64,000 bases of DNA from Candidatus Bathyarchaeota archaeon (lineage in GTDB: Archaea > Thermoproteota > Bathyarchaeia > 40CM-2-53-6), in the NCBI GenBank assembly GCA_963833125.1, contig CAWHWX010000005.1, forward strand, positions 32,001-96,000. Direction: 5' to 3'. The notes beneath the pieces are model-generated. The model saw nothing but the letters and a program-made list of their open reading frames with translations. It had not been told where the DNA came from and ran no database searches. Below are positions 1 through 64,000 of this stretch, one piece after another. Made by a program: the position numbers and the translations under genes. How positions within the stretch are numbered: the stretch's first letter is position 1; the number at the start of each line of letters is the position of its first letter.

Positions 1-37
1 ACTGGTCCACTATCTCCGTCCCATTTGTTCTCAACAT
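1..37 (-). CDS. Possible N-terminus of a gene running off the window (MLRTNGTEIVDQ, resembles a glycoside hydrolase family 5 start)
   Basis: Manual translation of the minus strand; only 12 codons are visible. Confidence 0.25.
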   Translation of the reverse strand, partial: MLRTNGTEIVDQ

Positions 38-233
38 CGACAATCCAGTTTGTCCGATCAGGGTGTGAGGAGTGTCTGTTGAAGACTCAATTTGGCTGGA
101 TGTCCCATTCGTGCTTATCGGGGAATGGTTCGTCCCAAACGTCAAAGCAACTACCGTGATGGCCACAAGGATTATTGTGGCAATGCTGGTTTTGTGAGAT
201 TTCCACACGGTCAAAGCGTCAGACCCTGGCTAC

Positions 234-980
234 TTGGTTCAATATAATATACCGCACACAGATATTGCCAACGCACTATCTGAGGGACGACGGGCCATGG
301 ATGATTTGGATGCTTTGAGGAAAGTGGCTTGGAACGTGTCTGGCGACATAGCAACCAACCTGTTCTTCCGCCCCCTGTCAATAAGGATAACACGACGGCT
401 ATCTCGGACTGCTGTAACACCAACGCAAGTCACAGAGTTACTTTTTACCCTTAGAATGATTGCGGCCGCCCTCTTTCTACTCCACATATACTTGGTCTCC
501 ATTCTTGCGGCGATCCTACTCTACTTCGCTCAAGTCCTCGATTGTGTGGACGGCGAACTCTCACGAGTCAACAAACTCTCAAGTGAAAAGGGCGGCTTAC
601 TCGACTACTTCCTAGACCGATTCGGCGACTTCGTCCTATACCTCGCCATAGCCGTTGGACTGTACCTTGCGAGCGGAAGAGTTGTGGCGATTGTGTTAGG
701 GTTGTTCGTTATCGCATCAAACTCCCTAATGACCGATATGTGGCAGAAGGTGAGTAAAGTGAAGCGCAGTGCGGAACCTGAGTATGAGTACAAGAAGTCG
801 ACCAAGTCGTCCTGGAAGAGTTACCTGACATACGGAGGACCAACCAGCGTTATGATTCTCCTCGTAACCTCTGTTCTCAACCAGATCTTTCTAGGCATGT
901 TGATCATCGGCGCATGCTGTTTCCTATATACCGTCGCAATTTTCTTTGACACATACCTTGCTCTTCGCAGCGAGAAGTAA
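234..980 (+). CDS. CDP-alcohol phosphatidyltransferase family protein
   Basis: DCVDGELSR...GGLLDYFLDRFGD matches the DxxDGxxAR...GxxxDxxxD motif; hydrophobic helices. Confidence 0.9.
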   Translation: MVQYNIPHTDIANALSEGRRAMDDLDALRKVAWNVSGDIATNLFFRPLSIRITRRLSRTAVTPTQVTELLFTLRMIAAALFLLHIYLVSILAAILLYFAQVLDCVDGELSRVNKLSSEKGGLLDYFLDRFGDFVLYLAIAVGLYLASGRVVAIVLGLFVIASNSLMTDMWQKVSKVKRSAEPEYEYKKSTKSSWKSYLTYGGPTSVMILLVTSVLNQIFLGMLIIGACCFLYTVAIFFDTYLALRSEK

Positions 981-1056
981 AGAATCCACGGCTAAACCCT
1001 AAAGAACCAAATGTTTGCTTCCACGTGAACCCAAATAATTGCAGGTCGTGTCGAGG

Positions 1057-1920
1057 TCATGCTTCAATGTTCTTTACATTACGCCAGGTTGGCAGAAGCG
1101 CGTTGGCATCACTGAGGAATTCATGTTCGGGTCTCCACCCCAAGTCCTCGTGAGCAAGAGTGTTATCCAGAACAGCTCTATGATTCCTATGCAAAGAATC
1201 CTCGACAACTTCTCTCCCGAACAAATCTACCACCTGTTTGCAGGTCACGGCTTTTCCCGATGAGATGTTGAAAACGCCAAAGTCTAATGGGCTATTAGCT
1301 GAAATGATCATCGCCCGGACGACGTCATCGACATGGACGTAGTCGAAGAGGTCGCGGAAGGCGTGATGCAAATGCACCGGTTCAGATTCCGCAAACGCTA
1401 GATCGGCCAACAATCCTCTTCTCCGACGCAGTGTTCGACTGTAGACCCACGGTATTCTAAGAACGATTGCTCTAAGGGATGATTTCCTATTGAATAGTCG
1501 GATGTAGTTTTCGACTGCAAGCTTTGACACGCCATAGAACTCTGCTGGTTCAATTTTCGCCGATTCGGATAAAACGGTTCCCTCCTGTTTGGGTATCGCG
1601 TAAACGTGAATGGTTGAGGGAAAAATGAGCTTTACACCGTGTTTCACACAGCTCTCGATAACGTTCAAACTACCAATAACATTCACTTCACAATCCATAC
1701 CGGGCTCAGACTGGGCAGCCCAGATGAATGCGTTGGCGGCCAGATGAAATACGGCGTCCTTGTCTTTGATGTGAGAGTCAACAAGTTGTTTGTCTAGCAC
1801 ACCTCCACTGCGGCTATCTCGACTTATTCCTTCGACCTCACATCCATCCGCCGTCAATTTTTCGAATAGGTGACGCCCAATCAATCCAGTATGGCCAGTC
1901 ACCAGAATTTTCTTCACCAT
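1057..1920 (-). CDS. NAD-dependent epimerase/dehydratase
   Basis: TGHTGLIG Rossmann motif, YGVSK, DYVHVDDV. Confidence 0.9.
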   Translation of the reverse strand: MVKKILVTGHTGLIGRHLFEKLTADGCEVEGISRDSRSGGVLDKQLVDSHIKDKDAVFHLAANAFIWAAQSEPGMDCEVNVIGSLNVIESCVKHGVKLIFPSTIHVYAIPKQEGTVLSESAKIEPAEFYGVSKLAVENYIRLFNRKSSLRAIVLRIPWVYSRTLRRRRGLLADLAFAESEPVHLHHAFRDLFDYVHVDDVVRAMIISANSPLDFGVFNISSGKAVTCKQVVDLFGREVVEDSLHRNHRAVLDNTLAHEDLGWRPEHEFLSDANALLPTWRNVKNIEA

Positions 1921-1971
1921 ACTCTACCGTCCTCGATGGGTTATCTGTCCTGGCTAAACAGTCGGGGCGAA

Positions 1972-3138
1972 CTATAGGGTAAGATCTTCGTACACCTCAC
2001 GATATAACGACGCTGTTATCGTTGAATCGAACTTCTTTGCCTTCAAGGCTAAGCTATGGCCCAATCCTAAGCGATCCTCCTCGGAATTCATTAGGGAAAT
2101 TAATTTTGAGGCGTAATCTTGCTCGTTAGTTGCAAGCAGCTTTGAGTGTTCGCTCCCTAGCATCTCTCTAGAGAATGGTCTGTCGAACGCGATCACTGGC
2201 TTACCCATTGCCATACCTTCCATCATAAGCAACGGGCAGGCCTCGTACAGGCTAGGAAAACAGATGATGTCACACGTGTTCATGTTCTCGAGAAGAGTCT
2301 CGCGTGTGACATGCCCCCGAAACTTAACTACCTCACTCAGCTTATGCTGCGTAACATAGTTCTTCAAGCCACCTTCAAGAGGTCCGCGACCGAAGATTTG
2401 TAATTCGAAATCAGCCGCACCGTTACCACTCGTCATCGAGGACAGGATTCTCAGTAGATGCGAGATGCCTTTTCGGTAGTATAGTCTTCCTGCAAAAAAT
2501 AATCGTATTTTCTTACCCGCACCGATTCTCCTACTGTTTTTGAACTTCTCGAAATCTGTCAGGTTGATGCAGTTGTGAATAACCTTGAACGTACCCGTCT
2601 CCAACCCATACGTACGGCAGAGTTCCTCTCGAAGGCTGTTGGCAACTGCGATTGGTTGGTCGGCCGCCTTCGGAATGACTCTGTCCATCATGTCCCAAAG
2701 GGGAAAACCGGGTACGTAGCTTACGTAGTCCAGCATAGATGCGCCTCGATGGGCGATCGCATTCAACTCTGAGAGAGGGTTGGTATGAAACGTGACTACC
2801 CAAGGAGTCTTCATGCCGCTTCTCTTGCATAGATTAAGGATCGGAAAGGAAACGCAATCTTGCCCATGGATCACGTCACAGGTTGCGAGCTCCTTCTTGA
2901 TCGAGTCCATGCTCCGAATCTGAAACCAGAGGTGCCGGGGAAGCAGAGGTTCGCGGGGAAAACGAACCACCTCCATCCCAGAAGTCATGGTTCGCGTTGG
3001 AAACCGTTCTGGCGATCCAGTAACGATCACAACGTCAGTGCCCTGTTTCGATAAGGCGGTTGCCAGATTCTGAAGGAACGTTCCTGTCCCTCCAAAGATA
3101 GTTGGAGGAAATTCCACGGTTAGGATGGCGACGCGCAT
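1972..3138 (-). CDS. Glycosyltransferase family 4
   Basis: EFPP..GG N-terminus, GRL...KG, PSLYEACPLLMMEGMAMGKPVI. Confidence 0.92.
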   Translation of the reverse strand: MRVAILTVEFPPTIFGGTGTFLQNLATALSKQGTDVVIVTGSPERFPTRTMTSGMEVVRFPREPLLPRHLWFQIRSMDSIKKELATCDVIHGQDCVSFPILNLCKRSGMKTPWVVTFHTNPLSELNAIAHRGASMLDYVSYVPGFPLWDMMDRVIPKAADQPIAVANSLREELCRTYGLETGTFKVIHNCINLTDFEKFKNSRRIGAGKKIRLFFAGRLYYRKGISHLLRILSSMTSGNGAADFELQIFGRGPLEGGLKNYVTQHKLSEVVKFRGHVTRETLLENMNTCDIICFPSLYEACPLLMMEGMAMGKPVIAFDRPFSREMLGSEHSKLLATNEQDYASKLISLMNSEEDRLGLGHSLALKAKKFDSTITASLYREVYEDLTL

Positions 3139-3153
3139 TGTGGAATTCCTAGC

Positions 3154-4401
3154 TCATTTCTCACGTATAGGATGCTTTCGTGTTCTGAGGTCTTGTGCGT
3201 TCTGTACAAGTTCGCCGTAAAAGCTGGCGACTTTCCTTGCATTTACATCCCAATCGAACTGACTCTCTACGGATTTTCTCGCACGGGTTCCTATGCGCTT
3301 CATTAGGTTACGGTCGTCTAATAGTCCGTTGATCGCGTTCGCTAATGCTTCTGTTGATCTGGGTGGGACGAGTATTCCGTTTTCGCCGGAGGTGATGACT
3401 TCGGGTATTGCGGAGACATTTGTTGCTATTACTGGTTTTCCGCACGCCATCGCTTCCAACACCCTAGTTGGTAGGTTCTCGTAGAGGGTGGGCACCACGG
3501 ATATGTCGCATCGTCGATAGTATTCTAGGACCGCTTCTTGATCCTTTACGTAACCCACGACTCGGACGTTTTGCGTGGGAACGTTGTGTGCGAGTATTTG
3601 GTTCAGGTATGGTTGAAAGTTGCCTGGGCCGATGAAGGTGAAGGTTGCGTTCGGGTGTTTGTTAACCACGGCGGGAATTGCGTCAGCCAGAAACGTCAGA
3701 CCTTTCGCGGAGACAAACCGTCCAGTGAAAAGAATGTTCTCAGGTTCTCCTTCTTTCGGATCGGGAGTGAAAACTTTAGTGTCCACGGAATTTGGGATGA
3801 CTCTAACTCTTGTTTGATTTAATCTCGGAAAGTAGAGCCAGATTCTTTTTCTCATCCATTCAGAGATGGCGATGTATTGTCGGTCTCCAGAGAAGAAGAA
3901 TCTCTCCGCAATTCTCAGGAACGGATAGCCCATTATGGTTGCTTTTTCCGAGAAATCTAAGTCACCAAATGGTGTTCCAGAGGATTGGGCTGCTCTTTTC
4001 TGTCCTGCAATAGTCGTGTGCACCGTAGCAACTTTGGCCACCTTCAAATGACGCAGCTGAAGTAGCAGGTCTGGCATTTGGGCTGTGTGAGAGTGGATTA
4101 GGTCAATTTTTTCTCGTTTAACGAGCTTCGGAACATGTCTGAAGCAAGCGTTCTGAAAGGCGCTGTTGTAGTAGAAGGTGTCGACGGCGGAGCTTATGAA
4201 ATTAATATGAACGTTACCTGGAAAAATCTCTTCAAGATCGTAATCAGAAGTCGCTGCAGCTATGTTTCCCAGTCGGGTTCGGTACGGAGTAACAACTTCA
4301 ACTTCCACAGATCTTGGAAGGTGCCGGACCAGCTCGACTATGTAAGAACCTACTCCACCCCATATCGGAAGAAGTTCTGGGGCCAGCATGCAAATTTTCA
4401 A
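3154..4401 (-). CDS. Glycosyltransferase family 4
   Basis: PTLYENLPTRVLEAMACGKPVIAT..IPEVI..GENGILVP. Confidence 0.92.
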   Translation of the reverse strand: MKICMLAPELLPIWGGVGSYIVELVRHLPRSVEVEVVTPYRTRLGNIAAATSDYDLEEIFPGNVHINFISSAVDTFYYNSAFQNACFRHVPKLVKREKIDLIHSHTAQMPDLLLQLRHLKVAKVATVHTTIAGQKRAAQSSGTPFGDLDFSEKATIMGYPFLRIAERFFFSGDRQYIAISEWMRKRIWLYFPRLNQTRVRVIPNSVDTKVFTPDPKEGEPENILFTGRFVSAKGLTFLADAIPAVVNKHPNATFTFIGPGNFQPYLNQILAHNVPTQNVRVVGYVKDQEAVLEYYRRCDISVVPTLYENLPTRVLEAMACGKPVIATNVSAIPEVITSGENGILVPPRSTEALANAINGLLDDRNLMKRIGTRARKSVESQFDWDVNARKVASFYGELVQNAQDLRTRKHPIREK

Positions 4402-4564
4402 AGGTGCCGATCTCGAGCTTTCGGTTATTGGAGTGTGTGAGGGGAATTAAATACGGTTCCAATCGGCTTAAGCTTGGTTAACGCGTGTCTTAACATTCGT
4501 GCCTTTCAAGGAATATGAATTGACGGGCTAATGTTGGAGGCTGGAGCGTTAACCAAACCGAGTT

Positions 4565-5305
4565 CTATCGACCAGTATTCTTGGGAGACAAGATTCCTCC
4601 GCTTAGCTCCGACTCAAGCTCTCTAAGATCCTTCAACGTGTTCAATGTCCCCCAGAACCCACTGTGTCTATAGGCGGCAATCTTGCGCGAACGCGCCAGT
4701 TGCGGGAACGTTTCGATTTCGATGTTGCCCTTGACTGGGAGGTAGTCTACTATTCCATGACTGAAAACATACACCCCGGTACTAACCAGAGAATCTAGCA
4801 GGGCTTTCTCCTCGAAGCCTACTATCCTGTCACTCTCTACCTTAACAACGCCAAACGGGCTTCTGAGGTTAGCTACTGCAATCGTAGCAAGGGCTCCAAC
4901 TCGTATGTGGAATTCAGCGAAATCCGATACTTTGATGTCGGTTAGTTCATCGCCGTTCATTGCGAGAAAGATCCCATCCGGAACGAAACGTTCTATGGCA
5001 AGCCGGAAGCCTTCGCCAGTACCTCCCTCCACCGTGTGCTCACTAAAATCCACCCGGACAGGAAGGCTTAGCCGTCTAACGTAGTCAATCACCATGTCCT
5101 TCCTGTAAGCGACTCCGACAACAATGTGTGTTATCCCGTTACCCACTAACCATTGCAGTATCCAATCCAGAATCGGCTTGCCCGCTACAGAAATCATCAC
5201 CTTCGGTCTATCGCTCGTAAGCGGCCGTAACCGTAGCCCTTCCCCGCCCGCGATGACTATAGCAGTCTTGATCCTCACGTTGCTAGATTTTTCTCCAAGC
5301 GTCAA
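4565..5305 (-). CDS. Sugar-phosphate nucleotidyltransferase (probable start GTG at 5278)
   Basis: AGGEGLRLRPLT..RPK motif, NGD. Confidence 0.9.
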   Translation of the reverse strand: MTLGEKSSNVRIKTAIVIAGGEGLRLRPLTSDRPKVMISVAGKPILDWILQWLVGNGITHIVVGVAYRKDMVIDYVRRLSLPVRVDFSEHTVEGGTGEGFRLAIERFVPDGIFLAMNGDELTDIKVSDFAEFHIRVGALATIAVANLRSPFGVVKVESDRIVGFEEKALLDSLVSTGVYVFSHGIVDYLPVKGNIEIETFPQLARSRKIAAYRHSGFWGTLNTLKDLRELESELSGGILSPKNTGR

Positions 5306-6236
5306 TGGTTCTCTGCAACCCCTGCTGCAGGTTTACGGCTGGTTTCCAGCCTAGTTGGTTTCGTATCTTCGAACTATCGAGAACTATGTAGTCGGTGTCT
5401 TGGTCGCTCGGTCGTCTCGGGTATCCCGGCGGATAGCTACCTTCAACAATTTTCCCTTCATACCCGATCATCTTAGCGATCGTTTTCACCAAATCGATGT
5501 TTGACTTGGGGTTGCCGGGTGAAACGTTGAATACGTTTCCAATCGCAGACTCGTTCTTGATGGCTGCAAGGTATGCGTTAACGTGGTCGTCGACATGCAT
5601 GTAATCACGAACATGCTTTGGCGCTCCAATATACACAGGCTTTCCTTGGAGCATATTCTTGATCGCGTATTCGGTTAGGAAGTTTGCGTCTTCGGTTCGG
5701 CCGTAGGAGTTGTTGCATCTGAGAACAACGGCTTTCAGGCCATAAACCCGCATCGCCATCTGAACATACGTATCAGCCGCAGTCTTCGACACGCCATACG
5801 GGGAGGAGGGGTAGAGGCGAGCGGTCTCCTTGGTTGGTTCCTCCGGCTGCCAACCATAGACTTCAGCGGAACTAGCAACGATCACCTTCGCATTTGGGGT
5901 CCGTTCCAGGACCGCGTGTACTAGGTTAGTTGTTCCGAGAAAATTCACGCGCATGTAGGGTAGGGGGTCGTCAAAGCTCAAACGAACCGGCGTGAGCGCC
6001 GCCAAATGAATAACAATCTCTGGGGCGGAGGATCCTACTGCTGATTGAATAGAGTGGTAATCAGCGATATCCCCCTCAATGAAACGCATACTCTCAACCG
6101 CCTTACCTAACGCCTCGAAATCCCTACGTGTGGTATGTCTGACCAAACCGTAAATTGTGTGGTCCTCTTCGAGAAGACGCTGCGCCAGTTGAGAACCAAT
6201 AAACCCCGTACATCCCGTCAACAGCACATTAGCCAA
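5283..6236 (-). CDS. NDP-sugar 4,6-dehydratase (GDP-mannose/dTDP-glucose dehydratase family)
   Basis: TGCTGFIG, SSAEVYG, PSSPYGVSK, RDYMHVDDH. Confidence 0.9.
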   Translation of the reverse strand: MANVLLTGCTGFIGSQLAQRLLEEDHTIYGLVRHTTRRDFEALGKAVESMRFIEGDIADYHSIQSAVGSSAPEIVIHLAALTPVRLSFDDPLPYMRVNFLGTTNLVHAVLERTPNAKVIVASSAEVYGWQPEEPTKETARLYPSSPYGVSKTAADTYVQMAMRVYGLKAVVLRCNNSYGRTEDANFLTEYAIKNMLQGKPVYIGAPKHVRDYMHVDDHVNAYLAAIKNESAIGNVFNVSPGNPKSNIDLVKTIAKMIGYEGKIVEGSYPPGYPRRPSDQDTDYIVLDSSKIRNQLGWKPAVNLQQGLQRTIDAWRKI

Positions 6237-6461
6237 TACCAGTTCCCCCGGGGAAACCTATCTCGTACGGTGCAATAAACTCACGGCAGCAGGGCAATGA
6301 ACTCATACACAAATACCTCGGAACCCGCTTAGAGTTCGTTTCGAAGATCCTAGCCGCCATCCTCATCGCAAAGTAGTCGCGTTGCCCGTTTCTCGCCGCA
6401 AGGGTAACGAGTCTCAGGGTTTCTTTGAGAACCATGGTTTTTAGCGGGTTACTCGTAATAT

Positions 6462-6690
6462 GTGGTTGAGCGGACTGGGTTGAAGAAGAAGCGGTTCTTC
6501 GTAGCAATCGACTTCTCCCGGTACAAGGGGAGATACGTGGCGGTGGTCGGAAGGAGGGTCGTTGCTAGCGGAACGAACTGCGAAACAAGTGTGGTTAGAA
6601 GCCAAGAGGAAGAATCCTTCAGCTCGGCCAGAACTTCACAAGGTCCCGAAGGGCGAGACTCTCACGTGGTCCGATCGTACGCCGCAGTAG
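6462..6690 (+). CDS. DUF5678-like small protein, frameshifted near 6578
   Basis: YKGRYVAVVGRRVVASG continues in another frame as AKQVWLEAKRKNP...KVPKGETL. Confidence 0.7.
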
Positions 6691-6728
6691 GGCAATGAGA
6701 TTGATTTGATGCCGTGGCCTAACTGGTC

Positions 6729-7259
6729 TTACAGTTTTCTGAGGTATTCGAGTATCGTGCGATAGTCATCTTCGCTCAAACGCCAGCCTGCTCTTCGCAT
6801 CTCAGTGAGTTTTCCCACTGCTTCATCTCTTCGCATCTCACCTTCTTGATACATCCTTCCGAGCAGGTAACCAGTCCCGTGACATTCTACCTGCATCAGT
6901 CTAGCAGTGGACCTCGCAGCGTGGTCATCCGCGATCAGGATTCCGTCGAGTTCCTTGGCGATGGCGAGTGCCTCAGCTTCAGCTTTGTGCAGAGGCTTGT
7001 TTTCGCCTTCGACAGCGATCTTCATGAGCCTCTTGACTTCCGAGGCGCTGCGAGGTCGAGTAAGTATGAGCGCGGCTTCTTCAACAAGTTCCCGTATTAC
7101 TGCGACCTCTGGCTTCCCTTGGGCTTCGCCGGCCAAGAGTTCTTCATAGACGCTTTCGGGCAAGAACTTCTTGTTCTGTAACTTCCTTAGAGCTTCCGCC
7201 AGCGAGGCCCTGATTATGTAAATCACTGGAGTTGTGTCGAAGACTAGGGGCTTCGTCAA
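6729..7259 (-). CDS. PIN-domain (DUF3368/VapC-like) toxin
   Basis: VFDTTP, ESVYEE, AEAEALAIAKE, ADD..AR, GTGYLL. Confidence 0.88.
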   Translation of the reverse strand: MTKPLVFDTTPVIYIIRASLAEALRKLQNKKFLPESVYEELLAGEAQGKPEVAVIRELVEEAALILTRPRSASEVKRLMKIAVEGENKPLHKAEAEALAIAKELDGILIADDHAARSTARLMQVECHGTGYLLGRMYQEGEMRRDEAVGKLTEMRRAGWRLSEDDYRTILEYLRKL

Positions 7260-7267
7260 ACCGCGCG

Positions 7268-7570
7268 CTACTCTTTCTGTGCTGCCTCGAAGTCTTCGAT
7301 GAATTGCTCCGCCGAATACTGTATTGGTATCCTTCTTTTCTCGAGTTCTTCGAGAAATTCCCAGATGGAGCGGTTGGCGAGACCGGCGGCTTTCAGGGCT
7401 GTGACTCTTCCCGCTTCGTACAGGCTTATCGCTTTCCCAAGTCTCCATTCTCTGATGTACAGGTCGGTTGCGCGGGCTATCACTGAAGACTTGTCGAGCT
7501 TCTCCTCGAGCGCGATCCGCTCGATCTCACGCGCAACCTCCTTTGGTAATCTTGCCGCCACTACCTCCAT
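7268..7570 (-). CDS. UPF0175 family antitoxin with RHH N-terminus
   Basis: AISLYEAGRVTALKAAGLA.RSIWEFLEEL; lies directly upstream of the PIN gene. Confidence 0.88.
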   Translation of the reverse strand: MEVVAARLPKEVAREIERIALEEKLDKSSVIARATDLYIREWRLGKAISLYEAGRVTALKAAGLANRSIWEFLEELEKRRIPIQYSAEQFIEDFEAAQKE

Positions 7571-7835
7571 TAGCCGGCTCTTTGCCAAATCACGCACCGT
7601 TTACATTAGTTAACTATGTTTACAATCATTTAAGGCGTTCGTCCCAATTTAAGCCTCAAACGGAAGAACAAGATAACGATCTACTACGCATGATACAGCG
7701 AGCTCTTAGCTGCGACTAGCTGCAACCCTGAAGATAAGAAATCACGATCAACCAAAGAGATTGATGATTCCTGGTAGGTAAGCTGTAACTTCTAGGTGTT
7801 ACCTGCATCAACTAGTCTTCGCTTGAGGACGACGT

Positions 7836-7884
7836 TTATAGGACCGCTGCGGACGACGGCCGACCGAACCTACCAAAGGAGGTA
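7836..7884 (+). promoter_or_regulatory. Putative TATA box (TTTATA at 7836) and SD (AAAGGAGGT) for the DIP1984-family gene
   Basis: Motifs seen upstream of the ATG at 7896. Confidence 0.5.
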
Positions 7885-7895
7885 TTGAAAAAGAT

Positions 7896-8384
7896 ATGAA
7901 ATTATTCGAAGCCCTCGCCCTAAAGAAAGCTCTCCAGAACCAGTTAACCCAACTCATCAGCATTAGAAACAGCACATTCGAGTACCCCGAAGACGAGATA
8001 CCTGAATTCAATTTCCAAGAGCTTACTAGTCGAATAAAAGAAAAAGTGAACGAAATTACAGGCTTGAAACTTGCCATCATGCGAGCAAACATGACCAGCA
8101 AACTACCCAACGGATACACACTAAATGAGGCAATCATTGAACTCGCAAATATCAGGTCCGCCGTAGATCAATTTCAGGACCTATTACAAATCGGAAGAAG
8201 CCGCTTCCTCTTCAGCGAAAGGAGACGAAATACCACAGAAATCAAAACAATAAAGCAGGCAGCTCCCGACAAGATCCTAAAGATGATTGAGCAATACGAC
8301 ACCAAACGAATACTCTTCGACGCAATCATCCAAGAAGCAAACCACACAACCGAGATCAACTGGCCACAAAACAGCAAACAATGA
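7896..8384 (+). CDS. DIP1984-family ('septicolysin'-annotated) coiled-coil protein
   Basis: MKLFEAL N-terminus, TEIK motif and IQEANHTTEI C-terminus fit the family consensus (MKLAEAL...SEIK...IQEANWTTEL); strong SD. Confidence 0.85.
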   Translation: MKLFEALALKKALQNQLTQLISIRNSTFEYPEDEIPEFNFQELTSRIKEKVNEITGLKLAIMRANMTSKLPNGYTLNEAIIELANIRSAVDQFQDLLQIGRSRFLFSERRRNTTEIKTIKQAAPDKILKMIEQYDTKRILFDAIIQEANHTTEINWPQNSKQ

Positions 8385-8406
8385 AACAATTCCTCCACAG
8401 GCGAAT

Positions 8407-8604
8407 GTGAAGGGGAGATCAGGGAAAGAGCGAGACGAAAGCTGAAAGACCTGCTAACTTGGTACCTAGCGTAGAGGCGCTTGCTTCAAAACTCATCAGA
8501 TCCTCCAACTCAAAGATCAGACGCGTTCAAAGACGCAGATTACAGCTCAAAGATCAACCCAAGGGCTGCAACTCTCGGTCGCTCTGAACCTGACCCCAAA
8601 TCAC
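8407..8604 (+). ncRNA. Putative structured RNA: long interrupted stem enclosing four YTCAAA(GA)..CAGA repeats
   Basis: Nested pairings GTGA/TCAC, GGGG/CCCC, TCAGG/CCTGA, AGAGCGA/TCGCTCT, CGA/TCG, CTTGG/CCAAG; repeats at 8485, 8509, 8526, 8546. Confidence 0.6.
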
Positions 8605-8638
8605 TCAAGAAAAATCGTCCTCTAGTGAATGTAGGCAA

Positions 8639-8944
8639 ATGAAAATCGGGAGTTGGGACATTTACATAGGGTTTCTGTACTCCAGCCTGCCGGCGGATTG
8701 GAAAGGTCTGGAGCTAGATGAAGCATTCAAGCGAGGAAGACCGGTATGGCAGATCATTGGCGTGCACCTCTGGCATGACAGCACCGACGAGGTGAGAATG
8801 TTTGAAATCCACCTGAGTCGGAAAAATGGAGCCCGAGTATCTTACCGTCACCTTCCAGCATTCTGGATTGCGATGACCTGCAAGTGTGACGAATGTAAGC
8901 ATGTAAGAAGGAAGAGGAAATTGAAAACTATGAGGAGCAACTAG
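8639..8944 (+). CDS. Hypothetical protein with CxCxxC and a basic tail
   Basis: ATG-initiated 101 aa ORF; no family recognised. Confidence 0.5.
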   Translation: MKIGSWDIYIGFLYSSLPADWKGLELDEAFKRGRPVWQIIGVHLWHDSTDEVRMFEIHLSRKNGARVSYRHLPAFWIAMTCKCDECKHVRRKRKLKTMRSN

Positions 8945-9029
8945 CGAGCGGTTGGCAAGTATCGTTTGAGTGTAACGTCAAGTTAACGGTTGTTAAGAGA
9001 TCCGCCTTGTTTTCTGTTCGGAATTAGGG

Positions 9030-9074
9030 GGGGTGGATCCACCCCTCGAGGGGTGGTGCCAAACGGTGCCAAAC
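9030..9074. repeat. Overlapping perfect palindromes plus a 10-bp tandem repeat
   Basis: GGGGTGGATCCACCCC (9030-9045), CCACCCCTCGAGGGGTGG (9039-9056), GGTGCCAAAC x2 (9055-9074). Confidence 0.8.
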
Positions 9075-9501
9075 GAAGGCAACCCTCGCCTCATTTTAAG
9101 CCCCGATCCCCCATGCGAAGCTGTTTGCAGCAGCAACCAACAAGTTGACGTTACCTGCGAGGAATCATCCGAATCGGGTGGAGGTTTTCGCCATCGTACG
9201 TTTAGGGGAGTTATGTGGATATGAATCGACGGACAAGTGTTGGAGTCGCAAGGCGAATATCAGGAAGGAAGAATTCCTCAATTTTGCATGCATGGCTTAG
9301 CAGTAATTTGCGTAGTCGCGAATCCTTGAAAGATGCAGGCGAACCCGTCTAGCGTCGTCCTTGTCGGAGACACACACGACTCAAACCCTCCAAAGTAACA
9401 TGTTAAGCCCCAAAAACTACACCACCCACCCCCACCCCGCCAAGACCGTGCGACCAACAAACACAATTCTTGGCGGAATGTTGAAGGACATCCTTTCGGA
9501 G

Positions 9502-10236
9502 TTACTTTTTCGCTGTCTTACCTCGTTTCTTCATCGCAAAGTACGCTACGGCTGCGATGATTACGATTACTAGGATTATGGCTGCTAGGGTTGTGGGGTC
9601 GGGACCGGTGCTCGTCGACTGCATGGTCGCAGTGGAAGTTTGCATCAGCGTCTGAACCATCTGCTGAGTCACCGTGGAGTACGCGACCATCGTAACCATT
9701 GTCGGAGCCGATGCGGAGAGGTTCGCGTTCACCTGTGCGACAACGGTTGAGGTTGCTAAGTTGTTCACGACCAAATCATACACGCCATCGGCGGGAATCG
9801 TAACCGTGAAGTTGTAGGACATTGTCCCTTTCTGGCTTGCGACCAGGCTTGCGGGCGTGCAGTTTCCGCCTGCGACGATCTGGTGGCTCCAAGCTTGAAA
9901 CGCCGGCGCCGTCATGAGATAAACGTCAACGTTACTGTTCGCGGAAACGGATCCACTCAAAACCGCATTCGCTGTCCCGTTGAACGCCTGAACAAAGTAG
10001 ACACCACACACACCATGCGTGCCAGGTATGGTGACGGACCCAGCGAAGACTGGCGTCGACCCTCCCTGAACCGTGGTTAAGGTCTGCGTTCCTAGGGTTA
10101 CAGTGCTCACTTGGCTACTCGTAGCGAGACTGGTGACAGTTATGGTTGAATACTGCTGGCTCTGCACGACCTGAGCAGCAGAAAGGAGAGCAACGACCAA
10201 GATGAGAGCGGTGATGAAGTGCTTCCCGTGATTCAT
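9502..10236 (-). CDS. Secreted, C-terminally anchored Ser/Thr-rich protein with a beta-sandwich (GOLD/emp24-like) domain
   Basis: Signal peptide, VDVYLM...GVYDLVVNN, C-terminal TM plus basic tail. Confidence 0.75.
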   Translation of the reverse strand: MNHGKHFITALILVVALLSAAQVVQSQQYSTITVTSLATSSQVSTVTLGTQTLTTVQGGSTPVFAGSVTIPGTHGVCGVYFVQAFNGTANAVLSGSVSANSNVDVYLMTAPAFQAWSHQIVAGGNCTPASLVASQKGTMSYNFTVTIPADGVYDLVVNNLATSTVVAQVNANLSASAPTMVTMVAYSTVTQQMVQTLMQTSTATMQSTSTGPDPTTLAAIILVIVIIAAVAYFAMKKRGKTAKK

Positions 10237-10347
10237 GTTAACCGCGAAAAAACAGTAATGTTCTCCTTTTATGGCTACCGATAAGCCCAGAACTTGTGTG
10301 CTCCCCCGCTGAACCAGCTCGAAACAGGCTAGAATTCCCGGAAGTCA

Positions 10348-10400
10348 CCCAATCTTGTCACTCAACCCCTGAAGGGCTGGTGACAACTTGGGCGGTTTTT
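10348..10400 (+). other. Imperfect intergenic hairpin followed by a T-run
   Basis: CCCAA/TTGGG, TTGTCAC/GTGACAA and CCC/GGG stems, then TTTTT. Confidence 0.5.
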
Positions 10401-10537
10401 GGGTGGGTGGCTCATGGGTGTGGGGGTCTTCGTGGAGGCGGGTTTGATGGGAATGTAGTCACTCTGTAACCACTCTCACGATAGAGTCGTCACACTGACC
10501 CGTTCTAGGCGATTGCGCTAACTTTTCTCGAAGAAAA

Positions 10538-11230
10538 ATGCGCAAAGCCGTCAGTTACCTCGTCCCGCTAATGCTACTGGCCCTCATGGCTCTAACCCCG
10601 GTTCACGCCTCAACCGAGCCCTCAATCCCAATCAACGGACGCTACTCAGTCTTAACGATCAAAATCTTCATCCCCACCTTCCCCAAGTGGGCGCATGATG
10701 TTGTTCTAAACGCAACCATCGCATGGAATAAGGCTCAGTTATGGAACCTCCAGAACAACCCCACCGCGACGTTGTACAATTTCGTTGAGACAGATGACGG
10801 CACCGCAACTTCAATCGTCAGCTTCTCAATGCCCGCTGCGTACGCTTCAATCGCGGTTGGTTGGACCATGTTCAAGTTTGCGCCGGGTTCACGAACCTCG
10901 ATAGTCTCAACCCAAACCTACCTCACCCCAACAGTCTTCAACGCTGCACAGGGCAGCAACGCGACTGCGAGGAGCTATGCGTTTTGGCTCGCCCTACATG
11001 AGCTCGGCAGGATTCTGGGTTTGGGTAGCATACTCGATGGGAAAGACATTATGGAACCAAGGTACACCACCGCTAGAATTACCCAAGTACCAAAGCTCTC
11101 GACACTCGACCTCTACGCAATACATGTACTGGCCCAAGGCAGTGCCCCGACCTTCGTAACCCTACCCGACGGAGTCCAAGACCAATTCACTCCGGTGACG
11201 ACCTTCCTCGAGTCGTCCCCATCTAGCTGA
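10538..11230 (+). CDS. Secreted matrixin/metzincin-like protein with a degenerate zinc motif
   Basis: Signal peptide; HELGRILGLGS and Met-turn DIMEP. Confidence 0.75.
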   Translation: MRKAVSYLVPLMLLALMALTPVHASTEPSIPINGRYSVLTIKIFIPTFPKWAHDVVLNATIAWNKAQLWNLQNNPTATLYNFVETDDGTATSIVSFSMPAAYASIAVGWTMFKFAPGSRTSIVSTQTYLTPTVFNAAQGSNATARSYAFWLALHELGRILGLGSILDGKDIMEPRYTTARITQVPKLSTLDLYAIHVLAQGSAPTFVTLPDGVQDQFTPVTTFLESSPSS

Positions 11231-11328
11231 TACCGCCTAAGCAAGGAAGATATTCCACAGCCTTTTCGCCCAGTCCAGTTGGTAAGCGCCTTTCCTTGTT
11301 CTTGTCAATTAGCAAGTAAGCAGACCGT

Positions 11329-11649
11329 ATGGCTCATATGGAACCAACGGGATTTCCCTCTCTGTCACCTATGTCAGATAGAGTTACGGTAGAAAGGAAG
11401 GAGTTCGAGGGCTTCCTAGCTGAAAACCAGAAACTCCTCGACCGCTCCCAATCACTGATGAACAGGATAGACCAGTTGGAGAACGAGAATAAGCAGTTAC
11501 GGGATGAAGTTCAGATGGCACGAGCAAAGCTTGAGTCCATAGAATCAAACATAGCCAACAATACCCGTCAGGGTGATGACGCGCTGAGAAAAGCCCGGGA
11601 AACTATGTCCCGGCTAGCTAAAGAAGCCGACAAACGAACATCCAAGTAA
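11329..11649 (+). CDS. Coiled-coil hypothetical protein
   Basis: Heptad-rich sequence (IDQLENENKQLRDEV). Confidence 0.75.
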   Translation: MAHMEPTGFPSLSPMSDRVTVERKEFEGFLAENQKLLDRSQSLMNRIDQLENENKQLRDEVQMARAKLESIESNIANNTRQGDDALRKARETMSRLAKEADKRTSK

Positions 11650-11687
11650 GCAAAGTACAACGTTAGTCGCAGAAAACTACGGCCCTC

Positions 11688-12239
11688 TCACACTCCACGC
11701 CCGCAACGATCACAAAACCTATCCGCCGCAGTGAGCGGGCGTCCGCAAACACAGACCAATCCTCCGAAATCAGCACCACAGCCCTGACAGTATCTTGTGG
11801 ATCGCACTATCTGGGAACCACAACGGCTACAGGCTGCGACCGGTTGCTGCTTGCTTAGAATCCCTGGCCGCATCCCCGTCGAAGAACTACTGGCGAGTTC
11901 CAGCTTGCTCTTCAACCGATTCAGAAAACCGCCCTTAACTTCCCCTACTGGTCGTACCTCTGGAATCTTCATAGACAGCTGCCTGGAGGCTTTCTCACTT
12001 TGCACCGCTTTCTTTTCAGAGGTGGCTAATGCTTGAAGTCTGCTCTCATCCATGTCCAGAATATTCAGCAGAAGTCTATACTTCTTCTCGAAGTGAGAGA
12101 GTTCCTCAAGAAACGCTTTCCATTCGGTCTCTTCGACCTGGATAAAGGAGTCCAAAGGCTTCTTCGCGTGAAGGTCTAAGCCTACTCTTAGAAAAGTATG
12201 ACGCACGAAACCTATGGAAAAGTAAAAGTGTAGTAACAA
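11688..12239 (-). CDS. Double zinc-ribbon domain protein (start probably downstream of 12239)
   Basis: CSRCG...YCQGCG...CVCG...FCDRCG. Confidence 0.8.
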   Translation of the reverse strand: MLLHFYFSIGFVRHTFLRVGLDLHAKKPLDSFIQVEETEWKAFLEELSHFEKKYRLLLNILDMDESRLQALATSEKKAVQSEKASRQLSMKIPEVRPVGEVKGGFLNRLKSKLELASSSSTGMRPGILSKQQPVAACSRCGSQIVRSTRYCQGCGADFGGLVCVCGRPLTAADRFCDRCGRGV

Positions 12240-12282
12240 GCCAGGAACAAGGGGTCGGGCGTCGGTTTGATCTGATTATGAG

Positions 12283-12985
12283 TTGCGGAATTTGAGTGAG
12301 AAGCACCTGAAAGGAGCGGAGGCTATCCTGAAGCGGAGTTTGAGTGATAGGGATCTCTCTAACGAAATTACGCTTTCAGCGAGGATTAGCCCGGCCTTAC
12401 CCGCGGGAGGGGTGCACTTTGATTGTCTATTGAAGGACCGGCAGGGAACCCTGTCCACATCGGCTGTGTTCTCAGGAACCTTAAGTCGCAGGAAACCCTT
12501 CACCGGGTTGCCTTGACGGAAACTATTTCGAGAACGTAGAATTCCAATCCCTCAACATCTCCCTAACCGATACAGGCCTCGATGTTCCACTCTTCAAGAT
12601 TCTAGGAGAACTAATCCCAACGGGGGGAAACTTCCTAGTAACCTACACGCCAAGTTCCGAAGACTCGCGAGCCCATAAAGAAACCGACCGGGCTTTGGGA
12701 AGAGGTTATCCTCCCGTAGTCACACCCATCGGCTACCTACTATTCCTTGCAGACTGCGGCATCGGACTTCAAGACATACGCTCAACAGAAAATGGACGCG
12801 TTGGAACCGGCAAACTACAGGGGCGCAGAGCGATGAACGCGGAAGAAAGGAAGAAGAACGGGTTATCTTTGATCCGTGAACTCCACCATTTCATGGGTAC
12901 CAAGTCTGAGGTTGATGAACTCGCACGCGCGTGCAGAACGAGAGCATTCGCAACGATAGAGAAAATTCATGCCACGAGCGGCTGA
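12283..12985 (+). CDS. DUF1122-family protein, frameshifted near 12510
   Basis: HKETDRALGRGYPPVVTPIGYLLF...G..KLQG motif; two ORF pieces. Confidence 0.7.
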
Positions 12986-13027
12986 ACCTAACATTCCAGC
13001 CGAATCGGCTTAGTTCTCGTTAACAGT

Positions 13028-13846
13028 TCACGCGGGTTCTCGAGTTTGCTTTCCCGGCTTGCTTCGCCAGACCTCATCGAAGAGTCTCTCAGAGAGCTCA
13101 ACAAGCGGTCTATTCGTGGTCCACACCGCAACATCAGACCCCTGATCAGTTCTAGCATCATCTGGCATACAGTCCAAAACCACCAATTCTCTTGAGTCCA
13201 CGCAAACGAAAATCGGAAGCGGTTCTTGGGTGGATCTGAAATCAACAATTTCAGAGAACTCATTCACTAGCGCAGAGTTCTCGGATGTTACGGGGGATAG
13301 TACCCTTACCTTCGCTCCCTGCTTAGCCGCATGTTCCAGGGCATTAGCGTGCACTCTGTAAGCTCGAATCAGTCCAGCTGAACTTGTTGAGTAGCTGATT
13401 GACTTCGAGGCGTCTTTCATAAGTTGATTCAGTTTATTGTAAATGCTTTTTCTCCCATCAACCTTCCAAAACTGGTCTGACTGTGTAGGGGTATCGCGCT
13501 TCACATACTTGCTAGATTCGTAAGTCATCGCAAGCGACTGTACGACCTGCTCGGAATCCTTAACGTCATGATCGAGCCGGGTGACTATGGGCATTAGAGC
13601 TTCTAGCGGTGAACCTGGGGAATAGATCTCTGGTTTCCCAGGCGTTATGCTAACCAATCCCTTTCGCTGAAGCTCCTTTATCGCACCGTAAGTTTTTGTG
13701 CGGGGAACTTGGCTGAAAAAACTTAGTTGGCTGGCTTTGATTGGCCCATTCCTCAGGAGCGCGAGGTAGAGTCGAGACTCGTACTCAGTCAGACCTAGTC
13801 TACGTAGAGCGGTAATCTCACTTTCTTCAGCTCCCAAGCAAAACAA
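13028..13846 (-). CDS. TrmB family transcriptional regulator
   Basis: LGLTEYESRLYLAL...VPRTKTYGAIKEL..KGLV; C-terminal effector domain. Confidence 0.92.
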   Translation of the reverse strand: MFCLGAEESEITALRRLGLTEYESRLYLALLRNGPIKASQLSFFSQVPRTKTYGAIKELQRKGLVSITPGKPEIYSPGSPLEALMPIVTRLDHDVKDSEQVVQSLAMTYESSKYVKRDTPTQSDQFWKVDGRKSIYNKLNQLMKDASKSISYSTSSAGLIRAYRVHANALEHAAKQGAKVRVLSPVTSENSALVNEFSEIVDFRSTQEPLPIFVCVDSRELVVLDCMPDDARTDQGSDVAVWTTNRPLVELSERLFDEVWRSKPGKQTREPA

Positions 13847-14328
13847 CCCAAGTGCGTTGGCTCATCCTGGAGCGAAGCGAGATCATCTTTCCGACATATA
13901 TTGGCACTATGGTTGAGGCCGCAACGAAAATGTCCAAGAAACATCCGTCTTCAGGTTAGTTGCGCCCACATAATCACCTACGGCTATTCTTGTACAAATG
14001 CCGCCCCTAGAGCACGGCATTCTTGACTAGACTTCGTGAGGGTGCAAACACAAACTAATGGAGGCACACATCGAGGAGCATCCAAATTCAGGTAACGCAT
14101 CCATAGGGGCTTCAGATCGTGGACTCAGTCGAACCGGAGAATCGCATCGAATCCGAATAGAACCGAGTGCGATTGCTCGTGCGACGAATGTATCAAAGGC
14201 GACCACGCGAATTGCCAGCTCGGCCTATGCTGGCCTTCCTGGCCCGTCTAGAAAGTTCCTGGCGAGAGGGTCGCCAAATCAGCAAGAAACGAGTATGCTT
14301 CACGGCTGCAAAATCTCAAAAATAATTC

Positions 14329-14832
14329 TCACGTGGAGTGCTGAAATACTTCTGCGAATTCGCCGCCGGTCAACTCTTTCAACTTCTTCGGGTCGATTCC
14401 GAAGACGGCGTTAGGCGTTCCGGCCGCGGCGTAGACTACCTGGAAACGCATTAGGCTGGGATCCAAAATCGTTCTTAGCGGATTATCGTGCGCTACGGGT
14501 GGGACACCGCCGACGGGGAAACCGGTAACCTGCTTCACCGTCTTCGCATCTGCGATCTTCACCTTTCCCTTCCCCACTCGATCAGCCAGCTTCTCGAGGT
14601 CTACTCTATTCGACCCACTTGCGATAACCAAGATCGGTTGTTGGTCATCTACGATGAAGACGAGAGATTTGGCGATCTGGGCTACTTCACATCCAATCGC
14701 TGCGGCAGCCAACTCGGAAGTTCGAGTAGATTTATCGAATGTTACGATTTCGATGTCTATTCCACGTGATTTGATGAAGTTCTGAACCAGCAACGAATTG
14801 TCGTTAATCGCCACGTTCGCACCTTCTTCCAA
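14329..14832 (-). CDS. YbaK/EbsC family aminoacyl-tRNA deacylase
   Basis: QIAKSLVF, TGFPVGGVPP, AAAGTPN. Confidence 0.92.
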   Translation of the reverse strand: MEEGANVAINDNSLLVQNFIKSRGIDIEIVTFDKSTRTSELAAAAIGCEVAQIAKSLVFIVDDQQPILVIASGSNRVDLEKLADRVGKGKVKIADAKTVKQVTGFPVGGVPPVAHDNPLRTILDPSLMRFQVVYAAAGTPNAVFGIDPKKLKELTGGEFAEVFQHST

Positions 14833-14957
14833 GTGTCTACTGGTTCAGTTGTCTTGATACGCACATTGAACGGACAACTCTTTCCTGTATACAGAAAAAT
14901 ATCGGTAGGCCTGACTCAAATCAGGCCTCTCGATTGAGGTAGGTTTCTAAACGGTTT

Positions 14958-15566
14958 CTAGTGCTTTGCTTTGGTGAAGCGTTGGTCAACATCTGACCAG
15001 TTTACTACGTCCCACCACTTGTCGACGTAGGCGCCTCTGTCGTTCTTGTACTGTAAATAGTACGCGTGCTCCCAGACGTCGATGCCTAGGAGTATTGGGA
15101 GTTGGGCGAGGTGCATGAAGTTTTGTTTCTCGACTTGTGTGAGGACAAGTTGGTCGGTGGTGTTGTCGTAGAGTAGTAGGGCCCAGCCTGAGCCTTCGAC
15201 TGCTTTAGCTGCGTCGCCGAATTGTTGTTTGAATTTGTCGAAGCCGCCGAAGTCTGCTTTGATCTTGTCGCCTACGGCGCCGCCTGGTGTTCCGCCTCCT
15301 TTGCCTGGGGGCGCCATGTTCGGCCAGAAGATGCTGTGGAGGATGTGGCCTCCAAAGTGGAAGCTGTAGTCCCTCAGAACTGCTTTGATGTCAATCTGGG
15401 CTTCGCCCTTGCGGGCTTTGTCAAGTTTGTCGAGCGCGGCGTTTGCACCATTCACGTAGGCTGCGTGGTGCTTGTCATGGTGGAGCGTCATTATCTCTTG
15501 CGAGATAACTGGTTCGAGCGCGTTGTACTTGTACGGTAATTCCGGAAGAGTGTATTTGTTTGGCAT
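14958..15566 (-). CDS. sod: Fe/Mn superoxide dismutase
   Basis: LHHDKHHAAYV, GGHILHSIFW, DVWEHAYYLQY. Confidence 0.97.
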   Translation of the reverse strand: MPNKYTLPELPYKYNALEPVISQEIMTLHHDKHHAAYVNGANAALDKLDKARKGEAQIDIKAVLRDYSFHFGGHILHSIFWPNMAPPGKGGGTPGGAVGDKIKADFGGFDKFKQQFGDAAKAVEGSGWALLLYDNTTDQLVLTQVEKQNFMHLAQLPILLGIDVWEHAYYLQYKNDRGAYVDKWWDVVNWSDVDQRFTKAKH

Positions 15567-15664
15567 AAGCTCAGAGGGTTGCGTCACGAAACATAAACCT
15601 TTCACCGAACCGGAATGGGGTTATGCGGTGATACGGTTATTCGAGCAAGCGAAACATCCGTAGT

Positions 15665-16072
15665 CTAGACTAGCTGCTTGACTTCTTCCGTAACCGCTTG
15701 TCCAAGGTGTCCGTAAACCGCCAGTTTCAGAACCTTCAAACCGAGTAAGGCGCATTTTATTCGTGTCGGGCCGGGGTCAATGCCTAGAAGTTCTAGAACA
15801 TTTGGCTTACCCATTGCTTTGACGTCGTCGAGTGTCTTTCCTTTGGCAACTTCGGTAAGCATAGAGGCTGATGCTTGGCTGATGGCGCATCCTTTTCCTT
15901 TGAAGCGTATGTCATCGATCTTGTTGTCTTTGATTTTGAGTTGCATTTCGATAATGTCTCCACACAGCGGGTTCGAATCCTTTGCCCGCACGTCAGGGTC
16001 GGGTAGGTCGCCGAAGTTGCGCGGGTTCCTGTAGTAGTCTAGGATAATGTCCTTGTAGATGTCAGAACTCAT
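15665..16072 (-). CDS. sufU: SUF system Fe-S scaffold/sulfur transfer protein
   Basis: NPLCGD, GCAISQASAS, RIKCA. Confidence 0.92.
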   Translation of the reverse strand: MSSDIYKDIILDYYRNPRNFGDLPDPDVRAKDSNPLCGDIIEMQLKIKDNKIDDIRFKGKGCAISQASASMLTEVAKGKTLDDVKAMGKPNVLELLGIDPGPTRIKCALLGLKVLKLAVYGHLGQAVTEEVKQLV

Positions 16073-17318
16073 CGCGCAAATAGCTTCCTGGCTTTCTCGA
16101 GAGCGTCAATGAACACGTCAACCTCTTCCTTGGTGTTGTAAATATAGAAACTTGCCCTTGAAGTGGCTGGCAATTCAAGGAATTCCATCAGGGGCTGAGC
16201 GCAATGGTGACCAGATCTAATGGCTATTCCCTCTTCGTCGAGGATAGAGGCGAGGTCATGCGGGTGAATGTCGCCTAAATTGAATGAAACCACACCGACT
16301 CTGCGCCCCACATCAATCGGCCCATACAAGGTTAGGCCTTCCACCTCCCTCATCCGTTCAAGTGCGTAGCCTGTGATCTCTTTCTCGTGATCATGCACGT
16401 TTCGCATCCCAATTCCTCGGAGATAGTCAACTGCCGCTCCAAGCCCGATGGCTCCTGAGATGTTAGGCGTCCCTGCTTCGAACTTGTAGGGGGGCTCCTT
16501 CCAAGAGGCCTCAGTTGTGTGTACTTCCCGAATCATCTCGCCACCGCCAAGAAATGGTGGCATACTCTCGAGTAACTCCGTCTTTCCATAAAGGCCCCGA
16601 TACCGGTAGGGCCAAGCATCTTGTGACCGGAAAAGGCGGCGAAATCGCAGTCAATATCCCTAACGTCAACCGTCATGTGGGGCACCGATTGAGCGGCATC
16701 AATCAAGAACATCGCGCCGTAACGGTGGGCTACTCGCCCAATCTCATTAACCTGGTTTATCGTCCCGAGCACGTTCGAGGCATGTGTCACGCAGACGATC
16801 TTCGTCTTCTCATCAACAAGTTCGTGAATCTCATCCTGACGGAGTTCTCCTGTCTGATCGATTTTGACAAACTCAATTTTCGCACCCTTCTCTTTGGCCA
16901 GTAATTGCCAAGGGACGATGTTGCTGTGGTGTTCCATGATCGTCAGAACGATCTTATCCCCGGGGCTAATGTTTGCTCGGCCCCAAGAGTACGCTACTAG
17001 GTTAATCGCTTCGGTCGCATTTCGGGTAAAGATAATTTCTTGGGTTCGCTTGGCGTTGACGAACTTCGCAACCTTCTCCCTGGCCTCCTCATGCGCAAGC
17101 GTTGCTTCCTCTGCGAGTTTGTGAATCCCTCGATGGATGTTGGCATTGTATTCTCGATAGTACCTGCCGATTGCGTCAATCACGACGTTCGGTTTCTGAG
17201 AGGTGGCCGCATTATCGAAATAGACGAGTGGTTTGTCGTTGACCTGGCGCTTCAGGACTGGGAAGTCCTCTCGAATCCTTGCCACATTTATCGCACTGAG
17301 CTTTTCAACCAACGCCAT
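16069..17318 (-). CDS. sufS: Cysteine desulfurase, frameshifted near 16590
   Basis: YFDNAATSQKP, SGHKMLGPTG, RSGHHCAQPL spread over two frames. Confidence 0.93.
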
Positions 17319-17396
17319 ATCACACGAATCTTAGTTGCGGTGGAGACATTATCGACTTCGAGGCGATATAAGCTCTCCAACCGGTCCACAGAGGTG

Positions 17397-17705
17397 TTAA
17401 ACCTGAACGTATACGCTTGTCCCTTCAACCTTCAAGCCGTAAGTCTTCAGAGGCACGGTGGCCGGTGGGTTTTGCACTTCTCCAGTTATCACGTCAAACC
17501 GCGAGAGATGGAGAGGACAGGTTACCACGGAACCGATTAGGAAACCCGTAGAGAGATCGGCAGTCTCATGGGTACACACCCGGTCCGTAGCGTTCAATTT
17601 TCCATCCACGTTAACGATCATAAGCTTCTTGTCCCCTAGATCCACTGCACGCATAGATCCCGCCGGAACGTCAGAAACTTCGCAAACCTTCACATAACCA
17701 CTCAT
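17397..17705 (-). CDS. Rieske-type [2Fe-2S] ferredoxin
   Basis: CTH...CPLH motifs. Confidence 0.9.
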   Translation of the reverse strand: MSGYVKVCEVSDVPAGSMRAVDLGDKKLMIVNVDGKLNATDRVCTHETADLSTGFLIGSVVTCPLHLSRFDVITGEVQNPPATVPLKTYGLKVEGTSVYVQV

Positions 17706-17920
17706 TCTGGACAGCTCCCCCTCATTCAAGGCCGCCGGCATTCCATATTAGAAAAGTTACGCCAATTAAGTGCAACAGATTTTCCATTATCGAGTCTGTA
17801 CCATTCACTTGTATGAATGCGATTCTGAGATATCGGAGTCACAGCCTAATCCAAGTAAGGACTTAGTCGGAGAATCCCGATAAGTCTTTAATCCATTCAA
17901 ATCCCTAGCGGAAGCTTGTA

Positions 17921-18475
17921 TTGCTGATGAGTCAGAAAAGGGAAATTGCAACCCTAGCTGGAGGGTGCTTCTGGTGCACGGAAGCAGTATTCACGGAGTT
18001 GAAGGGCGTCGAGCAAGTTGAGTCAGGTTACGCTGGCGGGACTGTGCCAAATCCGACTTATGATCAAGTCTGCACGGGCAGAACGGGGCACGCGGAAGCG
18101 GTTCAAGTTACCTTTGATCCATCAATAATCTCTTACGAAGAGCTTCTGAAGATCTTCTTCACGGTCCACGACCCGACAACCCTCAACAGGCAGGGAGCGG
18201 ACGTGGGGACTCAATATCGCTCGGCAATTTTCTGCCACGATGATCAGCAGAAGTCAGTAGCGCAACAGGTCGTAAGTGAGGTCACGGCAGCAAAGCTTTG
18301 GAAGGCGCCTATAGTGACGCAGATTGAACCGTTCCACGCCTTTTACAAAGCGGAAGCCTATCACATGGATTACTTCAAGAATAACCCACGCCAACCCTAC
18401 TGCCAAATGGTTATCGCGCCGAAAGTGAGGAAGTTCCGGGAACACTACATGGAGAAGCTAAAGAGCCAGGTTTAG
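17921..18475 (+). CDS. msrA: Peptide-methionine (S)-S-oxide reductase
   Basis: GGCFWC, GHAEAV, GTQYRS. Confidence 0.96.
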   Translation: MLMSQKREIATLAGGCFWCTEAVFTELKGVEQVESGYAGGTVPNPTYDQVCTGRTGHAEAVQVTFDPSIISYEELLKIFFTVHDPTTLNRQGADVGTQYRSAIFCHDDQQKSVAQQVVSEVTAAKLWKAPIVTQIEPFHAFYKAEAYHMDYFKNNPRQPYCQMVIAPKVRKFREHYMEKLKSQV

Positions 18476-19889
18476 CGGTACTTGTAGTGTCCCTCGAATA
18501 TGTCTCTGGTTTTGTGTCCTTCTTCGTAGTATTCATCGTCGAATGCCGGGACCGTTAGGGAAGAAGTGAAGTCGTAGATTCCCGACCACTTTAGGTCGAG
18601 GATCCGTCGAATCCGTTTCGCGATCTCCGGTACTGGTATTCGTTCGACTATTGGTTCGAAGAATCCAACTATGATGAGTTTCTTCGAGTCGTCTTCTGAT
18701 AGGCCTCTCGACATGAGATAGAATATTTCTTCCTCATTGATTTGGGCAACTGACGCCGAATGAGTGGCTTTCACGTCGTTGGTGTCAATTTCAAGCCCGG
18801 GTATGGCGTCGGCTAAAGCATCCTTCCCAAGTATCATTGCATGCTCCGCGAGATAGGCCCGGGAGTTTTTGGCGTTTTTATCGATTCTAATCATGCCTTT
18901 GAAAATGGCTCTTGACTTGTCCTTGACCACCCCTTTCGAGATGGCGTGGCCGCTGGTGTTTGGTCCGCTATGGGTTATGTTCGAAACGGTATCGAAGCGT
19001 TGTGTGCCCGCTCCAAACACGACCTCAACATTCTCAGAAGATGCGCCTGATTCTTTCATTACGCTCTCAATTCGAGAACGTGTAAACGCCCCGCCCAACA
19101 ACCCGGACGCCCAAACCATCTTGGTGTCTTGTTTCCCGATCGATTTCTTGTTCGAGAACACGTTTACGCTTTGGCCAAGGTTATTGATGCTGCCGTAGGT
19201 AACTTCTGCCCCATCGTGTAGATAGACCTCCGAGAGGTTGCTGTAGGTTGATTTTCTCGATTGAGCAGTCAGACGGGTCGAGTAGAGTTCTTCAATAATC
19301 GTGAACTTGCTCCGATTTTCCGCCATCACGAGATTCTGGGCGAAAACTCCGCTGTCTTCAGAGTCGAGTATGGTTACAAATCTGAATGGGACGGTTACCT
19401 CAATGCCTTTCGGGACGCGCAGGTAGAATCCTGAGGTGAAGAGGGCGTTGTTCAGCGCTGCGAACTTGTCTTCCTCTGGGAGTATTGCTTTCTCTAGGAA
19501 GTAACGATGGAAAGTTTCCGGTTCGTTGTGAATCGCGGTTCCTATGTCTGTGAAGGTGACGCCTTCCTTTCGGAGGGCTTCAGGTATCTCCGCGGGAAAG
19601 TTTTCGATTCGATCTGGAATATGGTGAGAGCTCTGTCCGATTTCAGCTTGTCCATAACTGTTTCAATTTGTGCCTTCGCAGGTTCCGTAGGGGTTAGAGT
19701 TGTAGATTCAAAGTCGACTCCGGCCAAGTCCACATACTTGGTGTAGAGGTTGGAGGTCTCGGCTGGCAGTTTTCGGTAGAGGTTGAGTGACTTGAGGCGG
19801 AATTCCTGCAACCATTCCGGTTCCTTCCTCGATTCTGCCAGCGAGCGGATGTACTGGTCGGTTGCTTGGGTCAGCGTCAACGTTGACAT
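18472..19889 (-). CDS. sufD: Fe-S cluster assembly protein SufD, frameshifted near 19595
   Basis: IPGLEIDTNDVKATHSASV, FYLMSRG; N-terminal part in another frame. Confidence 0.9.
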
Positions 19890-19944
19890 TAGTATGCACT
19901 GCCTCGGGCAGGGGAGGTCGGTACAGATTAAAGGAGGGTTTGGT

Positions 19945-21349
19945 TTAGCCGACTGAGCCGGCCATTTCCATTTGGATGAGCCTGTTCAATTCGATGGCGT
20001 ATTCCATTGGTAGTTCCTTTGTGAATGGTTCCATGAATCCCATGACGATCATGCTGAGTGCCTCTTGCTCTGATAAGTCCGCGGGACATGAGGTAGAATA
20101 GTTGGTCTTCGCCGATCTTGCCCACTGATGCCTCATGGGTAGTTGTAGCGTCGTCTTCGTTGATCTCGTTGTAGGGGTAAGTATCCGTCCTTGAAAATTC
20201 ATCAAGCAGTAGGGCGTCGCATCTGACGGTTGATCTAACCTGCTTAGCTCCCTTGGCGACGTGGAGGAGGCCTCGGTAGGTAGTCCTACCCCCATCCTTT
20301 GAGACTGATTTGGAAGTAATTCGAGAAGTTGTGCGTGGGGCGAGGTGTACGACCTTTCCGCCGGCGTCTTGGTGTTGGCCTTTGCCAGCAAATGCAACTG
20401 AGAGAATCTCTCCTTTCGCTCCTGGTCCGAGCAAGTAGATTGATGGATATTTCATCGTGAGTTTGCTGCCGAGGTTTCCGTCAACCCATTCAACAGTCGC
20501 GTTGGCGTATGCGTAGGCTCGCTTCGTGACCAAGTTGTAGACGTCACCAGACCAATTCTGGATAGTTGTGTAACGCACGGACGCGCCAGGTCTAGCTATA
20601 ATCTCAACCACCGCTGAGTGCAGTGAATCAGTGGAGTAAATTGGGGCTGTACAACCTTCTATGTAGTGAACGCGGCTGTTCTCATCGGCTATGATGAGCG
20701 TTCGCTCAAACTGGCCCATGTTCTGCGTGTTGATTCTGAAATATGCCTGAAGCGGCACATCAACTGTAACGCCTGGTGGCACATAGATGAAACTTCCGCC
20801 ACTCCAAACCGCGCTGTTCAATGCTGCGAACTTGTTGTCTTCGGGTGGAACGACGGTCCCGAAATATTTCTTGAAGATTTCCGGGTTTTCACGTAAAGCC
20901 GTGTCGGTGTCCTTGAAAATGATTCCTTTCTTCGCGAGGTCGTCTCTGAGGCTGTGGTAAACGACTTCAGATTCGTACTGAGCTCCAACGCCACCCAAGA
21001 ACTTCTGCTCGGCTTCTGGTATGCCTAGTTTGTCGAAGGTGTTCTTGATGTACGGGGGCACGTCCTCCCATGAACGGCTTTTCTTCTCGGTAGGGCTTGC
21101 GTAATACAACATTTCGTCGAACTTGAGAGTGGTAAGGTCCCCGCCCCACATGGGTAAGGGCCTCTTCAAGTAATGATCATAAGCGCGCAGCCTGAACTGG
21201 AGCATCCAGTCAGGTTCCTTCTTGATCTTAGAAATTCTCTCGACAACTTCTCTGGTCAATCCCGGCGGAAACTTATACTCGTAATCTTCGGTGGAGTCTC
21301 TAAAGTTATACTTAGTATAGTCAATGTCGAGAGTTTGTTTAGTTGCCAT
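19945..21349 (-). CDS. sufB: Fe-S cluster assembly protein SufB, frameshifted near 20070
   Basis: [31 protein letters not shown]. Confidence 0.95.
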
Positions 21350-21396
21350 CGTTAATCACTGAGCCCCTCCTATGACATACGTTATAAGTGTTCCCT

Positions 21397-22185
21397 TCAA
21401 ACGGTTGCAGCAGCCTCCTGCTCGATCCACGAGTACCCTTTCTCTTCAAGCAACTTCGCCAGCTCGGGTCCTCCAGACCTGAATATTCGACCATTCACCA
21501 TCACATGCACGAATTGCGGCCTAATATAATCAAGAATCCGTTGATAATGAGTGATCAGCAGAACGCCCATCTGTGGGCCAGCCATTCGAGCAACAACCTC
21601 CGCAACCTTCCTCACAGCGTCAATATCCAAACCCGAATCTGTCTCATCCATAATGGCTATCGCAGGTTGAAGAATTGCCATTTGAAGAACTTCAGCCCGC
21701 TTCTTTTCGCCCCCAGAGAATCCTTCGTTCAAATAGCGTTTCGAAAATGCAGGGTCCATATCGACCTCTTTCATTTTCTCCTCAAGCTTTTTCTTGAATG
21801 CAAGAGCCGAGATCATTTCCCCGCCGACACCTTTTGTGTCGCTCTTCGCCTCACCCTTTAGAGATCTGTAGGCAGAGCGAAGGAATTGTGCGAGCGGAAC
21901 ACCGGAAATTTCGAGGGGGTATTGGAACGCTAGGAAAAGGCCTCGCTTCGCGCGTTGGTCTGGCGCCATGCTTACGATGCTTTCGCCGTTGACCAAGATG
22001 TCGCCGCTATCGACTTTGTATTTTGGATGGCCCATCAGCGTGTTTGCTAATGTGCTCTTTCCTGAACCGTTCGGGCCCATGATCGCGTGAATTTCACCTT
22101 GAACAACCTTCAGATCAACCCCTTTCAGAATCTGTTTACCTTCGATACTAACGTGAAGATCTTTGATTTCGAGTGTGGTCGGCAT
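21397..22185 (-). CDS. sufC: Fe-S cluster assembly ATPase SufC
   Basis: GPNGSGKST, GFSGGEKKR, DETDSGLD, ITHYQRIL. Confidence 0.96.
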   Translation of the reverse strand: MPTTLEIKDLHVSIEGKQILKGVDLKVVQGEIHAIMGPNGSGKSTLANTLMGHPKYKVDSGDILVNGESIVSMAPDQRAKRGLFLAFQYPLEISGVPLAQFLRSAYRSLKGEAKSDTKGVGGEMISALAFKKKLEEKMKEVDMDPAFSKRYLNEGFSGGEKKRAEVLQMAILQPAIAIMDETDSGLDIDAVRKVAEVVARMAGPQMGVLLITHYQRILDYIRPQFVHVMVNGRIFRSGGPELAKLLEEKGYSWIEQEAAATV

Positions 22186-22427
22186 ACAATTTCATCTGTA
22201 AGAGTTTTGTTCGGGTAGAGGGAAATTGGCGCTATTAAATATGACGTACGTTATGAAAAGTTCAGAACCCAACTGGTAACGGGGCGGACTTTCGATAAGG
22301 GCCGCGCTTCCGCTTCCGAGACTTCGTCCTCTTCTCAATGTTACGCTGAATATGATCAGTGACGTCCGACATAGTTTCGCACAACACCACTCGACGTAAA
22401 TGGCGAACTTAATCCTAAGAGTTGTTA

Positions 22428-22904
22428 CTAGGTTTTAGGTTGCTTCTCAACAGGTTCGTAAGTCACACCCATGCTCCCTTTGTTTCCATGAAATACTGAT
22501 CGATAGTTGCCAACGTTGGTTGGTACCTTAGAAAGGCGCTCAGGGCTCCAAACTAGAAGCTCCCGATCATACTCCGCAAGTTCGTAATCTGGTGAGTAAT
22601 CCAGTGCTCCCGTCGGACAGTAGTCTGTGCAGAAATGGCAAAAACAGCATCGCGCATACCAATACTGAGGGAATCGGTTTTCAGGGTTCTGCGGGTGTTC
22701 CTTCCCGTCGGCAGCTTGCACGAACGATATGCATCTCTCGGGACAGATCCACGCACAAATTCCGCATCCAGTGCACTTGTCCATGTAGAGGATGTGTCTC
22801 CCCCTGAACCCTTTGGGTAGCAGAACTTTCTGGTAGGGATACTTCAAGGTGAAAGTTCGTTTGAAGATATGCTTGATTCCTTCATACATCGCCCCAAAAA
22901 CCAT
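22428..22904 (-). CDS. nuoI: Complex I-like subunit I (2x[4Fe-4S])
   Basis: CTGCGICAWICP and CCFCHFCTDYCP. Confidence 0.9.
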   Translation of the reverse strand: MVFGAMYEGIKHIFKRTFTLKYPYQKVLLPKGFRGRHILYMDKCTGCGICAWICPERCISFVQAADGKEHPQNPENRFPQYWYARCCFCHFCTDYCPTGALDYSPDYELAEYDRELLVWSPERLSKVPTNVGNYRSVFHGNKGSMGVTYEPVEKQPKT

Positions 22905-22916
22905 GAGAAATCCTCC

Positions 22917-24066
22917 TTACCTGTCTGCCTCTACTGGCCAATAGTCTAGGCTGCCGTAAATGATGGGCATGTCTGCGACGTGCACGTTTCGAAGTAAGTA
23001 GGGCAGTGCTATGAGGCTTCGGAATGAGCCGTTCATTATTTTCACTCGGCTCGGTTTGTCGCTGTTGTCGCCCTTCACCAAGTACGTTAATTCACCTCGG
23101 GAGGATTCAACGCGGCCGATCGCTTCACCTTCCGGTATGATCAGTGGAGCTTTTCGAGCGATTGGTCCCTTGGGCATTTTCTCGAGTGCTTGGCGAATTA
23201 TTCTGATGCTCTGTTTCATCTCTTCGAACCGGACTAGGAAGCGTGCGTAGGAGTCGCCTTCCTCAAAGGTTGGGACCTCAAAATCTAAGTCAGCATAAGC
23301 GCCGTATGGTTCTACCTTGCGGACATCGTACTTGACTCCCGACCCTCGCAGAACCGGCCCTGTAAGGCCAAGTCTTATCGCTTCTTCACGTTTGAGTGTG
23401 CCTATGCCTTTGGCGCGGGCGATGACGAGTGGGTTGCTGAAGAATATGCGATCATATTCGCCAAGTCTCCTTTCGAAATAGTCGAGCAATTTGAGGAGGC
23501 GGTCTTGGAATTCAGCGGGAAGGTCACGCCTCGGCCCTCCAGGTGGAAGGAACGAGTAGGTTAACCGGGCACCGAGTTAACATCTCAGCCAACTCGATGA
23601 ACAGATCGCGATCTCCGAAAGCGTACATGAAGATCGTGGTGTGGCCTGAGAATACGCCGGCATTGATCGCCAGCCAATATAGGTGGCTCATTATACGGTT
23701 CATTTCGGCTGCTATCGTCGAGATGTATAGTCCTCTCGGAGGAACAACCACACCTTGCAATTCTTCGATCGGAAGAACGTAGCCCCAATTGAGGTGGATG
23801 GCATCGATGATACATGGCCTCTCTAGGTGTGGAATGTTGCTTACTGCGGTTCGGTATTCAGCGATTTTTTCGCAGCCGCGGTGGACATATCCGATATCTG
23901 GATCGACGTTGACTATGTAATCGCCGTCAACGCGGATGAGCATTCGTAGGTGGCCTGAACCCGGGTGTTGCGGTCCAACTGACACGTCCAGCGTTGATGG
24001 TTCTTTCGCGGCTGTAATTGTGATGGGTGGTGCTGGTGGTTTCGTTTGGTCTGGGTTCGTTGTCAT
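22917..24066 (-). CDS. nuoD: Complex I-like subunit D, frameshifted near 23570
   Basis: GPQHP, GYVHRG.EK, ESSRGE, C-terminal DYWPVEADR; no NiFe CxxC pairs. Confidence 0.9.
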
Positions 24067-24556
24067 CGTTGGCCCATCTCTGGGAATTTGATGTCTTTTA
24101 GCATCGGCGGCGGTCCGTCCCAGTTATCTAAAGTCAAGAGTTTCCTAAGGTCTGGGTGTCCTTCGAACTTGACGCCAAACATTTCGAATGTTTCGCGTTC
24201 GTGAAAATGAGCGCTCTCCCATACAGTAACGGCTGAGGCGATTGTTGGGTTGTCGCGAGGTAATTCTGCTTGTAGAACACGATTAGATCTTCGATTTCTG
24301 GTTTTGAGAGGGAGCCGGTGAAGTAGAGGACCTCTATCTTCTTGTGGGTTAGGTCGTCGACGCCAGCCACTCCCTTGACGTGATCGAAACCTAGTTCGTC
24401 GCGCATGAATTGTGCGATGTCAAGCAGCTTATCCTTATCGAAAGGGATTGTTATGCGATGTTTCCCTTCGATCTTCGAACCCTTGATGGCTTCGGGGAAA
24501 CGGGTTTTCAGTTTGTTCACTAGGTCTTCTTCTCTAGTGGGGCTTTGGGTAGCCAC
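24063..24556 (-). CDS. nuoC: Complex I-like subunit C, frameshifted near 24270
   Basis: GFDH...AGVD, then WESAHFHERETFEMFGVKFEGHPD in another frame. Confidence 0.88.
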
Positions 24557-25074
24557 TAGGCGAATACCTCTTCTCTACGTATTTTTTCTCGGAGCTTCAC
24601 AATTGCGCTAAGGAGCGCTTCGGGTCTCGGGGGGCATCCTGGGATGTATACGTCTACGGGAAAGAGCTTGTGAACGTCGTTTACTATGCTGTACGAGTCA
24701 TGAAACAGCCCGCCCGAACATGCGCAGTCGCCCATTGCTACTACGTAACGTGGCTTCGCCATCTGCTCGTAAACGATCTTCAATCGCTTGGCCATTTTCT
24801 TGGTGACCGTACCTTCGACGATCAGAAGATCGCACTGTCTTAGTCCTCCGGCTACTGCTTGCAGTCCGAATCTTTCAGGGTCCAGGCGTGGGCCCATCAT
24901 GGCGCCGAACTCAGCGCTGCAACATGCGGTTGTGATGTGAACGGGCCATAGAGCGTACATGCGGCTCCAGTTGATCAGATACTTGACAGGGCCAGAGCCA
25001 GTTATTGTTCTTACGACTTCGCTGATCTTTCCTATCCAGACCCCAGCGAAGTCCTGGAGTGTTTCCTGGCTCAT
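24556..25074 (-). CDS. nuoB: Complex I-like subunit B
   Basis: TACCSAE, AMGDCACSGG, PVDVYIPGCPPRPEA. Confidence 0.94.
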   Translation of the reverse strand: MSQETLQDFAGVWIGKISEVVRTITGSGPVKYLINWSRMYALWPVHITTACCSAEFGAMMGPRLDPERFGLQAVAGGLRQCDLLIVEGTVTKKMAKRLKIVYEQMAKPRYVVAMGDCACSGGLFHDSYSIVNDVHKLFPVDVYIPGCPPRPEALLSAIVKLREKIRREEVFA

Positions 25075-25177
25075 TCTTGCCCGTCCCTTAGGTTAAGCAC
25101 ACGGGTGCGAACACTATTGAAAAACTTTGTCAGGTGAATGGGGCATGTCGTATCAATGACAGACATGAGAGCACAGG

Positions 25178-25639
25178 CTAGGTTGCCAGTTCCTTTAGAG
25201 CCGACACTACTTCCTCGGTGTGCTTTGTCACGTCCACTGTCGGAAATATCTTCGCCACTTTCCCTGACTTGTTGATGATGAATGTTACGCGGCTGGCGGA
25301 TGTTCCAGTGTCCTTTAGGACACCATACGCATTCGCTATCTTCTTCTCTTTGTCGCTGATGAGTGGAAACGGTAGCCCATATTTTGACGCGAACTTACTG
25401 TGAGACTGGATACTGTCTAAGCTCACTCCAATAATTTCAGCGCCCATGTCTCTTATCGGTTGCAGGTTGTCCCTGAAGCTGCAAGCTTCCTTTGTGCACC
25501 CCGGTGTGTCATCCTTTGGGTAGAAGTAGAGTACTACATTCTTCTTTCCTACAAAGTCCTTCAGCCCCAGTCTACTTCCATCTGAGGTTGGACCTTCAAA
25601 ATCCGGGGCTGGGTCTCCCGCTTTCACTTTTATTGGCAT
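25178..25639 (-). CDS. bcp: Peroxiredoxin (BCP/PrxQ)
   Basis: YFYPKDDTPGCTKEACSFRD. Confidence 0.94.
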   Translation of the reverse strand: MPIKVKAGDPAPDFEGPTSDGSRLGLKDFVGKKNVVLYFYPKDDTPGCTKEACSFRDNLQPIRDMGAEIIGVSLDSIQSHSKFASKYGLPFPLISDKEKKIANAYGVLKDTGTSASRVTFIINKSGKVAKIFPTVDVTKHTEEVVSALKELAT

Positions 25640-25682
25640 TAATTAAAACACGACTTTTGCGTAATCGCGTTGATGGTCTAGA

Positions 25683-26067
25683 TCACTGTTCGCATACGTG
25701 ACAGGAGTTTACGTCCATGGTGGGTTCAAGTTTCTTGTGAAGGTCGCACATGTACCGATTTCTGCGAACATAATCGCATGCTGATTCGATCTTGCTCATA
25801 ACCTCAATCTGAGGAACCTTTCTCGAGGATACAAGTTCTGCGATCTCTCCTGTTGCTCGGTCAATCTCCTTTATTCCGTTGAGCTTGATCGCTGCGCCGA
25901 CGTTTTTCGTGAAGGTATTTGCTGACGGCTGGCTGCGTTACTCCGAGAAGTTTCGCTGCCTCCTGTTGCGTTAACCCGTGCTCCTCGACGAGGCGCTTAA
26001 CAACCAACGCCCTGATCGCAGGGATGACGGATTTCGAAGCTAACTCTTCAGGGAGAATCATAGGCAT
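25683..26067 (-). CDS. HTH transcriptional regulator with a C-terminal Cys/His site, frameshifted near 25900
   Basis: GLTQQEAAKLLGVTQPAVSKYL; continues as MCDLHKKLEP..SCHVC. Confidence 0.8.
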
Positions 26068-26131
26068 AGGAGATTTCCACGACTCCGAGTATGACAGAGG
26101 TTATATAAACGTGCTAGGTCGACTTTCCAAT

Positions 26132-27608
26132 CTACAGTCTTTCCTGCGATTCGCTAGGTAGCAGAATATCGTGGGGTCCGGCTTCTTGCGCACCTGAAGG
26201 GCTCAGCGCCGCTAACTTTGCTTTGCTCCAAAGTTCCTCAATATTTCGTGCGCCTGCATATCCCATCGACGCGCGGAGACCCGAAGTTAATTCATCGAGG
26301 GCGATTGTAACTTCGCCCTTGTACGGCACCCAACCCTCGACTCCTTCTGGGACACCTTTGGATGGCATGCTGTAGCGGTCGAGCGAGTACCTCTTTGCAC
26401 GTGCTGTGGGGCTGCCCATCCCTCGATATTGCTTGTAGTATCGGCCTCCAATTGTAATGAGGTTTCCAGGAGATTCCTTACACCGGGCAAAGAGGTTTCC
26501 GATCATGGCTGCAGATGCTCCGGCGGTCAGAGCGATCGCTACATCTCCTGGAGTTCGGATGCCTCCATCAGCGATTATCGGAATCTTCGCTGCATATTTC
26601 GCCACCGCGTCTGAAACTTGTGCCGTTGCGAAGAGGGTTGGTGATCCTGCTTTTGTTACCTCTGCGGTCGTGCAGATCGATCCTGATCCAATACCGACCC
26701 TGAAACCGCTTATCCCCTTCCAATTCAGTGATAGCGTCCTCAGCCGCTTCGAAAGTTCCTATATTCCCAACAACGACCTCGGCGGAAACATCAGCCATGA
26801 TTTTCTTCGTGGCTCTAAAGACGTTTTCATTGTGGAAATGTGAAACGTCCGTGACTAGAATGTCAGCGTATTCATCGAGTTTCTTCGCTCTATCGAGGTC
26901 GAAGGGCGACACGGCTGCAGCGCATAACAGATGGCCGGTCTCGTCGCGGGCCGCGTCAGGGTATTTCCCCCTCAATAGGATGTCCTTGAAGGTCATTAGG
27001 CCTGAGAGTTCTCCGACCTCGTTAACGATTGGGAGTTTCTCGATCTTGTGGTCGTGAAGCAGACGTTGGGCCTCCTCCAACGTCGTTCCTTCTTCGGCTT
27101 TTACGACCTCCTTAGTCATAACCTGCTTCACAAGAAGGGTTGGTTGTGAAAATCGAAGGTCGCGGCCAGTCACTATGCCGACGAGCTTTGTCCCATCCAC
27201 CACAGGGAAGCCCGATATGTTATGTTGTTCCATGAGCGCTAACGTTTGCCCAACTGTGTCGGTAGGCGTGACCGTGATCACGTCGCGTATTATGACAGCC
27301 TCCGCTCTTTTGACTCGCTTTACCATCTCCACCTGCTCTTCTGTAGAGCAGTTTCTGTGAACAACGCCGAGCCCGCCTTGTCGCGCAATCGCGATGGCCA
27401 TGTCACTTTCCGTGACCGTATCCATCGGTGACGATACAAACGGAATGTTGAGCGCATGTCTCTTTGTTACGCGGGTGTGCACGTCGACTTCGCTTGGTTC
27501 AACTTCGGCTCTTCCTGGAAGGATCACAACGTCGCGAAATGTTAATGCAACTTGTATATCCTTGAACTTCGCTAGAAACGATTGTCTCGAGGTTTCCTCG
27601 GCTTTCAA
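26132..27608 (-). CDS. guaB: IMP dehydrogenase with CBS domains, frameshifted near 26715
   Basis: SSPMDTVTE, GIGSGSICTT, IADGGIR, YRGMGS, PEGVEG. Confidence 0.95.
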
Positions 27609-27674
27609 GGGTTTGACTCTCTATTGGTGCAATTATGATGGTTCGGAATTTAAGCTATAATTGCCTAACGAAAC

Positions 27675-28418
27675 CTAGAATTCAATTCGGGCCAAATCTG
27701 TTGCGAGCGTCACGTCACTTCCATACGCTTTGGTTGCTTCACGAAGGAATTCTTCCTCCCTATGATCATTGGGGGGTGGGATGTGGAACAACGCTAAGCG
27801 TTTCGCTTTCGCTTCTCTTCCACTGCTTCCAGCCATGCGAGCCGTGGAATGCTTGGTTAACTCCGCGATCGGGGCCTGGTCCTCGAGGAATGTCGCTTCA
27901 TGGATTAGCAAGTCGACGTCCTGCGCCAATTCTATGAGCGTAGGGGAATAGATTGTGTCGGCGCCGTAGCAGATCGATTTTCCGCCTGAATCAAGCCTGA
28001 ATGCCAAGGTTGGAATGCTGTGGTCTGTTTGGCAGGTTTGAATGCTGCCCTCCGTGTCCCCGAATTGCATCTCGGTAATCGTCAGCGGGAACGTGAAGAA
28101 GTTGTCCGGCGTATTCGTGCATTCTCGCAGCTTCTGGAAGATCACTTTGAATCCCGGTGGTCCAATGATACGTAGTGGGTTCTTGCGTCCGTCGATCTGA
28201 ATCGCCCATAGGAACGGGATTAGATCGGATACGTGATCCGCGTGGCAGTGGGAGATGAAGACCGATGACAAACGCTCCGTCTCAATCCGCGATCGGCGTA
28301 TGTTTCCAAGCGATCCTGGCCCAAGATCGAAAACAATTGATTCATCCACCAGCATAGAAGGGCAGGCTCGCTTTGCACTCACGGCTGACCCTCCTGAACC
28401 TAGAAAGGTGAGTTTCAA
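27675..28418 (-). CDS. Metallo-beta-lactamase fold hydrolase, RNase Z-like
   Basis: SHCHADH, LIHEATF, KHSTA, LFH. Confidence 0.88.
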   Translation of the reverse strand: MKLTFLGSGGSAVSAKRACPSMLVDESIVFDLGPGSLGNIRRSRIETERLSSVFISHCHADHVSDLIPFLWAIQIDGRKNPLRIIGPPGFKVIFQKLRECTNTPDNFFTFPLTITEMQFGDTEGSIQTCQTDHSIPTLAFRLDSGGKSICYGADTIYSPTLIELAQDVDLLIHEATFLEDQAPIAELTKHSTARMAGSSGREAKAKRLALFHIPPPNDHREEEFLREATKAYGSDVTLATDLARIEF

Positions 28419-28426
28419 CTAGAGAT

Positions 28427-28507
28427 CTACCGTTTTCGCTTTGAACGCTTTCTTGTTTTGCGGTTGGTTGGCGGGGAATCGATCGGTGCAACTACTTCAT
28501 CGCTCAT
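28427..28507 (-). CDS. Possible 26-aa basic peptide (MSDEVVAPIDSPPTNRKTRKRSKRKR)
   Basis: AGGTGA SD upstream of the ATG; ends 9 nt before the MBL hydrolase start. Confidence 0.35.
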   Translation of the reverse strand: MSDEVVAPIDSPPTNRKTRKRSKRKR

Positions 28508-28773
28508 ATCGGTCACCTTAGTTGAGGAATCACCTCGTCCCTAAAGGTTTCTAGGGGTCGGATTCCAGTGTCCCCTGTAAAGCCCAAGAAGAAATTCTTC
28601 CACCTAAGTCTTTGAATTTTCTCAGTTGATTGGCGCAAACATTTGGGGTCCGAGGATAAACCCTCTGTCGACCAGACTTTTTCGACGTATCACGTTTGCT
28701 CTCTGAACTACGATAAGCACTTATAGCGCAAGTTCGGTTTTGACTGCATCATCATTAAGGAAAGTGCAAATCT

Positions 28774-29211
28774 ATGGGAAGCGGTGCCGGTGGCATTCTA
28801 GCTGCAAGGAAGGCAAAGAAGGATCGGCGTCGCTTTAGATGGCACTACAGGCCTTTCAAACGTAGAATGCTTGGCCTTGACTATAAGGCGGATCCATTGC
28901 AGGGAGCGCCGCAGGGACGTGGCATCGTTCTCGAAAAAGTTGGAGTAGAGTCGCGCCAACCGAACAGCGCTGTAAGGAAAGCGGTGCGCGTTCAACTGAT
29001 CAAGAATGGTAAGGTCATTACTGCTTTCGTGCCTGGTGACGGCGCACTCAACTTTATCGACGAACATGACGAGGTTCTGATCGAAGGGATTGGCGGTGCG
29101 GAAGGCAAAGCGATGGGTGACATTCCCGGGATACGATACAAGGTCTATGCCATCAATTCCGTATCGCTAGACGCTTTGATGAAGGGTAAGAAAGAGAAAC
29201 CAAGACGTTAG
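28774..29211 (+). CDS. rps12: 30S ribosomal protein uS12 (archaeal type)
   Basis: [33 protein letters not shown]. Confidence 0.97.
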
Positions 29212-29233
29212 ACTAGTCTCGTGAAAGATTAGC

Positions 29234-30275
29234 TCACAGGTGTTTCTTCCAATTCTCGATTAGGCGCCCTAAGGATAGGGCAGATAACGCGCCAAGCAAG
29301 ATGAAACTCAACAGTACCGAAATGGCTCCGACCATAAGCAGCATTGAGATTCCCAACGTTTCTCCCAAAACTAGGACTAAAACTGCGGTAACGCACGATG
29401 CGAAGGATACCTGCAAACTTCTACGGCCTATTGCACGTTTGCCTAATTTGGAGATCTTGCAAAAGGCCGCGACAATCGGTCCCACATAGACGCTGCCAAT
29501 GCCGATCGCAGCGAATACTCCGGCCGCCGTTACGGCTAGTTCTCCATTGAATGAAAGTGTCGTGAAAATTCTATCGGAGACGTAAAGAATCCCGATTAGT
29601 GGGTACAGTAGGATTCTCGCGGCTGATCTTACCGCCGGCTTGGACGCTATGAAGGAAGCCACCTGAGGGCTGAAGCTATAGTAGAATGAGTTGAAGGCCA
29701 GCATGAAACTTCTTCCTGCGGAGGTTGTGGAGATCTTCTTGTCTCTGAGATTGCGGAGGAGTGTAACTTCAGGTGAGAGTTCCGAGCCGTATGTTGCGGT
29801 TGCGATGAAGCATTGGCTTGGTGGAGTCGTTTGTGATGTTGAGGATGACGAGGTTGTGGTCGAAGGCGTTTGATTTAGAACGTTAAACTGTGTTTGTTGC
29901 GCGGCCGTGAGATTGCCCTTATCGAGCCGTAACGTAGATGGTGTACTGGCCTGGTGGAAAGGCGTTAGATAGGACGAATTGGTTCGAATAGGATCCGGAT
30001 TGATCTGAGGAGACGAGTTGCACGTAAATGGGCGGTTCGTTTACCTCGATCGACACTGCGGCCCCTACGATTGGGTTGCTCTGGTTGTCCACAACCTTAC
30101 CGAAAATCGAAACCGTGTCGCCCGGCGCGTACTGAGTTTGATTTGTGGATACTGTAACGTTCAGTGAGCCTTGTGAGAAGACTTGTGGTGAAAGCAACAT
30201 CACAGAAAATATGATTATGACAAGTGCTCTTCTCACAGTATGCAGTGGATCCACCTTTGGAGAGCTGCACATCAA
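29234..30275 (-). CDS. Surface protein with MG2-like domain and CFI-box-CTERM, frameshifted near 29920
   Basis: Signal peptide; QCFIATATYGSELSPEV..LRNLRD; C-terminal TM helices. Confidence 0.82.
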
Positions 30276-30319
30276 AGGATTAAATTTAGTTTATCCCATT
30301 GTGTGCTTCGGAACATTGC

Positions 30320-31354
30320 TCACTCGAAGAGAGCAAGTAGCTTCGTGTCTGCAAGTTCCCCGGTTGTGCCATTCACGACGGTTTCGTGTGGCACGAGTCC
30401 CTTCTGAGTTGGAACCCTGATCAAGGGCACGTATATCCGCTTTAGCTCTGTTACCTGTAGTTTGTTGCTTAGGATCTGCTTGAAGTTTTCAGGCATACGT
30501 ATTACTTGTTCTCTGAATTTCGCAAGTAACATATCCTTTGGTACTGCTGGATCGCGGATTTGCACTTTGGCTCCGCGAACTTTCATATCTTCCTCGTCGA
30601 AAATCCTCTTTGACTTCCATGAAGTCAATTCAGCTTCGTCGTCAGCAGAGACCGGGCGGCCTGCTCCGCTAATTACGAGTTCTGCTTCGGATGATTTACT
30701 GGCTAGCTCGAGGGCGTCGGTGATTACGAAGTATTTCGATTCGTTTGACAGGAATGAGCTTATTCTCTGTAGTCTATCCATTATCGCTACTGGAATGAGG
30801 CGACTATGTTTGCGTTCGAGCATTAGGTCTCGACTCTGTCCCTCCATCTCAACCGCAACAACATCATCTTTCAGGTTCACTTTGTATGAGCTGCCGCGGA
30901 TGTAGTAGCACTCATGGAAGCCCTTCACTTTCCAAATGGGAACGAATTCAACGGTCGGAGTTCCGACCAAATTGAAGTCCTCTTTTCTTTTTCTGAATGA
31001 GAGGCGTTCTCCAAGCGTTCTGTTCGAGGAGACGGCGATTTCAACCGCCCTCTTGATCGAGATTGGTTCAATTTTGAAGACTTGTTCAACGACTTGGTTA
31101 GCGTCCCATCCGTTTCCAGTCTTGAGCCCTTTGATTTCTTTCTTCTCTAGAGGGACTTCGCCTATTTGCTGCAGCCTACTGGCGAGGTATTCTTCGAGTG
31201 CAATCGTGTTCGGATCCTCAGTTGGTTTGCCGTTCTCGTTAATGTGGTCCATGTTCTTTGGCGCAGAAGTTATTGTTCCCCATCCTTCACCCTCGTGACT
31301 GCGATTAAGGTTCGAGATGATGTCGTCTAAGTTGTTGCCCTTTGAGTCTGACAT
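30320..31354 (-). CDS. Conserved archaeal hypothetical protein
   Basis: 344 aa ORF with duplicated (F/Y)VP motifs and terminal VNGTTGE. Confidence 0.8.
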   Translation of the reverse strand: MSDSKGNNLDDIISNLNRSHEGEGWGTITSAPKNMDHINENGKPTEDPNTIALEEYLASRLQQIGEVPLEKKEIKGLKTGNGWDANQVVEQVFKIEPISIKRAVEIAVSSNRTLGERLSFRKRKEDFNLVGTPTVEFVPIWKVKGFHECYYIRGSSYKVNLKDDVVAVEMEGQSRDLMLERKHSRLIPVAIMDRLQRISSFLSNESKYFVITDALELASKSSEAELVISGAGRPVSADDEAELTSWKSKRIFDEEDMKVRGAKVQIRDPAVPKDMLLAKFREQVIRMPENFKQILSNKLQVTELKRIYVPLIRVPTQKGLVPHETVVNGTTGELADTKLLALFE

Positions 31355-31361
31355 GTGCGTC

Positions 31362-32903
31362 TCAATCTATCAGAGCAAATTGTGCATCTGCGCTGGCTAG
31401 GAATGTACCCCCCTGTGAAATCAGCTTGTCGGAGACCAGGGCATTGACCGTATAAACTCCGATAGGGTGGTTTACCAAGGTGAACCCAAGTCCATCTTTG
31501 ATTGTTCCACCTGCGTCGAGCTGGGATATATGTATCTGAATCTGCACGGGCACTCCGTTCGGGTCACGCACCTGAATCCAGACTACGCCTTGGAATGTGA
31601 CGCCGATATTCTCGATTACAACCCAAATCCATATCGTCTGTCCTTCTGTAAACGTAGATGTTGGATTGCCGGCGCTATCACCCGCGTAAACCGCTTTGAT
31701 TATGACGCTAGGTGTTGAAGATGTTCCCACTACGAATGTGGTGCGTGTGGTTACGCTTGAGTAACCTGATTTTGTCGCCGAAGTGAAGACGGTATATGTT
31801 CCTGTTGGCGAGCTGGGTGGGAGGCTGACTTGGGTTTGGAATATGCCCGCTGCATCCGTTTGAAGGTTGTTCGCAAAGAATAGTTGGCTGCCGGTTGAGG
31901 CGTCAACTTGCACTGAAACGGTAACTCCAGCGACTGCGCTCCCGGTTGAATCCGTCACTTGGCCCTGGATGGTGACTGTTGAGTTTGGCTGGTATTGGGG
32001 TTGATCCGTTGTTACGGTCATAGTAAGTGTGGTTCCAAGTGAGACTCTCGTTGTCGCGTTAGCGCTGGTGGTTATGCCAGTCGGAGCCAGTATTTGCAAA
32101 CTCACCTGGCTCGTTAACTCCCTTCCGTTGACAATCGCCACGGCCGTCACTGCATAATTGCCGGCAGGGGTGTCGGCTGACGTAACTATAGTTAGGCTAG
32201 ACAAGAAGTCGCGCGTGGCTACGCCCACGTTTGGTGTAAAGATTGCGACACTATCCGGAGGCACACCTCTGGCAACTAAGAAGATGTTCGCTGCTGAGTT
32301 CCCGACAATGTGCATGTCGAATTTGGCAAATGTGCCTGCTGTAATAGTGTCTGAGGGCGGTTGGATTTGGAGAGTAAGCGAATTCGTGTTGTTGGCTGAG
32401 ACTGTGTTTCCACTTTGGGCAGTTACGGTCGAGGTCTGGGACAAGGTTGTAGTAACATTTGAAGTAGAGCCGCTCGCTTCAATTGTGAAGGATGCGGTGG
32501 TTGAGGAATATTGCACAAAACCTACTTTCGTTATCTCGAAGATGCCGGTGTAAGTGCCCCCGCTTAGGTTTGCTTGTACTGTCCCGCTGCCGCCTGAATC
32601 AGTGTCAAGAGATCCTAACTGTAGTATTGCCGAGGGGGGAGAGGATACGAAGATTGATGTATAGGTTGAATCCGCTGTGGCCTGATTCAGTTCAACGGAA
32701 AGTTGGCCGGTGTTCAGATTAATTTGAACCGTACCCGAAGCTGAAGGAGGGTCCGTACTTACCGCCGCTCGAGTTAGCTGAATCGTTAACGTACTGTCAG
32801 CCGAGACGTTTGTGATCGTGCCACTTGTTTGGAGCGCTGATACTGCAGTTAGAAGAAGCAAGAGTAACGCGGTATTGGTTCGGGAACGTGTCACAATGCT
32901 CAT
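31362..32903 (-). CDS. Secreted Ser/Thr-rich multi-Ig (MG2-like) protein
   Basis: Signal peptide; TTDQPQYQP..TVTIQGQVTD...TGTYTV. Confidence 0.82.
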   Translation of the reverse strand: MSIVTRSRTNTALLLLLLTAVSALQTSGTITNVSADSTLTIQLTRAAVSTDPPSASGTVQINLNTGQLSVELNQATADSTYTSIFVSSPPSAILQLGSLDTDSGGSGTVQANLSGGTYTGIFEITKVGFVQYSSTTASFTIEASGSTSNVTTTLSQTSTVTAQSGNTVSANNTNSLTLQIQPPSDTITAGTFAKFDMHIVGNSAANIFLVARGVPPDSVAIFTPNVGVATRDFLSSLTIVTSADTPAGNYAVTAVAIVNGRELTSQVSLQILAPTGITTSANATTRVSLGTTLTMTVTTDQPQYQPNSTVTIQGQVTDSTGSAVAGVTVSVQVDASTGSQLFFANNLQTDAAGIFQTQVSLPPSSPTGTYTVFTSATKSGYSSVTTRTTFVVGTSSTPSVIIKAVYAGDSAGNPTSTFTEGQTIWIWVVIENIGVTFQGVVWIQVRDPNGVPVQIQIHISQLDAGGTIKDGLGFTLVNHPIGVYTVNALVSDKLISQGGTFLASADAQFALID

Positions 32904-32991
32904 TTTCAGGGCTCCATGGCTTGAAAGAATAGTTGAGTGAAGAGTATTTAAGTGTTTTCACGTACCACACATCTACAACAAAAAACTGTGT

Positions 32992-33432
32992 TTGTGTAGC
33001 GCTAACAAACTTTCATATAAGCCATCTAGGGAACCATCTACGTGTGGTCTTCCTGTGAGTTCCAGGGGTGCAGACACCATCGTCGTAGACCTACTGAGAA
33101 AGATGAATAGAACCATGGAACTCATCTCGAAGAAACTGGACAGGCTCATCGAAGTGCAGCGCGCCCCATCTGGGCAGATGGTTCGTCCAGGTGTCTCTCT
33201 ACCTGAGGACATGCCACTTGATGTGACAACTCTTCTTTCACTTCCGGATCATCTTCGCAAATCTGCACTAGCCTTGGCTACGCTCAGGGAGGCCACAGCA
33301 ACTGACCTCTCTAAGGAAACAGGGAGAGTGAGGGCGGTTGAAAGTGACTACCTAAACCAGCTCGTGTCGATGGGGTTAGTAAAGAAGAAACGGAAAGGTC
33401 GGGACGTATACTTCTATGTGGAGAATACTTGA
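32992..33432 (+). CDS. Winged-helix DNA-binding protein
   Basis: LLSLPDHLRKSALAL...ATATDLSKETGRVRAVESDYLNQL..MG. Confidence 0.85.
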   Translation: MCSANKLSYKPSREPSTCGLPVSSRGADTIVVDLLRKMNRTMELISKKLDRLIEVQRAPSGQMVRPGVSLPEDMPLDVTTLLSLPDHLRKSALALATLREATATDLSKETGRVRAVESDYLNQLVSMGLVKKKRKGRDVYFYVENT

Positions 33433-33444
33433 GGAGAATTAATT

Positions 33445-34218
33445 TTGGGTAAAACATTCGCGTTTCATTCCTACAAGGGCGGAACTGGAAAAACTTCCTT
33501 GGTGGTTAATTTGGGAGCGATCTATGCTCAGCAAGGCGCCAACGTGTGCGTTTTGGATTTTGACTTTCGTGCCCCAAGCCTCAACGTACTGTTCAAGGGT
33601 AAGCCGGAGTTTTGGTTGAATGATTATCTAGAGGACAAGTGCGGCGTTATTGATACTCTCGTTGACCAGTCCGAGAAATTCAAACTGCGTGGGAAGCTTT
33701 GGGTTGGCTTCGCGAATCCGTCCCTCGAAGCGCTTAAGGACATAATGAGTAAGGATAGGAAATGGGAAGTTAAGGCACTATCCAAGACTCTTGCTGGGAA
33801 GAAGGAGATTCTGCAAGAGAAGCAGATTGACTACCTGATATACGATACCAGCCCAGGAGCGCAATACTCATCGATAAATGCGCTCGCTGGGGCAGACCTC
33901 GTCTCTTTGGTCATGAAAGCGGATGAATTCGATTTGGAAGGTACGAAGGAACTGGCCAAGGGCGTCTATGAGGCGCTTGGAAGAAAGTCCGGAATCGTCC
34001 TGAACAAGATTCCACTTGAACAAGTCGCTGCAGCGGGAGGCAAGGAGAAATTCGGTCGACAGATTGCCGACGAGGTTGGCTTGCCGTTAGTCGGAATTAT
34101 ACCGTGCATGTGCGAGCTGATGGCGTTCGGCGGTAAGTCAATCTATACCATCGACAAACCAGACCACACATTCTCTAGGTCGGTGGGCGAGATTGCTGAG
34201 ACTCTGAAGAAGATGTAG
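33445..34218 (+). CDS. MinD/ParA family ATPase
   Basis: Deviant Walker A KGGTGKT, DFDFRAP, DTSPG. Confidence 0.92.
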   Translation: MGKTFAFHSYKGGTGKTSLVVNLGAIYAQQGANVCVLDFDFRAPSLNVLFKGKPEFWLNDYLEDKCGVIDTLVDQSEKFKLRGKLWVGFANPSLEALKDIMSKDRKWEVKALSKTLAGKKEILQEKQIDYLIYDTSPGAQYSSINALAGADLVSLVMKADEFDLEGTKELAKGVYEALGRKSGIVLNKIPLEQVAAAGGKEKFGRQIADEVGLPLVGIIPCMCELMAFGGKSIYTIDKPDHTFSRSVGEIAETLKKM

Positions 34219-34221
34219 CCT

Positions 34222-35188
34222 TTACTTAGATTTCTCGAGTCGTTTCTCGTACTCTCTCTTTAGTTTCTGATATGTTGATTCATCAACTTGGTTCGTCGCT
34301 CGTAATTCTTCAAGACGCGCAATCACTCGAGCGGTCGCAACATAGCCCTTGTCGGCTTCGCTTGTTTTCAATAATTCCTCTAGTGCAGCCCTTTTGTGGG
34401 AACGTCGACTGCGCCTTTGAAACAGCACTCCTGCGATAATGGCGATGATCACGACCGGCGGTATTACAATGAATGTTGCTGGAATTGGGCCTGGTATGAT
34501 TTCAAGTTGGAAGGACGTAGTGTGAATTAGTGACCCAGAGACTCCTAGGAGAGTTATCGTGAAATTGCCGGTTTGAGCAGACTGAGTTGCGACGATCGTC
34601 GCCTGCGTATTTCCACTTGGAGTGACCGATTCGGGGTTGAATTGCACGGTTACCCCGGACGGCAAGTTGAGGGCTGTGAGGTTCACGGGTTCTTTGAAGT
34701 TCCTAAGGGAAAGCACTGTAACTGTGACTTTGCCTGTATCGCCTTGGCGAAGGGTTAGCAGAACGGTGGAGGTTTGTATTGAAAAATCAGGAGATGAATA
34801 GTTGAAAGTGAGAGTCACGCGAGCCGTGTCATAGCCTGGTTTGTCGGCTACCATGTATGCCGTGTAATTGCCGCCGGGAGAGTTCGAGGCGATTACAAAA
34901 CTATCTTGAAAGGTGCCATCAGACTGCGGAATAAGCCACGGCGAGGTGTATGCTCGTTGCTTGTGGGTTAGTAACTTGAATTGAGACTATGGCGTTAGAG
35001 ATCGGTATGCCACTCGTATCGAATACCTTGCCGGTAACGACGACCGAAACTCCTTGGTTGATCGGTGTTGGGTTGAGTGTCGCTTGCATGAACATCGTTT
35101 TGTTTGCGAACGCAGGGTGGGGCGAGAGCAGGGCGAGAAATAGGGCAACCAGTAGGAAAGCGCGAAAAAAAGTGCTGCGAAGTGTCAA
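34222..35188 (-). CDS. Membrane-anchored Ig-like surface protein with a cytoplasmic SHOCT-like tail, frameshifted near 34920
   Basis: Signal peptide, Ig-like repeats, TM, RLEELR...YQKLKREY. Confidence 0.75.
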
Positions 35189-35259
35189 GTGGCCCGCTAT
35201 ATCTCGGCTTAATTGGGCTTATTGTATATTGTTTCCGAGCTGGTCTATGCATATAGGAG

Positions 35260-35949
35260 ATGCCTGGATTGACAGTGTTTTTCATTCATGGTGCGGGCGG
35301 AACACCAGCGGTTTGGCGTCTGCAAACCTTGCACTTCAAGGACTCCGTTGCAGTTGAACTTCCGGGGCATCCAACGGGATCGGGCTTCGCTACCATCGAG
35401 GAATATGCCCAGACGGTCCGCGGCCGAATTGACCAGGGGGAATGGGGTAAGACAATAATCGTAGGGCACTCGATGGGCGGAGCAATTGCAATAGAACTTG
35501 CTTTGGACAATAGAGAACTTCGAGGGCTGGTCCTCGTTGGGACTGGAGGTCGATTAAGAGTACGTCCCGAATTAATGTCAGAACTTAAAGAGAACTATGA
35601 GCAGGCAACCAAATCGATTGCCTCCTGGTCTTTATCCCCCCGAGCTGACCCGATAATTGTAGATAGACTCGCCGAAGATTTCCTCAAAGTGAGGCCCGAG
35701 GTAACGTTGAGTGACTTTTTGGCTTGCGACAAATTCGATCGAATGAACAACCTAGAAAGGGTAACCTGCGGAACCCTGGTCGTTTGCGGGAAGGATGATA
35801 GGATGACTCCGGAGAAATACTCTAGGTATCTTCATGAGAAGATAAGGGGTTCAAAACTCGAGATCATACCGGAAGCGGGTCACAGTGTGATGGTCGAGAA
35901 ACATCGTGCGTTCAATCAGGCAGTTGAGCGTTTCGTTGCTTCACTGTGA
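35260..35949 (+). CDS. Alpha/beta fold hydrolase
   Basis: HGAGG, GHSMGG, catalytic D and AGH. Confidence 0.92.
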   Translation: MPGLTVFFIHGAGGTPAVWRLQTLHFKDSVAVELPGHPTGSGFATIEEYAQTVRGRIDQGEWGKTIIVGHSMGGAIAIELALDNRELRGLVLVGTGGRLRVRPELMSELKENYEQATKSIASWSLSPRADPIIVDRLAEDFLKVRPEVTLSDFLACDKFDRMNNLERVTCGTLVVCGKDDRMTPEKYSRYLHEKIRGSKLEIIPEAGHSVMVEKHRAFNQAVERFVASL

Positions 35950-37045
35950 CCTTCTCTGCTTGCAGCCTGTTCCTTATCGCGGATAGAAGTGTGTCGAGAT
36001 TGTGTCCCGACTTTACGCTTACTGGGATAATCTGTTCCTCTGGAAAATACTTACGAATCATCGCCGTCGACATCTCTAGCTGTTCAGTTGAGACATTGTC
36101 GATTTTGTTGGCGCAAATAATTATTGGCGCCGATATATCCACTTCGCGTAGAATTTGACAGCATGACCTCACTTTTCTTTCTAGTGGAAATTCATCGTCG
36201 GTTGCGTCGATGAAGAGTAAGACAAGGTCCGCGGTCGCTAACTCCCCTAAGGTCGCATGGAATGCTTTCAGAATGATTGGGTGCATATCTTCTATGAATC
36301 CGATTGAGTCGACGATTATGAAGTCAGAGGAGCTGTCGTCAGGGTTTGTACTTGCTTTGCGGGCGAATGTTGTCAGTGTCGTAAATGGACCGAGTCCGAC
36401 AGTTTTCTCTTCATGAGCAACTAGGTTGAAGAAGCTCGTCTTCCCAGCTTGGGTGTAACCTGCGAGGGCAACTATCGGGAAGCCAAGCTCGCGCCTGTGG
36501 TCTCGTTTTAGCATTTTCTTCTTGTAAATGTCTTCGAGTTGAGCTTCGATTCGGCTTATACGATTTCTCGAGGCTCGATAGTATTCCTGGTACGGATATT
36601 CTCCGGGCCCCATCCAGCCAATCTGCTCACCCATAATGCCACGGAGTTTGATGAACTCCCTCCCCCAAGACAAGGTGTACTTCAACTTGGCAAGGCGAAT
36701 CTGAAGCTTAGCCTCATTCGTGAACGCCCTCTTATCGAACACCTCAAGAATCAGCAAATTCCGGTCAATGATCCTGACGTCTCCACCCATATGCTGGGTC
36801 AAATTGAATACATGGCTGCTGGTGAGAGGATTAGCGAAAATGACCGTGTCCGCATGCTCGTCCTCAACTAAGCTCTTGAGGTCTTTCAAACGGCCGGGTC
36901 CGATGGTGTAGGTGTGGTGGACGCTTTTCCGTTTTTGAATGAGCATGCCGACCACTTCATAGCCGATGCTCTCGGCCATTAGCCGCGTCTCGTCCGCCAG
37001 TGAGGGGAAGGCGGGTACTTTGAGTTCGGTGATTACTGCTCGCAA
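35912..37045 (-). CDS. hflX: GTPase HflX
   Basis: IDRNLLILEVF..RA..EAKLQI, GPGE, GYTQAGKTS, NKID. Confidence 0.92.
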   Translation of the reverse strand: MRAVITELKVPAFPSLADETRLMAESIGYEVVGMLIQKRKSVHHTYTIGPGRLKDLKSLVEDEHADTVIFANPLTSSHVFNLTQHMGGDVRIIDRNLLILEVFDKRAFTNEAKLQIRLAKLKYTLSWGREFIKLRGIMGEQIGWMGPGEYPYQEYYRASRNRISRIEAQLEDIYKKKMLKRDHRRELGFPIVALAGYTQAGKTSFFNLVAHEEKTVGLGPFTTLTTFARKASTNPDDSSSDFIIVDSIGFIEDMHPIILKAFHATLGELATADLVLLFIDATDDEFPLERKVRSCCQILREVDISAPIIICANKIDNVSTEQLEMSTAMIRKYFPEEQIIPVSVKSGHNLDTLLSAIRNRLQAEKVTVKQRNAQLPD

Positions 37046-37129
37046 ACCTAACGGATTCACTCTAACCCTTTTCGTACTCAACCATAAGTTTCTGAAGGCG
37101 TTATTTAGAGATAGTTGGGAGTTGGCGGC

Positions 37130-37405
37130 ATGAAAGTTCGAGCGCATGTCTTCGTGAGCGGTAGAGTTCAAGGCGTCTTCTTTAGGTCTGAAACCGCAGA
37201 TCTTGCCGAAAGGCTTGGAATCAATGGGTGGGTCAGAAACCGATCCGACGGCCGCGTAGAAGCCCTGTTCGAAGGTGAGAAGGTGCAGGTTGACGAGGAG
37301 ATCGAATTCTGCCGACGCGGACCCCCGGGGGCTTACGTGGAGAACCTTGACCTCGAATGGGAAGATTGGACGGGAGAATTCTCAGATTTCAAAGTAGTGT
37401 ACTGA
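37130..37405 (+). CDS. acyP: Acylphosphatase
   Basis: GRVQGVFFR, GWVRN..DGRVE, GPP. Confidence 0.95.
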   Translation: MKVRAHVFVSGRVQGVFFRSETADLAERLGINGWVRNRSDGRVEALFEGEKVQVDEEIEFCRRGPPGAYVENLDLEWEDWTGEFSDFKVVY

Positions 37406-37448
37406 CGAGAAAGAACTTAATGCATGGAACCGTTTGGTTTGATGCGGT

Positions 37449-37591
37449 GCTCCGGTGGTGTAGCCCGGTTATCTGGCGGAAGCCAAACCGAGAGCATAGT
37501 GGCCTTTCGCGCCTCAGGGCAAAGAAAGTCACTGATCGCGGGTTCGAAATGGCGTAGGCGTAACGCCACGATAGTCCCGCCCGGAGCACCA
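37449..37591 (+). tRNA. tRNA-Glu(TTC) with three BHB introns (approx. 37472-37492, 37510-37526, 37549-37574)
   Basis: Acceptor stem GCTCCGG/CCGGAGC+ACCA; removing the three hairpin inserts restores a normal cloverleaf with loop CT-TTC-GA and TTCGAAT. Confidence 0.9.
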
Positions 37592-37867
37592 ATCTACTTC
37601 TGTTAGGCTACTCTCAGGATCGCGGCCTGTGCTTTGAGGTAGGTCAGAAGGCCCTGTTGCAAGCATTTGTTGTAGACTTGGTTGCGTGAGACCTTTTCAA
37701 GATCCGCAGTTGCTCAGAGTTGATTGCAAGTGCTTAACCCTTGGGTCTGCGGGCTGGCCGGGGGCTTTTAACTGTAAGTTGAGTTAACTACTTAGTATAC
37801 CTGGGCACATCCTCTCCTTAGTAATATTAGACGCAGATGGATTAATGGCTTAACTCGGTGCTAGTGT

Positions 37868-38902
37868 GTGTTCGTTAGTGGTTCGTGGAATAAGCGTGCT
37901 TTACTTTTCTCTGTGGCGTTAACCATCACAATTATTATTCTAATGACCATCTCGCAGTCGGCGTATGCGGATTCGACACAAGCCTACGCATCCGTTAGCT
38001 TACAAGATTTTACCATTCAATTACAATATCCATCAGTGGTCTTACCGGGCACGAACACGCAGGTCAACGTTCAGGCTATAGCCAAATCCGCTGTAACCCT
38101 CGACAGCCTAACCGCCTACATTTACTACGTGGATGGCTCTAACCTTCATCAAGTAACCTCGGCTACTATTGTAGGATCGCAAAGTGTCTCCTCCGGCAAC
38201 ACCTTCAGCAAATCCATCCCCATCTCCGTTCCTCAAGGGATGCCCAGGACTTCGCTTTTTGCAACATTCACCGAATCCGTCAAGTACGGCTATGTTAACT
38301 CCTATTCCTACTCCTCCAACTACTATGGGAATTATTACGATTGCAGTTCATACCCCGGATATTCCTATGACAACATGCAGTACTGTTCCTCCTACCCTAA
38401 CTACAATTCATACAGTTCATACCCGCAATATTCCTACGTGACGCTAACAGACACGGGAATCTCACCCCTCTCATACGTTAACGCAACAACCCCCGAATAC
38501 ACCTCCCTCCTCACCCAATACCAATCCCAGCAACAACAACTAAGCCAAGCGCAGTCACAAAATCAGAACTTGCAACAGCAAGTAAGCCAGCAAAGTCAGC
38601 AAATCTCACAACTCCAATCCCAAATCCAACAACTTCAAAATAACCTCCAAAACGCGCAAGGAACAATTTCGCAAGCAAGTTCCAATAACTCGAATCTCAG
38701 CTCGCAACTGAATGGCGCAACCTCAACGAATCGTCACTTAATCTACCTCGTGTTGGCCTTCGGGGTAATTGCAATTCTAGCTCTTGCTCTGGGTCAGCGT
38801 AGCGGTCGGCCGAAGAAGACTCAATCGGTGAACCCTTATGCGGCAAACTATGTGCCCCCACAAACACCTCCGCAAACCGAACGTCTTCAGCCTTCCCAGT
38901 AA
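37868..38902 (+). CDS. Membrane-anchored secreted protein with a Tyr/Ser-rich segment and Gln-rich coiled coil
   Basis: N-terminal signal, low-complexity YS region, QQ heptads, C-terminal TM. Confidence 0.8.
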   Translation: MFVSGSWNKRALLFSVALTITIIILMTISQSAYADSTQAYASVSLQDFTIQLQYPSVVLPGTNTQVNVQAIAKSAVTLDSLTAYIYYVDGSNLHQVTSATIVGSQSVSSGNTFSKSIPISVPQGMPRTSLFATFTESVKYGYVNSYSYSSNYYGNYYDCSSYPGYSYDNMQYCSSYPNYNSYSSYPQYSYVTLTDTGISPLSYVNATTPEYTSLLTQYQSQQQQLSQAQSQNQNLQQQVSQQSQQISQLQSQIQQLQNNLQNAQGTISQASSNNSNLSSQLNGATSTNRHLIYLVLAFGVIAILALALGQRSGRPKKTQSVNPYAANYVPPQTPPQTERLQPSQ

Positions 38903-39218
38903 ATGGTAGTTCCAGATCTTCAGATCTCTGAGCTCTTTCCCTGGATGGGATTAGAGCGCGTTCTTGCGTTATGGTTGCCTTTGAGGCGGGAGGAGGTTCC
39001 TGTGGGTCGAAGTTTGTCATGAGAAGCGGTGAGTGGGCTTCCGATGTGCCTTGTCGTGGTCTCGATTGGTGCTTTCATTTGATGTAGGTTTCTTTGATCC
39101 TCGTGATCCAGTTTACTGCCCCGCATGAGGGAAGCTAGTGTGGCAACGACGGCCAATCAACGGATCAAACCAATGGTGCAACCTACATCGTTAGGCCTCA
39201 GATCCGTAGTTCCACTTG

Positions 39219-39737
39219 TTATTCAATTCGTAAGACTTTGTCATGAAATTGGACGGTGCTCGCAATGGCCCCTTTCGTGATATCGTCGTGAAGCGAGAAG
39301 AATATGCCTCGAATATTGTGGGATCGCACTCGCCCAGCGATAGTGTGAAGGAACCTCGCGACCACGTTAGCATCATTATAGATTAGAAATGTTGAGATCG
39401 AGTCTAGGAATAAGATTGTTTGCGATTCCTTGCCCTTCAGCTTGTCGGAAGATAGTAGCGTTGAGAGGGTGATGCTGAGTTCAGTGAGGTTTGTCGGGCC
39501 GCTAAGGATGTAGGTCTTTTCGAGCTCCTGGGGCGTCTTCCCCATAAGGCCGGATGCACAATCGATGAAGTACATGTTCTCAGTCGGAATCCTTTGGGCC
39601 TGCATTATCTCCGTTAGTGAGAAGTATGGTTTGTTCACGGAGATGTAAACCCCCGTTGTTTGAGGGGTTACGACGTGTTGCAGCACCGAAAGAATCGTAG
39701 CCACATATTCCTCCGGCGGGCTGGTTACCATGATCAA
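39219..39737 (-). CDS. Degenerate KaiC/RecA-like domain protein (no Walker A)
   Basis: GVYISVNKP, YFIDC, LFLDSISTFLIYN, FHDKVLRI. Confidence 0.7.
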   Translation of the reverse strand: MIMVTSPPEEYVATILSVLQHVVTPQTTGVYISVNKPYFSLTEIMQAQRIPTENMYFIDCASGLMGKTPQELEKTYILSGPTNLTELSITLSTLLSSDKLKGKESQTILFLDSISTFLIYNDANVVARFLHTIAGRVRSHNIRGIFFSLHDDITKGAIASTVQFHDKVLRIE

Positions 39738-39809
39738 GTAATTTGAAGGGAGTCCGACGAGGCCTTGCTGTACGGCCTCATCAATCGTGATCTGTTGTGC
39801 CGTGGGTGG

Positions 39810-40097
39810 TCACCGTATGACCATCGCACCCTTCAGGAAGCAAGCAACTGCTGCGATGTCGAATACCCGGGCGGCAAGCGTGATGAAGAGAAGATCCATA
39901 TGAAGTGGGAATGCAATCCAATTGAATATGCTCAAGGCTAACATTGAACCGAGGCCCATGGAGTACCAGAACATTATCTTTCCAATCACACCGCTGAATC
40001 GTCGCCTCACTCGGAACTGGTAGTAATTGGCTAGAATAATCAGGACAAGAATGATGACCCCTGTGCCAATGTTGAAGAAGTCTCCCACGGGAAACAT
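39810..40097 (-). CDS. Small membrane protein (3 TM)
   Basis: Hydrophobic ORF directly upstream of the KaiC-like gene. Confidence 0.65.
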   Translation of the reverse strand: MFPVGDFFNIGTGVIILVLIILANYYQFRVRRRFSGVIGKIMFWYSMGLGSMLALSIFNWIAFPLHMDLLFITLAARVFDIAAVACFLKGAMVIR

Positions 40098-40159
40098 GAA
40101 AATCGTTGATGCAAGCTTGCTAAGAGAATAAATGCCTATTGCCTTACGGGCGCCCAGTT

Positions 40160-40708
40160 CTAGATTGTGCTAGAACGAAGACGCTTACCAAGCCTGTGGT
40201 CCCGAAGGACCTTAGCTCCTAATCTTGCCCACTTAACGAATGATTTTGGCTTCTTTCGGATCTCCTTCAATACTTCACCAAAGGTCGCCCATTTGTACCC
40301 ATAAGCTACTTTGGGATTTGGTTTCACTTTTCCATCGTACTTGCCAACGATTACTGCGCAATGTTCGTTCTCACACTTCTTTCCCTGTTGGGCGAAGTAG
40401 TTGAATGCCCCAATCTTTCTAAACGATATCCCACCGACTCCGAATTCCTGTCGCACGCAGCGGGCGGCGGCTTCAGAATAGGACTCGTTTCTCCTCTTCA
40501 ATCGTAAGGGGTGGCTTGCACCCGTCAGGTCCCACCGATTGGAAAATAGATCATGCTTTCTTCTTTGCAGAAGTAGCTCGCCTCTATTATTGTACAGTGC
40601 AACCACGAAAGCCCTGTGACGCTTCCCCTTCCCTGTGTGACAGAGGCTTCGCGGGGCGTACCCCAGTATCCTATCGTTGTTATTCACAAGGATCAGTGTT
40701 TGTTCCAA
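40160..40708 (-). CDS. idi: Type 1 isopentenyl-diphosphate isomerase-like NUDIX protein
   Basis: CH..G..HRAF, LLLQRR, W....SHP, ENE. Confidence 0.75.
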   Translation of the reverse strand: MEQTLILVNNNDRILGYAPRSLCHTGKGKRHRAFVVALYNNRGELLLQRRKHDLFSNRWDLTGASHPLRLKRRNESYSEAAARCVRQEFGVGGISFRKIGAFNYFAQQGKKCENEHCAVIVGKYDGKVKPNPKVAYGYKWATFGEVLKEIRKKPKSFVKWARLGAKVLRDHRLGKRLRSSTI

Positions 40709-40905
40709 AAACTGTCACGCTTACCTCGGCAAGTTTGGCGCGGTAAGCAGCTGAGCGAATATTAAGATTGCCAACTCTGCAGTCAAAGAGAAGATAGAAG
40801 GGAGTGTAAGGAGTAGGTTTCTACTGCAGGAAACCACAGCCTTAATTGCGTCTCGGAAACCGGAGAGCTTTACAGCAACCAAAACTCTGAGGATATGAGA
40901 TTAGT

Positions 40906-41811
40906 TTGAAACTTGCACATTATGTTAGAGACGGCTCAACTCGGGTCGGAATCGTGCAGGACAAACGCATTTTCGACCTTCAAGATGCTGCGAAGAAGTT
41001 GAAGTCGTCTGCCCTCAACGAAATGTTGACAATCGATTCGCTTCTTGCAAACGGTACCATTTCTTCGTTACTGGCTGCTTCGAATCTTACGGGGGATGTC
41101 CAAGGTGTGCCGGTTGAATCGGTAAGGCTGCGCAGCCCGATCCTTAACCCTGAGAAGATCCTACTGATGGCCGTGAACTATCATTCCCACAGCAAGGAAT
41201 GGCAGAAGGATAGCACGCCTACAGAGCCGTACCTTTTCACGAAATTTAGAAACAGCCTAATCGGACCGGGGGATCCGATCCTGATTCCAAAAGTATCACA
41301 GAAAGCCGACTGGGAAGTTGAACTCGCAGTAATCATAGGCAAAGCCGGCAAGAACATTCCCAAGAAGGACGCGATGAGCTACGTTGCAGGCTACGCTGTC
41401 TCCAATGATGTCAGCTTTAGGGACTGGCAATTCTCCACCCGCCAACCCGACGGAACAACCAAGCTTGGATTGAATTGGGTGAAGGGTAAGGGGTTGGATT
41501 CCTCGTTCCCTCTCGGCCCCTGCTTGGTTACTGCCGATGAGGTACCGAACCCTCACGACCTGGGAATCTCTCTCACCGTCAACGGGAAAACGAGACAGCA
41601 ATCAACTACCGGAGACATGGTCTTCCGTATAGACTCGATAATTGAATACGCTTCAAAAGGCATGACTCTATCCCCAGGTGACATTATCTCAACGGGGACA
41701 CCCGAAGGAGTTGCAGCGTTCACCGGCGGCCCATACCTCAAGGACGGCGACGTTCTCGAAGGAACTATAGACCGAATCGGGACATTGCGCAACCCAGTAC
41801 GGGCAGAATAG
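40906..41811 (+). CDS. Fumarylacetoacetate hydrolase family protein
   Basis: NYHSH, DWEVELAVIIGK, NDVSFRD, PGDIISTGTPEGV. Confidence 0.93.
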   Translation: MKLAHYVRDGSTRVGIVQDKRIFDLQDAAKKLKSSALNEMLTIDSLLANGTISSLLAASNLTGDVQGVPVESVRLRSPILNPEKILLMAVNYHSHSKEWQKDSTPTEPYLFTKFRNSLIGPGDPILIPKVSQKADWEVELAVIIGKAGKNIPKKDAMSYVAGYAVSNDVSFRDWQFSTRQPDGTTKLGLNWVKGKGLDSSFPLGPCLVTADEVPNPHDLGISLTVNGKTRQQSTTGDMVFRIDSIIEYASKGMTLSPGDIISTGTPEGVAAFTGGPYLKDGDVLEGTIDRIGTLRNPVRAE

Positions 41812-42092
41812 GCTTAGAGCACGTTTACCGCTAGTACTTGCTCAATACTTTCACTGTCAAATCCTGGTCTTAAGCTAGGAATTCAAGGAACGATACCCAT
41901 GGCCGATCCTTGACATCTCCGCAGCATTCCTTAGATCCTTAGAAAAATGGTCGTGCTCAGACTTTCCATGAAAACGTCCTCAATATCGTTTCAAGTTGCG
42001 CTGCGCTGGTCCATTCTCTCCGGAGTCGAGCACTTTCACGCACGTCTCCAGAATATCGTTAACGCCGCCGTACTTGTTGGTAGGTGAATGAT

Positions 42093-42218
42093 TTGAAACA
42101 TTTCGATGTCGTAAAGGTTTGCACGCACCCGAAGAAGATCCGTTACCTATTCAGGAATGATCTTTACGAGTTTCTCAGGTGTGAGGGATGCGGGCAGATC
42201 GTACGCCTACCCCTCTAA
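42093..42218 (+). CDS. 41-aa putative zinc-finger microprotein (not in the ORF track)
   Basis: AGGTGA SD; TTG start; ...VCTHPKK...FLRCEGCGQIVRLPL*. Confidence 0.6.
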   Translation: MKHFDVVKVCTHPKKIRYLFRNDLYEFLRCEGCGQIVRLPL

Positions 42219-42348
42219 ACGGTCGCTGAACCCTGAACCCCGCGCCACACCGTTGGTGAGGATAGCCCCTTTTTTGTGAGATTCAGCTTGGTTCGTTCAC
42301 AGCAACGCATAAAAGAGGATATGTAGATTCTACTTCTGGTAATGTTTC

Positions 42349-42675
42349 TTGGTGGAGGTCGAGTTGGGTGACCTCAAAAAGGTCGGCAAGGATATCGCCG
42401 AAATCTTAGACAAGAGATTGAAGACAGAGGTCCAGGTGAAAGGAAAGATGCTCCTCGTTCCTGACACGGTGAATGGGAAAAGTTGTGGCGTAAAAGATGT
42501 AAAGATGCACGTAAAGCATGCATTGCATCAACTTGGTCTCTCAGGACAGTACAGGGTTCTAACGGAGCATCATCTAGTTCGCATAGTCAAGATCGAAGAG
42601 AAGGCACATTATGCAGACCGTGCTGGGGCGGCACCGCCTCCATCGCAAAGCTTGCCCTACTTCTTTCCGGGCTAA
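42349..42675 (+). CDS. Hypothetical protein, possibly ribosomal eL22-like
   Basis: Size and pattern VKMHVKHALHQLGLSGQYRVL resemble the eL22 C-terminal helix-strand. Confidence 0.5.
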   Translation: MVEVELGDLKKVGKDIAEILDKRLKTEVQVKGKMLLVPDTVNGKSCGVKDVKMHVKHALHQLGLSGQYRVLTEHHLVRIVKIEEKAHYADRAGAAPPPSQSLPYFFPG

Positions 42676-43310
42676 GATGATTCGGCTAGGTCTGTTAGAG
42701 TAATCTGCTTGGCCCCTTTCGACACCATTTCCTTCACTGCAAGTTTCGAGTCCTCGGGTTTCACATTTACACCCTTCGACACGTCATCTAGGTAGTAGAC
42801 TTGGAAGCCGAGGTTTAATGCGTCCAGAACGGTTTCCCTAACACAGTAGTCGGTTGCAAGGCCTCCAACAAAGAGCGCTCGGATTCCACCTCTCAATCCA
42901 AGCCGTAACTTCAGACGCCTCAACCGATGCGCCAAGTCGGTACCTTTGAAGAAAGAGTATGCCTCATCTTTCCTCTCTGCCTTTGAAACAATTTCCCCTT
43001 CATTTGGGGGTAAGAGGTCTGAGCGAAACTTTGCGCCCTCGGTTCCTTGGACACAGTGGGGAGGCCACAGTCCGCCTTGGGCTTTGAATGAGCTATGGTC
43101 GGGTGGATGCCAATCTCGAGTGTAGATGACTGGCGCGCTTGCGCCTCGGAATAGTTGGATGTACTTGTTGAGGACAGGAACTACTCTGTCGCCATCAGGA
43201 ACTGCGAGGGCTCCGCCTGGACAGAAATCATTCTGGATGTCCACTACGACCAGTGCTGTGTGCTTGTCGAGTTTGATTGCCAACTTTGTTGCGTTCTTCC
43301 GTGCGTCCAT
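42672..43310 (-). CDS. pncA: Nicotinamidase/pyrazinamidase
   Basis: VDIQNDFCPGGALAV, DWHP, WPPHCVQGT, GLATDYCV. Confidence 0.95.
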   Translation of the reverse strand: MDARKNATKLAIKLDKHTALVVVDIQNDFCPGGALAVPDGDRVVPVLNKYIQLFRGASAPVIYTRDWHPPDHSSFKAQGGLWPPHCVQGTEGAKFRSDLLPPNEGEIVSKAERKDEAYSFFKGTDLAHRLRRLKLRLGLRGGIRALFVGGLATDYCVRETVLDALNLGFQVYYLDDVSKGVNVKPEDSKLAVKEMVSKGAKQITLTDLAESS

Positions 43311-43402
43311 CCTTGAAAAAGGATTCCCTAAATTGAATCGTCTGCAACCGTAATACTAATCTACCGTCAATTGGTTCACGACGAGAATCTCTAAGAAACG
43401 TC

Positions 43403-44179
43403 GTGTCTAGTTTGGACCTGATTGACGCGATTATACTGGCGGTAGTTGAGGGACTGACTGAGTTCCTGCCCGTTTCGTCAACAGGCCACACAATTCTTGC
43501 AGCCGCGCTGCTGAACATCGCCCAGACGCCATTTGTTAAGAGTTTCGAGCTCTCACTCGAGTTTGGTTCAATCCTCGCAGTCGTAGTGCTCTATTGGAGA
43601 TACTTCTTGGATCTTGAAGTTCTCAAACGTCTGGTCGTCGCCTTTATCCCCACGGGCATAGTTGGGTTACTGATTTACAATTTCTTCAAGGACGTGCTTT
43701 TCGGAAATGAACAAATCGTTTTGTGGGCGTTACTCTTGGGAGGTATTTTCATTATTCTATTCGAATGGCGGTACAAGGAACGTGCAGGGGTCGATGACAT
43801 ATCTAAAATTCCATACCGAGATTGCCTGCTCATCGGCCTATTTCAAGCGGTGTCTGTGATACCTGGCGTTTCCAGGTCGGCCCCCACGATCATGGGCGGT
43901 TTAGCTTTGGGTATGAAGCGGCAAACAATCGTCCTATTCTCATTTCTGCTCGCGGTGCCGACTATGATAGCGGCTTCAGGGTTTGACCTTGTAATGTCCT
44001 ACAACGAATTCTCGTCCGGCCAAGTGGAGCTGTTGCTCGTCGGATTTGTTGCTTCCTTCCTCGTCGCCATACCCGCCATCAAACTGTTTCTAGGCTATGT
44101 AAGGAAACATAACATCATTCCGTTCGGCATCTACAGAATTTTATTGGTTATCGTGTTTTACTTCTTCGTAATCCTCTAA
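43403..44179 (+). CDS. uppP: Undecaprenyl-diphosphate phosphatase (BacA)
   Basis: VEGLTEFLPVSSTGH, PGVSRS, FSFLLAVP. Confidence 0.95.
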   Translation: MSSLDLIDAIILAVVEGLTEFLPVSSTGHTILAAALLNIAQTPFVKSFELSLEFGSILAVVVLYWRYFLDLEVLKRLVVAFIPTGIVGLLIYNFFKDVLFGNEQIVLWALLLGGIFIILFEWRYKERAGVDDISKIPYRDCLLIGLFQAVSVIPGVSRSAPTIMGGLALGMKRQTIVLFSFLLAVPTMIAASGFDLVMSYNEFSSGQVELLLVGFVASFLVAIPAIKLFLGYVRKHNIIPFGIYRILLVIVFYFFVIL

Positions 44180-44247
44180 CCCAATTGGGGTTACGCGATC
44201 TGATTCGGTACGGTAATCTATTCGGTTTGATATGCGTGGCTTGGTTT

Positions 44248-44379
<132 letters not shown>

Positions 44380-44581
44380 ATACCACACCCTATTTCGCGC
44401 TGTTTATGCGCAGATTTTACGCAACCGGGGCGAGTTTTAAACTGCGGGTTTCCTGCTCTAGTTTTCATTTCCAACGAGCGTTTGAACCCACATATCCTGT
44501 TACAGAAACGAGTTACTCGGAGCCTCTTGAGCAATGCTCTGAGCGTTGAATCTTGGGATTTCGAACCTGGGAACGACGGAG

Positions 44582-45566
44582 TTATTGGTAGCTCGTAAGT
44601 GGCCTATGCTTGCCTTCAATTTCCTCAATGATGTTCTTCAGGGAGACGATATTCGTTGCATCCAGTCTCTTCTTCAGATCGTATATGATGTTCGGCGTAA
44701 CCAGTGCTTCCAGTTGCGATCAATAAACCGTACAATGGATGATTTCCTTCGTCTCTGATGTCGATTCGAAACACTGTTCTCCTAATTCGATTTACGACCT
44801 GGAGTTTGGATTCAAAGTATTCGACTATAGGGCCGTAGCCTTCAAGCTGAAGCCAAGCCTCATGAGGGTCTCCAAAGTACTTCTCCAGAAACGGAACGTA
44901 CGAAGCATCAGTTCTTGCTTTCTGAACATTTCTTGCGACGCCTTCGGTGAAGTTGAAAACCAAATCCCCTTTTCCTCGACCAAGAAGTGTCACAAGGGTC
45001 TCCCATGCAGTTTCGGTGTACCCTTCGGGATCAAAGAGGGCAAGGAAGCAGGTTTGGTCCGGGTCGTTCTCATAGATCTCGCTTAGAATGTTGGGAAGTA
45101 CCGTGTTGCAGTCGCCTCTCGCAACGCTATATTGCCTATTCGTTGATTTGCTGATTCCAGAAAGCCGCCCATCCAACAAATCGGCTTTGGCGGCGTTGTC
45201 TTCGACAAAGAAGTATTTCTCAAAATGGGGAGGGGTGGTTTCGGCTGCGAGCGCCACCATCGCTGACCCCGGCACGACATTCTTGTCATCCAGTTTTACT
45301 AGCCCTGAACCAGCGAGCAAATCGAGGTAGAAGCAATGGGAATAATGCCCTGTACGCGCAAGACGGCCGAACTGTGGGATCAAGTAGTTAATCGCAATGA
45401 GTTTCTTGAGAGACCAAAACCCGTACTCGACGTCTTGGGGGGACGCGGTGTCGGCTCCGACATATTTCTTCTTGAGGTCAAAAAGGGTGGCTAGATGTTT
45501 TTTCATCCATTCATACTGGGTGAGTCTTTTGCGCTTCAAACGCTTGTCAGGGCTGATGGAGCGCAT
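44582..45566 (-). CDS. tcmP: Three-Cys-motif partner protein TcmP (methyltransferase-like), frameshifted near 44690
   Basis: WSLKKL, YLDLLAGSG, GS...AL, GDCN, LFDPEG; adjacent to DUF5131. Confidence 0.85.
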
Positions 45567-46327
45567 AATTCACCCCTCGAGGGAAGCTCAGTTCGAGGCA
45601 GAGGTATCGACACGTGTGTGGGGTATTCGTTCCATTCTCGTCCGTCGAGCAGTCTACCCCCTGATTTTGGTGTTGGGCCGCCAACTTGTTTGAAGAAGAA
45701 AGATACTTCCTCTCTAACGCATTGTTCTCTGATTTCTCGCGCCCATTCGCTATTGAATGGCCTGTACCCTGGTCCTGATTCGCCCCCTACTATGACCCAA
45801 TGGATTCCCCGCAGATCGAGTTTTCCTACGGGTCCTATCAATGGTTCAATGCTCAAGAATCGAACATTCGCCTTCACTTTCCTTAGATGGTCGATCCTAA
45901 ACTTGTATGAACTGGATTCGACGGATACTCCACACCACATGTTCGCTGGGAAACTGCCGACACGTTCTCCGTATTTCATCATCCGCCACGAGCGCTTCGT
46001 AAGCACCTGATAGGAATGCTGCGGTGTACGCCGCATGATTTCCAATACCCTGTCAAGGAATTCAAAAGGGATCTTCTCGTGGAAGAAGTCGCTCATGGAG
46101 TTTGTGAAGACAAGTTTTGGTTGATGCCACGTTAGCGGCTTTTCCAACATTCCTTCGTGCAAGTGGATCTCGCTGGGTGCCCATTGATACGTGAGCGAAC
46201 CCATCTTCTTGAGCCTAGGATATAGTCGGAACATGTAGCAGTTCTGGCAGCCTTCGGAGATCTTGGTACAACCCGTAGCCCAATTCCAAGTCGCAGTAGT
46301 CCACTCGATAGATGATCGGTCGGCCAT
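45536..46327 (-). CDS. DUF5131 (phage Gp37/Gp68) family protein
   Basis: IEWT..TWN..TGCTKISEGCQNCY, NSMSD.FH, LTKR, WVIVGGESG, FFFKQ.GG. Confidence 0.95.
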   Translation of the reverse strand: MADRSSIEWTTATWNWATGCTKISEGCQNCYMFRLYPRLKKMGSLTYQWAPSEIHLHEGMLEKPLTWHQPKLVFTNSMSDFFHEKIPFEFLDRVLEIMRRTPQHSYQVLTKRSWRMMKYGERVGSFPANMWCGVSVESSSYKFRIDHLRKVKANVRFLSIEPLIGPVGKLDLRGIHWVIVGGESGPGYRPFNSEWAREIREQCVREEVSFFFKQVGGPTPKSGGRLLDGREWNEYPTHVSIPLPRTELPSRGELCAPSALTSV

Positions 46328-46371
46328 AGGCTACGTCACCGACCTCTATCCCTATCGGCTTATGGCTTTTA

Positions 46372-47140
46372 TTAGCTGGAAGGCGTCTGAGGAGAGATGG
46401 TCGGGGCCGGGGTCCTATCAATAATAGATGTTGGCATTGCGAGTTTGTGTTCCAATTCGAATACCGGCCTGTTTTTGGAGGCGATTTTGTTCAAGACGAA
46501 GGCAGCGTCCTTTGGCGAATCCCAGATCGCGTCCAAGACTTCTTTGACTTCTTCCTCGTTTCTGCAATCTCGGCAAATCCGTTGTACCGTAATTTGATGG
46601 TCGATCCCTCGTTGCACTAGTTTTTCATTCAAATCTGATGTCCGGATGAGTTGAATGTTACATCTCGCGGCGTATTGGCTTAGAGTTAAGATTCCTCCAT
46701 CCTTCAGTCGGATCCTCTCTTTTGGATCAAAGGTTCCTCCAGCGAACACCCCGACGACGCCGTTTCTCATTGCTCGGCCATCGGGGGTGTCGACTCCAAA
46801 GTCCATGCTGTAGCGAAGTATGTTCTGAAATTCATCAAGGGTTCGTTTCGTTACTAGGCTGCTCTTGCACTCCAGGCAAAATGTGATTGGCGATTGCAGC
46901 GGGCCTGGCGAGACTTCCCAAACCCGGTCCAATTCAGCGTTCGTTCTTCGATCGCCGACGCTACGTATGAGATGGGTTGTGATTCTGCGTGGGTGCATTC
47001 CTTTTCCACGATGTTGTTGGCTCCAAAACTTCGCTCCAGTCGCAGTCCGTTCGATGAACCAACCTACTACAGATTCAAAGTTGTGCCCCGTTCTGTTCGC
47101 GGCGCCTTTCGATCTTCGGATAAAGTTCTCTCGAAGTTGA
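46372..47140 (-). pseudogene. Probably 5'-truncated PD-(D/E)xK nuclease-like protein
   Basis: GHNFE...ELDRVW...LECK pattern; ORF upstream of ~47140 reads as non-protein and overlaps opposite-strand wHTH fragments. Confidence 0.55.
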
Positions 47141-47315
47141 ATTGCCGAAAATGTCCAACCATGTACTATATCGCAGATCTGCAATGAACTGAAGGCATTA
47201 CCGCGCAAAGATATTCTCTCGTCTTTGAACTTCCTTGAAGAACAGGGCAAGCTCGACAAGACAACCGATAGGCAGTACCTAATCCCAGGCGAAGAGGAAC
47301 TCGAACAGTCAACAG

Positions 47316-47594
47316 ATGAAGAAACCAACTCAAAGAACTAACCAGCTCAAGAACTCCAAGGATGTGAATTCGATGGCTGCTGAAATCCCACGATTCAAAG
47401 TCGACGTAATCCTCTGGCATGCTATCGAGCGACTCAATAAGAGACAGCAAACGGCCGACTTGTGGAATATTCTGAAGGAACTCAAATCAAACGGTCGAAT
47501 GCTAACGGAGAAGGAGATCTTGGCGTCGCTGGAACATCATAACGCATATGGTCAAAATACTAAAAACGGCAACAAGCAATATGCTGTCGCATAA
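47316..47594 (+). CDS. Small winged-helix-like protein or remnant
   Basis: ILWHAIERL...DLWNILKEL...LTEKEILASL. Confidence 0.4.
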   Translation: MKKPTQRTNQLKNSKDVNSMAAEIPRFKVDVILWHAIERLNKRQQTADLWNILKELKSNGRMLTEKEILASLEHHNAYGQNTKNGNKQYAVA

Positions 47595-48056
47595 TCCAAC
47601 ACCACCTACTTTCTCGGTTTACTTAGCTTCTTGGAGGTGCAATGACCGCAGCAATAATTCCTAGGATAACATTCGCTAAGTTGTCTGATAGGAACTGCCC
47701 TACTACGTGATGCCAAATCTCAAGCTCCTCATGGAGGCGAGTTGTATCAATCAGCTCGCCTAGGATTGACTTCAGATTTCCTATGAATTGTTCTTGTCCA
47801 AACATTGCATACCGTCGATAATCAGCTGAATTTGGTTGGAAACCGTAACGGTCTTATCGTTCTGACCCGCCACAAGATTCAAGGCAATTGGCCTGCAGAA
47901 TCTCTCTAAATCGCGGATTCCGAAGCGAGCTGTCCTTTGCAAAAGCTTGTTGTATAACAGAAGTCCGTCCAGGCATAGCTTAGATGTTGTATCAATATTG
48001 TGGTTATCCTTCACCGTGAAGTGCTTGGCCAAATCAGTATGAATTCAAGTCTCCCA

Positions 48057-48996
48057 CTAATGCGCGACGATGGGATCTTCAGTACGGTTGTTTGATGCAA
48101 GGATTCGCTCAAACGGGCTTTCCCCGGTATCCGAAAGGCTCTCTCGCACAAATTCATCGATGAGGTTGTGAAAGACAAGCCTCTTTGCAATTAAGAAGTG
48201 CTTCAATCTTTCTGTTTTCGCTCTGGAGATGACGGCATCCAGCCGTATGAGGGCGATTCGCAAAACTAAGATTGACTCGCCCAACACTTCTCCAGGACGA
48301 TCGTCGGTCAACTCTTTGGAGCAAGAGAGCTTGGTCATATGCAGATGCGTTTTCTCAATTGCATTCATTGAACGAATATCTCGTATTGTGTGTCTCAATT
48401 CATGTGTGTTCATCTTCTCTTCAGCAATTATCTTGAGAGCCTGTCGTTGTTGCTCATCACTGTCAAGAGAGAGAATTTCTCCAGCAGCCGTAACCGTTAT
48501 TTCATTCTCTCTAAGCTGCGTGTTGAACATCATCTGGCAGATCAAGAAGAGCAATTCGATGGGATATGTATTCTTGACTCTTCCCAATCTTCTTTGCGAG
48601 TTCGCTTTGACCTCCCCACCCGAGCTCGTCGCAATATCGCTTGAATGCAACGGCCTCCTCAATTGGGTCAAGTGTCTTTCTTTGAATATTCTCGGTGAGA
48701 GCAATTTCAAAAGAAGATTTGTCGTCTAGATCTAGCACCATACACCTTATTCGTTTATGCCTGAGCAATTTGCATGCTTTCAATCGCCTGTTACCCGCAA
48801 CTACCTCGAATCTTCCTTTCACAGGCCTAACAACGATTGGCTCTAGCAAACCGTGTTCACGTATGGACTCTACTAGTTGAACCACGTTGGTAGTCGTAGG
48901 ATCACGAAGTGGTTTCGGTGGAGAACTGGTAAGCGATATCGCTATGTTGTCAAAAACGGCAAGGGAGTACAAGTACCTGTTCATTCTATTGACCAT
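48057..48996 (-). CDS. parB: ParB/RepB/Spo0J family protein, frameshifted near 48515
   Basis: GLLEPIVVR, VVAGNRRLKA, ENIQRKTLDPIEEA, HTH. Confidence 0.9.
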
Positions 48997-49063
48997 TACA
49001 TGAGCCCAGTGGTCGCAAAATGCCCTGCGATGACATCGCCCTTTTATCTACAAAAGGATAAGT

Positions 49064-49916
49064 GTGTGTTTTGTGACACACACGAGCCACGTCGAACTAG
49101 TCAAGTCTTTGCTCGATTTCGGCCTTACAAACACTGAAGCCTTCGTATTTGAAGCAGCTCTAAACCTGGGAGAAGCGACCACTAGACAGATTTCTATTGC
49201 TGCTGGAAAGGAAAGAGCACAAACATACCACGTAGTTGCGCAGACTCCAACGACTAGGTCTTGTAGACGTGACGTTGTCGGCACCTGCTCGGTTTAGGCC
49301 AGTCGAGCTGAAATACGCGTTAGACCGTCTTTACCTTCACCAGACCGTCAAACTTAGCAAGCTCGATGAAATGCGCAATAAAATTGTGAAAGTTCAGCAT
49401 TCGGATGTCAAAATACCGTTCGCCGATTCTTATTCGGTTGTAAAGGGCCGAATCAATGTGTATCTTAAGACAATTGAAGCATTGAAGCAGAGTCAGACCA
49501 GCGTCTCAATGATGCTATCGGCGCAAGGCCTAACTCGATTTAGGTGCTTCCCCAATATGATGAACACTATTCGATCACGAGCTAGAAGAGGTGTCGAATT
49601 CAGGATAATTGCACAAGTCAACTCACGCAATATAGACGATGCGAAGACTTTCTCGAAATTCTGCGAAGTAAGGCACGTTAATAATCAATTCACCAACGCT
49701 TCGGTATATGACGAGAGGATCGGATCCATAGCGCTTTCACTGAACGAAACACTCGATGTCGACGAAGCCGAGCATGTCTCTTTTTGGACAACTGCGAATG
49801 GGTTCGTTGGAACTCTCGTTAGTTACATTAATTCGGCGTGGTTCATCGCGGCACCGCTAGATCTTGTAAAGGTCGAATCTGATCTCGAATCTAGTGCATT
49901 ACATCCAAGCTCTTAA
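49064..49916 (+). CDS. TrmB family transcriptional regulator, frameshifted near 49235
   Basis: FGLTNTEA..F..AL...TY..LRRLQRLGLV; effector domain. Confidence 0.85.
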
Positions 49917-49975
49917 CGTGTCTTCCTACCCATAACTCCCAAGGGGAGATCGTTCCAGGGTTGTTGTTGTACGCG

Positions 49976-51220
49976 TCATCGTCGAGCTTTCCTCTCAACT
50001 ACCTTTCGAATGGCTACAGCCTGCGCAGCAATGACTTCGGGTTGTATTCCATGATGCACTGGGATCACAATAGAGCGGGGAGCCACGTTTTCCAGTTTTG
50101 GACAAATTCCCCTCTCGTATCTAACGTAGTCAGGTAAGACTGTTCCTAGCGAGGTTCTTCTCTTCACATTCATTTCACGAAAAACAGGTTCCAGATAACT
50201 CGGGGTTCTGTGCCAAAATGCGTTTTCTAGCCACAGCTCCGTTTGCTCCTCTTCTTTACATAACCGAACGACCTCCTCTGCTAGCAGGTTAACCTTTTCA
50301 TCTATCACGATATGATACCCCCAGTAACTAGGCACAGTCTCTGGGTAAACATAAGGCAAATGAATGCCCGGTACCGCGCCAAGTTCTTTTGAAAGAATGT
50401 CCACTAGATGCTGACGCCTCGCGTTGAATGTCTCAATTTTAGATAGCTGGGCCAATCCAACAGCAGCCTGCAACTGCCCCATTCTATAGTTATGGCCAAA
50501 ACTAAAGAAGTGAAAATCAGGTTCTGGTTTCTTCGCACCTCTTATCGCCCCTACGTTCGTGAACGTGGCGGCTTTTGAGAAAATGTCCGAATCATTCGTT
50601 ACTACTATTCCACCTTCGCCGGTCGTGAAATGCTTTGTCTGCTGCAGACTGTAAGCGGCCACATCTCCTATAGTCCCTGCTAATCGTCCCTTGTAAAATG
50701 CATCGTAGGCTTCAGCAGCGTCCTCGATCACGAATAGGTCGTGTTTTCCAGCGATTTCCATTATGGGATCCATATCTGCTGGTTGACCATAGATATGGAC
50801 AGGCATTATTGCCTTGGTGTGTTCGGTTACCTTCCGGCCCACGTCGGTCGGGTCAAGGCACCCATTTCGCGGATCGACATCAGCAAAAACTGGAACGGCG
50901 CCCATGGCAACAACTGAGATTGAGGAAGCGATAAACGACTTACCTGTGACGATAACCTCGTCACCAGGCCCTATCTCACATCCAGCCATAGCAGCTTCAA
51001 GCGCCGATGTACCAGAGTTCACAGCGAGAGCATGTTTGAGCTTCATTCGCGCGGCGAATTTATCTTGAAACTCGGTAATGTAATATCCAACTCCGACCGG
51101 ATTCAAAGAGTCATTGTAATCGTAATAGCAAAGTTGCTGCCTCTTCAACACGTCGTCGAGAATCTTCCTTTCTTCTTCACCCAAAAATCGTAGGTTTTGA
51201 TCATAGTTGATTGTTTTCAT
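49976..51220 (-). CDS. DegT/DnrJ/EryC1/StrS family PLP aminotransferase
   Basis: NSGTSAL, PVHIYGQPADM, IEDAAEA, SLQQTKHFTTGEGG, NYRM. Confidence 0.94.
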   Translation of the reverse strand: MKTINYDQNLRFLGEEERKILDDVLKRQQLCYYDYNDSLNPVGVGYYITEFQDKFAARMKLKHALAVNSGTSALEAAMAGCEIGPGDEVIVTGKSFIASSISVVAMGAVPVFADVDPRNGCLDPTDVGRKVTEHTKAIMPVHIYGQPADMDPIMEIAGKHDLFVIEDAAEAYDAFYKGRLAGTIGDVAAYSLQQTKHFTTGEGGIVVTNDSDIFSKAATFTNVGAIRGAKKPEPDFHFFSFGHNYRMGQLQAAVGLAQLSKIETFNARRQHLVDILSKELGAVPGIHLPYVYPETVPSYWGYHIVIDEKVNLLAEEVVRLCKEEEQTELWLENAFWHRTPSYLEPVFREMNVKRRTSLGTVLPDYVRYERGICPKLENVAPRSIVIPVHHGIQPEVIAAQAVAIRKVVERKARR

Positions 51221-51369
51221 GAAAGTCGCGAATGTGGGGACAAACTGCGATTAATATATTGATGCATTTTGTCGTTAACTGGGCAACTACGCCGTTGCGG
51301 TATTCTGCAACGGTTATCCCTTAGTAACCTCTTAGGATTCCTAGCCTGCAAATCGGGAAGCGAACTCTC

Positions 51370-52200
51370 ATGTCGATTAAGTTGTCATGCCACACAATAG
51401 CATTTCACTCGCAGCCGTTTGAGTATGCTGTGAAGAAGATAGCTCAAATTGGATATGAGGGTATCGAGCTAAATGCTGAGACTAACTGGGCCAAGCCGCA
51501 CATCACCCCTGAAACTCCTAAGGTGCAGAGGAAAGCAATGGCAGAACTGGTCAGGAGACATGGGCTGCTGGTTTCTTCGATGTGTGCCCATACGTCCCTA
51601 ATCGAGCCATCGCCCGAGAAACGTAAACAAGGAGTACAATACACAAAGGCATGCATCGAAATCGCATTGGAGTTCGAGACAAACATCGTACATGTGATTT
51701 CCGGCAACCTCACTAGGGGAGTTCAGAAAGAAATGGCGCTAGAGTGGTTAGTCTCCGAACTCTCAGAGTTAATAGATTTTTCAAAAGAAAGAGGGGTGAG
51801 ACTCGCATTTGAAGCTGCTGTGAATCAACTCGTCGCAAATGGCATTGATCTGGATAATCTTATCCACGAGGTCGGCAGCAAAAAACTCTACGTCAATTTT
51901 GATCCCAGTCACTTGGTTCTTTATGGAGAAGCTGCAAGCGATTCCGCGATGAGGTTTGCTGATCGTATTGTTCATGTGCACGCCAAGGATGCCAAGGGGC
52001 GCCCAAATAATTTTGAGTTTCCACCTCTTGGAGCTGGTGTCGTCGATTTTCGCAGCCTGATTCGGGTGCTAACGAAGATACGATACGACGGATTCATCTC
52101 AGTTGAGTATGAGGGGGAATTATTTGGGTATGGGAACGATCCTGAGCCTGCAATAATAAATAGCAGAGCTTTCTTGAAAGATCTCATTGACGCTGCCTAG
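51370..52200 (+). CDS. Sugar phosphate isomerase/epimerase (xylose-isomerase-like TIM barrel)
   Basis: AFE, NFDPSH, HVHAKD, GAGVVDF, SVEYE. Confidence 0.92.
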   Translation: MSIKLSCHTIAFHSQPFEYAVKKIAQIGYEGIELNAETNWAKPHITPETPKVQRKAMAELVRRHGLLVSSMCAHTSLIEPSPEKRKQGVQYTKACIEIALEFETNIVHVISGNLTRGVQKEMALEWLVSELSELIDFSKERGVRLAFEAAVNQLVANGIDLDNLIHEVGSKKLYVNFDPSHLVLYGEAASDSAMRFADRIVHVHAKDAKGRPNNFEFPPLGAGVVDFRSLIRVLTKIRYDGFISVEYEGELFGYGNDPEPAIINSRAFLKDLIDAA

Positions 52201-52385
52201 GTTGTTGCTCCTGATTACGCGTCGGAATGTGAAAAAATGAAGCGTCACCGGAAGGGAAGCTGACTTCTGTAGAATTTAGTCGGCGCCGACTAAATTTTTG
52301 AAGCTTCATTTCAAGATCGAAGTTTCCCGTAGATTCTCTAATTGTTTTATTCTGAACATGGCGTACGGCGCCTACGGGTTTGTAG

Positions 52386-54005
52386 ATGACAACGTCTAAA
52401 ACAACCTTCATTCGTGACGCCACCGGTCTTGTCAGGCAATTCACGCTGGCAGATGCGTTCGGTTTGAGCGTGGGGTCATATGTCATAATGAACATGCTGC
52501 TTTGGCCAATATTGGTGGGGTTATACGCGTTCCCAGGTTTCGATTTTATTTTGTGCCTGATTATAGGTACGGTTTTTTGTGTTTTCTGGGCTCTAATCTT
52601 TGGATTGTTTGGTCAAATCATGCCGAGGTCAGGTGGAGACTACACGTATGTGACTAGAACATTCAATCCTGCCATAGGATTCGGCAGTAGTTTTGCCTTT
52701 ACAATGATTGTCGTCATAACTATACTTGGTATAGGTGGCACAACTTGGACCGGGTTATCGTTCGGGCTTTCCTCATATCTTGACGCTGTAGGGAGAATGA
52801 CCTCGAATCCAGGACTAGTGACGCTTGGCGAGAGCATAGTGACTGGCTACTCGGGTTTCTTGATCGGGACAGTTATCATTCTGATCGGAATTGCAATCAA
52901 CATGTTTTCTGCACGGCTTACTTCATGGTGTATCAGAATATTACTAGCTACCTCCATGATAACCATGCTTATTCCATTTGTGATTTTTGCCACATCAACG
53001 AATGCCCAGTACATCGTATCGTTCAACTCATTTGCTACCCGATATTACAACGGGACAACATATCAGGGAATTTTGACGGCCGCCCAGAGCAAAGGTTGGA
53101 CACCCAGTTCCTTCAGCATGACCAACACTCTCTTAGCATTACCTTTAGTTTTCCTAGGTTATCTTGGCTTTGGAGCCGTTTCCGCAGCAGGATCAGAGAT
53201 TAAAAGGCCTCAAAAAACTCTGATGGCAACGGTAATTCTTGCGATCGTTGCCGGGTTCGCGTACTCCGCGTTCGGATGGACAGTTATGCAGAATGCAGTG
53301 GGGTACGACTTCATGAGTGCTGCATCGTATCTTTCGAATACCGGCTATTTGCCCCTTCCCGCCTATTTTGCAACCCCTTTCTTCTTGGCTGCGCCCATTT
53401 ACCCTAATGTGTTAGTGATAACCCTAACCGTATACGCTTTCGTAGTCCAAAACACGATATTGTATTGCCTGGTTCTAGCACTCAATGCCTCACGATATAT
53501 GTTCGCATGGTCATTCGACAGAATTTTGCCTGCAGCAGTGGCGGACGTGAGCGACCGATTCCATACACCAATCAAGTCCCTTATAGTTGTCGCAATCCTA
53601 GCAATCGGTACGCTGGCCCTTTTCGCATTCGAACCATTTCTGACAGTTTATTTCAACGTACTGATTACCGTGTGGATCAGTCAAGTAATCCTAGGGGTTG
53701 CCGCGGCAGTATTTCCTTATTGGCGAAAGGACATTTTCAACTCGGCTCCTTCCAGCGCTCGGATGAGGGTTGGCAAGGTTCCATTTCTTACTATATGCGG
53801 GATTGTAACCGCAGTGGGCATGTCCATTGCAGCAGTGACATCCTTCTTCAATCCACTGGTAATAGGGCCCACAGGACCGTCAGCATTTGCACTGGGCGCT
53901 GCGCTGTATGTGGGAGCCATCGCTTGGTACTACATCATCAAGTATTACAGGAGAAAGCAGGGCATAGACCTCGGAATGATTTTCAAGGCGATTCCACCCG
54001 AGTAA
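52386..54005 (+). CDS. APC family amino-acid permease
   Basis: FIRDATGLVR, MPRSGGDY, SEIKRP, AWSFDRILP, C-terminal IPPE; many TM helices. Confidence 0.93.
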   Translation: MTTSKTTFIRDATGLVRQFTLADAFGLSVGSYVIMNMLLWPILVGLYAFPGFDFILCLIIGTVFCVFWALIFGLFGQIMPRSGGDYTYVTRTFNPAIGFGSSFAFTMIVVITILGIGGTTWTGLSFGLSSYLDAVGRMTSNPGLVTLGESIVTGYSGFLIGTVIILIGIAINMFSARLTSWCIRILLATSMITMLIPFVIFATSTNAQYIVSFNSFATRYYNGTTYQGILTAAQSKGWTPSSFSMTNTLLALPLVFLGYLGFGAVSAAGSEIKRPQKTLMATVILAIVAGFAYSAFGWTVMQNAVGYDFMSAASYLSNTGYLPLPAYFATPFFLAAPIYPNVLVITLTVYAFVVQNTILYCLVLALNASRYMFAWSFDRILPAAVADVSDRFHTPIKSLIVVAILAIGTLALFAFEPFLTVYFNVLITVWISQVILGVAAAVFPYWRKDIFNSAPSSARMRVGKVPFLTICGIVTAVGMSIAAVTSFFNPLVIGPTGPSAFALGAALYVGAIAWYYIIKYYRRKQGIDLGMIFKAIPPE

Positions 54006-54020
54006 ATGCAAATTCAATGA

Positions 54021-54860
54021 TTGCCTATGAATTCAGTAGATTCAAAGCTGATAATAACTGCAACTGTCGCCCCCTCGTGGATTTATCCACAATTGCGAAG
54101 ATGGCCCCAGACTGCCGAGGAATATGCAACAGAGGTTGTCGCTGCCTATGAGGCGGGTGCTAGTGTTGCACACATTCATGGAAAAGAAGTGTGGACAAAG
54201 GAATTTTACCAGAAAGTGTTCGACCTCATACGAGATGATTGCGACATTATCCTTCAGATGGGTCTATCCGCCCTGAAAATCGAACAGAGAATAAACCTGC
54301 TCGAAACTAAGCCTGAGATGTTGTCGATTATTCTGAATCACCATGACGAATACTTTCCTGAGTTGAAGCTTCGGATGATGCACACTCAGGAGGAACTCGT
54401 CGAATATACCGAACTCTGCAATAAATTCAAGATCAAACCCGAGTTCGAGCAATGGCATCAAGGATCAAACTGGAACCTTCGCTTCTTGGCGGAGAGAGGC
54501 CTTATCGAAAAACCATATTTCTTAAGCATGTTTTTCGCGTGGCCCGGAGGAATTTGGTCTCCTCCAACAGTAGAGGAGGTCATGTATCGATTCAAGACTG
54601 TACCAGACGGATCAATGTGTACCTTGAGCTGCATGGACGATGAACAGACAAAACTGGCAACGATGGCAATTTTACTCGGAGGACATGCAAGGGTTGGCTA
54701 TGAAGACAATCCATATTACGCCCCCGGAGTGCCCGCGAGGAGTGTCTCAGAACTAGTCGCAAGAATCAAGAGAATAGGAACAGAGCTGAATCGTAAGGCG
54801 GCTGACCCCACAGACGCTAGGAAAATGATTGGATTGAAGCAAATGGCACTTATTTCCTGA
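54021..54860 (+). CDS. Beta-keto acid cleavage enzyme (BKACE/Kce, DUF849)
   Basis: KLIITA, EAGASVAHIH, KPEFE, GGHARVGYEDN. Confidence 0.92.
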   Translation: MPMNSVDSKLIITATVAPSWIYPQLRRWPQTAEEYATEVVAAYEAGASVAHIHGKEVWTKEFYQKVFDLIRDDCDIILQMGLSALKIEQRINLLETKPEMLSIILNHHDEYFPELKLRMMHTQEELVEYTELCNKFKIKPEFEQWHQGSNWNLRFLAERGLIEKPYFLSMFFAWPGGIWSPPTVEEVMYRFKTVPDGSMCTLSCMDDEQTKLATMAILLGGHARVGYEDNPYYAPGVPARSVSELVARIKRIGTELNRKAADPTDARKMIGLKQMALIS

Positions 54861-55053
54861 GAAGGCGTGCCGGACCATTCTTAGGTACCACCCAATCTTT
54901 GGTTCACGATCGAACAACTCCTTAAGGACACATGGACTAGCGTTGAATAGTCTAATTTTGAAGACCTAGGATCACGGAACACATGCTAATTTAGAATCAT
55001 GTTGCTTAGATTCACGGCTGGCCAAGACAAGTGGTTAGGATGTGTAGAGGCCA

Positions 55054-56100
55054 TTGACTGAAGCAAAAATGAAAGCCGCGATTCTCAAAGAACTTAGAAA
55101 GCCTCTGAGTGTGGAGGAGGTTGATGTCCCAGAACTCGGTCCTGGAGAAGTTCTAGTGAAAACCATGGCTTGTGGAATATGCGGCACCGACTTGCATATT
55201 ATCGACGGAACTGGCTACAAACCTCAATTGCCACATATCCTAGGGCATGAACCGGCAGGTATTGTTTCAGAAGTCGGAATAGGCGTCTCTCGCATCAAAA
55301 CAGGTGACCGCGTTCTGCCAAACATCTTCTTCACATGTGGAGAGTGTTATTACTGTCGTACAAACCGCGAAACACTCTGCACAAACTTCACCGGCGCGTC
55401 GCCTGCGCTTGGTGTTGGAAGGGCCGGGGGATATGCTCAGTATTTCAAAGCTCCGGCCAAAAATCTCTTCGTCTTACCGGGAAAGATCGGCTTTCCTCAA
55501 GGGTCCGTCATCGCAGACGCCGTGGTGACGGCAGTGCATGCAGTTTATCGTCGCGCTCACACAAAGGCAGGGGACACACTGCTCGTAATCGGACCTGGTG
55601 GCATCGGTCAAACGGTTATTCAAATAGCCAAGCATGCGGGTGCGCGCGTTATCGCGACCGGACGTCGGCCAGCCCGGTTGGATCAAGCGCTAAAGCTCAA
55701 TGCGGATGCAGTCATTAATTCCACGGAACAGAACGTCCCGGATACGGCAAAGGCCTTAACCGGGGGCGTAGGAGTCGATGTTGTCATTGACAATGTTGGC
55801 TCTAACGAAACTCTTCTCCAAGGAATTGGGTCTTTGAGACCTGGCGGTAAGATTGTGATGATTGGGGAGACAGAAGATACTATTCCACTTTCGACATTTC
55901 ATCTATGTGTAAACGAGTTCGAAATAGTAGGATCTAGGTCCGGAGGGCGTCAGGACACGGTGGAAGCGATAGACCTCGTGGCTAGTGGAGTGGTCACCCC
56001 TTACATCAGTGATATTCTCCCGCTGTCTAGGATTAACGAATTGATCGAACGAATCAGACTGGGGAAGGTAATGGGCAGAGCCGTCGTTACAATGGATTAG
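55054..56100 (+). CDS. Zinc-dependent alcohol dehydrogenase (MDR)
   Basis: CGTD, GHE, CGECYYC....C, GPGGIG. Confidence 0.94.
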   Translation: MTEAKMKAAILKELRKPLSVEEVDVPELGPGEVLVKTMACGICGTDLHIIDGTGYKPQLPHILGHEPAGIVSEVGIGVSRIKTGDRVLPNIFFTCGECYYCRTNRETLCTNFTGASPALGVGRAGGYAQYFKAPAKNLFVLPGKIGFPQGSVIADAVVTAVHAVYRRAHTKAGDTLLVIGPGGIGQTVIQIAKHAGARVIATGRRPARLDQALKLNADAVINSTEQNVPDTAKALTGGVGVDVVIDNVGSNETLLQGIGSLRPGGKIVMIGETEDTIPLSTFHLCVNEFEIVGSRSGGRQDTVEAIDLVASGVVTPYISDILPLSRINELIERIRLGKVMGRAVVTMD

Positions 56101-56158
56101 CCTTCATGGTCCAGGTCAAACTATTCCCTTACCGAACCACTCGCGGCTACACATGAGG

Positions 56159-57160
56159 TCACGTACGTTTGAAGCACGGAAGCAAATCTCTTTCACACAT
56201 TCCCAGAAACTCCTCTTCAGATGGACTCGCACTGTGAAGTTGAATCTCATTATACCCCAAGTCGATTGCGTTTTTCACTTTCTTTACTATGTCTTCCGGG
56301 TCGGATGTGATAGTCCATGCTTTCGTGAGTTCCGAATCTGAGATCTGTTGCCCCAATCTTTCGAGTTCTCGCGGATCTGCAATGGGGAGGTTCCAGATAT
56401 TTGGTATTAACGCTGATTTCCATTTTCTCGCTGAAACAAGTGCATCATCGTAGGTCTTGGAGTAGGACACGAAAAGCTCGACGTTCTTATCCAATTTGCT
56501 TGCATCGCAACCAGCATCCTTCGCTGCATGATCAATTATTGGCCAGAGACGTTTTATGTCGTCTTTGGCAGAATCCACTGTGGCGTAACCATCTGCATAC
56601 CTACCTACCAATGTTGCGGTCTGAGGACCATTCGCCGCAATGTAGATTGGGATGGAGCTTTTGGGCTTAGTGTAAAGTTTCGCGCCATTCAGCTTGTAAA
56701 AGCTGCCAGAGTAATTCACAAAATCAGATGTCCAAAGTTGACGAATTATCTCAACAGACTCCTTGATTCTCTGTAGTCTTTCCTGAAATTTCGGCCAAGG
56801 ATAACCTAACGGTGAATCATTCATAGCCTCGCCAGTTCCTAGAGCGATGAATATTCTTCCAGGAAACATCCTATCCATTGTGGCAAAGGCTTGAGCGACG
56901 ACCGCGGGGTGGTATCTTCCTATCGGGGCGGTCACTATCGTTCCGAACCTGACGGCCGGGATGGTTGCTGCCGCGGCTGGAATCCATGACCAGGCAAATG
57001 GGCAAGCTGCCTGCGTGTTAAACCAAGGATGAAAGTGGTCGCTTATAGGGATAAAATCAAAGCCAGCTCTCTGAGCACGAGCGGCGTATCGTAGAAGGTC
57101 TTCGGGCTGATGACCTTCAGCTTCAACTCTATAGCCAAACTGATTTCGCATGTGAATCAC
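56159..57160 (-). CDS. F420-dependent LLM oxidoreductase (G6PDH-F420 family)
   Basis: SDHFHPW, RYHPAVVAQAFAT, GTGEAMN. Confidence 0.9.
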   Translation of the reverse strand: MIHMRNQFGYRVEAEGHQPEDLLRYAARAQRAGFDFIPISDHFHPWFNTQAACPFAWSWIPAAAATIPAVRFGTIVTAPIGRYHPAVVAQAFATMDRMFPGRIFIALGTGEAMNDSPLGYPWPKFQERLQRIKESVEIIRQLWTSDFVNYSGSFYKLNGAKLYTKPKSSIPIYIAANGPQTATLVGRYADGYATVDSAKDDIKRLWPIIDHAAKDAGCDASKLDKNVELFVSYSKTYDDALVSARKWKSALIPNIWNLPIADPRELERLGQQISDSELTKAWTITSDPEDIVKKVKNAIDLGYNEIQLHSASPSEEEFLGMCERDLLPCFKRT

Positions 57161-57183
57161 ACAAAGCTACTGTTTGGCGTGAG

Positions 57184-57222
57184 TCTTTTCTAATCTTTCT
57201 TTCTTTTCTAATCTTTTCTAAT
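57184..57222. repeat. Three copies of TCTTTTCTAAT in a divergent promoter region
   Basis: Copies at 57184, 57202, 57212. Confidence 0.7.
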
Positions 57223-57363
57223 AACATGTATGGCTCCACTGGCTTTGGAGTCAACTTTCAGTAGCTTAGGTTGAGTTTGCCGAATAAAGAATGGGCGATG
57301 TCGCATTAATCATTATTATAGAGTTAGGAGGACCATGCAACCATTAGAAGGGATGCATGAGCT

Positions 57364-58206
57364 TTGGTAGTAAAACTCAGCTGTTGTACCCTTGGCTACT
57401 TTAGAAGCACCACTGTTGAGGATGCGATCAAAAGAATAGCGAACATAGGCTACAAAGGAATAGACCTTTACACAGGAGCACCGCACCTTTGGCCCAGCGA
57501 CTATTCCCGACAAGATAGACAGAACGTTAAGAAGTTAATCGATCAACATGGCCTTAAACTGACCGGCTTTGCTCTTTCAGGCGGCTTGCTTGGGTTACAA
57601 TATAATTTCGGTTGTCCTAGAAGCACTATCCGCAAATTGACACTCCAGTATTATCTTGACCACGTTGAACTCGCCAGCGAATTAGGATGTCCGCTCTTCA
57701 ACGTTCTAACAGGCAACGTGTTACACGGAACGACAAGAGAACAGGCACGAAAATGGACTATGGAAGCTCTCCACGAGTTGACTGCAGAAGCCGAAAAGAA
57801 GAAGGTGATTTTAGGACTGCACCCGCAATACATCGCTGAAAGCACTCTAATGCTCACTGTTGATGACGCACTAGAGATGATTAAGGAATTGAGTTCGAAG
57901 TGGGTGAAGATAATCTACGACACTGCTCAGCAGAACATCGTCTATCGAAATTTCATGGACGACATACGTGCATGTGGCGATAAGTTGTGCTATGTTCACG
58001 CAGCTGACAACGATGGTATTCGTTGGACTCACGACGCAATAGGTAGAGGTACTGTCGACTGGGAAGGAATCCTAAGAGCACTGAAGGAGATAGGATTTGA
58101 GGGGAGCATGTGCGTCCAATGCTTTTCAGACCTTCCGAACGACGCTGACTCCGTGCTGCGAGAGTCGAAAAATTACTTGGAGAAACTAATCAAAGAGATC
58201 GCCTAG
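57364..58206 (+). CDS. FrlC-like TIM-barrel epimerase with an altered active site
   Basis: GYKGIDL..GAPH, HAADNDG...H..GRG.VDW. Confidence 0.85.
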   Translation: MVVKLSCCTLGYFRSTTVEDAIKRIANIGYKGIDLYTGAPHLWPSDYSRQDRQNVKKLIDQHGLKLTGFALSGGLLGLQYNFGCPRSTIRKLTLQYYLDHVELASELGCPLFNVLTGNVLHGTTREQARKWTMEALHELTAEAEKKKVILGLHPQYIAESTLMLTVDDALEMIKELSSKWVKIIYDTAQQNIVYRNFMDDIRACGDKLCYVHAADNDGIRWTHDAIGRGTVDWEGILRALKEIGFEGSMCVQCFSDLPNDADSVLRESKNYLEKLIKEIA

Positions 58207-58358
58207 GAAAGCTAAGAATCCGTATTACATTTCCGGCCACCAACACAAAAACAATGGGCGCCGAATTTTAGGACGATTATGAGGGTTCAAACGAGGGTGT
58301 AAAGCTACTCCCCCGCACCATCTAGTCATTAATGCATAGACATTTGGAGAAAGCGAGC

Positions 58359-58383
58359 GGTTCAAATCTGGCTGCCCGCACCA
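58359..58383 (+). repeat. Remnant 3' end of a second tRNA (att scar)
   Basis: GGTTCAAATCTGGCTGCCCGCACCA: T-loop plus acceptor strand plus CCA, with no 5' half. Confidence 0.6.
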
Positions 58384-58664
58384 GGTGACCCGCCGCCGCC
58401 CGTGACGAAGCACGCTTCGCTCGCTTACTTGGTTAGGATGGTGCTCGCTTCGCTCGCACAACATTCTGTACGCTAGGAACCTGAACGGTTGGGAATGCTT
58501 TTCTCATCGTTTGTAAAATATGAGAAACGCTAGGGCTACGAATCCAATACTAGATTCAAGGAAAGCGGAATATGAACCACAATGCCGAAAAGAGAGAGAA
58601 TTCTTCAAGAAAGACTAGACGTGTGATAGATAGATTTTCTCAGCCAAGATAAGGGTGCCGCGCA

Positions 58665-59570
58665 TTGAAGGGGAGTAAGTGGACCTATGCTATCCCAATA
58701 GGTGTGTGTGTACTGGCTCTGCTCGCGCAAATGCCTCTGAATGCTCTTGGTCAGTGGCCACCGAATGAGAATACATTGACCGTAAACATCTGGCTTAGTC
58801 CTCCAGCACAACTTTCACTTGGGATGTACGATACACGCTCACCGATTGAAATCTTCACACTCGTTACCAACAATTCCCCAAACGATTTCCCCGGTGGAAA
58901 CCTAACTGGTTCAATATTGCCTCCGTCAGCGACCAGATATGTCTTTCCGGTTATCTATGATGTGCCGCCGCTAGCGCGAAACGAAAGTAAACTCTTCAAT
59001 TTGACCGCTTTTCAACCGCCCGAGCCCGGTATATACGTTGTAAGCTACGACAAGTACTTACAGACCAAGTACCTAGCAAATCCCGAATGGCAAGCGTCCG
59101 GCGGGTTCTCCGAATTCTATGTTGAGTCAGCATCAACACTAATCGAATTCTGGTCAGTCATAACTGTGGTGACAGTAGGCGTTTTTTCAGTTGTTGCATC
59201 CATCACTGTACCTGCCCTGGCCGAACGGCGAAGAACACGCAGACTCAACGAGAGACGCAAAATTGCCGCCTACAGACTACTAAAGGGGTTACTAACACCA
59301 GTAGAGAGCAGGTCAAGGACACTTGCACCACCTCAGGCAGCGCCCTTCCAGCAGGCATATCTGACTCAACATGAACTTGACAGAATCAACCAAATCATTG
59401 CCGACTATCATGACGTGCTAGAAGATAGTACCGCGCAGCTGTGGGACAGAACAAATGTCTCATCTGTAACGACACGCAAAGCCGCTGGAATCTCAGCGCC
59501 TTACGTCATGGACCTACGGACATTTGCGGAAAATGTGCACACTCGATACGCATCGCTGATCGTCCCTTGA
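58665..59570 (+). CDS. Hypothetical membrane protein (signal peptide, Ig-like domain, TM)
   Basis: 301 aa ORF with two hydrophobic segments. Confidence 0.7.
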   Translation: MKGSKWTYAIPIGVCVLALLAQMPLNALGQWPPNENTLTVNIWLSPPAQLSLGMYDTRSPIEIFTLVTNNSPNDFPGGNLTGSILPPSATRYVFPVIYDVPPLARNESKLFNLTAFQPPEPGIYVVSYDKYLQTKYLANPEWQASGGFSEFYVESASTLIEFWSVITVVTVGVFSVVASITVPALAERRRTRRLNERRKIAAYRLLKGLLTPVESRSRTLAPPQAAPFQQAYLTQHELDRINQIIADYHDVLEDSTAQLWDRTNVSSVTTRKAAGISAPYVMDLRTFAENVHTRYASLIVP

Positions 59571-59596
59571 ACTCACTTTGTTTGGTTTGAAGACTT

Positions 59597-60256
59597 TTGT
59601 CAAATGAGAAGAAGCCCGTTCTCCGAGAAACGTGGAAGATTATCAAGGATATTCTTGCAGTAATCTCTGCAATTGCAGCAGTTACTGACTTGTACCAATC
59701 GCGCATGATTCTGTGGCAGGCAATCCAAACAGGAGAACCATTGCTAGTGACCGTTGTCCTACTGCAGACCTCATGGTTTTTGTTTGGCGTCTTCTTGTTG
59801 TGTGCAATACTTGTATTCCATCACAATGACCGGTTGACCAAGGACAATTTGATTCCTTCAACCGTGGCTCTTCTAATCGCGAGTTTTCTGCTGACGTGGG
59901 GTATCCGAGCATCATACTTCGGTGTAACTGGACACATATACCCGGGCCAAAACCTGCTTGAGTTTAGGGTTGAGACAATAGTTGCTGCTGCTGTGCTTTT
60001 CGTCTGCGGTATTATCCTTGTGATTATCCCGATCTGGGCAGAGTCCGAAGGTGAAATTCCTGAGCTTGTCTTTGATAGAAAGCCCGTAACAGACCCAAAC
60101 CAGATAGCGAAATTGCAAGAAAATCTGCGGTCAATATTGGACGAAAAGCACACGCCTTCTTGTAACGTTCAAGAGAGGAAGTGCCAAAAATTACGAATGT
60201 TTCACTATGGCCTAGCCAAATCTGAAGCGAAGTGTAAATGCTCATGCCACAAATGA
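59597..60256 (+). CDS. Hypothetical multi-TM protein with a Cys/His-rich C-terminus
   Basis: About 4 TM helices; H...C...C...CKCSCH. Confidence 0.7.
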   Translation: MSNEKKPVLRETWKIIKDILAVISAIAAVTDLYQSRMILWQAIQTGEPLLVTVVLLQTSWFLFGVFLLCAILVFHHNDRLTKDNLIPSTVALLIASFLLTWGIRASYFGVTGHIYPGQNLLEFRVETIVAAAVLFVCGIILVIIPIWAESEGEIPELVFDRKPVTDPNQIAKLQENLRSILDEKHTPSCNVQERKCQKLRMFHYGLAKSEAKCKCSCHK

Positions 60257-60413
60257 CAAATCCGTCAATCCGTCAGGGCATCAGTTACGTCACTTATCCA
60301 CGCACGAGACCGAACTAAACCTGCAAGCTCTAAGCCAGCAAGTGTCCCAAAGCACAATCAAATAGAACTTTCTCGGGGTACTTTCATTCGCAGTCATACG
60401 TTAGGCAGCCCAT

Positions 60414-60815
60414 TTGTATATTCGGTACGTAACTGTTGACAAGAAGGCCCGTCTCTTGACACGAAGAAAACGAATACCTTTCACCCCAACCCTCGTTGCG
60501 CTTATTGGGCTAGCTCTAAGCATATTTCTGATGGCGTCCAATTCTAGAGGTACAATCGTGATGAAACTTGGCGAGTTTGAACTGCAAACTGACATGGTGG
60601 GTTTTGCAGTCTTTGTCGCCGTGCTTGGATACGTGGCATACATCGTCCGAGTTACGTACAGGAATGGAAAAAGTGGACGGCGAGAAATCCCTTTTTACGA
60701 CCCTCCCTCGCCGCACGATACGAGCGGAACCATTGAGTGTTACAGGTGTGGCAAGAAGATGTCTCGGTCACTGCCAGCATGTCCCTATTGCGGTCATAAG
60801 CGACCGCTGTACTAG
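60414..60815 (+). CDS. 2-TM protein with a C-terminal zinc ribbon
   Basis: CYRCG...CPYCG. Confidence 0.7.
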   Translation: MYIRYVTVDKKARLLTRRKRIPFTPTLVALIGLALSIFLMASNSRGTIVMKLGEFELQTDMVGFAVFVAVLGYVAYIVRVTYRNGKSGRREIPFYDPPSPHDTSGTIECYRCGKKMSRSLPACPYCGHKRPLY

Positions 60816-60873
60816 GTGATAACTACTTTTCCCTATCATTCTCATCATCAGCGAGCCGAGTGATAGTCTATGA

Positions 60874-61407
60874 TTAAGGGCCGTTCTTAATCAGGTCGAC
60901 TAGCTTGCCATAAAGGACATCAAAGACTATCTCAACCGTTTCTTCGACAGACTCAAGGTATTCCTTGCTAGTCTGAACGCCTGACCAAAGGCGCAGATTT
61001 CTGCCGGGATGAACCAAGTCTCTTACCTCTCGAACAACATCTGCAAAGTACCACACATCACCTTGCTTTAGAGCGTCATCTGAGTCGATCTCCGACTTTC
61101 GTGCAATCTTGTCAATAGGAACTTTCGTAGGCAACCATTTCATTTCATTCGCCAAAACTAGAAGGTCATAAAGATTCCATTCCCTGAGATCTGGCTTCTG
61201 TTTCGTTCGGAAGGTCTCCGAACGAGACACTTCGTCTTCACAACAGTAGGCCATTCCCAGCAGACCCGCTTCCATTGCCGCACCAATCATCACGCAACTA
61301 GCTAATGACGCACCAGCCTTCTTGCATTTGTCTACTTCTAACCTATTTTGCTCGATAAGTTTCAAAAGAGAGTTGAATTCGTCATCGCTAACGCTTAACA
61401 TGGGCAT
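60874..61407 (-). CDS. HEPN-like hypothetical protein
   Basis: IGAAMEAGL, LYDLLVLA, VRDLVHPG. Confidence 0.65.
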   Translation of the reverse strand: MPMLSVSDDEFNSLLKLIEQNRLEVDKCKKAGASLASCVMIGAAMEAGLLGMAYCCEDEVSRSETFRTKQKPDLREWNLYDLLVLANEMKWLPTKVPIDKIARKSEIDSDDALKQGDVWYFADVVREVRDLVHPGRNLRLWSGVQTSKEYLESVEETVEIVFDVLYGKLVDLIKNGP

Positions 61408-61510
61408 CTAACTCTTCAACCAGAGTTTGAATGCTTCCTCTAAGGTCTTGGTTGCTGCATCTTTCAAGGGCGTACCCTAAACTAGAGTTGCCCTATGGAG
61501 CATCATCGCA

Positions 61511-62486
61511 TTGAACTCTTCGCACTTTGACTCGGATCCAGGCTTGAGCTGGTCTAGAATGATGCCTAGCGGGGAATCAGTGGGCCTGTCAAGACACCGA
61601 CAGCAGATATCGTTCGATCGCGGAGCGATTGATGCGAGTATCGGTTATCTGAAGAATAGGACAAATGGGAACTTTGAAGGGATCATATCGACGCCCGGAG
61701 GCAAGCTTGCGTACAGGCATCATCTATGGTCCTCAATTTCGTCAAGATTGGCCATTAGGGAATTTTGGAAGAAGCAATTGGAGGGACTCCAATGGAGCCA
61801 ACAGCTGGAGACCGCAATTACAGACATTATTCAATATTTGTCTGATCGGAAAAGAGACTGGCTTCCTGCAACTCTGAGGTATGTTCCGCGAGGGCATGTC
61901 TTCAATAGCACGATCTACCTGATCGGAGGCTACGACAACATCGTCTACGGCGAAGATGTTGCATTGAATCTCAACTTCAAAAAATTCCAGGCCGACCATC
62001 GAGAAGCCGTATACTACTTGATTCACGAGCTGGCACACGCAGGATATTTCAGGTACCGTCGAATGCCAAACCTTGTAAACCTCAAGACGTTGCGCGACCT
62101 ATTGAATTCAGTGAGGCTATTGACGCATCTTGAAGGCATGGGCGTTATTAGCCCATTCAAGCTAAGGATGAAGGAGGGCGGCCTCTCGGACTGCGGACTA
62201 CAAAGTCCTGCTGAACCAAGAGGAAAGAGAGGCAAGGGTCCACGATTACTTCTCAAGACTGTCGAGCCTGGAGGATGCTCCGAACCGAAAACTGGACAAA
62301 GAGGATTATCAGATTCTAGAAGATTGCAGCTGTCAACCCAAACGCCTATGGTACATAACGAGGGGCCACATGGCCTTGAAAATTGAAGACCGGTATGGGA
62401 CCGCCAAATTAGGCAGGATCGTGAGAAAAGGTCATGAAGCATTCTTCAAATCATATTTGCAGATAGAGAATCCTGGGTTAACTTAG
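61511..62486 (+). CDS. Putative Zn-dependent protease (DUF5700-like), frameshifted near 62195
   Basis: IHELAHAGY...HLEGMG; C-terminus WYIT..HMALKIE in another frame. Confidence 0.7.
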
Positions 62487-62562
62487 CTTCCCCCCGTAAC
62501 GCATGAAAACGGGTGAAGGAGGGCTCGAAACCCTGATTTGTTTGCAACATTAAGACCAGTCC

Positions 62563-63030
62563 ATGGCTAACAAAAACCTGAGAATCGTTAAGGCGAATGC
62601 GAAACATTCAGCATTGGCTTCGCCCCTCTTTGATGCGTACAGGCAGTTTTACAAGAAAAAGTCTGACGTGACAACCGCTCGGAAATTCCTGAACCGACGG
62701 CTGAAGAATAGAGAGTCGGTTCTATTCCTGGCCATCGCGGACCGGGGAAGGCATGGGAAACCGGTGGGGTTCGTGCATCTGTATCCGACTTTCTCATCCC
62801 TAACTCTTCGGCGAGAATGGATATTGTCCGACCTCTTCGTTATTCCGGAAGCGCGTCGCGGAGGGGTTGGTGAGGCTCTAATGGATCATGCTCGTCAGTT
62901 TGCCAGAGAAACCAACGCCGATGCTCTTCTCCTTGAGACGGCTATGGACAACTTCAGAGCTCAGAAGTTATACGAGAAACTCGGATACGTCCGTGACGAG
63001 GTATTCTATCGTTATGCGTTGGCAATCTAA
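62563..63030 (+). CDS. GNAT family N-acetyltransferase
   Basis: LFDAYRQFY, LYPTFSS, DLFV...RRGGVG, AQKLYEKLGY. Confidence 0.93.
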   Translation: MANKNLRIVKANAKHSALASPLFDAYRQFYKKKSDVTTARKFLNRRLKNRESVLFLAIADRGRHGKPVGFVHLYPTFSSLTLRREWILSDLFVIPEARRGGVGEALMDHARQFARETNADALLLETAMDNFRAQKLYEKLGYVRDEVFYRYALAI

Positions 63031-63037
63031 TCCTACC

Positions 63038-63391
63038 CTAAGCGGCGCGGATTATGGGCGTGCGTAAGTTCTTCTCTAGAATTGGTGGGACCTTCTTCTT
63101 CAGTAGGCTGACGAGTTCTGGATCCCCTCGGAAGAATCTGTCCGGTATGTTTAGAATTCGTATCTTGGCAGGGTTACATTGAAAGTGCGATCGTATGTAA
63201 TCGCTGTGGTGTCCCTCCATGACTAGGATTAGATCTGCCCAATCGACGAGTTTCTGAGTCAATAATTTCCCCGATGGTTCTGGCATGGTTCCAGCTGACT
63301 TAGCTTCCCATCCTTTCCAGCCTTGGAATAGGTTCTCGCCGGTTGGACTGCGTTGAAGATTCGCTGTACAAACGAATAGTACTTTCCGCAT
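63038..63391 (-). CDS. Low-molecular-weight protein tyrosine phosphatase-like protein
   Basis: LFVCTANLQRSPT, SAGT, WADLILVME, IPD. Confidence 0.9.
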   Translation of the reverse strand: MRKVLFVCTANLQRSPTGENLFQGWKGWEAKSAGTMPEPSGKLLTQKLVDWADLILVMEGHHSDYIRSHFQCNPAKIRILNIPDRFFRGDPELVSLLKKKVPPILEKNLRTPIIRAA

Positions 63392-63617
63392 GGTTAACCC
63401 GTGGGCGTTGGATTGATGTAATCGTTCTTCAACGAACCTGTTGAACTTGGGCCACATATGTGTGCTGGTACATTACGGTTTGACTTCCCGCGCCACAAGC
63501 CGTGGGCGTTTGATGTTTGTGTCGACACTCTAGCAAGGTCTTTTGTGTTAGACTGCTTCTGTTGGCGTGCCCGGTAGTGGTCTGCGGTTCGTGTTTCCAG
63601 TAGTAGGTTTACAGTCT

Positions 63618-64000
63618 TTGAAGTTATCAACTTCATCATTGTTGGCGTTGGGTCACGGGGTCAATGATCTATTCTCGAACAGTCTTTCTGGCTTACTACC
63701 GATAATCACTGGATTGTTCGGTCTCTCGTATCTGCTTGCGGGAGTCGTCGCAATGGTCTTCAACGTGACCTCATCGATCATGCAACCGTTGTTCGGTCAT
63801 TGGTTCGACCGCTCGCACATCGCGTGGCTCATGGAGGCTGGGTTGGCGTTGAACTGCGTCGGCATGAGCTTGCTTGGTTTTTCCTCAAGCTATGTCCTAC
63901 TGCTATTTTTCGTGGGGTCCGCTGGGTTGGGAACAGCAGCTTTCCATCCGCCCGCGTTTTCAGCAGTCGTGAAGTCGGGCAGGTCATCGCCAGGTAAGGA
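63618..64000 (+). CDS. MFS transporter (Fsr-like), runs off the window end; not in the ORF track
   Basis: Manual translation: LGHGVNDL...LLP...QPLFGHWFDR...GLGTAAFHPPA. Confidence 0.85.
   Translation, partial: MKLSTSSLLALGHGVNDLFSNSLSGLLPIITGLFGLSYLLAGVVAMVFNVTSSIMQPLFGHWFDRSHIAWLMEAGLALNCVGMSLLGFSSSYVLLLFFVGSAGLGTAAFHPPAFSAVVKSGRSSPGK

What the first reader, a model, noticed from the sequence alone, without database searches (positions are those of the whole stretch)
7896..8604. DIP1984-family gene followed by a hairpin-enclosed repeat element: candidate protein-ncRNA system
Seen in sequence: starting 23 nt after the stop codon, a ~200-nt non-coding element folds back on itself. The nested pairings are GTGA 8407/TCAC 8601, GGGG 8412/CCCC 8594, TCAGG 8419/CCTGA 8589, a symmetric GAA/GAA internal loop, AGAGCGA 8427/TCGCTCT 8579, CGA 8436/TCG 8575 and CTTGG 8458/CCAAG 8559. 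The ~95-nt enclosed loop is A/C-rich and holds four related units spaced 24, 17 and 20 nt apart: TTCAAAactcatCAGAT, CTCAAAGATCAGA, TTCAAAGACGCAGAT and CTCAAAGATCAAC. It is far too long for a terminator and has no U-tract. Established: to my knowledge DIP1984 proteins are helical proteins of unknown function. Inference: the element is a co-transcribed RNA that presents repeated single-stranded binding sites to an oligomer of the protein (an RNP scaffold, RNA antitoxin or guide-like array). Its position beside toxin-antitoxin genes fits a conflict/defence role.
Basis: partly seen in the sequence, partly recalled or inferred. Interest (0 to 1): 0.85.

Follow-up and report, generated by a model that had tools for sequence, protein, structure and literature searches.

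The report
Circular RNA beside a DIP1984-family gene
The hairpin-enclosed element after this archaeal gene of unknown function appears to be cut out by the cell's tRNA-splicing enzymes and closed into a conserved 182-base circular RNA that always travels with the gene, a kind of gene-RNA pairing not described before.

Summary
All the listed stems and the four units are at the stated coordinates.

- **Conservation.** The element follows the DUF6847/DIP1984-family gene in every locus that has sequence after the gene: the window plus 29 fetched loci. Of 44 modelled pairs, 23 show compensatory changes.
- **What the closing stem is.** It is an archaeal bulge-helix-bulge (BHB) splicing motif. The helix GGGG 8412-8415/CCCC 8594-8597 is flanked by the 3-nt bulges AGA and AAA.
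- **RNA evidence.** One peat metatranscriptome contig joins 8599 back to 8418. That is the junction expected if the splicing endonuclease cuts both bulges and a ligase closes a 182-nt circle. It is a single contig, and the junction is ambiguous by 4 nt.
- **Enzymes and organism.** The genome, a Bathyarchaeia MAG, has two EndA paralogues and RtcB.
- **Single copy.** The element occurs once in the genome, matches no Rfam family and has no conserved ORF.
- **Not tested.** Binding to the protein is untested. A dimer model of the protein passes its controls.

Verdict: a new conserved BHB-derived circular ncRNA family, apparently co-transcribed with the gene.

The parts
7827..7841 (+). Promoter-like block: purine-rich BRE-like stretch plus TATA-like TTTATAG (7835-7841), 61 nt before the ATG
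   Evidence: Sequence. The same block (TTTATAG, TTTAATAG or close variants) lies about 58-62 nt before the start codon in 23 of the 24 loci, window included, whose upstream sequence could be read. The exception is L034, which has only a TATA-like word 46 nt before its start. The promoter role is inferred, not shown.
7878..7882 (+). GGAGG Shine-Dalgarno-like site
   Evidence: Sequence; conserved in aligned relatives.
7896..8384 (+). DUF6847 / DIP1984-family gene, 162 aa, all-helical
   Evidence: Pfam PF20935 E 6.9e-14, 52.4 bits. NCBIfam NF038048 65.4 bits, below its cut-off of 70. The AlphaFold model (pLDDT 81.7) matches only PDB 3KDQ with significance (E 6e-5, TM 0.74-0.80). The homodimer model scores 0.62 against a best control of 0.00.
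8385..8406 (+). Short spacer between the stop codon and the splicing motif; no TATA-like word
   Evidence: the gap from the stop codon to the central helix is 5-48 nt in the 27 loci measured (window included). None has a TATA-like hexamer in the last 40 nt of the CDS plus the spacer.
8407..8410 (+). Outer helix of the BHB motif, 5' strand (GUGA); pairs with 8601-8604. A8411 is unpaired.
   Evidence: The outer helix is strong (4-5 bp) in the window and in L010, L021, L034 and L037, and weak in most other loci.
8412..8415 (+). Central 4-bp helix of the BHB motif, 5' strand (GGGG); pairs with CCCC 8594-8597
   Evidence: GGGG/CCCC in 23 of 28 aligned loci. L034 has the compensatory AGGG/CCCU, L018 has a G-U pair, L013 and L040 read AGGG/CCCC, and L037 is shifted by one.
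8416..8418 (+). 5' bulge AGA; predicted cut between 8417 and 8418
   Evidence: The bulge reads AGA in 25 of 28 loci. The RNA contig junction starts at 8418.
8418..8599 (+). Excised RNA: a 182-nt circle. The junction joins 8599 to 8418; a shared AUCA makes it ambiguous by up to 4 nt.
   Evidence: one 157-nt contig of an RNA library covers 8546-8599 and then 8418-8520 ('goes back 182'). It has depth 3.4 and one mismatch (G>A at 8474). Predicted circle lengths in relatives are 181-197 nt.
8419..8462 (+). 5' strand of the long imperfect rod (inner BHB helix UCAGG 8419-8423, then AGAGCGA, CGA, CUUGG and others)
   Evidence: Covariation: 23 of 44 pairs have compensatory changes, and 87.7% of cells are paired against 30-42% when the partner columns are slid.
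8464..8558 (+). Conserved core: invariant ACCUAGCGU..GCGCU hairpin (8468-8481), UUGCUUCAAA, three (Y)UCA..GAUC motifs (GAUC at 8499, 8515, 8552), the AGAUUAC motif (8537-8543; AGAUCAC in most relatives) and a covarying hairpin (8523-8536)
   Evidence: Invariant columns. The core is more conserved at nucleotide level than the CDS in 27 of 27 comparisons with the window. In the second hairpin 7 of 7 pairs show compensatory changes, and its loop is GAAA in many loci.
8555..8593 (+). 3' strand of the rod (CCAAG 8559, UCG 8575, UCGCUCU 8579, CCUGA 8589)
8594..8597 (+). Central helix, 3' strand (CCCC)
8598..8600 (+). 3' bulge AAA; predicted cut between 8599 and 8600
   Evidence: The first bulge base is A in 28 of 28 loci. 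The RNA contig junction ends at 8599.
8601..8604 (+). Outer helix, 3' strand (UCAC)

Best explanation
[quoted passage not shown] It lies in the 3' untranslated part of the transcript of a DUF6847/DIP1984-family gene in a Bathyarchaeia archaeon.

**Proposed pathway**
1. The gene's promoter (TATA-like block near 7835) drives one transcript that carries the CDS and the element.
2. The base of the element folds into a 4-bp helix (GGGG 8412-8415/CCCC 8594-8597). Two 3-nt bulges flank it (AGA 8416-8418, AAA 8598-8600). An outer helix (GUGA/UCAC) and an inner helix (UCAGG/CCUGA) complete the motif.
3. The archaeal tRNA-splicing endonuclease cuts after the second base of each bulge (8417|8418 and 8599|8600). 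The genome encodes two EndA paralogues, which fits the broad-specificity heterotetramer of this superphylum.
4. RtcB joins the ends of the excised piece into a 182-nt circle.
5. The circle is a rod of about 25 imperfect base pairs. One end is closed by a small CCCCAAA loop. The other end opens into a 95-nt, highly conserved core with two hairpins and several single-stranded (Y)UCA..GAUC motifs.

**Shown**
- The structure and its covariation.
- Strict linkage to the gene.
- The back-joined RNA contig.
- The enzymes in the genome.

**Inferred**
- Co-transcription with the gene.
- That EndA and RtcB are the enzymes acting on this RNA.
- That the circle, not the spliced mRNA, is the functional product. 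It would be a stable RNA partner whose repeated GAUC-containing motifs are bound by the dimeric DUF6847 protein. I put about 0.3 on that last step alone.

The confidence given is for the BHB-excised circular RNA linked to the gene.
For: **1. Back-joined RNA.** One contig of an RNA library joins 8599 to 8418, with nothing running into the flanks.

**2. The junction fits the BHB rule.** It falls where the rule predicts. The rule was checked on this genome's own tRNA introns. Of 22 ARAGORN intron candidates, 6 fit a strict BHB with each bulge 3' of its central-helix strand and the cut after the second bulge base. None of the 22 fit the mirror arrangement. The tRNA-Val(CAC) examples give the canonical 37/38 intron.

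**3. The BHB parts are the most conserved part of the stem** (28 loci):
- central helix GGGG/CCCC in 23, with the compensatory AGGG/CCCU in L034;
- 5' bulge AGA in 25;
- inner helix UCGGG/CCCGA or UCAGG/CCUGA (GC 21, AU 6 at the variable pair);
- A as the first base of the 3' bulge in all 28.

**4. The enzymes are present.** Two PF01974 endonuclease genes (84.1 and 52.3 bits) and RtcB (574 bits). Relatives carrying the module are titled Bathyarchaeia/Bathyarchaeota MAGs. Passages read in PMC7714728 and PMC5829648 state that the heterotetrameric type, found mainly in the TACK superphylum, accepts relaxed BHB motifs.

**5. Structure under selection.** 87.7% of cells are paired against 30-42% for slid partners. 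23 of 44 pairs have compensatory changes, and 0 of 500 shuffles reach the covariation score. The first alignment gives similar figures.

**6. Linkage to the gene.** The covariance model finds the element after the gene in the window and all 29 fetched loci with downstream sequence, at 130-238 bits. It finds one copy in the own genome.

**7. Plus strand.**
- G-U cells number 94 against 53 A-C cells.
- Many loci have GAAA loops in the second hairpin.
- The BHB arrangement is canonical only on the + strand.
- The model scores at most 16 bits on the reverse strand.

**8. Sequence constraint beyond splicing.** The core is more conserved than the CDS in 27 of 27 comparisons.

**9. One promoter.** A promoter-like block lies before the gene in 23 of the 24 loci whose upstream was readable. 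No TATA-like word lies before the element in any of 27 loci.

**10. Protein dimer.** The dimer model scores 0.62 against a best control of 0.00. That mark was reached by 20 of 30 proteins solved as pairs of one chain and by 1 of 23 solved as single chains. Runs agree in at least 98% of contacts, and the partner's pLDDT is at least 84. Because PDB 3KDQ, a homologue with four chains, is solved, this pass may come from memory.
Against: - **Thin RNA evidence.** The circle rests on one low-depth contig (depth 3.4) from one run. Contigs carry no strand information.
- **Possible artefact.** The junction lies in a 4-nt repeat (AUCA), so a reverse-transcriptase template switch could produce it. AUCA also occurs elsewhere in the element.
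- **Imperfect motif.** In the window an extra unpaired A8411 faces the 3' bulge. In most relatives the outer helix is weak or absent, so their 3' cut site is only inferred.
- **Folding energy.** It is unremarkable on the + strand (z -0.98). It is lower on the - strand for the window (z -2.58), and in 21 of 23 stem-only constructs.
- **No transcript mapping.** There is no evidence for a transcription start, for the ligated exons, or for co-transcription.
- **No binding data.** Nothing bears on protein-RNA binding. No other gene is consistently adjacent that could hint at function.
Confidence: 0.7

Rival explanations
1. The element is a linear structured 3' UTR, or a stable linear RNA. The back-joined contig would then be an artefact: a reverse-transcriptase template switch at the AUCA microhomology, or a rare tandem duplication in a related strain.
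For: There is only one contig, at depth 3.4, and the junction has 4 nt of shared sequence. AUCA occurs several times in the element. The outer BHB helix is weak in most relatives.
Against: The junction uses exactly the two AUCA copies that sit at the BHB bulges, in the register the rule predicts. None of the 30 DNA sources (window plus 29 loci) shows a tandem duplication; each has one forward-strand model match. The central helix, 5' bulge and inner helix are conserved far beyond what a plain stem needs. The contig does not run into either flank.
Confidence: 0.13
2. BHB excision is real, but its role is purely in cis. It would be a 3' UTR intron whose removal controls stability or 3'-end formation of the DUF6847 mRNA, and the circle would be a by-product.
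For: The two known BHB introns in archaeal mRNAs are discussed in this way. They are cbf5 and the 46-nt intron in the 5' UTR of HVO_1309 (passages read in PMC7714728). The element lies on the gene's transcript by inference.
Against: A 95-nt interior is conserved more strongly than the coding sequence in 27 of 27 comparisons and holds invariant single-stranded motifs. Splice-site recognition alone does not require that.
Confidence: 0.12
3. The functional RNA is on the minus strand: a convergent antisense RNA facing the gene's 3' end.
For: The minus strand folds better. For the window z is -2.58 against -0.98. The energy is lower in 21 of 23 stem-only constructs, with more G-U pairs.
Against: The minus strand is G+U-rich, which lowers energies regardless of function. 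In the consensus structure, G-U cells (94) outnumber A-C cells (53). RNAalifold gives -35.6 on the + strand against -29.7 on the - strand. GAAA loops and the canonical BHB arrangement exist only on the + strand.
Confidence: 0.04
4. The element acts mainly at DNA level, as a recombination or attachment site or the end of a mobile module.
For: Partial copies exist. In G019 a 76-nt direct repeat of the element's 3' end (89% identical) lies 8.3 kb away. G004 has a degenerate inverted copy about 3 kb away, and G021 has a 5'-truncated copy without the gene. The module sits in varied contexts.
Against: Compensatory changes keep base pairing along a 25-bp rod. No integrase was found in the ten ORFs scanned within the 8.3-kb segment. 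No match was found in viral contigs. The element was found as RNA.
Confidence: 0.05

Closest known systems
BHB introns in archaeal mRNAs (cbf5 intron of Crenarchaeota; 46-nt intron in the 5' UTR of Haloferax HVO_1309)
   Same: A bulge-helix-bulge motif inside a protein-gene transcript, with a cut attributed to the tRNA-splicing endonuclease. The excised piece was recovered as a circular RNA for HVO_1309 (passages read in PMC7714728).
   Different: This one lies after the stop codon and is 181-197 nt long. It has a covarying rod and an interior conserved above the level of the CDS. It is tied to one gene family in all loci examined. PMC7714728 states that only one other mRNA BHB intron (cbf5) had been reported to that date.
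Functional ncRNAs matured through BHB cleavage and circularisation (circular SRP RNA of Thermoproteus, PMC4731332; box C/D RNA in the tRNA-Trp intron; circular pre-rRNAs)
   Same: EndA plus a ligase turn a BHB-flanked segment into a stable circular RNA that may be functional (abstract of PMC4731332 seen in the listing; passages of PMC12558985 read).
   Different: There is no match to SRP, C/D-box or any other Rfam family. The best hits are two snoRNA models on the - strand at E 3-4. The RNA is encoded behind a protein gene, not in a tRNA or rRNA.
Circular isoforms of IS200/IS605 omega RNAs behind tnpB in Halobacterium (PMC12558985)
   Same: A structured ncRNA at the 3' end of a protein gene that is its partner, seen as circular isoforms in an archaeon (passages read).
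   Different: Those circles have no BHB motif, as the authors state. The protein here is a 162-aa helical DUF6847 protein, not TnpB, and there are no transposon ends.
Type III toxin-antitoxin systems (ToxIN-like) and CsrB/RsmZ-type protein-sponge RNAs
   Different: There are no equal-length tandem repeats. The RNA lies downstream of the gene, not upstream behind a terminator. Processing is by the host splicing machinery and not by the partner protein. No toxicity or binding data exist.
DIP1984 / DUF6847 family (PDB 3KDQ, Corynebacterium diphtheriae; often annotated 'septicolysin')
   Same: Pfam match and a fold match with TM 0.74-0.80.
   Different: The NCBIfam score is below its cut-off. This is an isolated archaeal clade: none of the 400 other genomes sampled from the phylum has the family. 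The family has no established function. In my search no listed paper contained DUF6847, DIP1984 or PF20935.

Membership tests
BHB-dependent archaeal intron / circular RNA | A 4-bp helix flanked by two 3-nt bulges on opposite strands, each bulge 3' of its helix strand | tested here: met
   GGGG 8412-8415/CCCC 8594-8597 with bulges AGA 8416-8418 and AAA 8598-8600. The arrangement was checked against the genome's own tRNA introns: 6 of 22 candidates fit it and 0 of 22 fit the mirror form. One deviation: an unpaired A8411 faces the 3' bulge.
BHB-dependent archaeal intron / circular RNA | Flanking outer and inner helices | tested here: inconclusive
   The inner helix (5 bp) is conserved and covaries in all 28 loci. 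The outer helix is 4-5 bp in the window and in L010, L021, L034 and L037, but weak in most others. That is a 'relaxed' motif, which only broad-specificity endonucleases are reported to cut (PMC5829648 passages).
BHB-dependent archaeal intron / circular RNA | Splicing endonuclease and RNA ligase encoded by the organism | tested here: met
   Two PF01974 genes and one RtcB in G000.
BHB-dependent archaeal intron / circular RNA | RNA molecules with the ends joined at the predicted cut sites | tested here: met
   One RNA-library contig joins 8599 to 8418. It is a single contig, 4 nt ambiguous, with no strand information.
BHB-dependent archaeal intron / circular RNA | Cleavage by EndA and ligation by RtcB shown biochemically | not testable with these tools
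   Needs an in vitro assay or a knock-down.
DIP1984 / DUF6847 protein family | Profile match over the curated cut-off | tested here: met
   Pfam PF20935 is met: 52.4 bits against a cut-off of 27. NCBIfam NF038048 is not met: 65.4 bits against a cut-off of 70. The gene is therefore filed under the Pfam family and is a divergent member by the NCBIfam model.
DIP1984 / DUF6847 protein family | Same fold as the solved member 3KDQ | tested here: met
   Foldseek E 6e-5, TM 0.74-0.80. The profile-to-PDB sequence match has E 0.007.
Type III toxin-antitoxin RNA antitoxin | Tandem array of equal-length repeats processed by the toxin | tested here: not met
   TRF finds no array. The units are spaced 24, 17 and 20 nt, and only short motifs are shared.
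MITE / dispersed repeat | Many copies in the genome, unrelated to the neighbouring gene | tested here: not met
   There is one copy in G000 by BLAST and by covariance model. In 60 relatives, full copies occur only with the gene, plus three partial or degenerate relics.
Any Rfam family | Match at or near the gathering score | tested here: not met
   No matches at gathering thresholds in the whole window. Only two snoRNA models at E 3-4, far below gathering, on 8300-8700.

The most novel reading that the evidence does not exclude
The 182-nt circle is the obligate RNA subunit of a two-part module. The host tRNA-splicing machinery makes a nuclease-resistant circular RNA. The dimeric DUF6847 protein then binds its repeated single-stranded (Y)UCA..GAUC motifs. 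This would be a circular-RNA/protein particle that moves between genomes as one gene-plus-RNA cassette, possibly acting as a toxin-antitoxin-like or defence module. If so, it would give the DIP1984 family its first function and would be the first circular RNA known as a dedicated partner of a specific protein in archaea.
Probability: 0.28. Interest if true: 0.88.

Novelty: new variant of a known kind. Interest (0 to 1): 0.72.

Why it matters
BHB cleavage and RtcB ligation are known to make circles from tRNA introns, rRNA precursors and a few other RNAs. In the passages I read, only two BHB introns in archaeal mRNAs are on record: cbf5 and the 5' UTR of HVO_1309 (PMC7714728).

This case adds a conserved, structured circular RNA of about 180-197 nt. 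It is encoded behind, and inherited with, a gene of a widespread family that has no known function. It occurs in uncultivated Bathyarchaeia.

It offers three things:
- a concrete, testable hypothesis for DIP1984/DUF6847 proteins (RNA binding);
- a new RNA family for databases;
- an example of a gene cassette that borrows the host splicing machinery to make a stable RNA.

If the circle proves to be only a by-product, it is still a third kind of mRNA-borne BHB intron and the first in a 3' UTR, as far as my searches show.

Tried and rejected
**Readings tested and rejected**
- **Rfam.** No family at gathering score in the window. Only chance-level snoRNA hits with permissive settings.
- **tRNA or tmRNA.** None in the window.
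- **MITE.** Rejected: one copy in the genome.
- **Coding element.** Rejected. Lengths of 181-197 nt are not multiples of three. Alignments have 1-nt and 5-nt indels. The longest stop-free stretch on the circle varies from 32 codons to endless, on varying strands and frames.
- **Tandem array.** None.
- **C/D box, hammerhead or K-turn, judged by eye.** UGAUGA/CUGAUGAG on the - strand and CUGA on the + strand occur in the window's clade but not in most relatives. Rejected.
- **Anti-Shine-Dalgarno mimicry** (GAUCCUCC). Not conserved. Rejected.
- **Pseudoknots or long-range pairs.** A mutual-information scan gave only phylogenetic signal beyond the modelled helices.
- **Conserved neighbour genes.** The best is one ORF family in 9 of 29 loci, with no Pfam match. 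Others are toxin-antitoxin-like and clade-specific.
- **Defence and phage libraries.** Only weak hits for the protein: PtuB E 0.004; phrog_25222 E 1.5e-4, function unknown.
- **Integration-site idea.** None of the ten ORFs scanned within the 8.3-kb repeat-flanked segment of G019 matched an integrase.

**Searches that led nowhere or were limited**
- **RNA cover of the CDS.** The one RNA run covers only the element and gives no cover on the gene. Since the run is held as contigs, this says nothing about expression of the gene.
- **Bacterial homologues.** I could not examine their downstream regions. tblastn of two distant representatives against plasmids found nothing. The single genome-collection scan returned only three Bathyarchaeia loci.
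- **Viral contigs.** No relative found.
- **Papers.** Seen as search listings plus the passages returned by 'find' (PMC4090602, PMC7714728, PMC5829648, PMC12558985, PMC12918454). No whole texts or supplements were read. Supplementary circRNA tables of these papers might list further cases.
- **Recalled knowledge.** The anticodon-intron base-pair argument for the BHB arrangement is recalled. It was replaced by the control on the genome's own tRNAs.
Full report
**Observation**

The region was read directly. The ORF 7896-8384 (+) encodes 162 aa.
- GTGA 8407/TCAC 8601
- GGGG 8412/CCCC 8594
- TCAGG 8419/CCTGA 8589
- a GAA/GAA internal loop
- AGAGCGA 8427/TCGCTCT 8579
- CGA 8436/TCG 8575
- CTTGG 8458/CCAAG 8559

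The minimum-free-energy fold of 8385-8640 reproduces this nested stem. The four related units begin at 8485, 8509, 8526 and 8546, so the spacing is 24, 17 and 20 nt.

Thermodynamically the fold is not unusual for its composition: z = -0.98, and 30 of 200 shuffles fold as well. The opposite strand folds better (z = -2.58). On its own, then, the stem would not be convincing.

**The gene**

The protein matches Pfam DUF6847 (PF20935, 52.4 bits, cut-off 27). It matches NCBIfam DIP1984_fam at 65.4 bits, just under that model's cut-off of 70.

An AlphaFold model built on 16 relatives (pLDDT 81.7) consists of four long helices and one short one. Its only significant match in the PDB is 3KDQ, the unannotated Corynebacterium diphtheriae protein (E 6e-5, TM 0.74-0.80).

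A homodimer model passes its controls: score 0.62 against a best control of 0.00. That mark was reached by 20 of 30 proteins solved as pairs of one chain and by 1 of 23 solved as single chains. The runs agree in at least 98% of contacts, and the partner's pLDDT is at least 84. Because 3KDQ is solved with four chains, the pass may reflect memory of that structure.

None of the papers listed by my search contains DUF6847, DIP1984 or PF20935; the listed hits all come from the term 'septicolysin', an annotation label. The defence and phage libraries gave nothing useful.

**Conservation of the element**

Among 60 relatives of the genome, three carry the gene (91, 84 and 73% identity). In all three the downstream element aligns through about 8598-8620, after which the flanks diverge.

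A metagenome scan with a 16-protein alignment gave 30 loci. A covariance model built from 25 elements then found the element on the gene's strand, directly after the gene, in the window and in all 29 fetched loci whose contig continues past the gene, at 130-238 bits. In three of the four loci without a match (L038, L039, L042) the contig ends within the gene. The fourth, L041, holds only a gene fragment.

The own genome has a single copy by BLAST and by the model. Rfam has no match, and ARAGORN finds no tRNA in the window.

On the model-based alignment of 28 elements (27 distinct), 87.7% of cells in 44 modelled pairs form standard pairs, against 30-42% when partners are slid by 1-3 columns. 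23 pairs carry compensatory changes, and none of 500 column shuffles reaches the observed covariation score. The MAFFT alignment, which was not fitted to the structure, gives similar figures: 86.7% paired, 13 pairs, 44 cells. The most distant members (L033, L034, L036, L037, L040) have largely different stem sequences yet fold into the same long rod.

Coding is excluded:
- Circle lengths of 181-197 nt are not multiples of three.
- There are 1-nt and 5-nt indels.
- No reading frame is conserved.

**The decisive result**

One public RNA run held part of the region. Laid on 7700-8950, it gave a single 157-nt contig that is 99% identical. The contig covers 8546-8599 and then continues at 8418-8520. 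The tool reports this as a joint that 'goes back 182', with 4 nt (ATCA) shared by both sides. The contig does not extend into either flank.

That is the signature of a circular, or tandemly repeated, 182-nt RNA made of 8418-8599. None of the 30 DNA sources shows a tandem duplication.

The two ends of the circle fall in the two 3-nt bulges that flank the 4-bp helix GGGG/CCCC, after the second base of each: AG|A at 8416-8418 and AA|A at 8598-8600.

A 4-bp helix between two 3-nt bulges is the bulge-helix-bulge motif that archaeal splicing endonucleases recognise (passages of PMC7714728 and PMC5829648).

I did not want to rely on memory for the handedness of the motif or the cut position, so I tested the rule on this genome's own tRNA genes. 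Of 22 ARAGORN intron candidates of 10-200 nt:
- 6 fit a strict motif with each bulge 3' of its helix strand and the cut after the second bulge base. For tRNA-Val(CAC) and tRNA-Val(GAC) this gives the canonical 37/38 intron.
- None fits the mirror arrangement.

The element has this canonical arrangement on the + strand only.

The genome encodes two endonuclease paralogues and RtcB. The relatives carrying the module are titled Bathyarchaeia or Bathyarchaeota MAGs. Bathyarchaeia belong to the superphylum in which the heterotetrameric, broad-specificity enzyme is reported to be mainly found.

**Conservation of the splicing motif** (28 loci)
- The central helix is GGGG/CCCC in 23. L034 has a compensatory AGGG/CCCU, and L018 has a G-U pair.
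- The 5' bulge is AGA in 25.
- The inner helix alternates between UCGGG/CCCGA and UCAGG/CCUGA.
- The first base of the 3' bulge is A in all 28.
- The outer helix is good in the window (4 bp, with one extra unpaired A8411) and in L010, L021, L034 and L037. L034 forms a textbook motif. In most other loci it is weak, so those would be 'relaxed' motifs.

**Strand**

Energies favour the minus strand, but that strand is G+U-rich. Several results favour the plus strand:
- In the consensus structure, cells that pair only on the + strand (G-U, 94) outnumber those that would pair only on the - strand (A-C, 53).
- RNAalifold gives -35.6 on the + strand against -29.7 on the - strand.
- The second hairpin often has a GAAA loop on the + strand.
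- The model scores at most 16 bits on the reverse strand.
- The BHB arrangement is canonical only on the + strand.

The RNA contig itself carries no strand information.

**Transcription**

A block of the form GACGACGTTTATAGG or GAATGAAGTTTAATAGC lies about 58-62 nt before the start codon in 23 of the 24 loci, window included, whose upstream could be read. The exception, L034, has only a TATA-like word 46 nt before its start. A GGAGG-like site follows the block. No TATA-like word lies in the last 40 nt of the CDS plus the spacer in any of 27 loci. The gap from the stop codon to the central helix is only 5-48 nt. Co-transcription is therefore likely but not shown.

**Anatomy of the circle**

After closure, the rod (about 25 imperfect pairs, 8419-8462 with 8555-8593) is capped at one end by the loop CCCCAA+A. 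At the other end it opens into the core (8464-8558). The core holds:
- an invariant hairpin, AGCGU-AGAG-GCGCU. The G>A difference in the RNA contig lies in its loop, where relatives also vary.
- an invariant UUGCUUCAAA.
- three (Y)UCA..GAUC motifs, and an AGAUUAC motif that reads AGAUCAC in most relatives.
- a second hairpin in which 7 of 7 pairs covary.

The core is more conserved at nucleotide level than the CDS in 27 of 27 comparisons with the window, while the rod diverges faster and keeps its pairing. Splice-site recognition alone does not explain this, so I infer that the excised RNA has a function of its own.

**Distribution**

Pfam DUF6847 was found in none of the 400 other genomes sampled across the phylum. 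In the species-level genome collection the scan returned only three Bathyarchaeia loci. No relative was found in viral contigs. A profile search of 1.84 billion representatives gives 212 relatives at E <= 0.001, and only 8 at E <= 1e-30. The archaeal clade is thus a small offshoot of a larger family. Its only hit among the 14 control genomes is the bacterium Deinococcus radiodurans.

The model also found three relics in relatives:
- a degenerate inverted copy about 3 kb from the intact one in G004;
- a 76-nt direct repeat of the element's 3' end, 8.3 kb away, in G019;
- a copy in G021 that keeps the core and 3' strand but has lost the 5' strand and the gene.

None of the ten ORFs scanned within the G019 segment matched an integrase. 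The matches were toxin-antitoxin-like.

**What is shown and what is not**

| Status | Item |
|---|---|
| Shown | A conserved, covarying RNA structure |
| Shown | Strict linkage to the gene |
| Shown | A BHB motif of canonical handedness |
| Shown | The enzymes in the genome |
| Shown | One RNA contig with the ends joined at the predicted sites |
| Not shown | The strand of the RNA |
| Not shown | Co-transcription with the gene |
| Not shown | The ligated exons |
| Not shown | The enzymes' action on this substrate |
| Not shown | Any interaction with the protein |

The circle rests on a single low-depth contig whose junction lies in a 4-nt repeat. A template-switch artefact is therefore the main rival.

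**Verdict**

The element is best read as a new family of BHB-excised circular RNA of about 180-197 nt that is inherited together with a DUF6847/DIP1984 gene in Bathyarchaeia. Whether the circle is the protein's partner is open; I put about 0.3 on it.

Noticed in passing
window 6729-7597 (- strand): A UPF0175 antitoxin-like ORF (7268-7597) overlaps a PIN-like/DUF3368 ORF (6729-7448). Both match the PADLOC candidate system PDC-S70. This pair is not conserved next to the module in other loci.
   Followed up: partly
L057 (G019:C62) 2886-2961 and 11160-11235: A 76-nt direct repeat (89% identical) of the element's 3' end brackets an 8.3-kb segment. The segment is rich in toxin-antitoxin-like genes (UPF0175, PIN, DUF3368, MazE-like), and none of the ten ORFs scanned matched an integrase.
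   Followed up: partly
L055 (G004:C48) 141-339 and L052 3452-3657: A second, degenerate copy of the element (112.9 bits, with small deletions in the core) lies about 3 kb from the intact one, in inverted orientation. This may explain why the 101-aa ORF that follows the element in the window lies upstream of the gene in this relative.
   Followed up: partly
L054 (G021:C121) 1501-1594, - strand: A copy with the core intact (98.9 bits) and a recognisable, diverged 3' rod strand, but without the 5' rod strand and without the DUF6847 gene. It abuts an ORF homologous to window 6462-6698. It looks like a recent deletion relic.
   Followed up: partly
window 8639-8944 (+): A 101-aa ORF with no Pfam, NCBIfam, PADLOC or PHROG match. 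It is conserved next to the module only in the closest relatives (4 loci).
   Followed up: partly
Several have implausibly long introns (over 800 nt), including one at C5:75436-76379, which is window 43436-44379. The default scan of the window finds no tRNA. Many are likely over-calls, but the genome does seem rich in tRNA introns.
   Followed up: no
window 10538-11230 (+) and 9502-10236 (-): A secreted-looking matrixin-like (Peptidase_M10, 24 bits) protein, and a Thr/Ser/Val-rich protein with a C-terminal hydrophobic anchor and no family match.
   Followed up: no
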